A stretch of DNA of 64,000 nt from Lepidodermella squamata (Eukaryota; Animalia; Gastrotricha): assembly GCA_047495785.1 (NCBI GenBank), contig JBLDXI010000001.1, positions 4,216,001-4,280,000 of the forward strand, given 5' to 3'. Positions 1 through 64,000 of this stretch are shown piece after piece; positions within the stretch are counted from its first letter, which is position 1; every line of letters starts with the position of its first letter. The translations under genes were made by a program, and so were the position numbers. Under the pieces are notes generated by a model that was not told the DNA's origin, ran no database searches, and saw nothing but the letters and a program-made list of their open reading frames with translations.

Positions 1-786
1 AGTCCACAATCAATTAGTTCGCGTTGGTATTATATGCGAAATGCAAAGACTCACCTTCTTCGGTGGTAGAAAAAACTGACGAGACATCCAGCCGCAAAGC
101 CGAACAAGAGGCTTGATACGACGGCAGCTCGACCTCGCAATAAGTCGGACATTGCGCGAGATTTGTTTCGATGATGATATTGTAAGTAGTATATATGGCA
201 ATTTTCACGAGGCCCGCTCAATCATTGCTCAATGCATGTTCACCGAGGTGCGTATCTTGTACTGCTTATTTGCGCAGCCCCCTGCCGTGCCCTGCAATAG
301 AGTAAGGACCCATACGAGCGAAAGATGCATTTTTTGCTTGCAGATCATAGTCTTGTAAGTGTTGTGTGTATTGAGCGCGGCTAAACACGGTGTTACTACA
401 TGATAGAAGCATTTTGCTATCAAGTACTCTCGTAGAGGGCATAAGTACGCTCTTACCGACCATTCGCGCCTATTTATCAAACGCTGCAATCGGATATTGG
501 CTTCATCCCATTGTTCATGCAGCGTTATCTGAACTATTGCGCGTTGCTTTATGCGGTAAACTGGTTAATAAAACAGTTTCTAAGTTTGAAATTGAGAATT
601 GAAGCACGTGATTGAGCTATGGAGAGAGCCCTGCTAGACAGGCCAGTGTGATCAGTGATGGTTAAAAATCAATTCCAAAGAAGAATTTCTTGATTAGCTT
701 GAACATCTCCGACCTTCATAATCAAAGCAGCTCCTCAGGGTCAAATAATTCGATCACAGTGTTGAGGCTGCTGTCGATGCTGAGTC

Positions 787-1195
787 CATAGAGAAAAAAT
801 GACCAGAGAAAGCACTCAAGCTAAAATATCTAAATCCTCATTTTAATTCAAAGTTGACTTTCTCAAAACGGATATCTCCGTTTTCTACCAAATTTTGCAT
901 GCCTATAGAACGCGAGCTGCTCTTTCACGTGGTATAAGATTTGAGGTGGGCAACCCAACCGTTGTTACGATACAAAAACCTCGTTTTCACTATGGTTTTA
1001 CTTAGTTTGATGATATCAAGACTGAGCAGCAATTGCCCACCTCAAATTTTATACCACGTGAAAGAGCAGCTCGCGTTCTATAGGCATGCAAAATTTGGTA
1101 GAAAACGGAGATATCCGTTTTGAGAACGCACTTCTATAATAATGGAGATCAATATTTTAGCTTGAGTGCTTACTCTGGTCATTTTTTTCTCTATG
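787..1195. mobile_element. Palindromic MITE with CATAG...CTATG termini and 8-bp TSD (hAT/P-like, non-autonomous)
   Basis: Outer inverted repeats (787-830 vs 1152-1195) and inner inverted repeats (about 859-953 vs 1033-1126). GCTGAGTC is duplicated at 779-786 and 1196-1203. Confidence 0.85.
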
Positions 1196-1439
1196 GCTGA
1201 GTCATAAGTCTTGGCGTATGAGGGTGAAAGACCACTAGTGCCTAGTGCCTTTTCGAGGATTTTTGTTTTGTTTTTGTTTCAATGTTGATCATTTTATTGA
1301 TTATTATATCAATCTAATTGCCGATCAAAAAAAAAGAAATTAACCGAGTAAGTATTTTCATTTTTCATGGCACCTATTGATTGGCTTTGTCGCCTCACCA
1401 TTGTGTGTCTGTTTCGATGATCACGGCACCTGCATCAAC

Positions 1440-1860
1440 AGGTCGAGGATCTTAAACTTTCGTCAAGCTCAATTGGCAAACACCTGGCCACTCACGAAGT
1501 GCCGAATAGCTTCAATATTCATGCCCACTTCAAGGTGTTACGCAAGTGTCCTAACAGATGGGACTGCCTGGTGCGCGAGAGCTTACTCATCAAGAAAACG
1601 AAGATCGCTGTGAGCCTCAACGTGCAGTCCGACTCAATAAAATTGAAGCTATTTTTACAGATGATATTTTATCCTGATTCTTTGTTGTGATTTCGCCCTT
1701 TTACTGTACTAATTCTTGGTTTGTTTCTTTGTTATAGCCTGATGATGGTCCGCGCAAGGGCCGAAACGTCGCTTAAAAATAAGAATAAAGTTGTGGTTAA
1801 AAGCAACCTACGGTCGCTCTCTTTTTTACTCAATGTTTACCCAACTCGGGTATTTATCTT
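1440..1860 (+). mobile_element. Penelope-like retroelement 3' remnant (GIY-YIG C-terminus plus pseudo-LTR)
   Basis: Translation SSIGKHLATH...FKVLRKCPNRWDCLVRESLLIKK...LNVQSDSIKLKLF resembles the Penelope GIY-YIG C-terminus. It is followed by a hammerhead motif and AATAAA. Confidence 0.7.
1736..1773 (+). ncRNA. Minimal type I hammerhead ribozyme (Penelope-associated)
   Basis: agc-CTGATGA-t-ggtcc-gcgcaa-gggcc-GAAA-cg-TC-gct: conserved core boxes, stem II ggtcc/gggcc, stem I agc/gct, and a palindromic minimal stem III. Confidence 0.75.
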
Positions 1861-4800
1861 ATCAGTAAATCGAAGAGTTTTGCCATCCTAGTGTATTTTG
1901 TTTATTATTTATTTATTTATTTTTCATCATTTTATTTAATGATTACTTCTTTATGATCTTTAAGAACTCAAAATTTACTCATCTTCCTGTGGGCCTTTTC
2001 GATCTGATCATAATTGATGAGGCTCACCACTATCCGGCGATTTCCTGGAAGCGGATAGTGGACCATTTCCCTGGCAGTAAGAAGCTGTTCCTAACAGCTA
2101 CGCCTTAACCTAAAGGCGAAAAGATTCTGCCAGGAGTGGAAGAATGCTTCGTTTATACGAGACCTCAGGCGATCTCGGATGGAATTATAAGGCCAGTAGA
2201 TTTCTCCGGAGAAGTCGGGAGGTTTGGTGGTAAAGATCCTGCTGAAATTACGACGATGGCTGTTATCAAATTTGGACTACCGTGATAAACTCGTGTTTGA
2301 CATTACTAATAGGTTCTATAGTTAGGCACAAAGCTCTCGTTGTGTGCCAGCAAAAAGAGAGCCTTATTACTATCAGTGAAATGGAGAAAACCTTCAATTG
2401 AATTGGCCATGAGAAGTTACGGTTTATCATGGCGGCATAGCGAATTCTGACTTGGAGACTGCATCAATGAGGAATTTCGGAATTGGCACCATCAGAGTGC
2501 TAATTGTATGCGAATTGCTCAAGGGAGGTTTCGACCACAATCTAATCAGCGTGATCGCAATACATATATCAGAACATTGCCAAGACCAGTCATTTTTACT
2601 TCGCACAGCTGGTTGGACGCGGTGTAAGAAAAGCCTCTCTTACACCGCACAGACGACCCAATCACGGCCATGGTCCTCGCCATTCCAAGTTTAATCAACG
2701 AGAAAACTGTGACTTGTATGACAATGTTCCTGACGATACCGGTGATGAAAATAATGACGAAAGTGAGCCTGAGGAATTTATGCCTTCAGATCAGGAATAA
2801 TACTGAATTGACGCTTCGCAAGTGATTTTAATTTTATTCGATATACCTAAAGTAAGGACTCATTCATTTTTGAACCACTTTTTTACTTAGAATTAGCTCT
2901 GTAATATAAGTGTCGTTACTATTGATTTGCGGCTGCCGGGTTCTGGGTCACGGAAGCTAGGCCGATATCTGCTATAAGACAAAGACTTGTTTACACCCCC
3001 AAATTGTAAGCTAGTAGACGCAGACAATTTAAGACACGCCTCGGCGAGCGTACCATAATCTATATTCAGACATAGCTATCTCATCTTTCAATTCCTATCC
3101 CATGACCAGCGAGAATCGATAATTATGAATTGTATTTTAATCTTTTTACGAATAGGCTTGCGGCTAACGAGTAAAATAAGCATTAAACATCTTTCCCTAA
3201 AGGTCTAAAATCTAAAGTGTCGAAAACCTTGAGCTGTTGAATGTCCCATCGTATATTTGACACATAATTGTTTTGAAGTGTCGTCTTACGTTATATTGCA
3301 GCTAATTGAAAGAACAATGTACGAAAAACGCATGCCTCGATTCGTTCATTATCTTATATTTCATCTTTCATCACACATACGCATGCCGCCCCTGCACGGT
3401 AATTTGGGTTCGGCTGAGCGGGGTAAAATTTGCACACGTCGCGGCTAATTATTTCCGTTTGCTGGCCTGGATTGCTGGCCATCAAATTTGCGTAGCCATG
3501 TGATCAATCTTAGAATTCGCCCCAGAGTAAACAAGACCCTGGCTACGACATAGGTTAGCGCTAAGTTTGGAAAATTCTATGCATTATTTATTTATCGGGA
3601 ACCCTAGTCGCGGCGGTTTATTTTGATTATTCATCGCTAATAAAAAATTTACAAAACTACGCCTTGTGTTTGTTTCTACCGCAGAATTTGCTCATTTTGC
3701 AATAGACGTCAAGAAAATTCTTCATGTCTTCCGTTACAAGGGGTCATTTTTACCTCACCAGGGTTAGAAAGTTCCGCTTAATCTCGCGTTCCAGAGGGGG
3801 GCTGACGTAGGTCCTAATTAGCCATTTGCGTGAGTCCAATAACAGGAGGAATTGTTACACTATAGAGTGCTTACACAAGATTCACAAGTTTTCAAATATA
3901 GCTGATGACTCTGTGCTGAAAATAGCCTAATGCTCCGGATAGGACTAGTTTGAGACACGCATGATTGGCTTTTGTGAATTTTGCGAATATTTCTGTATCT
4001 GTAGGACCCGTAAAATCGCACCTGGGTACTTCCCAATTTCTCATCTGTCTAGTTAACATTCTTTCCTAATGCGTAAAAATTGCATGCAGAAAATAGGAAT
4101 ATCGGTGCAGTAAGCGCAAAAAGCTTACAAGCTCAAATTCAAAATTAAAGCTGATAATTATGTTTACGCTTATATCCAGCGCCTAAATCCTTCACTTATC
4201 TGGCTAGATATAGCCTTAGGAGACTAAAAACAGGGAAATTTTTGTTTTTTGTCTCTTTTCCCGAAAACCGAGCAAAGTCTGGACAAGTAAACCGAGCCCA
4301 GGGCTACGCTACAACTAGAACCTCTATTCTACGTCCTAAGTGCGTCGTCAGAGAAAATCGTCTGCGCTTCGTGTCACTCTATACAGAGTGCTAAAAAGCG
4401 GAAGCACGGTCACACACATATGTTTTGTTTATTAAACTAATGGTCGGGCAAAATGCCGTAGGCGCGGCGATCGAGCGAAAATGCTTCCGCTTGTGAACGA
4501 ACCCTAGCTCGTGAATTTCGGCGAAAAAATGTAGTAGCCGCTCTCTTGCCTTTTTACGCAAATGAAACTTCGCTATCAAAGCTCATTTCCATCAATTTTC
4601 ACCCAAGCGATCACTCAACCTTGATTAATCGTTGAAGTCTCATCTCTAGATTGCCGTGCCAGTTTTTAACTTGAGAAAACGTAACATGCCTCTTTTCGCT
4701 TGGATATCGCCTGTTGGCCGGTCCTCGTTAACTCGAAATCAGTCGGTCGAATCAGCCCCGCCGTGTTTGAAGCCTCGAAAAAAGAATCAAAGCCCTCGTT

Positions 4801-5558
4801 TGGTTCGAAACCAGAGTCTCAACTACAAGTACCGCCATACAGTTTCTTCAGAAACTTCACCAATGAACGAAAAGAAAACACAATCTTCACCAGTTAACAA
4901 CAACTTCATCCCGCAATTACCGCCAGGTAGCTTTGTATCAGCGATTTACACTCAGTCGCCTCAGAACTACAGCCAGAAAGTACTATCGTCACAAAAACCC
5001 GCGATCAGTGACTCGACAAACCAAAATGCAGTGAAAAGTCAATGATATTCCCTCACATTTCTGTTCCCTTTCGACTTTCATTTTTTCTATGACTGAATAT
5101 AAGACGAATAAATCAAATGTTTCGCTATTTTCGTCAGTTTTTTTTACACCAAATCAGGACTCGAAATCTTGTTTATGTTTCGAACTCCAGAAACGAGTAA
5201 CCACACCCGTTTCGAACTTGGTTCATCGATTTTCGGTTCTAAGCAACCTAATATTGTTGTAGTAGGTCGTTACCCCGCTCAGTGCATTATCGATTCTTCA
5301 GCCTCTGAAAGACAGGTCTCATGAAATGCGAGCTTACAGTTTATCTCCATTCTTGTCTCTTCTTTCAGGATATAAAACTTTGAACATTCATTTCAGCGAT
5401 GGTCGGTGCATGTCACCTCCTGATGCGTGCTATGAAAGTTTATTCCAGGCATGTGACAAAGCGTGACATAACAAATGAATGTATTGTTTTGATCCTTAAA
5501 TGCGATAATTACGTCGTGTTTATGGATTCAGCTCAAAGTATCCAATTATGTCTGGTTT

Positions 5559-6716
5559 TCACTGGCCGATTAAAGTGAGAAGAGCTAGCTTGTAATCCCC
5601 GGAAGTTTCATCCTGTCGCGAGAATAAGTCATAAGCTACGCAAATTATCGATCGTCAATCAACTTACTGCGACAGCGCTGTAAAGGGACTTGCCGTATAG
5701 GCGTTGGAATTCGCTCTTTATCGAGCCAAGATCGATGTCGCACCGAGCGACAATGACGCGGATTAGCGCTTTATCTCGCGTCCCTACACCAGCCATGGCT
5801 TCGTACAAACGAGTGGCGAAGTAAGTATGCGGGTTACGAATTGCTTGAACTGGAAAATTCGTTGAAAAACAAACAAAACTCTCAAACGTAATCACAAACC
5901 AACTGCAAGAAGGGTCAGCTCTGTTTTTCCATCGAAGGCGGCTTTGATCACGTCAATGATGTCCTTTTGATAATCCGCTTTGTAAACGTCAAAAATAACG
6001 CGGAGCTGTGAGTAGCTTCGTGACGTTAAAATTGACACGAAATTCTGCTCAGTTGGTGAGTCATGGAGTAATTTTGCATCAACCTGGGCTGAAACAACGT
6101 CAGGAATCGAGTTTCCGGGGCGGTTGCAGGCTAGCAGTGCGAGGAGAAGCTTCTGAAAAGCGCCGCTTGTATCGCCCAGCACGTCTACCTCAAGAGCACG
6201 TCCGTACACTGAAAGGCAAGCATTCATTCCAGATTAAAAAACTGCGAAAATATATGGTATAGCTTCGCCTTCTCATTCTCACTCTTGAAATTATGATATG
6301 ATTTGAAAATAATCCTCACTTTGTCTGTAATTCTGTTCAATAGCTCTGAGTTCTTCGCTTGATCTTGTGCAGACGATTTCGACCAGGCAGTTCGCATCGG
6401 TTCCGCCGTTCTCAATCGCGTCGTGGAGCTCAAAAGCAGCCAATTCAACTGGGGTCTTCAACAACCGCTCCATGACCCACCAGAAACCTCCGCTCGTCTC
6501 ACTGTCAACTTCCTTATCCAAATCAACCTTGTAGATCTGCTTGTAGGCCTTCTCGATCTCTGACCGTTGTTGCCATGATCGCTTGCATAAGATACTCACG
6601 ATGGCCTCCTCATTCGTCCCAATGCCTTTCATGGCATTGTACAGTACCTCGCAATCCTTCTGAGCGTTGAAGTCGGCAGCCGCTCGAACAGTTGGATTGT
6701 AGTAGTCGGTCGACAT
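5559..6716 (-). CDS. Annexin copy 1 (short N-terminus, repeat III loop deleted); 4 exons
   Basis: Exons about 6716-6320, 6208-5900, 5849-5668, 5612-5559 with GT-AG introns. Motifs MKGIGTNE, GGTDANCLVEI, MAGVGTRD, DETSGDYKLALL. Confidence 0.93.
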
Positions 6717-6788
6717 TGTTTTATGTTGGCCAGCTGTGAAAGATGTTTTCTTGTTGAGCTGTATAATACTTAACTAAGCTCTCTGTAC

Positions 6789-6917
6789 GTGAAAAGCACA
6801 CAATACCGGCAGAGAGTCATTTGTTGGCTTGGTGCAAAAAAATTGTTATTGAGCAACGTGGTCACACATGAAACCTCGAATCTTCTCACAGTTCTGCAAT
6901 GACGCCATAAACACGAT
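6789..6917 (-). promoter_or_regulatory. Conserved upstream block shared by annexin copies 1 and 2
   Basis: About 130 bp of non-coding sequence (cacaataccggcaga.agtcatttg...aaaaaaattgttattgagc...tgcaat.acgcc) recurs at about 9831-9960, a similar distance upstream of the copy 2 ATG. Confidence 0.55.
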
Positions 6918-7086
6918 GAGATGACCAAGAAAATACCTAATTTGCCATAGTTTGGAAAGAGTTCCTTCCGGTGTTGGGTACAGAAATATGATCTTGGAGA
7001 TCGAGGATCATATCAAGGACGGCGGCTACTTATGCGCAGTCAAAGTTTAATAACAGAGAGAAAATATTCAAAGTATATTAAGGTTA

Positions 7087-8039
7087 TACAATACAGCCCC
7101 TAATTTTCGCACACGATACCTCTTGCGCGCAAATATCAGACTTCACCCTATTTTCCTGCAAGCATGGTTTCATGAGGATAAGAATGAACTTTTTTTTGTC
7201 ACAACAGCCGAGCCTTCGGTCAACAAAGCATGGCGTGTTTATTGGTAATTTTCCGAAATTGACATAATCTCCTATTTTGAACATTCCCACAAGTTGTGAA
7301 CCTGAACAAGCCAACGATGTTAAATAATTTTCACAGCTACCAAAACCAGTTGAAATTTTTTGAATGATTTCTCTAGTTTTTCATCATCCTCAGGGCTAAC
7401 AAAGAACAAAGTGGGCACTAAACTGACCCCCTCTATGTACTGAGATTGCTATATGACGCTATACAGCTTAATCCTTTGGTTGACATGGGACGTAATATAG
7501 GATGCCGCGGCTTCGAAGCTCCCATTACGTGACCGCTCGCTTTCCACCCGGCGTGAATAATTATTCCGTGAAAACGATTTAATTTTATGTCTGGGAATTT
7601 CGATATATAAACTTTTTTAAATTATAAAATATAAATAGTAATTGTTTGAATGCCAATAATTAAAAACTGCTGAGAATTAATTAGCAGCAAAGGATCGGCG
7701 ATAAGATGTGTAAAGATGTATTGATCTCGTCTTATTTTTCTCATTTTTCGTTAAGATTATTGCTAAAAGTGTAATGAGAAGATTTCATTGATCGAGTTGG
7801 ACTCTGGCCTCTTTAAAAATATTCCACTTTTCTAATTGTCTGCAAGCCGCGGCGTCCTATAGTACGTCTTATGTTGGTTGAGGCCACAGAGATAGTTTTG
7901 AGGTAGAGATTGATAACATTTGAAAATTCAGAACAAATTGGTAAGTTTGACAACAGCTGATCGCGCGAAAATAAAACGCGCGAAAAATAAAACCGGGTGA
8001 AAATAGGGCCCTGCGCGAAAAATAAGGGTTGTAAAGTAT
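7087..8039. mobile_element. Degenerate non-autonomous DNA element with a nested piggyBac-like MITE (about 7468-7885)
   Basis: Imperfect outer TIR atacaatacagcccctaatttt / aaaataagggttgtaaagtat with CGCGAAAA repeats. Inner TIR acatgggacgtaatataggatgccgcggctt / aagccgcggcgtcctatagtacgtcttatgt, preceded by TTAA. Confidence 0.55.
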
Positions 8040-8587
8040 TCTATTCAAGTGTATATTCAAGTAAATTTTAAAGTATATTCAGCCCCCTGCGCAACGCTTT
8101 GTGACCCCATTCTTAGCATTTGTTTGAATGCAGGCAAAGGATGAGCGCCCTCGCAAAACTTACCAGTCATGTCGAATATATCTAATACCCAACAACAACT
8201 TGATTTCCTAAAATCCTTAGCTTTCGGGCGCATAATTGTACCTCTTAACGGTAATCGAAAAAGCGTTATCCTTTCACTGCCGAATGAATATTCTCGCAGG
8301 GTATTGATCTCCGAGCATTGCTTTCCGATCGAGAGTGCATGCGTTTTTATTCTCGTATAAGAAAATTTGAAATCTATTTGCCTATTTAACCCTGTGACCT
8401 CGTTAGTTCCTAACTCGTGCCAATTTACTTTTTACAAAACGTCGCGTAAAAAGCGTTTCATTTTTATTGCCAAGATCTGACTAAATCTACAAACAAGCAA
8501 TCATTTCAATCTGGGATGTTGCGTCAGTTCAAATACATCTCGGGCTTCTAGCGGAATCAGCTCGAAGTGTCCAATTTTGTCCCCTTT

Positions 8588-9751
8588 TTACTGGCCGATT
8601 AAGGTCAGAAGAGCTAGTTTGTATTCGCCAGTAGCTTCATCCTGGAGGAAAAAAATAAACCATTCAAATATTGCCAAAATAATCGATTTTTAAACAACTT
8701 ACAGCGACAGCGCTGTAAAGAGACTTGCCATATAGGCGTTGGAATTCGTTCTTAATCGAGCCAAGATCGATGTCACAGCGGGCAATTATGACGCGGATTA
8801 GCGCCTTGTCACGAGTCCCTGCACCAGCCATTGCGTCGTACAGACGAGTGGCGAAATAAGCGTGCGGGTTGCGGATTGCTTGAACTGTGAAAAACGGCAT
8901 GAAAAGCTTACAAGATATCCTAATTTATGCCTACCGACTGCAAGAAGAGCCAGCTTAATGTCTCCTTCGAAAGACGATTTGATCACATCGATAATGTCCT
9001 TCTGATAATCAGCTTTGTAAACGTCGAAAATGACGCGTAGTTGGGTGTAGCTGCGCGAGGTTAGGATAGACACAAATTTTTCCTCAGTTGGAGTATCGTG
9101 GAGTACTTTCGCATCGACCTGGGCTGAAACCACATCGGGAATCGAGTTTCCGGGACGCTTGCAAGCTAGCAAGGCCAGGAGAAGTTTTTGGAATGCGCCG
9201 CTTGTGTCTTCTAGAACATCCACCTCGAGAGCTCGTCCGTATACTGAAAGTATGAATGATGAATTGAGCTTTTAACTTGTCTAACTTCTAGACAACGTTT
9301 TGAGGTGTTTCCTCTAGGTTCGAATGTCTACAGTCAAACTTTCAGAATTCTCACCTTCTTTGTATTTGAGCTCAATATCTCGAAGTTCTTCATTTGATTT
9401 GGTGCAGATGATTTCTACCAAGCACTCCTCGTCTGTTCCTGCGCCCTCGATCGCCTCATGGAGCTCGAAAGCGGCTAATTCAACCGGGGTTTTCATCAGT
9501 CGCTCCAAAACCCGCCAGAAATTTCCGCTAGTCTCACTGTCAACCTCCTTTTCCAAATCAACTTTATAGAGCTGTTTGTAAGCCTTCTCGATCTCAAAAC
9601 GCTGTTGCCATGATCTCTTGCAAAGGATATTCACGATAGCTTCTTCATTCGTCCCAACGTCTTTCATGGCATTGTAGAGGGCCTCGCAATCCTTCTGAGC
9701 ATTGAAGTTCGCTGCAGCTCGAACAGTCGGGTTGTAGTACTCGGTTGCCAT
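8588..9751 (-). CDS. Annexin copy 2 (short N-terminus, repeat III loop deleted); 4 exons
   Basis: Exons about 9751-9355, 9243-8935, 8884-8703, 8641-8588. Close paralog of copy 1: MATEYYNPTV..., IEGAGTDE, MAGAGTRD, DEATGEYKLALL. Confidence 0.93.
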
Positions 9752-10166
9752 TTTCTCTTTACAGATGCTTGATTCTAGTAAGAACTTAGAATTATGCTGT
9801 CTAGTTGAGCTGAAACAAAGCCGCTTATACGTGAAAGAACACAATACCGGCAGACAGTCATTTGCCGGCGTGAGGAAAAAAAATTGTTATTGAGCTGCGT
9901 GGACGCACACACTAATTCGAGAATCATCTCATAGTTATGCAATTACGCCGTCAACAAGATCATGACGCTTTAAGGAGAAATCACTTTCGTCTTTATTTTC
10001 CAGTTCGTCGTCATCCAGCCGATCTTAATGCTATTAGATCACTCGTATAACAGGGTTTAAATGTCTTAACATCAAAGTGACGTCACCGTAATAAAATGCA
10101 AAAAAAATAAATTTTGTATAACAGAGAAAGGTTTCAGAGAAATTTTTCTCAGCGTTGCTAATGAGT

Positions 10167-11633
10167 TTAACTAGCGGCAACGCACGAGCTGACGGTTGGG
10201 TCGTAGGGTCCGGCGCCTGGGCAGCAGCGGTAGGATCGGCTAGGGTCGTAGACGGGCTTGAAGCCCTGGCAGCAGGTGTAAGTGGTCGAACAGGCCGTGG
10301 TCATGTCCATGTTTTGAACAGGCTGAGATTCCTGAATGGGTTGGTTAATTTGGACAGGGATGATCGGCTGCTGTTGTTGTTGCTGAGGGATTTGTTGTTG
10401 TTGTTGCTGCTGCTGGAAGGGGTTGAAAGCAAAGAAGCGAGAGAAATCCATGACGTTGCCCATTGCAGGCAGAGTCGAGTCATTACAGCGAGACGAAGTC
10501 ATGTCGTAAATCGAACGGCCACAGCAAGCTAAAAGAAAAATGTTCGGTTGAAGTTATGAGTGGTTATGAGTGAGTCAATGACCAATGACTTATCATACAG
10601 TGTTGAACTATTGAACAAAAAAGTACACACTGCTGGTTTGGAAAGTTTCATGGTTAACTTCACAGGATTCCTATCGCACTCTAATCATAACCCTAACTCC
10701 AGCCATCGCCAGGAAACACACTACGCCTGTGATCTTATTCATAAATCAAATCCTTTCCCCAACTGTTATTCTACTACGAGAGAGTGTTTAACTGAAAAGC
10801 TCCTATTGCCTATAAGGCGAATGACCTAGTTTTTGAAGCTTATGATTTCAGCTTGATAACAACTTTTACTTCTTCGAGAATCTTACCATATTTGCTGAGG
10901 GCATTAGACTCCTGGAAGAGATACTGAACTCCATTGCAAGTCAGCGAGGCCGCAGCCGGAGGAAGTTGGGGTTGCTGTTGTTGCTGAGGCTGCTGGACCG
11001 GAACTTGAACGGGCGCCGGAGCTTGCTGGACTGGAATCGACTGCGGCACCTGTTGCGCAGGTGTCGAGTCTCTGCCCACGCATTGGTGCGTTGGCCAGTG
11101 GTAAATCTGCTGGCCACAGCACGAATAGTACTGAGCCTGGTCGACAGGAACTAAAAACCTTCCGCCAGCACAGTTAATCGTAGCCATTTGGGGCTGAGCC
11201 TGGCGCTGTTGTTGTTGCTGCTGAACAACAATTGGCTGTACCATTACAGCGTCTGAAGGCTGGCTCTCATAACGGTAAACAGGAACTGTCTGTTGGGGCT
11301 GGGCGACTTGAACCGGTTGAATCTGAACGAGTTGAACCGGCTGATTTTGAGGCTGAGACGAAGACTCGACAACTCGAATTTGCTGGATAGACCTCTGGTT
11401 CGTATTGTCGTTCCCGCCCGTGTATTGCATCGGGATCTGCACATTTCCGAGTAGGGCGGATATGAGGGGTGAGTTAAGGCGTAAATTCTGAGGATCTTGC
11501 TGCGAGTTCGGGTCAACAAATTGAGCTAGACCTATTCGGGCTTTCCGTGAAATTCGAAAAGTCAAATTGCGGTAGTGTCCTTACCTTGCGAGGTCAGTAG
11601 GCTGACGAGAAACGGCAGTGTGATGAATTTCAT
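10167..11633 (-). CDS. Secreted Gln/Pro/Val-rich protein with di-cysteine (galaxin-like) repeats, paralog A
   Basis: Exon 1 signal peptide MKFITLPFLVSLLTSQG|LAQ. Exons about 11633-11585, 11531-10887, 10529-10167. Modules C.G..Y/F......Y.CCG..IY.....C and C-terminal CCQG...YDP....CCPGAGPYDP....C. Confidence 0.85.
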
Positions 11634-12756
11634 GATGTAAAAGATCTAGAATGTTACACACGAGAAATGATAAAATCTCAACAGCAACGTTAGTACAAAA
11701 GCCTTTAACAAAGTCGCACCTTTTTTAATGAGAAGAGCTCGCGTATTGTTTGACGAGATTATCTTTGTAACGTTTCGTTGCCGCGTCTACACAGTTGGCT
11801 ATTCGGCCATTTTTCCTATGCTTTTTCGCCAGCAGGCATGCGTATGAGCGGCGCAGGCGCACAAACAGCCTACTGGCGGCTATTTGACAAGCCTGAGCAG
11901 GCTATTAAAGTTATCAGCAATTATATTCTCGCTCGTAGGTAAATTGTTTTTGTACGAGAGCGCAAACACGCGTTGAGGATTCATTACCAGAAAAAAATCG
12001 CAACGTGCTACACGTGGCGTGTGGATGGCACCAGTTCAAGCTGTACATGTAATTAATTGATGTGTTGGATTAACAAATAAGCCCTGTTGCCGATGCTTAT
12101 CACAACTCGGTGAGCCGAGTGTTATGCTAGCAGATCATTGCTATAGAATCGTTTCCCTTCGTGGGAGGCTGAGCTTGAGATTTGCCCGAAATTACAAAGC
12201 CCAAAACCATAAAACACGATATCACTTCTTATGAGCTAAACAGCTAAACACATTTGTAAGATTTTTTGCTTAAAAAACCAGGTTGCGAGTAAGATGAAAA
12301 CTCAACACGGTTGGACAATGTTTGGGTTTATGTACTGATTTAAAAAGAAACCTGACAAAGGATTTCGTAGCAACAAGACTGGGAATTTAATTCCGAAGAA
12401 TTCAGATTATAAATCCGGTACAACGATAGGGGCAATTATTTGGTCGTAAAACCAATTCTGATGTGGAGTCGGACTTATGGGCTCTCGTCCAAGAATTTTT
12501 CCAGATAACTCTCAAAATTATGTTATTGTTCCGTTTGTTTATTTCTTTAATTCTAAGAAAAAAAATGGCAGCTCACAGTCGCAGACTTGAAGGTGATCAC
12601 ACGGATACTCTGTACATTTTATAAATCAGAAAAATTTCAAAAAGTTTATGGGTTATAATGAACTTAATATTTGTTATTATACTACTGTTGGCATGGCTAT
12701 CAGAAAAATTATGTCGATTTTAGTTTTTTTTTTTACAGCACTCGGCTATTAGGTTC

Positions 12757-14038
12757 TCATTGAGCCAAGACGCAAGTGTTCTCAGCCGGGTTGAATGCAC
12801 CAACACCAGGGCAGCATCGTAGGACTCGCTGAGGATCATAGGCCGGTATACCAGTATCGCAGCAAGTGTAACCCGGACGGCACTGCTGAACAGGTTGGAC
12901 ATTCGATATTTGGCGCAAAGTTGAAACCGGAACGTTCTGAATGGGAACATTCTGCACTGGAACATTCTGTATCGGGACATTTTGGACCGGAACATTCTGG
13001 ATGGGGATATTCTGCACTGGGACATTCTGGACCGGAACGTTAACTGCTAGATTCGGGTTTTGAGCAGGTTGTTGCATCGTCAATGGGACAACGGCTCCGT
13101 TGTAGCACTGGGCCTTGGTGCGATCGAAAAGGGAAGTTCCGCAGCAGGCTAAAAAGTTGATATCTCCAGATGAGAAGATGTATTTGTAACCCTTGCAATC
13201 CAGAACAACACTTTCCCCAGCTTGGCGTTGAGCTGCAGAGGTTGGATTGTTAGCTACGTTGTTTCCTTGGAAGCAATTCATCGTCGGAGCGTAGTAAACC
13301 TATAAGACTCCAAAATCTGATTGGTTGGTGTGTTATTGCTATTCAGACTTACATTACTGCCACAGCAAGCGTAAGAACGAATTTGGTCAGCTGCAATGTA
13401 GTATTTTACAGAGTTCCCGCATATGAGGAAAGGGGAGTTCGCCGCTGCGGATGCCCCGGGAAGTTCGACGATTTGAAGTGGAGGGATTTGCTGAGGCTGT
13501 TGGACCTGAAGCTGAGGCTGGGGTTGCTGGACTTGAATTTGAGGTTGCTGAACCTGTAATTGAGGCTGCTGGACCACGAATTGTGGTTGAGACTGAGGGA
13601 GGACAACTGGTTGATTTTGCTGCTGAGGAAACGCCTGTGACAATGAAATGGGCTGCTGTTGTTGCTGTGGCTGAGGTTGGATGACTTGTCTTATCGGGAT
13701 CAGAATCGGAGGGTTCTGAATCGCGATTGGAGCTGGAGCTGGGGCTGGAGCAGGAGCGACTTGTTGAACTTGATTAGGGACCAACATTAGCCCTGATTGC
13801 TGCTGCTGCTGTTGTTGTTGAATTGTGCCAAGTCCGAACTGTTGAAACCACGGCTGAACCCATGTGAGCCCATTTCCAGAGGTTGCGCTAGGATCAGGTA
13901 GGACTACTCTTAAAAGCCTAGCCGGGTCTTGGCCTAGTTGAATTAGTTGAAATTATAATAGGTCAATGTTTCCTGGTAACACCTAGTACCTGTTACTATT
14001 GTTGTTAATAGGCTGGCGAGGAAGAGATGTGTAAACAT
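12757..14038 (-). CDS. Secreted Gln-rich di-cysteine (galaxin-like) protein, paralog B
   Basis: Signal peptide MFTHLFLASLLTTIVTG|Q. Exons about 14038-13990, 13933-13352, 13299-12757. YACCGSN|VYY, FLACCGTSLFD, C-terminal CCDTG..YDP....CCPGVGAFNP....C. Confidence 0.85.
12926..13042 (-). repeat. 15-nt coding tandem repeat (N[V/I]P[V/I]Q x about 8)
   Basis: Repeated ggaacattctg units encoding NVPVQNVPVQNIPIQNVPVQNVPIQ... Confidence 0.9.
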
Positions 14039-14440
14039 TTTTTGTCGTCGAAACTCTCGAAAGAGCGATGTTGGCAGAAAAATTACGGTGGACGCTAATA
14101 AACGACCGAGGCTTCTTTTACCATAACGGCGGCAGCAACGAACGAGTCGACGCCGTAAAAATCACCTACGCGTGGTCACTGCATGGCAGCAACTTGCCAG
14201 CAGTAAAAAAACTTCGGTCGAGAAACGTTCACGGGAGAGGAAAAAATAAGAAGATTAAACAGCTAAACATGTGACTTAAAGCATGTCGTGCGATGGATGA
14301 CACATGCGCGCTATCTCTCTTGTAGATAGTTAGATCATACAACCATGTTTCTGTATGTTGTAGTGTACTTTTGACCGCAATACAGAATTACAGGCATTGT
14401 TCAGCAAAAGTTGCCTCAAAACGTGTATAAGAGTGGAAAT

Positions 14441-15679
14441 TTATTCATTTGTAGTAGGGCACACAGCTACATTAGGATCATAAGGCCCTACTCCAGGGCA
14501 GCAAATTAAGTTTCCATCTGGATTATCAACAGCTGGGTAACTTTCGCAACAAATGTTCCTACTAGGACAGTTTCCATTTTCATTTCTTGGAGGACTGGGC
14601 TTCGGTTTACTTCGACAAATATCCATTCTTATGTCGTAAATCTCGCCGTTGCAACAAGCGTAGTACTTCCGTTCATCTGATGGCACCCAATGCTTGTAAG
14701 CATCACATACCATAAGAAATGGAACTGGGATCGGGGTTCCATTGGTTGTTGTAGTTCTCGGCCGTTCCGGGGCGATATTCCCATCAATGCACTTTTCTGT
14801 GGGCCAAAAATAAGCTTCTGTTCTACAGCATGCGTAAAATTGGAAGTCAACCGCTGACATCGAGTAACTTTTTCCGTTACAAAACAAAAATCGAATATTC
14901 GGATTATGAGTAGTCGAAGTTGTTGTTGTTGTAGATCTGGTCGTTCGGCGGATTACCGAATTAATTGAGCCCGACAGAGGCATAACTTTTGGCTGGTCAG
15001 AATTGAATGAAACACATCGATCGTTGACAATGTGATAGACTGAAGAGCCACAGCAGCGATAGTTTGGGTAAGGAACTCGCCATGCGACGCCATCACAAAC
15101 GATCTCAACTCGTTCGCTATGTAAGGAATTATTATAACGGAAAAGCAAGGTAAAAAAAGCAACTAACAGATAGACTGGACGGTGAGATGACTGCTCCATA
15201 GGTAGCACCCTTACCCCATTGAAAATATTGCCATTTGCACAATATTGGAGATCGGGAAAATATGACCGCTCCCCACAGCACATTTTTCTGACAAAAAATG
15301 AGAAAATTACAGGAACACGTGACATCGCGGGTGGGCGACCGGACACCTGCCTAAAATAGAAACAAATGGCGTATGATTTCGTAAGAGTTTGATGGAGCTC
15401 AGTTTTTCCGGTGGAGATGCAAAAAATGGTTACACGCCATTTGTTTCTTCTTTGGGCAGAACATCGCGACAAGATAATTCAGTCTTACGTTCCAGCTGGG
15501 TCGTAATGTTTAGCTGAGCCGCAACATAGAAAATTCGCCGGGCATGGAATTCTTCGGCCTAAGGAAGGATTTCTTCCATTTGAATTACCTGAATAAGGTC
15601 CGAACACGACTGTCCTTTGAGAGTCAGAAGTACTCAAGAGTGAGAACAGCGTCAAAATGAGGAACATAGTCGCATTCAT
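14441..15679 (-). CDS. Secreted di-cysteine (galaxin-like) protein with Thr-rich linkers, paralog C
   Basis: Signal peptide MNATMFLILTLFSLLSTSDS. Repeated CCG/YACC modules and the shared C-terminal CC......CCPGVGPYDP....C. Internal exon boundaries (15490-15110) are uncertain. Confidence 0.8.
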
Positions 15680-16208
15680 CTATGAAATTGAAGAATCAAA
15701 AATGCAGCTGTTGGAAGTGACTAGGAAGTTTTGACGTTCTTTTCCGCAACTTCCAAAAAAATTAGCAAGGATGGCAAGGAATCTCTACTCTCTATTGTTT
15801 CGATGCATCTCTTCACTAAAAAATGTTTCCCATACGTGCAATATACCATGACCACCAGTAGGAAAAAGGTGACACGTGCGAGGCTTGACACCAAAATGCA
15901 CTTGTTTCGGTTCCGGTAAATAAGGGTTCAAAATTCCATCATTAAACACATCGCTTTTATTAAATCGATGAAACATCAAGCTATAGTTTCGCATCACCCA
16001 TGACGCTCTAGGATCACTTTTCTGTCACATCATCATGGCAAAGCTTATGAAGAAGCGAAATAAAAGCTACAACAAGCTGATTTTACACACAAAGGAAGGG
16101 TGCGCGGCAATGATATCACTCGAAGCTCTCAGTGCTTATACATACACGTAAAATATCGACAAGGACAGCGTTATTTAGATTATTGAGACGTATGTAATCA
16201 CTGGTCTT

Positions 16209-18574
16209 TCAGTTGCCGATCAAAGCGAGCAGGGACTTCTTGTAATCGCCCGAGGTTTCGTTCTCAACGGCTTTGTACAGAGACTTCCCATACAGGCGTT
16301 GGTATTCGCCCTTAATAGCTCCAAGGTCGAAATCAGCTCGCGAAACGATAATGCGCAAAAGTTGATCGTCATGGGTGCCGGCACCAGCCATAGCGTCCTG
16401 CAAACGAGTTGCAAAGTACAGGGGACGGTTGCGAATGGCCAAGACTAAGGTGAAAAAGAAATAAATGGAAATTACAAATAAGTTCAAATAAAGACTTACT
16501 GACAGCGACCAAAGCGTGGGAAATGTCTCCACTGAACTCGGACTTGACGACATCGACGAGGTCCTTTTTATATTCGCGAGCGTAGACATCGAAGATGACT
16601 CGCAATTGGCTGTAGCTACGGCCAGCAAGGATGGCATTGAAGCGAACTTCATCAGTTCCAGTAATCTTCTGACCAGCGTCGTACAGGGCCTTCGCATCCG
16701 CAGCAGCTGCGGCCATGTCAGGGTGCGAATCGGCCGGGCGATTGCAGGTCAGCAGCGACACAAGGAGTCGGCGGAAATATCCACTCGTATCGCTTGACAC
16801 GTCCTTCTCCAAGGCCTTTCCATACACTAAAGGCACAGGAATTGATAGAAATTTCATAGTTTGAGTAAAAACCTACTTGTCTTGTAGGCAGCTTCAATCG
16901 CTCGGAGCTCTTCGTTAGATTTCGTGCAGATAACCTCAACCAGGCAGTCTTCATCAGTCCCAGCGCCTGAGATAGCCTTATGCAGTTCGTAGGCCGCCAG
17001 TTCGGTCGGGGTCTTGAGAAGACGGGCGAGGACCTTGTGGAAATGCCCGCTGGTCTCGCTCTCAACTTCCTTCTCCAAATCTTTGCCGAATAGTTGCTTG
17101 TAGGTGCGTTCGATTTCATTACGCTGCTGCCACGAGCGTTTGCATAAAACAGCGATTAAGGCACCTTCGTCGGTACCGACTCCTTTCATAGCCTTCCGCA
17201 GGACCTCGCAATCCTTCTGGGCATTGAAGTTGGGATCAGGCAGGACGGTCGGAGCGTAGATTTCAGTGCTCATGTTTTGTGGAACTGGAGGTTGGTAGTA
17301 TAAATGAGATTGAGGATTGCCTATGAAATGAACAGATTTAATAGTGGAACAAAGTAAATCGGGCCTGGGGCAAACAAAGCAATTCTAGCGGGTCACATTC
17401 TGTTTACTGAGCCTAAGAACTGTTTTTTTCTCTAGGATCCGCAATACATTTTAATCTAATATGAGCACTGTGAGATGAAAAATATGGAATAATTTTACGA
17501 CTGACTCAAGAGCGCTCTTCGACCAATAGAAAGATTTTTTAAGAGCGAAAAACCCATCACTGCAAGCTGAGAGAATTATAGATTTTCCCAAGACATAAGG
17601 AATGCTTCAATCCCTAGAGGCTGAGAATAAAGAATGTCTATCAATTTATGTCACCCACTGAACGGTCCGTGGACTGATTTCAGTAGAAAACTCAGAAGTC
17701 TAGCATCTTTGATCAATAAAAGTATAAGGTAATGTTGATCATATGTCAGCGAATTTGACAAATTTTATGTCTACATACATGTGTATAAATGGCTGATAAC
17801 GCAATTTGAGCTAATGATAAATATAATGCTGAAAATAGAGTCAAACGCGCTGAAAGATCTTAGGGAAATTGGAGAAGACAGGCTTATCTATCGCGTTGAC
17901 GTCTTAAAAAGGCCGTGCTCACTCATCGTCTCAGTCTGCTGAGTCACGCTGCCTTCGTGTTATGAAATAGCACCTGTTCGCCCCTCATCTTGCAGTAAAA
18001 TGATCATTATATTATGATGAGGAGACGCAAAACACTGCTGCATGAATAATTAAGTAAAATAAAATCAATGAAGCTACGGCGGGCTTAGTCATTGAATTCC
18101 GGCTTTAGCAAAAAGTAGGTAGAGTAAATAGGCTGAAAAAAGCTTACCGTATGGCTGTTGAGGCGGGTAGCCAGCAGCAGCTGGCGGATATCCGGCTGGC
18201 TGTGGAGGATATCCGGCTGGTTGAGGCGGGTAACCAGCTGGTGGATAGCCGAGTTGTTGCGGCGGATAACCTGGTTGTTGAGGTGGATAACCAGGCTGTT
18301 GAGGTGGGTAACCAGGCTGTTGGGGTGGGTAGCCGGGTTGCTGAGGTGGATAGCCAGGATAACCCGGTTGAGCGGGAGGATAACCCGGGGCCTGCGGATA
18401 ACCAGGTGCAGCAGGTGGATAGCCGGGAGCTCCAGGGGCCGGTGGGTATCCTGGATAACCACCCTGAGGAGGAGGATAGCCCGGGGCTGCCGGGTAACCA
18501 GGTTGGCCAGGTGGAGGATAACCAGGCTGACCAGTTGGCGGATATGGTGGGTAACCTCCAGGAGGATACGACAT
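16209..18574 (-). CDS. Annexin copy 3, annexin A7/A11-like with GYPP-rich N-terminal tail
   Basis: Exons about 18574-18148 ([10 protein letters not shown]...), 17320-16877, 16826-16500, 16444-16209, splicing in frame. Four intact repeats ([24 protein letters not shown]). Confidence 0.93.
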
Positions 18575-19231
18575 CGCAATTGTTGTAGTAAAATAAACCT
18601 ATACAGAAGGTACAACGTTAACACACATTTTCCGCATTACTTGGGTATAGAGTGAGTAGAAAGATAAAAATCTGGATAAACACCGTATGAAGAAAAAATC
18701 GGCAGCTATGATTATGCATACTCTACCAGTAAAAGAGGGCATGTAAGTAGCGCTCATCATATTAGAAATCAGGCTCATAAACAATCCTAGTGTGTAAAAC
18801 TGAGCAATCGTAGTGACTACCAATGCTCAAGTATTAACTCTTGTATTATGAGCAGCTGTGAATCCAAGCGTAATATTGATGTTTACCCTGGCTAAAATTA
18901 TAATATGCGTAGTTAGCTATAGGCAAAAAACGCGTCTTCATGCTATAAAACTAGCCGGGTAGAATAATCCAAAGTGTAGCGAGGCCTCGTGAAACTGCAT
19001 TCTAATGGCTCGACCAGGTGAGGAAAAATTGGTTTACTGAATACTCTCTCTTAAAGCAGCAGAAAAATAGAGCACTGCAAAAACGGCGACGGTGGCACAG
19101 CCACATGTTTATTTTGAATAATAACGTAGCCATTCATAAGGCATGCATTGAATACACGCACGAACATCTGCATATACAATACACCTACGTCACACTTTGT
19201 GTGTAAAAAAACAGTTATTAATATTGATGAT

Positions 19232-22200
19232 TCATCGCAGGTCGTCATTCAGGCTATCATCGCATTGGCTAGGTTGATTTTCTTCAATTGGCTCTAATGA
19301 ACGCGGCATTTCAGCTGTTTCATTACTGCCCTGGTGAACAATCCCGTTTTGAGGCCGTTCCTCGAAAACGTCTTCAGTATTATAGCCGCGGAATGATTCA
19401 TCCTGTGAAGTCGCAGTTTCCTCCGTTGGTTGCCTCGAGATTGTTAGCCGCGAATTCGGGACATAAAGGTACTCGGATCCCGCGGTTTCTTCAGTAGGCT
19501 GACGGGATAAATTAAATCGATAGTCGGGTACGAGTAAATAATTGTCATATGCAGCTGTTTCCTCAGTTGGTTGGCGTGATAGCTTCCATCTCACAGCTTC
19601 CTCTCCCTCCATGCCTCCACTAACCACGGTTGGATCGATATAGGACCTCCCAGTGCTCTTCTTAACATTGCTTGGGCTTTTACCAACAGGGGACGAAGCT
19701 TTGCTGGCGAATTTCTTCTGCGCTAAACTCGTATGAGATCTCCTACCCGGGCTATTCACACCCTGCTTACACGTACTAATCAGGAGATGAGTATCGGGGT
19801 GACTAGTACACGTATTCGAAATGTGACCCCTGCCGCCGCAATTTGTGCATTTGATGGTGATGGCGCTAACGAAAAGACCTCCGATAATGCCCTCTGTGTG
19901 GCGTCGGGCGGGTTTAGCTTTGCCATCTTGTAGTTTCTTCGTTTCTTTTTTGGTGAAAAGAGCGCGGATGACGTCGGTTTCGTCCATTTTCTCATCTCCA
20001 TCCTTATTGCGTTTTTCGACGCTTTTTCGGATTACGTAACCAACGAGATATTTCGTGAGTAAGTACTCGACTAGGACAATCAGGAAGCATAGGACTAGAC
20101 CCATAAGAAGTAGGACGAAAGCAGACGTGAAATTGGGAATTCCGAGCTGAAAACTCTTGTTAGATTCGGCCTGTTTCCGGTACTTGCAAGCTCCTGATAG
20201 CCAATATTCCGACAGACGTTGTAGAAACCCTAAACCGATATCAAGTCAAAATAAAATCAGAGTTGAACTTCAGAAGCTTACCGTTATATTGGTACTCAAC
20301 GATGAATTTCTCGAAAACCGGTAGCCATGTTGAGCCTCGAGGAAACCCGATTCCATAACCGGTCATAGCGTACCATTTCCCGACAACGTTCAACTCGCAT
20401 TCATTGTCGTGACTGCTTTTGTACTCCAGCACAGTTGCGTCGTAAATAAACGCGTCTAATTGACCTGTTTTCAGGGCTTTGATGCCTTTTGACGCTGAGC
20501 TTTGGTTGAACTGCCGCATGTATTCGAAAGTATCTGGAAAATTGTTCTTAATAAAAGCTTCCGTAGCTCCAGATGAGACGGTTCCAAACTTGTAAGGAGG
20601 CTGTTTCGTATAAGGATTCTTCAACTGTAAAGATTGACATAAACTTTGAAATCATTCATATTTCTAGGAAGTTTGGTTTACTCTATAATCCTCTAATCCA
20701 TTAAAATCGTAGAAATCGTCTTTTGCAATCATGAATACGGCAAGATTGGCCATGTAAGAGGATGAAAAGATCACGCAAAACATGCCCCAGACTCCCATCA
20801 TTAACTTCGCTCCAAACGTAGTGGGCATATCTACTTTAACGGCTGCTTTGAAAAGCATAGCCCAAACAAGCCAAAGTGAAGCGAAGACCGAAAATCCACC
20901 TGCAGTTAACGGGTAGGTTGACAAGTTGGCCCACCAGTGAAGTTGAAACTTACCAGGATTGCTCTGAGTCTTCGCTGGAGCAAATAAGTCTGAGTGGTTT
21001 TTAGTTGAGATGCGTTCAAAGTAATACACAGATAGCACTACGGCAGTTACACATCCGGCCAAAATCGCGAACCAAGCAAGAGGGGAGAAAGGCTCTGAAA
21101 GTTACATTTCAAACCAAGAGCAAGATCAGAGAGCAAATCAAACCTAGCAAAGCCATTGGAGATATCGCACCGGGTCTAACTGCAACCATTATTGTGATGC
21201 CGGTTTCTGGAAATCAAAGTTGAGCTGAGAACAGAATATGGATTATCAATCAAACCAAGAAAAGGTAGAGTGAAATCAATGGCTTGACTTCTTTCCTTGT
21301 TAATCTTCAAAGATGTTAGAACTGTCAGAAAAAAGATAATGGGCTGCTCTTCTCAAAAAATGTTTGAAAGTTACCCAAGTCGGCCTCCTCGTCCAGCAGA
21401 GCTCTTACAAGACCGTTCCACTCCCCAGTTAACGGAGACCTTCCGCCCCATTTTCGATCTCGAACCTCAAAAATGTGATACTTGAACCCGATATCAATCG
21501 AGAGCCTCTGAAGCAGATCAATGCAGAGACCAGAGCAGCAAGCGTAATGCCCAACCAAAGTGCCGTTCACTTTTCGCTCAGCAACAGCTTCCTCCGCATT
21601 TTCATGCCCTTCTGACGTCATGTTGCCATGCATCTCAGCTTCTTCCTTCGACTCAACGATTGGCGCTAGTTCGCAGCGAACTCCGTTATTCGGACACTCG
21701 CCATTAGCATCTGGAGCTCCGTATATCACATACCTAAAAAATATAATAAGTATAAAAAGGTGCATTTAGACTTAGGAGTTCTAATCGAACTCACGGAGGC
21801 TCCTCAAGGGTGACAATATTCAAAAACACAGAGCGGTCTCCAGCGCGGGCTGTTCCTCGAATTAGAGACCATGCCTTGTAATTGGTCGCATTCTCCCGAA
21901 ACCCGTTATGCTCCGACCAGTTCCCCAGCCTTCGCCACCGTAAGCCAGTGTCCATATAGGACATGACTATAGACCGTCCAATTTGTGATATCGCCTGCTC
22001 ACGGACCGAATGATTAGCCGACGCTTCCTTCGCTTCGATCAAGTATTTGTAAAACAAATGGCGATACTGCCAAGTTTCAGGTTTGCCCTCTCCACATAGG
22101 CCAGATGGTGAGATATTTGTATGGTTATCGGCAAGCCCTGGCAATGAGGCAAGACGTCTAACAGCCCTAGTCCATAATTCAGTCGCGGCTTTGATGACCT

Positions 22201-24519
22201 CCAACTGGGCATCGAATGAAGTTTGGTAAGATGCTACAACCGTACCAGGCGCAATGTTAGTCGTCGATTTCCGCCCACTTGGAACCTTAGCATCAAGGTG
22301 TTCCATACTGTCGCCCATTAATGGTCTCCCGCCGATCCATAGGTAATTTTCTGACGTCATTCCAAGAATCCTCGCCTCGCCGAATATGTCATTAGCCTCG
22401 TCGACGTTACTCCACAGGATGATGACATTCGCTCGGGTTGAGTCGCGGATGAACATGAGCTCGTTCCGGATGAGCCTTCGCCATTTCGAGGGGGCTGATA
22501 TGCGACCACCTGGGAGTCGAACGATATGGCGAATAACCGGCTGGAAGTGAGCGTCGTGGACGTCGACTCGTCTTGATGAGAATTTCCGGTTTCTATCAGC
22601 CATCTCACCAATCATCCTGAGAGAAACATAAACAAATAAAATTATGATCCTGTGTGAGGTTGGACGTTCCGGATGAGTGAAATCAAACCTTGACATTTGA
22701 TCACCTCATTATGCAGAGTTCGAGAGAAAGCTCGTATCATCCGCTGACCTTATCATGTGATGTCTTTACCGGGTCGTTTTTTGCATGTTAATTAGTACGA
22801 AACTACCACTGCACACAACTTTTTAATTGTCGCGACCTCTCTTCGGCAAAATGAAGTGTTTCCTCCTGATTTTAGTTATCTTGAGTTCTTACGTTGTCGC
22901 TTATTATGACCCTTATAAGGAATTCAGACGTGTAGAATTGGATAAAGGTTTGCATTATTTCCCTTAATCAAGTTTCCTAAACTCTGCTCTCCGATTGCTA
23001 GAGATGGCTTGCAAGTTCAGGCCGTGGAATACGACTTGTGTCTCGCACATTTCTAAAGAAACACCCATGACGGTGAACGAATGTGCCCATTATTGCGACG
23101 AACGTCCTGAGTGCCGGTCGTTTCGAACCGATTTCTACAACAGTGTTTGCTACCTATACGACAAGTTTGGATGCAGGCGACGCGTTGCACCGCCGCCGAA
23201 TAGCGAAGTCTACGTTTTCAAATGGTCAAGAAAGGTCGTCGACAAAATCACATGGTGTTAAGGACTCAACGAACGATGAAGATCATTGATATTACCCCAT
23301 AGTCATTAGACCGTGACCTATACCCATTGATTACCTAATAGCAATAAAACCTAATAGAATTTAGGTCGCGCAAATCAATAAAATTTGAGCCAATAATTAA
23401 TTGTTGGAATTTTTTTCAAAACGTGTCAAAAAGGGTCTCCATACTTATTGATTTTTGCTCTGGTGTAAAATTTGAAAAAAATAATAATTAAATTAATTAA
23501 TTAAAATCATTAAATAAAAATAAAAATCATGAATAAAATCACATTTTAATTTAAAATTTAATCTCAAAAAAGTTAGTTATTTTTTAAGGTGTAGGGACCT
23601 ACCGAATAAATTCTTCCGCACCCGGCGTTTGCATGACTGCCACCAAAGTGTAAGTTTTAAACCGTTGCGATCTCAAAAAGTCGATGATAGCCGCGGCCTG
23701 GTCAAGAATAGTCGGCGCCATGAGCAGCAGACCGCGCCGCGCCGTCGCCGCCTGGCCCCCTGTCGTGGTCATATCCTCGATCTGATGCGCCGCCGATGAC
23801 CACAACATGGATGGCACGCCAACATTATTAGCTAGCGTTGTGATGAAAGTTGCCAGGTGACTTTCGTCATCACTTTGAACCTTCTTGTCGATTATTATGA
23901 GGACGGCATTCAGGCCTTTTGCGGCTGTTGAGCAGAACACATTCCTCACAGCTTCAGCGACTGATTGACCCCCGGTCTAGATCAAAATTCCAAAAATTAA
24001 AAAAAAGCAGTCGTTAAAAATGTAAATTTAAAATTTAAAAATTAATAATCGGAAATTTTGAAAAATTTTAGGATTTTGAAATTTTGAAATTTTTTTAATA
24101 AATATTGAAATTTTAAAAATGCTGCGAAATTTATGGGAGAGGCTCACATAGACTGGGTTGACTTGAAATCGCGGCTCGACAAGTCGCGGAACTTGCATCA
24201 CTGAACTGTGTCCATCGTACAGGAACGCCGGTTTGACACGCTTCATTGAACTCGGCGGCTGGAGATAACGCTTCAGCTGTTCCCGAATCTTCGCATTCGT
24301 CAAATTTTGATGCGGTAACACAAACGCGATTGAGACGACTGGCGATGCCTTTGTCAGGGCTGCTAGGGTGTCTAAGGCGTTGGTGGGTGATGCGAGGTCA
24401 TCGATTGAGCTGCCATAAAGGGTCGGGTCAAGGTTATTGAGACTAGCATTACTAGTCACTTGGGCGAATATTAAGCAAAAATTAGCCGTAAAGATGTGTA
24501 AAAGTGTAAAAATCTTCAT
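19232..24519 (-). CDS. Nmdar2: Ionotropic glutamate receptor, NMDA GluN2-like subunit (divergent)
   Basis: Signal peptide, ATD, S1 (VTLEEPP|YV, CCSGLCIDLL, WNGLV, SLKINKER, FLETGITIMV), M1-M3 (WLVWAMLF, SYMANLAVFMI), S2 (FGTV..GATE, LDAFIYDATVL, MTGYGIGFP) and M4. About 9 exons. Confidence 0.88.
22851..23261 (+). CDS. Small secreted PAN/apple-like Cys-rich protein nested antisense in an NMDAR intron
   Basis: Exon 1 22851-22947 (MKCFLLILVILSSYVVA signal) splices in phase 1 to exon 2 about 23002-23261. Pattern ECAHYCDERPECRSF.......CYLY. Confidence 0.8.
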
Positions 24520-25181
24520 ATCGCCTATCAATTGTGAATGTTAAACTATATTCAGTTCAATCGACTGCTTAAAAAATGGATGAAATAAAATAATGATAAA
24601 ACTAATAATAATCCATTAATTCTTATGCAAATAATGACGGAGAAAAAAAATTATTTCTGAAAATAAATATTTACCATAAATCAAGGGAAAAATCCTGAAA
24701 ATGCCAAAAAATTGCAAAAAGTCCATGTAAATGAAATTAATTTCTTTCGACACGCAAAACCGATTGGCAACCGGATGCTATTATGTTTGCGATACTATCG
24801 TAACGATTTGAGCATATGTGATGATCTTTCGTTGTATCATATTTCGCGCCCCAAGTGTGCGGTCTTAGACGTCCCTGGGCGGCTGCAATCGGTCAGCGTC
24901 CACCATTATCGATGATGAAAAAGCGCAATCACGGCGAAATGGAAGAATATTGTTTTTATTGCATTAATATCGCTATTTTACAACTCGCATTTCCTTTTTG
25001 GTTTTCAAAATCAATGAATGGAATGCATAATTTTTCATTTGGATAAACGTGAAATCAATACTTCAAAAAATCATCATTTTATTCCGAGGTCAAATTTTCA
25101 AAAAAGGTCAAACAGACTCAAGTTTATTGTTCTTTCGATTTCATTTTCTCCGCATTCCTTACGATGATGTACTCCCGATTT

Positions 25182-28100
25182 TCAGTCACCCAACAGAACC
25201 AGCAGCGCCTTCTTGTAGTCACCCGACGTGTCAGACTGAAATAAAATCATCGAATACATGTTTAATATTTTTTTTATTCTGTTTTTATTACCGAAATATC
25301 TTTGGCTAAGGCGCGGCTATACATGCGCTGGTATTCCACTTTGATAGCGGCCAGATCAACGTCGCAACGCATGACCATAATGCGGATCAGCATTCGGTCT
25401 TTCGTCCCAGCTCCGGCCATAGCATGGTGCAGTCGGCTTGCAAAATACGCCTGTTTATTTCGGATCGCTCCAACTAATCGCGAAAATCAAATTCTTTCAG
25501 CAATAAATTACATTTACAATTGGGATAAAATTATAACAAAATTTGGACAGTTTTGAGTTGGGAAAAATTGATGCCCACAAGATAATGGAACTAGCCCATT
25601 GGTAAATTCCCATTCCGGTAAATCAATCAGCCATTTACGTTTTGCAAAAATTTGGAAAATTGAAAAAGAAATGTAGAAATCGTAAATCGTAACCGATATT
25701 ATGTCATATATAAATAGCACACTATCGAATTAAACCATTTAAAAAATTTAATTTTACTCTAAAAATTTGCTGTCAATGAGGCATTTATATTTCCGACTTA
25801 CCAACTGCAAGCAGGCCGCTGCAAATATCGCCGCTGAATTCCGACTGGATGACATCAGCAATGTCCTGCTGATATTCTCGTTTGTAAATATCGAAAACAG
25901 CGCGAAGATGGGCGTAGCTTCGCTGGCACAGGATGGCGTTGAATCGACTCTCGTCGGTGCCAATGCGATTAGCACCAGCTTTATACAGCGCCTCAGCGTC
26001 GGCGGCTGCCGCTGCCGGGTCAACGTGGGATGACTCATTGCGACTGGCCGTCAACAGAGCAACCAACAGGCGTTTGAAATGGTAACTAGTATCGCCTGCT
26101 ACATCGCTTTCCATCGATCGTTTGTACACTGAAAACAAGGAAAAACACATGGGTAGAAAGAACTTTTGGCTCTGCAAATTGGAAGTCTCACATTTTCGGT
26201 GACCATCGAAAAAATAACGAAAAAATGACGAACGAACATGACATGAAATTCAAAATAAGAAGGATTTTTCAAATTTTTAAAAAAATTAAAGAAAATTAAA
26301 AAATTAAACGGTCGATTTCGAAAAATTTATCTGATCGCAAGAGAGAGATACCGATTTATTGGTGGTCTGCGTTACATAATTCTTAGTAACATTGCCTTTA
26401 AGACACAGAGATATGAATTAATTAACTTCAGTATAGGTGATATTTCTTAATAATAAGTATTGGTTATTTATCGTTGGTTGGAATATAGATGGTGGTGAAG
26501 AATTCGAATACTGTCTTTGAGGGCCTGTGAAGCGATATCGATGGCTGTGCCGGCGTTGATTCCATAATCGCGCAGAAGTTTTACGGCTTCTGTTGTCAGG
26601 GATCCGCGGGCACCAATGTATAGTCCATGTACTTCTATTGAATCTAGGTTGTATGCTTCGCAAATAAACTTGCTACATGGCTCGTATATTGCGCGTTTTT
26701 CCGCATCGACCAATTCGAATTGGTTTTGCGAAGACTCGCATCTGATAGTTGGATCAATAATTATTCCTGTTCGGCTTCCTTTTCGGAGGGATAGGATATC
26801 AAAGCGGCGAGAAGAGCCGTTGCTGGCTACACAATGTCCTTCCTCGGTGACATTATATCCCTGGCCGCGCAATTCGCTCGCTATTTTCTGGCGAATTTTG
26901 TTATGTCTCGAAGTGATTAGCAACGAGTTGTAGGGGCAGGCGCCAAGGACGTGAGCAAGAGATTCAATCTCAGCGCCGCATCGACGACACTGGTTTCCGT
27001 CCTGACTGACACCTGGTACCCCTCTAACCGGAGCCGTGTTTGTAGACATTTTGATCGCCATGGTCCATTATAATAAATTTCAAATTGTCAATTGACAATT
27101 TTAAACGAATTTTAAGAATTTTAAAATTTCTAAATATCAAATTCATCAAGATTTGAAAAATTTTAGAAAATTTGTAAAAATTCAAAATGCTATTTTTTTT
27201 ATTTTTTTTTTTAATTTCAAATGGATTTTTTTTAATTTAAATAGAACAAAATTAAATTAAAAAATTTGAAAATCTCAGTTCAAATATTTTTTGAATTTTT
27301 TTGGTTGCTGGGCTTTTTCCCATGAATCTTTAATAACTTTATTTGAAGTATCGAAATGTCTTACTTTCTTGGTATTTGTGCTTGATCGCCGTCAGTTCCG
27401 CGTTGTTCTTCGTGCAGATCACCTCGATGAGGGCCTCCTCATCGGTCCCAGCACCACAAATCGCCTCGTGCACCTCATAGGCCGCTAACTCGACCGGAAC
27501 TTTGAGCAGAGCCAGCAGGACCTTTTTGAAATTGCCACTCGTCTCACCGGCGATTTCCTTCTCCAAATCCTTGCCAAACATCTGTTTGAAAGTACGCTCA
27601 ATCTCGTTTCGCTGCACCCAGTTGCGCCGGCACAGGATGTTGATCAAGGTGGCTTCGTCTGTTCCGATGCCTTTCATGGCCTTGCAAAGGGCCGAGCAGT
27701 CCTCGGCGGCGTTGAAATTGGCCTGGGGGCGGATCGATGGCGCCAGAATGTCCATTTCAGGCTCTCCTGCGTACATTGTCGGAGCTTGCGGGTAGAAATT
27801 CGAAGGTGGAGGGTGAGCAGAGCCGGGTGCGTACGATTGAGGGGGGCCTGATGCTGGATTCAGCGAGTAAGGGGCGCCGTATGGTGCTGATTGCGGGTGC
27901 GAAGGGGCCGACGGCGGGGGCCCGGGTGGATAGCCACCTGATTGAGGTGGATATCCGGGCTGCTGAGAAGGATAGCCAGGTTGCTGTGGTGGGTAACCGG
28001 GCTGTTGAGGCAGGTAACCAGCGGGCGGGGCTTGAGGATAGCCGGGTGCTGAAGTTGGCGGGGGCGGGTAGGCGGCTGGTGGGTAGTATGGGCCGGATGG

Positions 28101-28336
28101 TGGGACCCCGGGTGGCGGGGCGCCGTAGTAGGGCTGTTGGGGCGGAGGATAACCACCGGCTGGGTACATTGCAGTAGGCGCTTGTTGGTAAATCACAGTA
28201 TGCGGAGGGGCGGCCTGCAAAAAATGGGAAATAAATTATACAATTATTCTGAATTTTGAATTATTCGAATTTATTCAGATAAAATGGTTAGACAATTTCG
28301 AGACTTTTTCAATAAGTTATCTATTAAACGTACCAT
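25182..28336 (-). CDS. Annexin copy 4, GYPP-rich N-tail (A7/A11-like)
   Basis: Likely ATG at 28336-28334 directly before a donor. Exons about 28214-27365, 26128-25802, 25473-25292, 25235-25182. Four annexin repeats; ends SDTSGDYKKALLVLLGD*. Confidence 0.88.
26330..27068 (-). mobile_element. 5'-truncated non-LTR retrotransposon (R2-superfamily type: CCHC plus restriction-like endonuclease) in an annexin 4 intron
   Basis: ORF 26468-27061 contains CRRCGAEIESLAHVLGAC, RHNKI, SRRFDIL, IIDPTIRCE, EKRAIYEP, GLYIGARG. There is no RT domain. Confidence 0.85.
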
Positions 28337-28798
28337 TACAGTCGACTCAGATAAACAGGTTCAAAGATGATGACTGGCGCAAATTCTATCAAAACAACTA
28401 ATCGATAAAAACAATTCATAGAAAATTTGACAAATTGATGATGATGAGCAAGAGAAATCTGAAGATACATATTCCGTTGTTTTTGTGACACGGCAAGAAT
28501 GTACCATAAAATTGGACCCTGGAACCAAATCTATTCGATGAAAGTACCGTCTGCATCACTGATATAAATCAGAGAAATTCGCGACACAGCATTTCCCATC
28601 AATAAGAATTTAGGCTTGTGATAAAGTCGACCTCATCGATAAAGGCGGCTTCGAAAATAAATATGATAGGATATGTTATATACAAATCTGACTGGTACTC
28701 TTAATATATGTGCCGAAATGACTCACCGCATTTTTTGCTTTCTGGATCGCGTGTCCAGTGAATCACAGCTAAATTTATCGGCGCGGGCCTGATCACTA

Positions 28799-29076
28799 TA
28801 GTTTTTTGGTACCATGAATCATAATTATTGCAACTGGTAGCGTGATTCCATATAGGGCAATTTTTGCAAAAATGCTCGGAAAACAGTAACAGTCACTGCG
28901 CTCGTCTCTTCGAAAATTGAAGTTGGTGTGACTTGAGATAAATTAGACTGAAGTAGAAGCCCGTAATTAAACATGTTTGGAGAATCGTTAAGGTTCGTCT
29001 CAACATGCCGCCATGACCCCTTTTTCGGTTGTGTATTTTCAATAAAACATTCCGCAAGTTTTGACTATTCGCACTT
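28799..29076 (+). repeat. Dispersed direct repeat, copy 1 (about 278 bp)
   Basis: Nearly identical to 33298-33578. Confidence 0.9.
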
Positions 29077-31099
29077 ACAAGTGGGCATTGCGCTGAGTAC
29101 GGGCTGAGCTACTCTAAGCTGAGAGCAGCTGCTAAGCTCTAGTACAGCCGCGTCATCAAGCGGTAGCAAGGATTTACGCTGCGCTGACCCGAGGACTTCG
29201 AGTTATTTGGCCAAGAAGCCAGTTAGCCGAAGTCGAAGAACCTCTCGCAAAGTTTTTCGAAATTAATCGAAATTAATCTGCATCAGTTTCCTCTCTAATC
29301 TGACTTGACGGTTTTGGTACCAAACTTGCTTTTCTGTACTGCTTTTCGGTACAAGGCCCAACCAATAGGAGCGCACGGAGGAAACGCCGGCGGATGGGGA
29401 AATCTGCTATCACATTTTCGACTGCTAGGTGTAAGCCAGCAGTGCTATATTGTGGATGGTTTTGTTACTGCTGCTTGAATTCTTCCTAGCTTCTAGCTTC
29501 TTATCGTTGAATTGATCATAAAATGTCGACACCCGCTCAGATTACAACCAGGAATCCACCGCTGAACAGCAAGAATGAAAAATTCTAAAAATAGAATCCC
29601 ATTATTTACGCTGATTTTTGTAGAAAGAAAATGAGCGAATATTCATGACCCCACTCGTTGAGAGAAAACAATGATTTTTTTGCCTCATTATTATACCCTC
29701 CAAAAATAATTATTTTCTCTGTAAAATTGGAAAAAGGCATAAAAATGCCTTAAAAATTTCATAATAATGGAATTTGGTAACATTGCAAAGCTCGCGATTA
29801 GCTTTATCTATAATCGTAAAGAACTATTCAATAGCTGACATTTTGATTTGACGAGCGTATATGGCTCCCCGGTAAACTTCTCTTGTTGTTGGCCTCTCAA
29901 CGGGCGGATGTGTAAAAATGGTGCTTTTAATGTGTTGAAACACTTTTCTTCATGTGATTTTCTCGCATCAAAATTTTTTGAATTTTTTCCTGTCCAGCTG
30001 AAAGATGGCTAGTGTCGAGTGCATACCATATCAGTCCCAAGGTTTCATGGCTGGTGGAAGGGCCAACACAAAAAACGACACTTGACAGTAATCCTGTAAC
30101 TTCTTCGCGCGCGGTCTTCAACTCGTTAAAAATCATGACTCTGAAAATTTAACCTTAGTGCGACTAGTGCGCGATGGCTAATTCTTGATTTTTAACCGCA
30201 GGGATACCGCGCAGGGATATGTCAAAGGAATACTTTCAAATATCGAATCGGCTTTTGTATCAAAAAATAATTCAGATAATTCTCTATCGATTGAATATGG
30301 TGTTCTCGCGTCGAAAAATTGATGGGAAAGGTTTTACGCGCACCGGGTTTTTGCGCGCCGGGTGAGAGATGAGCGCGCGCTCGCTCCTCGAAACTTAAAA
30401 GGCTAGTAAAACGTTTTACCTAGCCTTTTGACATTAGCGCGCGCGGCCCTAAAATTTTAAAAAATGTGGACTTGACAAGTCCATTTTCCCCTTTGGTTGC
30501 GCAATTAATGTTGGGGGCCGCACGAAACTAAGGTGGCCCGGAATTGAGCAGCTATATTCTGACACTTGGAACCATCTTGGATGGTTTTTCTCTGATTTTC
30601 TGGGAATTTCGGCATTCTTCGACCATGGTACTTGCATTGATTTTTAACACTGACCCTGGGCTGGATTAATTCCAACTGCGCCATGTGCTTTCGTCACACG
30701 TGCTTACCTGAAGGTTCAGGATTGAATCCTTATTTTAGTCAGTCATGACAGGAACGAAACTTCAACACCCCACCATCCGATTCGAATATTTTAACCTCAG
30801 GTTATGTGTTAACATATGATCGAGATCTTGCCGTGACCATATTTAATTCGCTCAAAGCTAAAGCCTCAATGTCATTCCAAGATTGTTGAACGAAAATGTT
30901 TCACAGCAAGCACACACTTTTTATTAATAACACCTTTCACCCATGTACAGATTGTCAAATTGTTTTCCAAGGGTAGCGTTTAGCCAAGAGTATAATGTAT
31001 CGGAGCATTAAGCAATAATGTATCTGCTGATTGCTAATAGGATTAGACAGTTGAATCCCACCACCACTCTGCTGTGTATGCCGTCTAGATGGCGGGGCT

Positions 31100-31384
31100 C
31101 TATTGCTTCTTGTAGAACGGACCTCCATCTGTCACTTTCGGGTACTTGGAGCTGCATTTTTTGTAAGCTGTACACTCCAGTTTTCCAGGGGAGGTGCTTA
31201 GCTTGAGGTTGAAAGCGACACACGTTTTCATGGAACGGCATAATTCGTTACATGCATCCTTAGACGTGGTTAACGACGAGCCGACAGGGTTCTTGCAGCC
31301 GCCGTCGATCTCAGTATACCCATGAGCGTATTCCATCATCGCAACGGCAAGCGCCAGGAAAATGATGATCTTACCAATTGCCAT
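31100..31384 (-). CDS. Small secreted 6-Cys mini-PAN-like Lys-rich protein
   Basis: Signal MAIGKIIIFLALAVAMMEYAHG; GGC-x14-C-x3-C-x5-C-x15-C-x5-C...FYKK; single coding exon. Confidence 0.8.
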   Translation of the reverse strand: MAIGKIIIFLALAVAMMEYAHGYTEIDGGCKNPVGSSLTTSKDACNELCRSMKTCVAFNLKLSTSPGKLECTAYKKCSSKYPKVTDGGPFYKKQ

Positions 31385-32201
31385 TGTCAAGTTATTATTA
31401 GCAGAACGAAACGCCAATGCTCGATTCCTCGCGATATAATTTGAATGTGAACAGCAAGGCCTGGCGATGCAAGGTTTTTTATACGCTCGCTTAGGCCGGA
31501 AAATTTGAACACCTGTCCCGCGTGATGAAGTGAAGTGCAGCTAATTTCAGCTGGCGCATTAAGATCATTGTGATCATTGCTGAGGGCAAATTGTTGGCAG
31601 AACCAGGGGAGACACTGCGTGGGCAAAATAGGTCATTTTCGTTCATTTTTGCTACTGCTGTCATTTTCTGTTTTAAACTCACTTGCATTTTCTTGAATGT
31701 TTTCCCGTAGCTTTGTCTTTGATTTTTGATTTTCTGCTTCGTTTTGGCGCTCGTAATAGCTTTGTTGATTAACTCGGAATTTGGGTGAAGAAGTGTATTT
31801 GGAACCTTTCGGAAAGGTTAATATTCAGATACTTATGCTAATGATCAGATTAAACAAGAATCAGCATTTTGTACAGCAGATTGGGCAAGGCCGAATCGCT
31901 TTTTCTTACCCGGTAACGTATTAGTCAGTTTCTCATGTAAATTTTATGGGGAAATTGTTGGGGAAATTTTATGGGGAAATTATCCGCTGCTGCTAGCTGC
32001 TACTAAAACCCCTTAAAAACTACGAGGGAGAAATAGTCAAAAACACGTACTTTATTTTTGTCTGGTGTCCACGCCATTTTTGTGCGCACGTTGGTCTACG
32101 TCGCGCTCCTTAGGACCTCGCGCAACTTTTATAACAGTGATAGGCAGTTTTATTGCCTAGCGGTAATTAAACCATTGCGTGACCACTTAAAAGTCCAATC
32201 C

Positions 32202-32478
32202 AATGCGCACGTTGATTGGTCAATCGATCGTTGCTATGACTCCCGGATGAAACGTTCTGTCGTGCGATCCATAAGATTTTTTGCAACAAGTGTTTTTTGC
32301 CGCAGCAATTTACCACAATTAATATGGAGTTTACGCTCGTGGTCAATGGAAACCGGGCAGAGGGTGTGGCAAGGTCATTTTTTTCATAAATATAAAATAA
32401 TTTATTAGTGGATCGCACGACGGAAATGTTTCATTCCGGAGTCATTAGCAACGATAAATTGACCAATCAGCGTGCGCG
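32202..32478. mobile_element. Degenerate inverted-repeat element (MITE-like)
   Basis: About 32202-32270 is an imperfect reverse complement of about 32410-32478. Confidence 0.55.
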
Positions 32479-33297
32479 CCAAGGTTCAACTTACCAGTGG
32501 TTCCACAATGCCCGCTATTTTAGTTATCTCGAATTTGATTTGCCGTTATCCGCTCTCACGCACTTCGGTCGTGCGAGATCTACGAGACAAAGCAAGCAGA
32601 GCGAGTTGATGTCGCGCGGCCGTGGTCTCGCCCTTTCTTTTTTATTAAGCACTCTCGACTGTCTCTGTAATTCCTAATTATTCTCCCGGAGTGAGACCGC
32701 ATCACTCAGCGCATTAAGATATTCTAACAGTTCAATTTAAAATACAAGCTCCCGAAGAGGGGCCCCTATGCAACCGTGGACAGATCGAAAAGGGGAATCT
32801 GGGCAAGGGAAAGGGGCGAAATTAAATTTACGGTTAGAATTTAGAATTAGTACGGTTGGGATCGTGCTTGGTGTGTCGAGATATTAATATATTTGTGCCA
32901 AATCGCCAATATTTTCTCAAGTAATTCCACAATACGCTAGCGGAATTCCATGAATCGCTGGAGATAATCTTCATTCGCGAAAATCGCAACTGCAATCTTT
33001 AATATTGCGATTTTTTAAATATTTTTTTCGGCCGATCCAATCGCGCTGACCTGAGCTTTCCGAATATGTATTTGGATTTAGAATAAATTGAGTCTAACAA
33101 GGTGAAAATCGCTGCAGTTTACCTGCGACCGGTCATTTTCTAGTGCGTAATGGCGTGTGGCTGAAAAATGGTGATTTAATTTGTGTGAGCGACCATTTTT
33201 TGCTCATTTTTTGCCTTGATCGTAAATTATCGATTTTCGAGTTTGCGTTAACAGCATTTTCCTTGAGTGGAGTCTCCATAACGTTATTCCTCTCAAG

Positions 33298-33578
33298 TAG
33301 TTTTTGGTACGTACCATGAATCATAATTATTGCAACTGGTAGCGTGATTCCATATAGGGCAATTTTTGCAAAAATGCTCGGAAAACAGTAACAGTCACTG
33401 CGCTCGTCTCTTCGAAAATTTAAGTTCGTGTGACTTGAGATAAATTAGACTGAAGTAGAAGCCCGTAATTAAACATGTTTGGAGAATCGTTAAGGTTCGT
33501 CTCAACTTGCCGCCATGACCCCTTTTTCGGTTGTGTATTTTCAATAAAACATTCCGCAAGTTTTGACTATTCGCACTT
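33298..33578 (+). repeat. Dispersed direct repeat, copy 2
   Basis: Nearly identical to 28799-29076, with an extra GTAC near the start. Confidence 0.9.
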
Positions 33579-33990
33579 TGAAGGAGTTCCAGTTTCGGTC
33601 ATTGAAATTTTTTTGCTAAACATATTCTACTTTTGAAACTGAGTCATATTTCAGCCGGTTCAGCCTTGTTAATAAACTTCCAGCGGATTTGAAACTAGGA
33701 ACAGACCTGTAAGTTAAAGAAGCCGGCCGATCACCCATCGGGACGACATTTGGTTCCCATAAAAATATGAAAATATATCCTATAGTTTGGCAAATCTGAA
33801 GCTAATTCACCAATCATTCACCATCCTCTTATTTAATAAATTCCAGAAAATTAACGCGAAGCCGGCCGGAAAATCGGATTAGATACCTGCATAGCCCATG
33901 ATTGATGATGCAGGGTGAAATATAATTTCGAGAAAATCGCAGCTGGGGGTCATTTGAGAATGGCGTCGCCGCGGCTAGCGTCCACGCTTA

Positions 33991-35745
33991 CCGTAACGGT
34001 CCCTAACTTTGGACAAAACACGTTTTTTAATTTTTTAAAATTAACCTTTCGCCTGAAAAATTGGGAGAAAAATGCGAAACCTCGGGGCGAAGATTCTGGA
34101 TCGACAGGTAAATGTTGAGAATTTTCGGAGCTCACCTTGATTTTTAAGAAATAGATTAAGAAACCTCTAAATTTGGACAGAAGGGCCCAAATTTGGACAC
34201 CTCATTTGCATATGCTAATTAGAGCTTACGCTAATTGTATTTCATGTTGCGCAATTTTTCTCGTGTTTTTAAAGCGATTTTGCCAACGATTTTAGACTAG
34301 AATAATGCTACTACCGATTTTAATCAATTATCGTCAAAACTAATGCAGATAAACGCTATACATCCGGCTTTAATACCTTTGAAGGACCATGATTTTTCTG
34401 AGAACCATGATAAACCGGGTAAAAATGCCTCTTGCTTGAAAAGTAGACAGAGTAATATCAATCAGGGGTTAAACCACGGTTTGAGTGAGTAATAAAGTTT
34501 CTTTATCCCCGAATTCTACCTGAATCTATCGGAGGGGGATTTTCATTTGTCAGAACCATTATCATGCTCTCTAGCCAGAATGATGAAGCAGCGTAATGTG
34601 CTAGGTTGCACAACCTGGCAGGCCGCACCCCCCCCCCCCCCCTAACCTACTGGGGCATTTGGCTCAGTAGCCGCGCCGGTCGGGCAAATCAAGGTCGCCC
34701 CTACAGCGTCACTATGACTGAAGGTCACGTGCGGACCGGCGGGGTCATCATGTGTGCCAAGTGGGACCCTCTTAACCACCCGCCGTCTCCACCCACACCC
34801 AGGACCACCCCACCGTGTTGGATCCCAAACTATCCCGTTCTTAAGAATTTTCCCCAATTTTGAGCAGTGGCAACTAGGATTTCCCAGAAATCCTAGTTAC
34901 CACTCGACCCGTCTTGAAATTGCAATTTCTTTCGAAATCACAATTTCCCACTTGCATTTCCGTTTCAGCCCGCCGAAGGCAGGCGCAGAGGGCATTCCCT
35001 CGAGTTCGCGGCATGCTTACCACCGCAATTGCAGCAGCTCACAGCACGCAAACAAGTCGTCACGTTGTGTGGCCGACCACATCTCAAACAACGTTCTTCT
35101 TCTGAACAGCTCCGCGCCATGTGGCCGTAGCGTTGGCAGCGATAGCATTGAATAACATCGGGTGGTTTCACAACAAACCAGCGAAATCGGAGTAGAAACG
35201 GCTTGACGGTTAGACCAGTTTTCACCGCTCGCTCCGCCGCAGGCCGCAGACTAGGTTTCGTGCTTTAGCTAAAATTTCAAGGTTCCAGCAATGTATAGCC
35301 ATCCTTTTTAAAAACTCACCAAAAGCATACGTTTCATTTGCATATGCATACAGAAAAAAATAGCATTAAAAGCGTCCAAATTTAGAGGCAAAATTCAATG
35401 TCACCTGTATCGAAATCGGCTCGTTTATCCGCCGAGATTTTTTTTACAGTATTTAGTTCAGGTAAAACCATGTGAGCAAAACAATTTTCAGCCCCAACCG
35501 TTCACAGGTGAGCGTTTGGCAAGGGGGGTCCCAAAACACATTTCTGAGTGATCGAGCGTCGGCGATTTTTCGCAAATCGATAGTACATGAAAGTATTGCC
35601 AAATTTGGTACCGATGGAAAGCCCAAAAGGCTAGCTATTTTTCAGTGCGATTTGCCTCTTTGTATCAGTTGTGCACAAACAGATATTCAAGGCCAAAGCT
35701 CAGAGCGTCCACATTTAGGGTGTCCAAATTTAGGGCGCGTTACGG
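33991..35745. mobile_element. Non-autonomous Tc1/mariner-superfamily (pogo/Tc2-like) element with TA TSD
   Basis: TA|CCGTAACGGTCCCTAACTTTGGACA ... TGTCCAAATTTAGGGCGCGTTACGG|TA, plus internal inverted aaatttggac/gtccaaattt motifs. Confidence 0.7.
34640..35250 (-). mobile_element. Fragment of LINE ORF1 (gag-like, three zinc knuckles; I/Jockey/R1 type)
   Basis: QCYRCQRYGHMARSC...CLRCGRPHNVTTC...CCNCGGKHAANSREC in a GC-rich patch. Confidence 0.75.
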
Positions 35746-35977
35746 TATCGATGATGAAAATGTGCATTCCCGGCATTGTTTTTGTTGTTATCGCATTAGC
35801 ATCGCCATTTAACAACTCTCGTTTCCGTTTTGATTTCAATATCGATGAATGGAATTCATAATTTTTATTAGGATACTCGAAGAAATGTAGGCCATCTTTG
35901 TTCACAATTTTCAAATAATGTCAAGAATGATCGATATTCGCTCCTTCCTTGAATTGTTGGCAACTTTCGCTCAATTT

Positions 35978-37639
35978 TCAGTCACCCAACAGAACCAGCA
36001 GCGCCTTCTTGTAGTCACCCGACGTGTCAGACTTGAATAAAATAACCAAAAATAGAATTTACCAAGAAGTTATTCTTGCTATTATTTTACCGAAATATCT
36101 TTGGCTAAGGAGTGGCCATACATGCGCTCGTATTCAACCTTGATGGCGGCCAGATCAACGTCGCATCGCATAGTCATGATGCGGATCAGCGTTCCGTCCT
36201 TGGTTCCAGCTCCGGCCAAGGCTTCATTAAGGCGGCTAGCGAAATAGGCGGCCTTATTGCGAACAGCAGCAACTAAATTGAAAAAGAAAATCGAAAGTTA
36301 AACTTAAAAATGTAATAATTTTAACATTTTAAAAAATTGAAAATTTAAAGAATATTCTGAAAAAATGGAAATATCCGATAAGAAACTTGTCAACTCATAC
36401 CAATCGCAAGCAATCCTTTGCAAATATCGCCGCTGAATTCCGACTGGATGACATCAGCAATGTCTTGTTTATATTCCCGCTTGTAAATATCGAAAACAGC
36501 GCGAAGATGGGCGTAGCTTCGCTGGCACAGGATGGCGTTAAATCGACTCTCGTCGGTGCCAATGCGATTAGCGCCAGCTTCATATAGCGCCTTGGCGTCC
36601 ATAGCAGCAGCGTTTGGGTCAACGTGGGGTGATTCATCGCGACTGGCGGATATCAGGTAGACAAGAAGCCGTTTGAAGTGGTGGCTTGTTTCACCAGCAA
36701 CATCACTCTCCATCGATTTTTGGAACACTGAAATGCCAAACGTCGATTTTGGTTAGTAACTTCACAAAAATTGAATGAAAAATTTATCGAATTTCAAGTT
36801 CAATAGAGACGAATAATTTTAAATTTTAAAACGAATTTTAAACGAATTTTACGAATTTTATTTGACCTAAATACCAAAATTGAAAAATATTACATTTTGA
36901 AAAATTGTGGAAAATTTGAAAAAATTCAAAACGCTATTTTTTAGTCATTTGAATCCCAGACAAAATGTGACGGAAATTTAACATTAAAAAGAAATAAATT
37001 AAAAATAATTGAAAAACTTGAAAATCTCAATTTGAATACCTATTTTATGAAAAAAAATTCGGTATTGAAAGATCTTACTTTCTTGGTATTTGTGCTTGAT
37101 CGCCGTCAGTTCCGCGTTGTTCTTCGTACAGATCACCTCGATGAGAGCCTCCTCATCGGTGCCAGCACCACAAATCGCTTCGTGCACCTCATAGGCTGCC
37201 AACTCGACCGGAACTTTGAGCAGAGCCAGCAGAACCTTCTTGAAATTGCCACTCGTCTCACCGGCAATTTCCTTCTCCAAATCCTTGCCAAACATCTGCT
37301 TGAAAGTGCGCTCGATCTCGTAACGCTGCACCCAGTTGCGCCGGCACAGGATGTTGATCAAGGTGGCTTCGTCCGTGCCGATGCCTTTCATGGCCTTGCG
37401 AAGGGCCTCGCAGTCCTGGGCCAAGTTCAAATCGGCCGGTGGGCGGATTGACGGGGCGAAAATGTCCATCTCAGGTTGGTTTAAAGCTTGGGGTTGGTTG
37501 AAATTCGGATATCCAGTCAAGTGTTGCGGGCAGCCGCTATTCGTGTGGACCCCGAAAGGTCGAGGTGGGGCTGGCAGACAACATTTTCGGAATAATTAAC
37601 AGCATAATATGCAATGATATTAAAATGGCACTCACGCAT
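35978..37639 (-). CDS. Annexin copy 5 (short Pro-containing N-tail)
   Basis: Micro-exon ATGC (37639-37636) splices in frame to 37570-37079 (MPPPRPFGVH...), then 36727-36401, 36272-36091, 36031-35978. Confidence 0.9.
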
Positions 37640-38499
37640 AATAATTTAACCTCATAATTTCATAATAATTTATTCCATAACTGAAAACTGATTAGGTACC
37701 AAAAACCAATTCGACTTACATTTTTCAAACGACAGCATTGCAGTTTATAATTGTTTGGTATAATAATATACTAGATCGGTTTTAATAAAGATAGCGAATT
37801 TTGAGCTATCAATCAGCTCGGTTTAAAACGCGTGCCAACATTTTTTTATCGTAAAGCGTGTTCTGTTGGGACTGCTCCAAAACATCCAAAACAAAAATAT
37901 CGAAAGGCAGCGAAACAGCCAAACGATGACGATTGTGCTCTCTCGTTGCGCAACAATATAGCGACTGGCTGTAAATGTGGGGTTTAATTTTGATATGAGC
38001 CGCAAATTTAACGTTGAGGTCATTTTCTTCATCCCGATCCAATTCTAACGGCAAAAGTGAACTCTTTAATTTGTCAAACTGAAATTTTGCAACATCGCGA
38101 GGCTTTATCATTTCCGAAAGCTTCATTGACCTCATTTTCATGCCAACAATTTTTATGAATAAAATCAACATCTTCCCAAATAAAATGTAAAGGAAATATC
38201 GAGAACAAAATCTATAATTTTAATGTCAAAATATTCAAGAGGATTTCTCACAATTGCATTTGACAGGAAACAAGTGAAACGTGGGGTTTGGCGATATTTT
38301 TGACATTGTGAGATTTTGATGCCGCTTTCAAGTTTACGAGTGAAAATGTCTAATTTCTAAAAAATGTGCGCCTATACCTATAATAAATCAAGTATTTATT
38401 GCATCAATTAAATAATTCATCGCGCAATACATTGTGCTGTTATTTTCTTATGCGCAGCCGAGATTTTAGCGGATGCCTTGTTCTGGTTATGCTTGAGAT

Positions 38500-38756
38500 G
38501 AAATTTGTGATTTTATTTTTATGATTACAGTTTATACTGCTATGCTGTACTTAACGTTTCTTGTTGCGATTTTGTTGTTCAGTTACATCAGAACATAATT
38601 GATCGAGTGTCTGATCTATAACTTTGTTTTCTCCTACTACACCTTTCCTGTCCTAAAATCTGAACTTGTCCTGCAATTATATGTTGTTTTCCTTAACATT
38701 GTCAAGCTGCCCTCTCTTGGGCGTATGAGCTTTCAAATAAATAAATAAATAAATAA
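38500..38756 (+). mobile_element. Possible LINE 3' UTR ending in a (TAAA)n tail
   Basis: A T-rich stretch ends in gctgccctctcttgggcg...ttc followed by about five (aaat) units. Confidence 0.35.
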
Positions 38757-39522
38757 AATTTTGTAGGTATATCTGAGGTGAGGAATCTTGCGAGATGTAA
38801 TAATGCAAATTTGGATGAAATTGCACGTCAACCTAGTGCTTCCACGTCAACCTAAAGCGATAAGCCTTTTCGGCGACACTTTGGGATCTCCCGTCTATTG
38901 AGGTACATGGGAGCCTCCTAGAGGTCTGAATTGTGAAAATCCTCAAGAAAAACAGACTAAGAGCATCTTGGAATCTCAGAGTCGTACATCCATCCTACTT
39001 CAAGTCAACACACGTTTTACCATTTGCTGGCAAATACAGAAAAGACGCCAAACCCCACTTTTTACTTTTTTCCTCGGTCGTTAGGTATATTTTTCAAAGT
39101 ATTATGCTACCTGATAAATTCGGTCGACTATGGACCTGAATCTGAATTAGCAACAGCAGCAGCGTAGCTGCTACTGTAGCGCCGGGGGAACCGTGTGAGT
39201 GGACACTGGCGGCTTACAAAGATTTCAAACGGCGGCAGCAACCGAAATGACTCCCAGCTTCAATAACAAAAACGGAAGTTGAATGACTCTCTTCTGGCTT
39301 ACTCATTGCTCAAGTACCGAGCTGAACATTTCTGATGTAAAGTTTTATAGTTTGAATTGCTATAGCAAGAAAACACAAACAGTCGTCATTAAGAGGGCAG
39401 TTGTTTAAACAATACCTCAGGTCGTAATGAGTCATAGATAATAACCGCATCCCTTTATTTCACATTTTTTTTCATTGATATGGGTGTCAGTTCCGAAAAA
39501 CTAATTGAAGTTTATCCTTGAG

Positions 39523-39798
39523 ATGGCTTCCAAGTTGAACTTTGCAGTGTTGTTGGTTTTCGCAGTGATGCTAGCCAGCGCAGTTTCGCAGCAAAATGTT
39601 GCCGGCGGATGTGATGGTTATCTGGGCAAGAATCCAGGCAAGACATATGTAGATTGCAATTCCGAGTGCAAAAGGATGCCGAAATGCGTGGCGTATGCAC
39701 TTCCGGCTGACACTTGCTATTTCTTTTCGCGATGCGGCAAAGACATTCCGAAGAAGCCACCTGGTGCTCGTTTTTTCAAGAAAAGCAACTTGGATTAG
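39523..39798 (+). CDS. Small secreted 6-Cys mini-PAN-like Lys-rich protein
   Basis: Signal MASKLNFAVLLVFAVMLASAVS; GGC-x14-C-x3-C-x5-C-x9-C-x5-CGKDI...FFKK. Confidence 0.82.
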   Translation: MASKLNFAVLLVFAVMLASAVSQQNVAGGCDGYLGKNPGKTYVDCNSECKRMPKCVAYALPADTCYFFSRCGKDIPKKPPGARFFKKSNLD

Positions 39799-40661
39799 AA
39801 CTTCTTGAAGTTAGAAAAGCAACTTGATGTTAACAGGAAAGATGCCGAGACACGGTACTTGTTCTTCAATGGTTTCCTTCTCATACTTCTAAACATTTCA
39901 CTATTTTACTAAAATTACTATGAACCGCTTTGGTTTTTCGTGAATATGTTGCTTCACCGGCGTTTGGTTTCGGATAAATGAATAGTGTGTTGCCGTTTCA
40001 CTTTCTGTCTTGAGAAAAGTAGCTGGACTTTGACTCTGCAAAACGGAACTAAGATGCGACATGACCCTCGCATCACGATCGTCGCATAATTCCTCGCAGC
40101 CGCATGCCGCATCATATCACAGCAATCAGTTTTACCGGCGGAGGATGTTGATCTTGGGGATATAGTGAAATCAATACCAAATTTATTTAATACTATAACA
40201 AATTATTTCAGTTCCAAATCCCCGATTTCAAGTCCCAAGCCGCTAAACCTAACCCTTACCATTTGAATAACTGAACACAAATTTCTGGGTATTGAATTAA
40301 ATGATATTCGGCACCGCCGTAAGATTTTCCCTAGATCCTGATCACAAGTGAACTGATTATTAGTGAAGGGGCTACAATTGGAGCAAATACTGTAATGGTT
40401 AATTCTTGGCCCCTACTCGCAGGTTTTGAAATGAGTACTTCATGTGAGGACAAACAAGAATAAATTCAGAAGTCAAATTTACTATTAGTTATGGCTACCG
40501 GGCCGAAAGGCGTGGATTTATATTTGTTAAAGGACATGAGTATAACCAAGCGTGAAAGTAATACCAATTAAAATTAAAACTAGAATATTCTGCTTGTAAT
40601 GCAATATGTAACGCATTATTGTAGTGAAAATAAACAGTGGTGTTCCGGGTATAGGTACTGG

Positions 40662-43225
40662 TTAACAAGATGATCCCCGCGGCACGCAAGATCTACTTCT
40701 CGGGCAATAAACGGCGGTACCAACGCAAGCTGTGCAATTCATTTCGTCATCAGTGTTGCGGCAATCACTTGATCCATCGCATCTCTTCGAGTTCGGAATG
40801 CACCTTCCAGTCGAGCATCGGAACTCATCAGATGAGCATGGAGGGCATATTTCATCTGACTTGTCATCTTTTCCGCAATCCTAAAGAATACCGAAATGAT
40901 CTGATTGATAGTTTTCCTCAAATTGCGCATACCTGATCTCCATCGCAGACATATCTGTTGAATATGGAGCTCAATCAATGCCAATAAATAGCTAAGAATG
41001 ACTCACGAAGCAGGGATACAGCTGCCAGATGTGGTGCATTTGAAAGGCCTGGCTGGTGGGCAAACCGCGCAGTTGCTTTGGTCATCGCCGAATGGACAGT
41101 CCGCTCCGCTGTCGCAGACTGCACCTGCCGGTACGCATTTAGTAGAGTTTTTACACTTGTAATCGTCAGCGTTCGGGCACTTGAAACATAGTGACTTGAT
41201 TATGGATAAGATTAACGCCATTGAATCTTACAGTTGTGCAGTTCGATTCGTCCCAGCCGTCGTTGCAATCAACCTTACCGTCACAAATCGCTGCCAACAA
41301 AACGCATTCACCTGAAGGGCATCTTGCCTGATAATCTGAACACGTGCAGTTGTTCAACTCGTCATTCGCGCAGTGTTTGATTGAATCGCAAACTCGGGAA
41401 GGAGAAAGACAAACGCCATCGCTGCATCTGAATTTATCAGCAGCACAAGGCCAGCCTAAGCAGTTTTGTTCATCAGCATTGTTCAAACAGTCGTTATCGC
41501 CGTCGCAGCGGACGAACGGCGGAACGCATCGTGTAGTATTGCCGCATTTAAATGTTCTGGCATCGTCTGAAGCAGAAAGAGTACATGAAGCGCAGTTAGC
41601 TTCGTCATCCCCGGTTGGGCAGTCAGCGAGACCATTGCACAGCCGCCTGGAATAAGAGAGTTTCAACTCAGTGGCTAATAAAATATTTGAAAATTACGAA
41701 GGCAGAATGCAGTTTGTTGTTCCACTGCATAAAAAGGGACGTTCTACAGGGCATTTCTAAACAAATAATAAAGGAAGACTAAATAAATCGTCCCCGACGA
41801 AATATTACTGAAGCTTCAATGCAACTTTCGTCAGATCCGTCCTTGCATTCCTTGGTACCATTGCATTTCCCTTCATCCGGGATGCAGGTTCCATCGCCAC
41901 AGGTAAAACCCCTACAGGGACAATTAAGTTCGTCATCTGAGCAATGATAGATGCTGTCGCAACGTTGCCACTGTAGGATGCACGATCCATCGGAGCACTG
42001 GAACCGGGTGGAATTGTCGCACAAGCAATTGAGCTCGTCGGAACCATCGGCGCAGTCTTTATCGCCATCGCAACTTCAATCACAGAATGGGGAATATTAG
42101 ATTAATCAATGCTATCAAGTTGAGCCTACTGGAACGAAGCGCGAATGCATCGCTTGTCAGAGCAAAGGAATCCATTTTCATTACATGCTGTAAATTAAGT
42201 TAAATTCATTATTAACAACAAAATATGCAAGTGCAACAAATCAACCTATGCAATTGATTTCATCAGAGCCATCTGCGCAATTGGATGAACCGTCGCAAAC
42301 AGTCTCATTATTCACGCATTGGCTTCCAGTGGCACACTTGAAAGAGGCAAATGCAGGGCATGTAGTGCAAATCTCGTCACTACCATCGGCACAGTGGGGA
42401 ATGCCATCGCAAACCCGAAAATTCAGAATGCATTTGTTGTCATTGCAACGGAATCGATCTTCTGCGCAAATATGAGCTTTGCAAACCATTGGATCCTCAT
42501 CACTTGCTGATCCATCTTTGCAATCGTCATCACCATCGCATAGATAAACGCCAGGAATGCATATTTCGTTCTTGCAGTGGAACCCAGGTGACTTGCAAGC
42601 TATAAAAAACCATATCCTGAATTTTTTATTGCGGTTTGGATCATATAACAATGACAATTCCATCCCGCCCCAATTTAAGAGGACAATTAGAGAAGCCTTT
42701 GATTCTAATGACTCACATGTGCAGTTAACCTCATCTTCTAGCCCACTGCAATCGTAACTGCCATCACAACGCTGGGTATCGTTGATACACTTGTTGTTAG
42801 AACATCGAAATTCATTAGCGGCGCAGGGCGGGCAATCCCATTCGTCACTGCCATCACTGCAATCCTCAGAACCGTCACATACAAAACTGAACATGAATTG
42901 TTCTTATTAACTAATAGGGCTATATATGTCAAATGCGACTTGCCGCTTTTGAACGCAGCGTGTGTTATTACAGCGGAACTCGAAATCCTTACAAATGCAG
43001 TCGAATTCGTCACTGCTGTCTTGGCAGTCACGGTAACCATCGCATAGATCTGATCGGCTGATCACTTTTCCATCTGGGCAAATGCCGCCATCTTCAGTCT
43101 AATAAAAAATCGATCAGGATATTTACTATAAAATGTTGAAGACTTACTGGTATCCATTTGGTGTTTGATAGGCCTGTCAAAATAGCAACTCCAAATAAGA
43201 GGCCGAGAAACGTCAACAGGTGCAT
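40662..43225 (-). CDS. Secreted protein of about 16 tandem LDL-receptor class A repeats
   Basis: Signal exon [18 protein letters not shown] (43225-43148). About 10 further exons of C-x(6-7)-C-x(4-5)-C-x6-CDG..DC.DGSDE..C. Ends VPRGSSC* with no TM segment. Confidence 0.85.
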
Positions 43226-43890
43226 TTTTATTCTAATGAAGAAATTTTCGTGAAAAGTAAAGGCTGAGCAGAGTACTGCTGGCTATTGAGGCACAACAGT
43301 ATGTTATGCGCGTTAGCATTCCATACTTTAAATACGTGTAAGCATGGCAGCTACTCACCTGTAAAAAATGTGGTAATATTTTTTTCATTTCTGCAAACCC
43401 AGTTTCAACCCCTCAAAAATTGATTGCTTAAATAAGGTAACTGTTAAAGTCTCATTCGAAGTAAAATCAATTTAAGTTTGATTGAAGTAATTTGAATAAC
43501 TGATCCCCGTGTCAACATCTTTCACTTGGTATTTTCTTTGACATCTTGCACCGAAGAAAATGAAGAGGCTACACTGGCCATCTTACGTGATGTCGTGAAC
43601 ATTGTTGATACCATTCTCGCCAGTCGATCGCTGGGAGGCTGTTGCTTTTTCGTCTTTAATCTTAAACCAAACATTCGAATCTGTCACACTAGGATCGCAT
43701 TCTCGAATTCATATTAAAAGTAGTTAGTGAATCGACAAACATATAATATATCCTAGGATCTCCGGCACATAGTTTTCATCGAACAATGTGCTTTCTGTTC
43801 GCCAGCATAAGTCCCAGACCAAGAGTGTTAATGTTGAGATAAATCGACAACTGGGTCATTATTTTTCAAGGGTCAAGCTATTCGTACATA

Positions 43891-43985
43891 CCGTAAATTC
43901 CGAAATACAAGCCCAGGCGGCGCTCTTTGTCGGCACTTTAATGTTCTTTGTAGTGCCGCCTGGGCTTCTATTTGAATATTTACGG
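43891..43985. mobile_element. Short MITE (TA|CCGTAAAT...ATTTACGG|TA), copy 1
   Basis: Terminal inverted repeats and TA TSD; a second copy lies at 46257-46351. Confidence 0.8.
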
Positions 43986-45126
43986 TAACTATGTGTACTC
44001 AAAATTGCTTTTCGTACATAGTTTCAATGTAGAAATTTCTGAAATCAATAACTTTCTCAATTTGCATCCGATCAGTCGATTTTTTTGCGCTGTAGTAGCT
44101 GAGTATCAGGTCTATCAAAAAATCATGCATAGACCCCTATGGAACAGTCCCAAAGCCCAAAGCTGCACAATCTGATTTCAGTTTCGGGAGGCTTACTTTA
44201 ACACTTTGGGTGATGATCCAACAAAATTCAGCCACTAAATAGCTCTCACTTTGACGCGTCTACGTGTAAAATTTTATGACGCTATCGTCAAATTTAGAAT
44301 TTCCACACCTGGCGGAAAAATCGGGGAAAACTCTGAACGAATAGCATTTTCGCGTACCTAGTACATCATGTACGAATAGCTTGACCCTTGACCCTTACAA
44401 AAAAGCCCGACAATTTTACGCTGATTTCAAATCACATCCTGAAAACCCCCAAAAACAGTAAAAATCACCGGGTCGATGTTAGTCGAAAATACCCCACCCT
44501 ATAAATGGCGGAAAACATCGTAATTTTTTCGTGATATCACTGTGCTTTTTTTTAAGACGATCAACGTCGAAAAAACCGGCACGTGCTGTCTACTTTTTTG
44601 GCTTTTCTCGCACTATCACAGAAATACTCCGATAACAGCAATAAAACCTCAAAATGACAGAATGAGTCATCTTTAGCGACGAATAAAAACCGTAAAAATT
44701 AATGCGAGCCGACAAAACTCATGAAAAGTGTGCACTTTTTTGTTCGAATTTCAGCTATAAATGTTGTTGACCAGATCCATTTTAATTCTGCAAATGGAGG
44801 ACGTTGATAAAATCTGCATTGAGTTCATATCCATTTATAAATGTTAACCATTGTTTAGGTATTTTATGATTTCTCCGTTTCATTTTAATTAGCACTTTGA
44901 ACTATACATCCTATAAGTCCAGCTTTGCAGGTTTCCGACTTTTGTGGAACGACGGCATCATTGCATCTTGTGAATGCCTTGCCACAAGGTCGGCTCTCCT
45001 GTTTAAAGGTGTCTTCTGTCAAATTTGTCATTGATCCTTATTAATACACACATACCTAATACACGAGAATACCGTGTGTTTTTCTTTTGTATAGTTTGAT
45101 TAATTCCTACTACTGATACTGAAGGC

Positions 45127-45801
45127 ATGGGCTCCAGCTCCAGCTCGAATTCTAGCTCCAGTTCTAGCTCGAATTCTGGCAGGGCTATAGGGGCGGACTA
45201 TACCGGGAAGCTCTATTTCGACCCCGAGGCAGACAAGACTAAAGGCAAAGAATATTTTATTGACGACCACGAGCTTAAGGAAAAAATGGCCGAGGTGGCG
45301 GACTTGGATGACGAAATCCTCAACATCACTGTGTATTCTCATGCGCTCTTCGATTTCCAGGTACACTGTCTTCTCTCTTCAGACAAAAGTCAATCAATGC
45401 GTAAATTCAATTTTGCAGTTGACAAAAGTTGCACTCCACCACGCATTCGTCGTCTTTGAAAGTAAAGGTTGGTGGTGGTCAATTGAGAAGAACACTGAGG
45501 GAGTCACTATTCAGAGGTCCAAGCAACAAGACGCCGTTTATAGGTAAAAGAGTAGAATAATTTGTTTCTTGCAAGAATTTAGATGTTTTGTTTTGAATAC
45601 AGATTCTACCGTAGGGGCAAGAGAGGTCATTGGCAAGGTATCACCGTCAAAAGGCCAACTGTTTCAGCTGAAGGAAATCTACACGATCTGATATCCTTGG
45701 TCTATCATAACGATTTGTTAAAAAAGGAATATCACGTCTTGAAGGAGAACTGTCAGCACTTCGCTGATGCGATATACAATAATTTCGCTCTTCACTTTTG
45801 A
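45127..45801 (+). CDS. Permuted papain-fold (PPPDE/LRAT-like NlpC/P60) protein with N-myristoylation motif
   Basis: Exons 45127-45360, 45419-45543, 45603-45801 splice in frame. His motif LHHAFVVF precedes Cys motif YHVLKENCQHFA; N-terminus MGSSSS. Confidence 0.8.
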
Positions 45802-46256
45802 TGATCGTATTGTTAACGTCAATCCGACTGGGGAATAATGAACGAGTTATAGCGATTTCACGACTGTTCCAGCAATACACTTATTATGAAGTTGGGTATG
45901 CAATACTGGAGTTGAGGAATTTGGTTGAATAAAGACTTGAATTGGTCATTTTGGATATTTTTATGGGTTTAATTCATAGACAACACTGTAACAGATTTTT
46001 CCTGATGGGCTCGAAAAACTATTATTTGCCAGAATATCTGTGAACAAAGCAAAGCTGTGAGAGAATTCAAAGTCCAATATGCACGGCCGAAAATAATCGG
46101 AAAATCAAAATAGCTTATCTACCGGACAATTCAATTCAATTCAAAGGCCTTCAACAAGGTGTTGTAAACGGGACGGGCCAGGGTGCGAAGTACAGGGGTG
46201 CTGGGTTGTCGCGACACCCCAGCCCTTCGGCTATTTTCGGCTGGCATCTTGTGATA

Positions 46257-46351
46257 CCGTAAATTCCGAAATACAAGCCCAGGCGGCGCTCTTTGTCAGC
46301 ACTTTGATGTTCTTTGTATTGCTGCCTGGGCTTGTATTTGAATATTTACGG
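46257..46351. mobile_element. Short MITE, copy 2
   Basis: Near-identical to 43891-43985, with TA TSD. Confidence 0.8.
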
Positions 46352-46649
46352 TAATTGCGATCAAAATAGCTCAGTGCAAATGTTTAGTAGGCAGAACTAC
46401 AAAAGATAATGCGTGATGGGGCGAAATTGAGTACATTTTTGTCCCTCCAGAAGCTAGACAAGCTACTGCTATCATTTTCTGTTTTACCGAAAGTTGAACT
46501 AACTTTTCTTGCATGCGGATCGAAACAAGATGATAAAGGCACTACATATACAGTTCAGTCATGAGCTTACAGCCTTTCTCTTGGCTTTTCTGCTTCGTAA
46601 ATTGCCGCTCTTTGAACTACATGTTGTGTTAACTGGGTTTAAGAAGTAA

Positions 46650-46827
46650 GTGGAACCTTTCAGAAAGGTCAGAAAGCTGAAGATTCAGATGTAATGGGGT
46701 AAAATTTATTGAAAACAAAACCGATTCGGCCTTGTCTTATTACCGGTGAAAAATGCTGATTTTAGCTTGATGAAATCCTTACATTATTTGAATCTAAAGC
46801 TTCATGACCTTTCTGGAAGGTTCCACG
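46650..46827. mobile_element. Palindromic MITE-like element
   Basis: gtggaacctttcagaaaggtca ... tgacctttctggaaggttccac; a related partial copy starts near 31800. Confidence 0.55.
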
Positions 46828-47471
46828 GAATTCATAACTCATTACACCTTGAAAATGAAATTTCCACTGAAATCGCTTTATCCAACTGGGTAAAGTTTAA
46901 TTGTTACTCAGTTTCCCACATTTTGAGCAAAGAATGCTCCATCATCCGCTACTGAAACCCCTTCCACGTACGAATAAGTAGACGAATGCGCGTCCAACTT
47001 ATTCAATGGCGAATCTGCCGACCCTAAATTCATTGAATTCGTCACCGAAAAACGCAATTAGAATCGAACAGGAGTAAGAAAAATGTTACATTTATTTCCG
47101 AAGAGAGAGACCATGAGCGGCCGAATATGAACAACAGTAATAATGATTATAATAATTTGCTCAATATCATTGACAGCAAAAGCAACAAGCCACGGAAGGT
47201 GATGGTAACAGTTGAATAATAATAAAAGAAACAAAATAATTGCAGCAGAAACATATTGGTCATGAATATAGGAGTAACAGAGTTCAAGATTTGAAAAGTG
47301 CGTTTCTTCAGCAAATATTTCTCGATTTTTCGCTATCACCAAGTCATAATTGAATTTCTACTTCTTGTAAATAAGACATGAAAATGAAGAAATCTAGAAT
47401 AGGGAAGTGCCTCTCTCGAATATTAGGTATAACATTTAAAGCATAGACGACGGTTATTTTGATCAGCGTTT

Positions 47472-50400
47472 TTAGTCACCCAATATCGCTAGCAGAGCTT
47501 TCTTGTAGTCACCGGATGTGTCAGACTGCAAAAAGCACATTAAATCATTATCAGTTTTGAAGGACAAGTAAGAACATACCGAAATAGCACTAGCCAGCGG
47601 TCGGCTGTACAAGCGCTGGTACTCGGCCTTGATAGCCGCCAGATCGACGTCGCATCGCATTGTCACGATGCGGATCAGCATTCGGTCTTTCGTCCCAGCT
47701 CCGGCCATAGCATGATGCAATCGGCCGGCAAAATACGCCTGTTTATTGCGGATCGCTCCAACTAGAATGAACAATCAAAATCTTTCATCAATAAGTGCTG
47801 ATTTAATATAAAAATCAGGAAAATTAACAGAATGAAATTAAAAAATCAATGAAAATTGGAACCCGCAAGATCGGCCTTCTAAGTTGTAGAAAAGCTTCGA
47901 TAAAGGTTCGGGAACCCTCGATGAAAGTTCAGGAACCTTTGATGTAGGTTCGGGAACTTTCGGAAACAGTGAACTTGAGATTTTCGCTTACTATTTTCCA
48001 TCACATCAGTTTTTGTTTCTAGCCTATATAGCCTATTTTGACATTGTTGAAATTGCTTTGAACTTGTGAAAATATTGGTTAAAACTTTAATCTCAATTTT
48101 TAGAAGTTGAAGTTCAGCAAGAGTTCCAAGGCAATTTTTTTCCAAGTATTTTCAATCATTAAATTTTCAGAAAAAAACCCGAAAAATATCGATTTATGTT
48201 AGCTATAATAATAATTTAATTGTACTCCAATACTGCTATGAACGAGGCATTTATTTGTCCAACTTACCAACTGCAAGCAGACCGTTGCAGATATCGCCGC
48301 TGAATTCCGATTTGATGACATCGGTAATGTCCTTATGATAGTCCCGCCTGTAGATATCAAACACAGCCCGAAGATGCGCGTAGCTCCGCGAGCAGAAAAT
48401 CACATTGAAACGACTCTCGTCGGTGCCGGCGCGTCGCGGCCCAGCCTCATACAGCGCCCTTGCGTCCGCGGCAGCCGCTGCCGGGTCAACGTGGGGTGAC
48501 TCATTGCGACTGGCTGTCAACAGGGCAACTAACAGGCGCTTGAAATGGTAACTCGTATCGCCCGCTACATCGCTCTCCATCGATCGTTTGTACACTAAAA
48601 ATTAGGAAAAATCATTGGTTTCAAAATCAATTGAAAAAACCATCAAAATTCAAAATTTCAAAATCAAATCAAGAATTGTTGGTACTTGGTACGAACTTTT
48701 GACAACTTGTCATTAAATTCGAAAAACTTCAATTTGAATTTTTTCAAAATTTTCAAAATTTAAAATTGACTGATCGAATTTTTTCAAAAATTTTTAAATT
48801 TCAAAAATGAATTGATGGATTTTATAATGTGTTCGCAATTTATGAATAAAATGGGTCTTGATGGAATTTCAAATTGACTTGAGAATTTTCTGCAAATTTT
48901 GACTATGATTTGAAAATTTCATCAAAAAGTTTTAGCTATAAAATTTCTTACTTTCGTGATATTTGTGTTTAATCGCCGTCAGTTCCGCGTTGTTCTTCGT
49001 ACAAATCACCTCGATGAGAGCCTCCTCATCGGTACCAGCGCCACAAATCGCCTCGTGCACCTCATAGGCCGCCAACTCTACCGGAATTTTGAGCAGAGCC
49101 AGCAGGACCTTTTTGAAGTTGCCACTCGTCTCACCGGCGATCTCCTTCTCCAAATCCTTGCCGAACATCTGTTTAAAAGTGCGCTCGATCTCGTTCCGCT
49201 GGACCCAGTTGCGCCGGCATAGGATGTTGATCAAGGTGGCTTCGTCTGTTCCGACGCCTTTCATGGCCCTGCGGAGGGCCTCGCAGTCCTGGCTGACGTT
49301 GAAATTGGCTGGTGGGCGAATTGATGGCGCCAGAATGTCAATTTCAGGCTGGCCGGCGTACATTGTCGGAGCTTGTGGGTAGAAATTTGAAGGTGGAGGG
49401 TGGCCAGAGCCGGGTGCGTACGATTGAGGGGGCCCTGATGTTGGGTTCAGCGAGTAAGGGGCGCTTGATGGGGCGCCGTAAGGTGCTGATAGCGGGTGCG
49501 GGGGAGCTGAACCTAATTGTAATAAAGCAACTTGAGAATGGTTTTATTCCCTAGAGAAATATCGTTAGCGGCGCGCCAAAACAACCACTTTACTATTTAT
49601 AGATTTTATATGGATAGTACGATCGAGAGTAGAAAAAAATCAGTGCTCAAATGGCCTATCGTACTTTATCATTACGTTCGGCGACTTCAAGTACGATCGA
49701 CTGAATCATCTAAGTGGTTGTTTTGGCGCGCCGCTAACGATATGACCCATTTTGGGGGATTTGAAAAATACTGAAAAAATAATAAATTCAAAATTCAATA
49801 TGAATTTGTTCAGAGAAAGGAAAATCTATAAAACAAACTGCCATGATTCAAGATTTCAAATTTTCTGAAAATTAGTAGAAATGCATAATTTTGAAAATTG
49901 AAACTGCGCATTGATGATTGCGCTTCTTCAGAGCTGGAAAACTCTGACATGAAAATGTTGGAAAAATTGAGAAAAATGAGAAAATAAGATTCCGGCCTAT
50001 AATATCAAGCCCCATTTATATTGTTTTGCCATGACCTCATAAAATCGCTCATGCGCATCTCGCAAGGGCTCGACTCGCATTTTATGCTAATTTATTCCAG
50101 TCTATTAATATACCTAAGATCCAGCCTAATAATATTATGTTTTAAAACAAGAAACTCGGTCATTTCATAGCAGCATTTTTTGTCATTTTATTGTCAACTC
50201 GCTCTCAACTCAATAAACGAAAAACACTTGTATATAACAGGTCGAGAATTATAGACTATTCACTGGAAATAGCGATTATAAATCAGAACGACGAGTATAG
50301 ATCTTCGTTATAAAATCGAAGAAACTGGATTCAATTAATTTTTCTAGACCTGTGCCTTAATTTGAATTTTCAGCTGCTTAATGAAACAACCAAGCTTCTT

Positions 50401-51424
50401 GTCTCGAAATTTCGGAAATTTCAAAAAAATTGATTTTGAACTTTCAAACCAGCCTGAATCCAGTTTCTTTGATTTTTTAAATTCAGTTATTTTTTTTGAT
50501 CAAGTCACATAAATTGCATGGTTTTTTTCTGGTATTTTTGGCTGTTCGAGGCCGGTCGTTGGAAGTGGTTGAAGTCGTTACTTACCATAGGGCGCGCTTG
50601 GATTGTAAGCCGGCTGCCCGCCTCCCGGGTACGGCGCCGACGCTGACGGAGGCGCCGGCGGGGCTGATCCGGGGTAGGCTGGTTGGTTCGAGTTGTAGCC
50701 CTGTGGTAGGCCAGGCGGCGGCACGAAGCCGATCGGAGGCGGGCCCTGTTGAGCCGACGGCGGGGGCCCGGGTGGATAGCCACCTGATTGAGGCGGGTAA
50801 CCGGGCTGTTGAGGTGGATATCCGGGCTGCTGAGAAGGATAGCCAGGTTGCTGCTGTGGTGGGTAACCGGTTTGTTGAGGTGGGTAACCGGGTTGTTGGG
50901 GCGGATAGCCGGGTTGTTGAGGCGGGTACCCAGCGGGCGGCGGGGCTTGAGGATAACCGGGCGCTGATGTTGGCGGGGGCGGGTAGGCGGCTGGTGGGTA
51001 GTATGGGCCGGATGGTGGGACCCCGGGTGGCGGGGCGCCGTAGTAGGGCTGTTGGGGCGGAGGATAACCACCGGCTGGGTACATTGCAGTAGGCGCTTGT
51101 TGATAAATCACAGTAGGCGGAGGAGCGGCCTGAAAAATATGGCAACAATTGAAAAATATTCCGAAATTTGAATAAATTTTCAAATAAATTGAGTAACAAA
51201 TTTGAAGGCTTGTTGAATGATTTAAAAATTAGAATGAATTTCTGGATTTTTGTACGAAAATTCTGAAAAATTCAGGAATTCATCATTATTTATTTGAAAT
51301 TAATTAAAAATATATATTCTGTAAAACTTACAATTACTGTCGGCTGGTAAACAGGTTCAACAAAGACGGCTGGCGCAGGAACTCCCTTAAGACCGAGAAA
51401 AAATTCAATCAAAACAACTAATAG
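47472..51424 (-). CDS. Annexin copy 6, longest GYPP-rich N-tail (A7/A11-like); first exon possibly 52264-52160
   Basis: Exons about 51424 (or 51385)-51332, 51129-50586, 49506-48952, 48594-48268, 47761-47580, 47525-47472, all in frame. The start is uncertain. Confidence 0.85.
47903..47965 (+). repeat. 21-bp minisatellite x3 in an intron
   Basis: aggttcgggaaccctcgatg / aagttcaggaacctttgatg / aggttcgggaactttcgg. Confidence 0.7.
49559..49743. mobile_element. MITE in an annexin 6 intron
   Basis: Perfect TIR of about 32 bp: atatcgttagcggcgcgccaaaacaaccactt / aagtggttgttttggcgcgccgctaacgatat. Confidence 0.8.
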
Positions 51425-54400
51425 CTGAAAAATTATTGTAACATTTTAAGAATTAAAACTGGATTTGAAAATAGCAAGCGAAATCGCAAGAAAAATTGCG
51501 TTATTTTTGTGATAGAGCAAGCAACAACCATATAAGACCTAGAACCCAATTTTTTCGATAAGGATTCCACCGTCTGTTTTACTGATATAAAATCAGAAAT
51601 ATCCCCGAAACAGCTTTTCATATGCCAAAAATATTTTCAGACTTGTGCATATAATAAAAAGTGGCGTTATTCTGCTTGCTAAATCGTAGCCACATATGCT
51701 ACATCGTAGTATGCCCCAGGTATTAATACTTATGCTAATAAAGACACAGAAAAACACCTTTGTAAGGTGATGATTCAACGAGCTGTTGCGTCAAACATGA
51801 ATAAATAGCGTGACTGTCAAAGACTTGAAATTAGCCACTCAACCGTGAAAGGTAGAAATTATTTTAGAGATAAAAGCCAAATATTGGCGGGTCACCAAAA
51901 TTTGCCAATTTTTTTTATGGAAATCGACCCTATTGAGCAGTTGAAAATTTCAAAAAATTCAAATTTCAAAATTCCTAGAATTAATTTTAACTTTAATTTT
52001 ATTTAACTTCAAATTTTCTGTTCAAATTTTTCTCCGGAGAGAAATTCAATAGCTTGGAATTTTGTTTTATAATTTTTGTGACATATTTTTGCAAGCATTT
52101 AAAGGCTAGGTAGACGACGATTAGATGAGAATATAGTTTTGAAGCAGAAAAAGCCTTACGCAAGCCATGTTGAGGTGGCGAGCTTGGTGGTAAGCATAGC
52201 GAGAGCCGAAACCGAAGCGCAGCCAGTCGGAGCTCGACGAGCTTGAGCCGAATTTCAGAAACATTAACCGATCAAGCTCGAAAAGTCACAAAATCACTCA
52301 ATAAATTTACAAAAATACTATCAATAATTAATATAACAAAATTCAACCTATAATGAATTATAACAACAATTTCAAAATTTTTCCAGATTAAATGGTTTTT
52401 AACTGAAAAATCTTCAAAGGATGCGAGGAGAAATAATATTTTAGATAGCAGAATCAGAGTGCCAATAGATGTGACATGGTAAAAAAGCTCATAAAAAAGC
52501 ACATAGTAGTATTTTCTGATCTGGTGCGCTGCATGGGTCTGAAAAAATCCATAACACGGGCTATATTCATATATTACTATAGGGTGAATAGAACAGCTAT
52601 GAGCACGCAAAAAAGCTACTATTAGTACGCACATTTATATACGTCGTAGTACTACAACACAGAGTGTATGATAACGTGTAGAAAAAAACCAGCGATGAAT
52701 CAACGGAGTGAGTCATCATTTCGTTGGCACTTGGAAATGCTAAGACTAATTGATAGAAAATCACACTTACAACGTGTTATCAACCCGATAGCGGGAACAT
52801 TTGAATTCTCCATCTTTTTTTTCATCTTCGAACGCCATTGTTAAATTTGATTGAAAAGTCGCGTGCTGCGTTTAAAAACGGGATTTCGAATGAAACGCGT
52901 GTGAATATTCGCGATTGACGTGTTAAAGGCGAATTATTCGAGGCCATTCATTTAGCTGAGGTTTGAACTATTATTTGCACTACTATAGAATTGAGATTCG
53001 AGCACCAAGTTGAAGCTTACCATATCATAGCAATCAGGCTTTTTTTAGTTTAGCACCTTGTACCATCAACTAGGTAAAATCTGTAAATGCCGGCTTACAA
53101 GACTGCTGATATCTAAAAATCCACTGAAATTATTAATTGAATTTGATACCGGCTCTGCAAACTGAGGCAAATTTATAGATATTCAGCCTGTCTCATAAGT
53201 AACGCAAGCAAGAAAATTACACTGTAAAGGGTTCAGAAACTCTAAAATGAGATAAGTCACATCTCATGACCACAAAAATTGTAGAAAAATTCGAAAAATC
53301 ACAAGAATAGTAATTAAGTAAGTCGAATGTTAATGAGCTGAAAAAAAGTCCGGAGAAATTTGGTCCGACCGGGTAAAATTACCGAAAATTACCGAACATT
53401 TTAACATCGGGGTTTTCCGGTTTTTTTTTGGTTTTTTTCATTTTTTAGTAGAATATAACAGTAGAACCAGTTTAGTAGAACCAGCATAACCGGCATCGCG
53501 CCAGTCACATACAAAATCAACGCCTTCAAATCAAAAATGTTGTTCGGATCAAGGTATAGGTATAGGAATCCAAGAATCGTCCCTCTTCAAGTCAGCACAC
53601 TTCCGATTTGCTGGAAAATACAGAAAATACGCCAAACTGCACTTTTCACTTATTTTCGGTCATATATTATTAAATTACGACGTATTATACCTATATCAGC
53701 TAAACGTCATAAAATAATGCAGCCCAATTTAGAGCGATATTGCCTATCGCCTATCAATTGGGATGAATTTCTTCTGGCTAGGAAACAGTCTAGAGCCATG
53801 AGTGTCCGAGAAGACAAAGAATCAAGGAGCTGCTCTTTGAAGATTCCAGAAACTCAAAACTTATTTTCAACTTAAAAAATATTAAATTTCCACTGTATAT
53901 ATCGAAACAGTTTGAAATACACGATATTATTAGGTTCCACAGAAAAACAGAAAAGCTCTGCCCGCATAAATGTGAAAACAATCTCTCACACATAGATGTT
54001 GATACCTTATAGTTTACCTTAAGAAAATGTCTTACTTACCTCGAATATCGAAATTTTCTGCTAGCAATTGTTAAGCTCACTTGCCGAGCTGGGATTTGGA
54101 TTTGACTTGAAAGAGACCAGAAAAACCCATCAACACATGCAATCAACGCAGTGTATCGTTTAATTTCAATACTTCAAGCAGTCAGCTATGACTTCGCGAT
54201 AACATATTACATTATAGTCGATTTTACACCAGCCTTTATTTTCTTGTCACATGTACGCTAGGTGCAGCTTCATTTTACCATTAATTTTATCTGTATTTCA
54301 TTTCTTTCGTCTAATAAAAACGGCGAACATCGCCTTGTCAAGTGGCCATTGTTTTTCTCATCAATCATCGGAACGGCGGGGTCTTCGCAGCTGAACTGCT

Positions 54401-54588
54401 AGGCGGCAGACAAAATTCACGGAAAGATAAACGTCACCAGACAGCAGATGTTCAAATCATAACAATATGATGGAGAGTTGGGAAAATTGCTTGTCACCGA
54501 GCCGTTAAATACTGCGATCAGGCGCGTTAGCTCCATCATTGCTTCGTTTCAATCATAAAATTTCTATTGACCTTCAAGTAATTAAATA

Positions 54589-54897
54589 ATGACAACCACG
54601 GCAAATATCGCGATTTATTTGGCATTCGCCGTTATGCTGGCTCTGCTGGCTACTACATCCGCGCAACGAATTCCGAAGGGTTACGAACAAGTAACCGGCG
54701 GCTGTGAAGGACATCTGGACTCATTCACCCCAAAAAACGTAGACGACTGTGCCAATAGCTGCAATAAAAACAAGAGCTGCTATGCTATATTTTACATTCA
54801 GTTCTTTTGGTCTGCCCCCAAATGTTCGCTCTTTTCGAAGTGCGGAAAGGACATTAAGAACCCGGCAAAGATGGTTTTCTTCAAGAAAAGCGGCTAA
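54589..54897 (+). CDS. Small secreted 6-Cys mini-PAN-like protein
   Basis: Signal MTTTANIAIYLAFAVMLALLATTSA; GGC-x14-C-x3-C-x5-C-x14-C-x5-CGKDI...FFKK. Paralog of the 39523 gene. Confidence 0.82.
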   Translation: MTTTANIAIYLAFAVMLALLATTSAQRIPKGYEQVTGGCEGHLDSFTPKNVDDCANSCNKNKSCYAIFYIQFFWSAPKCSLFSKCGKDIKNPAKMVFFKKSG

Positions 54898-55288
54898 ATA
54901 CGAATGCTTGGACGTTGTGGTGATGCGCAGCTGAGAGTTCCATATCGCGGAGAAGTTGAAAATTTATTTGCCAGATGAATGTAGAGATGGCTTTGCTTCT
55001 AAATAAATCATTTGCATTTGAGTCAAAATGTATTGCCGTTTTTATCTCATCTTCCGAATCCAAGTGTACTTCGAATAAGTTCGATGATGCTAATGCCTAT
55101 ATCGAAGTATCGACATGTCCGAAAGCAGACCAAGAGTCACACCAAGAAAGTATTGATCAGCACCACAAGCCACAATTAGAGAAACTAATACAAGGAGATA
55201 TTATTTCGAATTAAGGCTGTAACGCTCGATTGAAATTTTGAAGACTTGGAACATCTTAAATGTGTTTGGTTTCGTATAATAATTTTTA

Positions 55289-55554
55289 CCGTCAAATGGG
55301 GTGCGACTTTGACAGATTTTCGGGGTCACTTTGCCATGCCAAATGGGGTCACTTTGGCATGGCAAATCTCGAAGGTATCCAGGCTGTTATCCCTTGAGTA
55401 GGGTACCGTTGATAGCCAGCATATCCAACGGCACCCCGCCATCAGCACCCTGATCAGCCATCAGGTTACCTTCGACACTTAACATGCCCAAGTCACCCCA
55501 TTTTGGCATGACAAAGTGACCCCAAAAAACTGTCAAAGTCACCCCATTTGACGG
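55289..55554. mobile_element. MITE (TA|CCGTCAAATGGGG...CCCCATTTGACGG|TA)
   Basis: Long TIRs with internal ggggtcactttg repeats and TA TSD; a short related remnant lies near 60668. Confidence 0.8.
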
Positions 55555-56720
55555 TATTGACTATTGACAAATATTGTTTTGACCATCAGCCATCAGCCTT
55601 CGCTCCTTCGCTTCGTTCAATTTCCGTTGATTTCCGTGATTGGATTGACGACGCAATTGGGCCTGAGATCGAGATAAAAAGAACTTGCAGCAGTTGATTG
55701 CCATCAGCCAAATTAAGTCATGGCCAAGTCATGGCAGTACTTGATAAGCCAAATTTGGCTGATCAACTACTGCCACCTTAAATTTGACAGCCGGATGGTT
55801 CTAATCGCCATAATGCGATGGGCTGAATTTGATGAGGACAGCCAAAACTCAAGTAAAAATCGAAACGAAAATCGATATAAAGATATTCTCGGGTTTAACT
55901 TTGCTGTTTTGTACTTTAGATTGTAACCCATTTTCCTATATATCGCGTTGTAAATTACGTTAGATTGTACCCTGTAAGCATCAGCAAAGTTAGAAATGTT
56001 AAAATAATGCGAGATCAAGGTTGCGGCATTATGAGCTTTGGGCCTCAAAAAGCCAAGAGAATTCGTGTGTCAGAATTGGGTATTATTTTTGCCCATTGTT
56101 ACCCGCTCAGAAAGAACTACCTAAAAATAGATTACGAGTAGGTTTTTCATCTAAATTTAGTTTTAACATCAGTCAAGAATTACGTCCTCGGCGCATCCTT
56201 GTTAATGTTAGATCGGCATATCACAACTATCAGGGCCGGATCATCCATTGGGCAACTTGGGCAAGTAAGGCAGTTGCCTTGGCGCCCGATGCAAATTTAG
56301 ACACCTCAGATAAAAAACCGCAGGGGTAGCTATTGACTATACCAGTGAGGGTCAGCGGGCCCGATCTGTAATTTGCCTTGCGGGACCCTTCGTATTATAA
56401 TTATCGATAATTATGAGAGACGAGAAGAAGAGTGTTCTACTTATTTATGGCCTGTATGAAATGTTGGATGTCCGTGATTGAACACCAATGCGTTAAATGC
56501 TTGGTTGGTCGTGTTGTTGTCCGTTACATCGGCGGTCCGTTACATCATCGCCTTTTGTGCGCTCATGCCTCTACATCTAGCGCCTGGACCAGCTGTTTAA
56601 AGACAAAAATGAAAAACTACGGCAGATCACTAACGCAAATGGTAAGCGGTAGATTATATGTTCAGTTATACCATTTCACTTCTCAAGAGTAATATATTTT
56701 TCGATAATTAATTGACAGCG

Positions 56721-56969
56721 ATGGCTATTAGCAAGGCAGCATTTGTCATGGCACTCGTCGTTCTCGTAGCAGCAACTTCCGAGGCAAAGCTGATTGGGCA
56801 AGTAAATGGCATCGCGAGCAAATGCGTTGGCAAGGTCGAAACTGAGAGCGGCATGAAGGTTGCCGCAAACTGTTATGCACGCTGCGACCACGCACCAACT
56901 TGCAGCAGCTACGAGTTCAACTCAGCTAAAAAGACCTGTACTTTTTGCTACGGAAAGCTCAAACGTTGA
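56721..56969 (+). CDS. Small secreted 6-Cys mini-PAN-like protein
   Basis: Signal MAISKAAFVMALVVLVAATSEA; C-x15-C-x3-C-x5-C-x11-C-x2-C. Confidence 0.8.
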   Translation: MAISKAAFVMALVVLVAATSEAKLIGQVNGIASKCVGKVETESGMKVAANCYARCDHAPTCSSYEFNSAKKTCTFCYGKLKR

Positions 56970-57171
56970 GCAACTTGTTCAGCCCAGGCTGCGAGGACGA
57001 GCCAGCAATCAGATTTGAAAAATTGCATTCTAATATTTCAGTAGGTATGCTTTGAAGCCTCTTATCCACTATATTTGTGTTGGTGATGGGCATGGGCATG
57101 ACAATAATAAATTGCGTGATTTGCTGTGAAATTAACATGCGGTTGTGTTGCATTTGCTATTAATACGCTTA

Positions 57172-57790
57172 CACTATCTGGACAAAAAGATTGCGCGCGA
57201 TTTGATTGGATGACCATCTGTCGCAGCGGTTGGGCATGGATTGGTACTGGTTTTCGATGATTTATTGACCAATAGCGTTCCATTCCTCTTCGACGGCTGT
57301 TTCAAGGTCATCCTCTGGCTGTGGAACACGCTGGCGTAGACGCTGTTTCATCACCGCCCATACATTTTCGATAGGGCTCAAGTACGGATAGTAGGCGGGC
57401 CAGCTCTTCAAACGTCGCACGCGGTTGCGATTGAGCCAAGCTGTAACGGTTTTAGCGCGGTGAACGGGTGCGTTGTCGTCCAAGAAGGCTTTCGGCCGGG
57501 CGACACAATAGAATGCGACATAATAGCGAGGAGCCCCAAAATAGCGAGGCACAAAATAGAAAGCGAAAATGTATCTTGCCCAGAATAGCACGCGACATAA
57601 TATCGAAAGCTGCGACACAATAATCGAAATAGAAGGCGGCACTGTGGCGAATATTAACGGCGAAGCGCGAAATAACGCAAACATGAAAACAGACATTATA
57701 TCGAAAATAGGAGTCGTGGAAGCTTTAGTTTCAACGATTCTATAGACTGTACGCTGGGGCAATCCAAGCCTTTCGGCAGTCATTTTTAGC
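57172..57790 (-). mobile_element. Internally deleted Tc1-family transposon remnant
   Basis: C-terminal DDE region DDNAPVH...WPAYYPYLSPIENVW and an N-terminal HTH-like TAERLGLPQRTVYRIV. TA|CACTATCTGGACAAAA terminus at 57170. Interrupted by a cgaca/cgaaa tandem repeat. Confidence 0.8.
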
Positions 57791-57887
57791 TAGTTTATTC
57801 ATTAGCCCCAAGTCCACCGTCTGCTAACAGGCCGATTTCCAGGAGATAAGAAATTCTGCTAATCAGGATAAGCTTTAGGATAAGATT

Positions 57888-58648
57888 TAGGATAAGCTTT
57901 CCTAAAAAATGTGGATAAGTATTGTCGACTTTTTTGAAAACTTACGATCACTCAACCATGAGGTTTCCCGAGCTCGTATTTTGACCATCAACAGACGAAC
58001 TTACATGAATGATTTAAAAAAGCTCCTGAGCTAATTCATCACCGTTATCGAACCATCGCTGCTCAAGGTTTAAAAAGGGAACAATTTAAAACCTCTCGAC
58101 GGTGCCCTCAATTTGCATAAGAGTTTCACTTCTAAACGAGCAAAATCACTCAATTTGGGCGATGTCGAGCGACCACTTTGAGGAAGTGTGCTTTGAAACT
58201 GAATTTCTGCAAATTGGAGGCTACTCATACGATTTGGCGATTTTCTGCTTATTCTGCAAAATCACCTATCGGCACTGCTGCTATTAGTATATTATGGCCG
58301 ATAGCGTGTTAAACGTGATGAGTACTTCAAGATGCTACTTCCGATTTATCATATGCCGAATCATCTGGAAAATTGAGGTCATCCGATAACTACTTCGCTA
58401 GTAGCCAACTTCCTTTATGACGAAAAAAGTTCAATCTCTTTCCATCGATGGCTCTTCCCTTTTTAAACCTTGAGCAGCGATGGTTCGATAACGGTGATGA
58501 ATTAGCTCAGGAGCTTTTTTAAATCCTTCATGTAAGTTCGTCTGTTGATGGTCAAAATACGAGCTCGGGAAACCTCATGGTTGAGTGATCGTAAGTTTTC
58601 AAAAAAGTCGACAATACTTATCCACATTTTTTAGGAAAGCTTATCCTA
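57888..58648. mobile_element. Non-autonomous DNA element with near-perfect TIRs of about 193 bp
   Basis: 57888-58080 is the reverse complement of 58456-58648. Confidence 0.85.
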
Positions 58649-58848
58649 TTGTATTCTATGTATTGCCGTGCAAGGCGCCCTGGTCAGCTGTTTAAAGAAA
58701 AAATTAAAAAACTACGATAGATCACTAACGCAAATTTCAAGCGGTAAATTAATTGAACTTTAATCATTTTATTCCTTATACATTTATTCTATTGTAAGAT
58801 AGGTAAGTATTGTGCTTTATCGTCTTAGAAGGAGCCTAGAAGCTAGAC

Positions 58849-59571
58849 GTCCCAGACCGGCATTTGGGCTGCAGAACAACGCCGAACACAGGGGTTGAAA
58901 ATGTCAGCTGAACAAAGGGGTGAAATCGAATTGTACTGACTAGTTTGGCTTTTTTCCGCAAATTTGTTCGGACTTGTTCGGAGTTCTTCAAGGAAAATAA
59001 TTTCAGCCAAAAAAAATAAAAATGTGCGATGGCTGTGGGAATTGAACCATCGTTCTCGCACTTTTTACTCAGCCTCTCTCACCACTAAGCCATCTACTCT
59101 CTTGAAATTAGTGACCGATTTCTTGCTATTTAACTGAGTGGGTGCAAATCGTAACTTGGAAACTATGATGGCTACGAAAATTCTGAAAAAGTCATTAGAT
59201 TCAGCGTGTCCGCTTTCATTTTCTTTATGGACTTTCTTTGCTGACAAGAGCGCAGGTGCCCACCGATGTTCAGTATTGAGTTATTCAGTTAAATAGCAAG
59301 AAATCGGTCACTGATTTCAAGAGAGTAGACGGCTTAGTGGTGAGAGAGGCTGAGTAAGAAGTGCGAGAACGATGGTTCAATTCCCACAGCCATCGCACAT
59401 TTTTATTTTTTCTGGCTGAAATTATTTTCCCCGAATTTCCGAACAAGGACGAACAAATTGGCGTTAAAAAGCCGAACAAGTCAGTACAATTCGATTTCAC
59501 CCCTTTGTTCAGCTGACATTTTCAACCCCTGTGTTCGGCGTTGTTCTGTAGCCCAAATGCCGGTCTGGGAC
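58849..59571. mobile_element. Foldback element with arms of about 290 bp, each containing a tRNA-like Pol III A/B box unit
   Basis: 58849-59138 is an imperfect reverse complement of 59285-59571. A box ggcttagtgg (59331-59340) and B box ggttcaattcc (59374-59384) are mirrored at 59038-59092. Confidence 0.8.
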
Positions 59572-59699
59572 CAGCTGTTAAAGACAAAAATGAAGAGCTA
59601 CGGCAAATTGCAAGCGGTAATTTAATTTCACTTGATCATTTTACTCCTAAGAAGTAATTCTTTTTTCGATAATAGGCTGATAAATGTTGACTTGCAGCA

Positions 59700-59944
59700 A
59701 TGGCTATTAACAAGGCAGCATTTCTCATAGTGCTCGTCGTTCTCGTAGCAGCAACTTCCGAGGCTAGGGAGATCGGGCAACTGGCATTGCGAGCAAATGC
59801 GCTGGTATGACCGATGTTGAGCCCCGCATCAAGTTTGCCAATGACTGTTATTCCCGCTGTAACCACGCGCCAACTTGCAGCAGCTACGACTTCAACATAG
59901 TCAAACAGACATGTACTATGTGCTTCGGGCAGCTCAAAATTTGA
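59700..59944 (+). pseudogene. Frameshifted duplicate of the 56721 secreted Cys-rich gene
   Basis: MAINKAAFLIVLVVLVAATSEA, then a net 4-nt deletion (gggcaagtaaatggc to gggcaactggc). The remaining Cys pattern continues in the shifted frame. Confidence 0.75.
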
Positions 59945-61832
59945 GCAGCTCATTCCATCCGAGCTGTCAGGAAGAACCAGCAATCAGCTGAAAATTCCAA
60001 ATTCTACTATGCGCCATTTGTCATTATACTATAGACCATAGAGCTTGCTATTCGGTATTTTATTTCTGCTTGTGATGGGTCAGATAATATAATAAAAGTA
60101 TATTATTAGATGTGCAATTACACGCGCAGCCCCGCTATATTCGCGAAAATTGGCTTCTCAGCGATCAATCAGGTCTCAGCTGGGATCTCTCAATGGGTAA
60201 TCCATAAAAAAGAACTGGAAGTCCGTTCGCGATCCTTCTCGCCTTATTAACATTAGAAAAGCCCGAGAAGCGAAAGCTGCCGATCAAAGGAAGCCAGGAA
60301 GCGCAGGAAGTGTTGCGGCATGAGGTGTCGAGGTTTAACGTTGAAGAATGTTAAGAATATTCAGAGCTAACCCCTAATTTTGAAACTCGAAAACCATTTT
60401 TCAAGCCATCTTTGCAGCACTATCCGCCTTGCCAACAACAGAGGTCAGTCAATCCGAACAGCGGGGAACTTAGGTTTAGGAGAGCAGCCCCAACCCCTAA
60501 ATACAATGCATCTTTTCTGTAACGAAACTCCTTAGTACCACTTGGAAAAATGTGTCGCAAGCAATTGGCGTTTTTCCGATTCTCCGGAAGATATGGCTTA
60601 AGATTAGTCGGAATTGGAATCCAAGAGCCCATCAACGTTTTAGTCTCTTCGAAGACATGGTTATATTACCGTCAAATGGGATCATCTGGATATGCCGAAA
60701 TGAGGCGATACCTGGATTATCAAGAAGTGACGATGGTACGGTAAAGGAGTACGGTAGTACATCAGTTCAAAAACATTTCGGGACATGAAATAACAAATAA
60801 ATTTATAGGAAACGATTTAAAAGTTTCCAGTTTTAACAACTCGGTGACTGCTTAACGGAAGCCGCCTGATCGAAATGGAAATCATTGCTCTACCTCCAAG
60901 CAATCCAACCGTACCCGCCCCTTCATGATATTTTCGCCTAACCTTCAATCTCAAGGACTCAGAAGTCCCGCATCAAGTTAACGCATTCAACTTTTTATTT
61001 TGCCGAATTTCTCAGTTCTCTTTGCCCGACATAGTATAACAAGTAGTTTGAAGTTAACAAGAAACGTAATGGATTATTTGACGTTGAGTTAACAAGGAGA
61101 AATTTCAACAATCTATATCGCACACTAAAACAGATCAGGTTAAATTAAACGCCATCAAAGAAAACGAGCACGCCATCAAAGAAAAACCAGCTAATTTTGA
61201 CACGCGAAAAAAATATAACTCGAATTTAACAACTGTCGCTAATACTGGCGAAATTAAATTGTCGAAAATATGAAAAAAATATCGATATCAATTTCCATAG
61301 CTCCATAGGTTTTTGACTCCATATAAATCGACGTACGTGACTTGAATTGAATAATGCTAGAAATTTGACTTTCATGCTTTCGAATCTGTCAGACCAGAAG
61401 TTTCATGTTAAGATTGCTGTCATCATCAAAAAATATATTTGGCATATTACGTCAAAACGGGTGGCTAAAAATCAAAAAGTTTGCATAATAATATGATTAA
61501 ACACAAAAATTAGTGCTACAAATATCAAACTGAAAATTCCAACGTTGGTTCAAAGACTTGAGATAATAAAAGGGAGAAAAATAATTGCCATCAGATCGAA
61601 TTTTCATCATGTCATTTTCACGAGTGAGCGATAAATAATTATTTAAAAAAATATCCAAGAGTTCATCATGCACGTTTTACACAAAAAATATGTTGTTTTT
61701 TGACACTTGAGGAGGATCATAGGTGTGTAATTTTTTTTCTAGGATTTTCTTTACGTAGTCTCCTGAAATCTCTTAGATTATCACGCGGAAAGTCACATTT
61801 TTAGTCTTTAATTTTGTCCGTTTTCATTTCGG

Positions 61833-63809
61833 TCACACTTTGAGGTCGTTCGCTGATGGATCTCGCGAGGGTGACACAACAACAATCGAGGGCGCCAGTT
61901 CCGGTTTGTTCAATGGCTCCATTTCACACTTGTTCTTCGCCTCCTTCTCAGGGCTCATGCGCTGCTTCGAATTGAGCCGTTGCCAAATGGTTGTTCGGCT
62001 CATTTCCGTCGTTATGTTGACCTTGTCTTGTAGCGGCGCCTGGCCTGGGGCGAGGCGCGACTGTTGCCGGCTAAAAGCGGCGGCCGACGCTGAACAACTC
62101 GGAAGTTGCGTCGACGACATTGCCCGCTTAGCCTCGGGAGAATCCTAGCAAATAAGAAAAATCAAATTTAAACCAGGGCATTTCAGGTTGGATTCGAAGC
62201 ATCCAAATTCTGTAAAAATAACTTGAAGAACCAAAAATTTTAAGATAAATCTTAGATAATTTCCCATTGAAATCGGTCTGTTTTAGATTTTACGATTTTC
62301 ATCAACTACCCAGTGAAACGAGGATACATCTTTTCTCGATCTGAGCTTAGCGAATCACGGCCAATCTGCTGTGGTGTACCCCGAGGTTTGTCGCTTTTAA
62401 TTTTCTACGCTGCAGATGTGCAGCCGAAGGATTCGAGACCCAACGATGGCTCCCTTCGAGTTGAGAAAGGCACATTTGCCGATTAATTTTGAATCGAATA
62501 TGTTTCGGGTAATTTTCTAATATGGAGTTATCTGTGAACGCTTATAATAGCCGCAACGGTTCAGAAGATAACTCTTTCCCGTGGATATATATAAATACGA
62601 AGTAAAGCTGACCCATTAAAATCGCAAAAAAATTTCAACGCCCTTTTTAGGGTCAGGTTCCTATTTTAATTAGGATACTGGGCTGAAAAATCAAGTCGAA
62701 GTTGTTGGTTATTTTATGCTTACCTTGTGAGCAGGCTGCGAGCCTTGAATAGCCAGCGGATTCTTCGGCAGCACGTCGTCGACCCAGCGCAGTTCGTCCT
62801 GCGTGAACACGTAGTCGAGCAGTTTGCGAATAATCACCATTATCACGAGCTGGCGAGAAAAATTGGCAAAATTAATGATCGATCTAATTTTTTCATTCGA
62901 CAAAAAAGTCCAAACAATTGCACCAATAAAATGTGGGTTTTACTTATACATCAAGCGTCTTGGCGCTCACTTTTCCGAATGTTATTTCAAATTTTTCCGC
63001 ACAAAATCAAACAATAAACGGAAAATCTCAAAATCTGCAAGTTTCTTGCTGTTTTCTTCAAAATAAAAGAGAAAAACTTCATTTCCCCAACAATTCCCTC
63101 ATAGATAATGAAAATTAGCATTTTTCAAAGGTAAATTTCTTATGAAAATTCCAATTTAAACAATTTGAAAAAAACAGTGTGAAATTTTTTCCGATTTTAC
63201 CGAAATTTTAGATTTGTCGATCGAAGCCCAAATTTTGCGCTTCGATAAATCACTAATATTTTATACAATTTCTGTTTAGCTGGAATATTTTCTTGTTTTG
63301 TTGTTTCTTACCATGAGCGGGAAGGCGATCGATATCTCTTTGATTTGCTTGATGATCCACAGGAAAGCGAACGACGCCAGCTGGATGGCGGTGAACAGGT
63401 GCACGCGCCACGTTTTCATGTGCCGCAGGTACGGCGAGTCCGGCTGGTACTTGACCGGCATGAACACGAGCATGATTCGATCGAAAAACTGCGAGCATTT
63501 GAGGGCGGAGACGCCCATGAACAGAAACACGCCGTACAGCACGGGCATGGGTATGTACTCGAGGATGCCCTTCAGCGGCACCGAACAGCCGATTAGCAGG
63601 AAAATGCAGAAGCCGGTCATGCGTTGCTCGCGGATGCCGAGGAATTTCGGCTGTTCGCCTGGTGCTGAGGTTTCGGATTGTTTCCGCAGCGAATTGACGT
63701 GGTTGATTGCGAGAACGGTGGCTGCGACGAAGTAGGGCAGGCCGAAGGTTGCGCAGAACATGATTTGCAGCGTTAGGACGAAAAAGTCCAAGTGATAGCC
63801 ATTGCCTTT
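61833..63809 (-). CDS. SLC4-family bicarbonate transporter (Na-coupled NBC/NDCBE-like), 3' exons only
   Basis: Exons 63809-63312 (KGNGYHLD...VAATVLAINHVNSL...APGEQPKFLGIREQR...IPMPVLYGVFLFMG...FMPVKYQPD), 62849-62724 and 62144-61833. The gene continues beyond the window. Confidence 0.92.
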
Positions 63810-64000
63810 CTGAAAATGAAAAAACGGATTTTTTATTGACAAAATATGAGAGTTTCATTGAATATACTTAATATTTCAAGCCTACAAGGTAAAAATAGCC
63901 GAGTTTTCAGCAAACCCCAGCCAAAATTAACCTAATAAAACCCGTCCCAGCCCTCTCATCAGAAAGGCAATTTTCTTCAAGCTGATTATACATTTGAATT

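Follow-up and report, generated by a model that had tools for sequence, protein, structure and literature searches.

Our favoured reading, to which we assign a probability of roughly 0.6, is that the window, a 64,000-nucleotide stretch of Lepidodermella squamata DNA, carries an intact, transcribed GluN2-class gene belonging to an old, lineage-specific subfamily with lysine at the pore constriction (K-type), and that subunits of this kind would form Ca2+-poor, weakly Mg2+-blocked channels with GluN1. The gene model comprises ten exons in which all introns are GT..AG, the phases are consistent and no in-frame stops occur. All parts of an ionotropic glutamate receptor (iGluR) can be read from it: the amino-terminal domain, the bipartite ligand-binding domain, M1, the M2 loop, M3 and M4. 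Searches with the gene were run exon by exon, by reference, and Pfam finds ANF_receptor (weakly), Lig_chan-Glu_bd and Lig_chan on successive exons. The features are as follows.

19232..24519, minus strand: whole GluN2-like gene (ATG 24519-24517, TGA 19234-19232, 10 exons, 1,251 codons)
24148..24519, minus strand: exon 1, signal peptide followed by the first part of the amino-terminal domain (from translation)
23603..23976, minus strand: exon 2, amino-terminal domain (aligns to the L043 orthologue)
21795..22616, minus strand: exon 3, amino-terminal domain to the start of S1 (…TLEEPP), weak Pfam ANF_receptor match
21375..21733, minus strand: exon 4, first part of S1 (Pfam Lig_chan-Glu_bd, E = 6.3e-15; PDB matches)
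21256..21321, minus strand: exon 5, S1 motif LTSLKINKERSQAIDFTLPFL, with Ser and Arg equivalent to GluN2A S511 and R518 (from translation)
21144..21206, minus strand: exon 6, end of S1 (ETGITIMVAVRPGAISPMALL; orthologue alignment)
20954..21094, minus strand: exon 7, pre-M1 region and M1 helix (~21080-21018; from translation)
20682..20899, minus strand: exon 8, M2 pore loop and M3 helix (Pfam Lig_chan, E = 1.6e-14)
20847..20849, minus strand: pore Lys codon AAA at the Q/R/N (N) site, equivalent to GluN2A-N614 / GluN2B-N615
20733..20759, minus strand: gate motif SYMANLAVF, T3 to M and A8 to V (numbering cross-checked with PMC10973091)
20282..20624, minus strand: exon 9, S2 lobe (SSGATE, FIYDATVLEY; top PDB matches are GluN2A ligand-binding domains, E = 2e-28)
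19232..20229, minus strand: exon 10, covering the last part of S2, the M4 helix (~20140-20057) and ~270 residues of cytoplasmic tail
19802..19855, minus strand: CCHC zinc-knuckle motif KCTNCGGRGHISNTC in the cytoplasmic tail (Pfam zf-CCHC, 21.0 bits against a cut-off of 20.8)

The initial annotation had assigned the gene to the GluN2 class, and GluN2 is the best match for the exons of the pore, of S1 and of S2. The top PDB matches for exon 8 are GluN2D, GluN2B, GluN2C and GluN2A (E ~2e-12), and the L043 orthologue, which comes from environmental contigs, finds GluN2 as the best PDB match for its S1-M1 stretch (8e-35) and aligns to GluN2D over S1; for the short first piece of S1 taken alone, kainate receptors score as well as GluN2. 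The five glutamate-binding residues S511, R518, T690, Y730 and D731 of GluN2A are all aligned and present, and the Arg of INKER, the Thr of GATE and the Asp of YDA are kept, as had been noted earlier. At the position of GluN2A S689 the window gene has Ala, and at that of T513 it has Lys. We considered this second lysine as a further oddity and rejected it, since SLKIN or SLKIT is the norm in invertebrate GluN2-like proteins.

Two other families with basic pore residues can be set apart from the window gene. GluN3A and GluN3B, with Gly-Arg or Arg-Arg at N/N+1, likewise belong to the NMDA family and naturally have a basic residue in the constriction, but they bind glycine and are nearer to GluN1, whereas the window gene has a Lys-Ala pore, carries a GluN2-type FIYDA motif and is closest to GluN2 for the exons tested; in the PDB searches, GluN3 chains score far below GluN2. 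Arginine-edited GluA2 and GluK1/2 belong to other iGluR classes and acquire Arg at the Q/R site through A-to-I editing of a Gln codon. In the window gene, a GluN2-class subunit, the genome itself encodes Lys (AAA here, AAG in relatives), and the Asn alternative resides in separate paralogous genes.

The M2 loop reads WLVWAMLFKAAVKVD in the minus-strand translation, and positions 20682-20897 of the window, minus strand, translate as GFSVFASLWLVWAMLFKAAVKVDMPTTFGAKLMMGVWGMFCVIFSSSYMANLAVFMIAKDDFYDFNGLEDYR. Compared with PDB chains by phmmer, residues 2-70 of exon 8 align gaplessly to full-length GluN2A 599-667 and GluN2B 600-668. This alignment sets K17 on GluN2A-N614/GluN2B-N615 (the N site), A18 on N+1, M49 on GluN2A-T646 (T3) and V54 on GluN2A-A651/GluN2B-A652 (A8). 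The lysine therefore sits on the Q/R/N site of the solved GluN2A-D chains, where the initial annotation had placed it, and M3 is SYMANLAVF at 20759-20733 with T3 changed to M and A8 to V, as first read; seven of the nine residues of SYTANLAAF are retained. The further claim that the lysine is genomically encoded withstood a check against sequence error: public run X1 spans the codon with no difference listed, the nearest listed change being synonymous (20877). No A/G difference at this codon is listed in the RNA contigs, which give thin coverage of the pore exon and are contigs only, so some editing of the AAA codon is conceivable.

The domain order of the window gene (amino-terminal domain, S1, M1, M2 loop, M3, S2, M4, tail) is that of vertebrate GluN2A-D. 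These subunits are also its best PDB matches in the pore, S2 and S1 exons. The window gene retains the Arg, Thr, Asp and Tyr of the glutamate site and, at the GluN2B-W607 position, the Trp that opens the WLxW pore motif, and its genome holds a GluN1 partner gene. It departs from the vertebrate subunits in having Lys-Ala at N/N+1, where all four vertebrate GluN2 subunits have Asn-Asn, in the gate (SYMANLAVF vs SYTANLAAF) and in its short, unrelated tail with a CCHC zinc knuckle. Invertebrate GluN2-like proteins whose N site is Gln, Gly or Ser resemble it in their xAAV pore (Ala at N+1), in SLKIN within S1 and in architecture.

At least six GluN2-like genes of the K type are present in the same genome, together with three of the N type and a canonical GluN1 (L020; 1e-89 to GluN1), which has the canonical NSGIGEG pore with Asn. 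The window gene is one of several K-type genes and not a lone exception. HSP70 of this genome has its best named matches at only 74-78% identity, scattered among molluscs, arthropods, tardigrades and vertebrates. The pore lysine is found in nine genes, six in this genome and three in a related species, with both AAA and AAG codons; that it is strictly kept despite these synonymous changes suggests that the residue itself is selected. The L043 orthologue retains the lysine (AAG), the SYMANLAVF gate and the CCHC tail, in which the counterpart motif is KCKNCGGRGHISTVC, and M4 and the membrane-proximal part of exon 10 are kept in the paralogues. Over the pore and S2 exons the window gene and L043 are 80% identical, with pN of 0.11-0.12 and pS of 0.84-0.87; synonymous sites are saturated, so these values do not yield an exact dN/dS. 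Judged from these comparisons, the pore lysine is beyond chance and is under purifying selection across the paralogues and the orthologue.

In trees built from each of two exons, the window gene pairs with L043 (100/99), the K-type genes cluster with one another and those of the N type fall in a separate group; that the K-type genes are one clade is moderately to weakly supported (94/76 with 51 columns, 46/88 with 59). The change of T3 to M occurs in both N-type and K-type genes and is therefore a trait of the lineage, not tied to the lysine. The change of A8 to V is confined to one K-type sub-clade, and the K-type genes on C15 and C75 retain AAF. Alanine at N+1 does not single out the window gene either, being found in the N-type paralogues and in almost all relatives outside vertebrates.

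Transcription and splicing bear on whether the gene could be the product of faulty assembly or sequencing, or a pseudogene in decay. The exon 1/2 joint across intron 1 (24147-23977, 171 nt) is spliced in RNA run X2, and a fragment in the same run agrees in 29 of 30 bases with the K-type paralogue on C7. The intron between exons 7 and 8 (20953-20900, 54 nt, GT..AG) has a counterpart at the corresponding position of the L043 orthologue; its junction in the window gene has no supporting reads in the public RNA, where depth is low, and these are the weak points on which an artefact could draw. Such a reading is contradicted by the same Lys codon in run X1, by ten clean exons without stops, by the splicing of intron 1, by pN far below pS against L043 and by the lysine in eight other genes. 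We reject it on these grounds as exceedingly improbable.

Coincidence detection by NMDA receptors rests on the asparagines of the pore constriction. In cryo-EM structures, the pore is narrowest at Asn615 of GluN2B, which takes part of the water off Ca2+ and maintains the water network of Mg2+, with two N615 side chains in direct contact with Ca2+ (PMC13246513). Human GluN2B-N615K and N615I lose Mg2+ block, GluN2A-N615K both loses Mg2+ block and lowers Ca2+ permeability, and triheteromers with one copy of GluN2A-N615K show intermediate effects (PMC6871362). Low Ca2+ entry and weak Mg2+ block in K-type receptors are a reasonable inference, because block is lost in human GluN2B-N615K and N615 forms the constriction. 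In GluN2B-N615K the lysine is at exactly the homologous residue, while GluN2A-N615K lies at N+1. These human variants are pathogenic de novo changes in an otherwise Asn-Asn pore; the lysine of the window gene, by contrast, is fixed, selected and wild-type for a whole subfamily, with Ala at N+1.

We propose that the subunit joins GluN1 as a heterotetramer, an assumption from family membership, in which two lysines would replace both constriction asparagines, the residues that dehydrate Ca2+ and bind Mg2+ with its water. Such a pair of lysines would leave channels with little Ca2+ flux and weak or no voltage-dependent Mg2+ block. The arrangement would be a hard-wired analogue of arginine-edited GluA2, achieved by gene duplication instead of RNA editing, and the receptor's calcium signal would depend on whether K-type or N-type GluN2 is used. 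The initial annotation was right to draw attention to the gate: T646 and A652/A653 variants change agonist potency and kinetics in human receptors (PMC10973091), and the substitutions at the same two positions, T3 to M across the lineage and A8 to V in the sub-clade, probably shift potency and kinetics here as well.

How much the lysine weighs depends in part on what the N site tolerates. Across 149 database representatives of GluN2-like proteins, the site is G in 56, Q in 34, N in 30, K in 11, S in 10 and R in 8, and Asn-Asn occupies N/N+1 in 29. Among these sequences, asparagine is not universal at the GluN2 N site and basic residues recur, while a recent paper calls the N site of NMDA2A "otherwise invariable" (PMC12226733). 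The earlier statement that insect NR2 has Q and vertebrate GluN2 has N needs widening: outside vertebrates the site is not fixed as Q or N, G being the commonest residue. The other K- and R-type database fragments sit on ENA metagenome contigs. One cluster member, P0161, lies on a bacterial-looking contig and was discarded as spurious. Word-index searches with the full-length relative P0002, using the whole protein and the pore region, found relatives in ENA only. The motifs MLFKA, LFKAA, SYMANLA and related ones do not occur in the supplements of PMC6307864 or PMC12226733, which is weak evidence that the K-type family is unpublished.

The invertebrate N site varies (G, Q and S); in these lineages GluN1 may dominate permeation and the lysine may weigh less than in mammals. 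Taken further, the lysine would be mild, with the GluN1 asparagines and pore geometry dominating, so that K-type and N-type receptors behave much alike and the paralogues differ by expression, kinetics or tail signalling. This would fit the tolerance of the N site for G, Q, S, K and R, the canonical GluN1 pore of the genome and the smaller effect of Gly at the N site in NR2 than in NR1 (PMC2974739). We consider it unlikely, given that Lys is charged, unlike the small or polar residues, that the N615 pair touches Ca2+ at the narrowest point (PMC13246513), that Mg2+ block is lost in GluN2B-N615K (PMC6871362) and that the lysine is strictly kept in nine genes. With Ala at N+1 in the N-type paralogues too, Mg2+ block may be poor even in N-type receptors, and the two types may differ less than assumed.

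Arginine-edited GluA2 shows lower conductance, retention in the ER and limits on assembly. By analogy with it, K-type subunits could be modulatory or poorly conducting, or active only in triheteromers with N-type GluN2, a picture that the presence of both types in one genome would suit. GluN3 with G/R or R/R at N/N+1 gives Ca2+-impermeable, Mg2+-insensitive receptors and provides a dominant-negative precedent (PMC2974739), and the intermediate behaviour of triheteromers with one GluN2A-N615K copy points the same way (PMC6871362). Six diverged, long-kept K-type paralogues with intact ligand-binding and gate regions nonetheless exceed the need for one brake, and we judge this picture quite improbable.

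Returning to Ca2+-poor, weakly blocked K-type receptors, the conserved, expressed Lys-type subfamily beside Asn-type paralogues would amount to a natural experiment on NMDA receptors without Ca2+ entry or Mg2+ block, and would supply a wild-type setting in which to view the human disease variants GluN2B-N615K and GluN2A-N615K. The broader finding, that the N site of non-vertebrate GluN2-like proteins reads G, Q, S, K or R, may matter equally. We suggest only tentatively that some invertebrate lineages may set Ca2+ permeability and Mg2+ block by swapping Lys, Arg and Asn GluN2 paralogues, a counterpart of Q/R editing which, on a short tree, appears to have several independent origins. Some anion permeability has been reported for arginine-edited kainate receptors. 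On this suggestion, K-type receptors would be glutamate-gated channels that pass little Ca2+ and are independent of voltage, and they might let some anions through as well.

The receptor gene runs on the minus strand from an ATG at 24519 to a TGA at 19232 and comprises 10 exons and 1,251 codons. All of its introns are GT..AG with consistent phases, no exon contains an in-frame stop (0/10), and eight of the nine introns measure 49-171 nt, with intron 2 reaching 986 nt. When we searched this model exon by exon, the Pfam domains ANF_receptor, Lig_chan-Glu_bd and Lig_chan fell on consecutive exons. The gene and its surroundings contain the following features.

Features of the receptor gene and its neighbors in the window
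20682-20897 (-), pore exon
19802-19855 (-), CCHC zinc knuckle KCTNCGGRGHISNTC in the cytoplasmic tail (Pfam zf-CCHC, 21.0 bits; cut-off 20.8), kept as KCKNCGGRGHISTVC in the orthologue on environmental contig L043
19400-19590 (-), distal tail in which the peptide SRQPTEETA occurs three times, each time after a short stretch containing Tyr; not seen in the shorter tail of the L043 orthologue
about 22851-23261 (+), small gene nested in intron 2, encoding a signal peptide and a PAN/Apple-like domain that scores weakly (20.7 bits, slightly under the cut-off); RNA run X2 shows its 54-nt GT..AG intron (22946-22999) spliced out, at a depth above that of the host gene
16854-18574 (-) and 27339-28220 (-), flanking annexin genes whose amino-terminal repeats are long and rich in Pro, Gly and Tyr; the latter matches Pfam Annexin at 3.8e-36
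14441-15472 (-) and 10840-11565 (-), Cys-rich ORFs in which C..YY.CC motifs recur; the former matches Pfam Galaxin-like repeats at 2.8e-12

The initial annotation of a GluN2-like subunit with intact ligand residues was borne out. A phmmer search of all PDB chains with the pore exon returned GluN2D/B/C/A as top matches (E about 2e-12 to 6e-12), the S2 exon best matches GluN2A ligand-binding domains (2e-28), and the S1-M1 stretch of the L043 orthologue best matches GluN2D (8e-35). The glutamate-binding residues Ser511, Arg518, Thr690, Tyr730 and Asp731 (GluN2A numbering) are all kept (5/5). A lysine occupies the Thr513 position (SLKIN), as is usual in invertebrate GluN2-like proteins whatever their pore type.

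The translated pore exon reads GFSVFASLWLVWAMLFKAAVKVDMPTTFGAKLMMGVWGMFCVIFSSSYMANLAVFMIAKDDFYDFNGLEDYR, and its residues 2-70 align without gaps to full-length GluN2A 599-667 and GluN2B 600-668. In this alignment a lysine, encoded by AAA at 20849-20847 (-), occupies the GluN2A-N614/GluN2B-N615 position, the first of two asparagines and the Q/R/N site of M2 (hereafter the N site), and is followed by alanine at the next position (N+1). The M3 gate motif, SYMANLAVF, carries Met at GluN2A-T646 and Val at GluN2A-A651/GluN2B-A652, the third and eighth residues of SYTANLAAF (T3 and A8). This numbering is consistent with the seventh motif position given as GluN2A-A650C/GluN2B-A651C (PMC10973091), and because the two agree, the lysine, its codon and both gate substitutions had been described correctly. 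The lysine pore and altered gate are thus confirmed.

Two public sequencing runs, seen as thinly covered contigs, bear on the reality of the gene. X1 contains 83% of its sampled words and covers it along its whole length; the sole change listed near the pore is synonymous, at 20877, and none falls on the Lys codon, which speaks against a sequence error there. X2 contains GT..AG spliced joints and is therefore RNA. One of these, joining 23976 to 24148, is exactly intron 1, indicating that the gene is transcribed and spliced; RNA support for the exon 7/8 junction was absent from the thinly covered X2 contigs, in which RNA editing of the Lys codon may also have gone unseen. An X2 fragment reading LVWAMLFKAA, with an AAG codon, matches a paralogue at C7:240k at 29/30 bases, so a second gene with lysine at the N site (K-type) is also transcribed.

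We searched the source assembly (121 Mb, 151 contigs) with the pore exon and Pfam Lig_chan, then read the loci, and found at least six K-type GluN2-like genes.

Ionotropic glutamate receptor genes of the source genome
K-type GluN2-like: the gene in the window (contig C1)
K-type GluN2-like: three genes in tandem (C7)
K-type GluN2-like: a near-identical pair (C15/C75)
N-type (asparagine at the N site, LFNAA…) GluN2-like: three genes (two on C24, one on C74)
GluN1: one gene, L020, with canonical pore WGVLLNSGIGEG (1e-89 to GluN1)
AMPA- or kainate-like: several genes

A check for another, Asn-type GluN2 thus found three, and the K-type set has both these and a canonical GluN1 partner alongside it in the genome. 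The Thr-to-Met gate change is a lineage trait, since the N-type genes (SFMANLAAF) have it as well as most of the K-type ones; locus L008 and database protein P0063 retain Thr. Among the K-type genes, those on C1 and C7 have Val at A8, and the C15/C75 genes retain AAF. Four kainate/AMPA-like loci, L015-L018 (C24:3178079, C42:3072092, C25:2028808, C26:294692), carry a genome-encoded Arg at the Q/R site, with Gln-Asp after it (GAFMRQDVDISPRS). Many receptor loci form near-identical pairs on different contigs (L004/L005, L013/L014, L015/L016, L017/L018), which could be haplotigs or products of recent whole-genome or segmental duplication. The gene in the window has no such twin.

An exhaustive pore-exon search of 1.84 billion representative proteins returned 417 at E up to 0.001. 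Among 149 GluN2-like matches, counted as 50%-identity clusters that include many fragments rather than as species, the N site holds G (56), Q (34), N (30, including 29 NN), K (11), S (10) or R (8); nearly all those outside the NN (vertebrate-type) group have Ala at N+1. The GluN2-like fragments P0010, P0030, P0062 and P0118 naturally read ANLATF, with Thr at A8, a substitution also carried by GluD2 of the Lurcher mouse; in P0010 and P0062 this Thr is combined with an N-site Lys.

The closest relatives, P0003 (80%), P0002 (72%) and P0063, lie on ENA metagenome contigs. On one such contig, L047, a pair of K-type genes stands in tandem, like the C7 array. The L043 orthologue (3717-7049) has the pore LVWAMLFKAAVKVD, with Lys as AAG, and the gate SYMANLAVF. 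It shares just two of the nine introns, 7 and 8, which flank the M2-M3 exon at matching positions, implying that introns were gained or lost on a large scale as these related species diverged. Identity over the pore and S2 exons is 80%, and pN (0.11-0.12) lies far below a saturated pS (0.84-0.87), indicating strong, long-lasting purifying selection.

Exon-level trees, which are short (51 pore and 59 S2 columns) and call for cautious reading, place these genes further. In the pore tree the lineage forms one clade (99/89) that divides into an N-type (100/98) and a K-type group (94/76). In the S2 tree the gene is sister to L043 (100/99), C7:231k is joined to P0063 (99/98), the N-type genes form a group (94/93), and the K-type genes again come together, at a weakly supported midpoint split (46/88). 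These groupings make the K-type paralogues older than the divergence of the two species. Elsewhere in the pore tree, the remaining K/R sequences from the database occupy no fewer than three positions: within a Q-type group (100/95), within a G-type group and in a mixed K/R clade (99/89). This scatter suggests more than one origin for a basic residue at the GluN2 N site.

The literature we searched gave no naturally occurring GluN2 whose N-site residue is Lys, and two broad receptor surveys lack the motif in their supplements; this site in NMDA2A has recently been called "otherwise invariable" (PMC12226733). In cryo-EM of GluN1a-2B, the channel is narrowest at the constriction formed by the paired GluN2B Asn615 residues, which are in direct contact with partly dehydrated Ca2+ and keep the water network of the blocking Mg2+ in place, and N615Q weakens the block (PMC13246513). 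Human GluN2B-N615K and N615I lose Mg2+ block, and GluN2A-N615K, at N+1 by our alignment, also lowers Ca2+ permeability (PMC6871362). Receptors of GluN3, with Gly-Arg or Arg-Arg at N/N+1, are Ca2+-impermeable and Mg2+-insensitive (PMC2974739). Variants at GluN2A-T646 and the A8 alanine (GluN1-A653, GluN2B-A652) alter agonist potency, kinetics and divalent permeability (PMC10973091).

The interpretation of the subunit as a whole is partly supported. The main caveat concerns effect size in this background, which may differ from that in vertebrates: invertebrate GluN2 proteins are not uniform at the N site, and even the N-type genes have Ala at N+1. Most likely, the subunit would form with GluN1 a glutamate-gated channel that admits little Ca2+, gates differently and has weak voltage-dependent block. 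The choice between K-type and N-type GluN2 subunits may then play the role that Q/R editing has in AMPA receptors.
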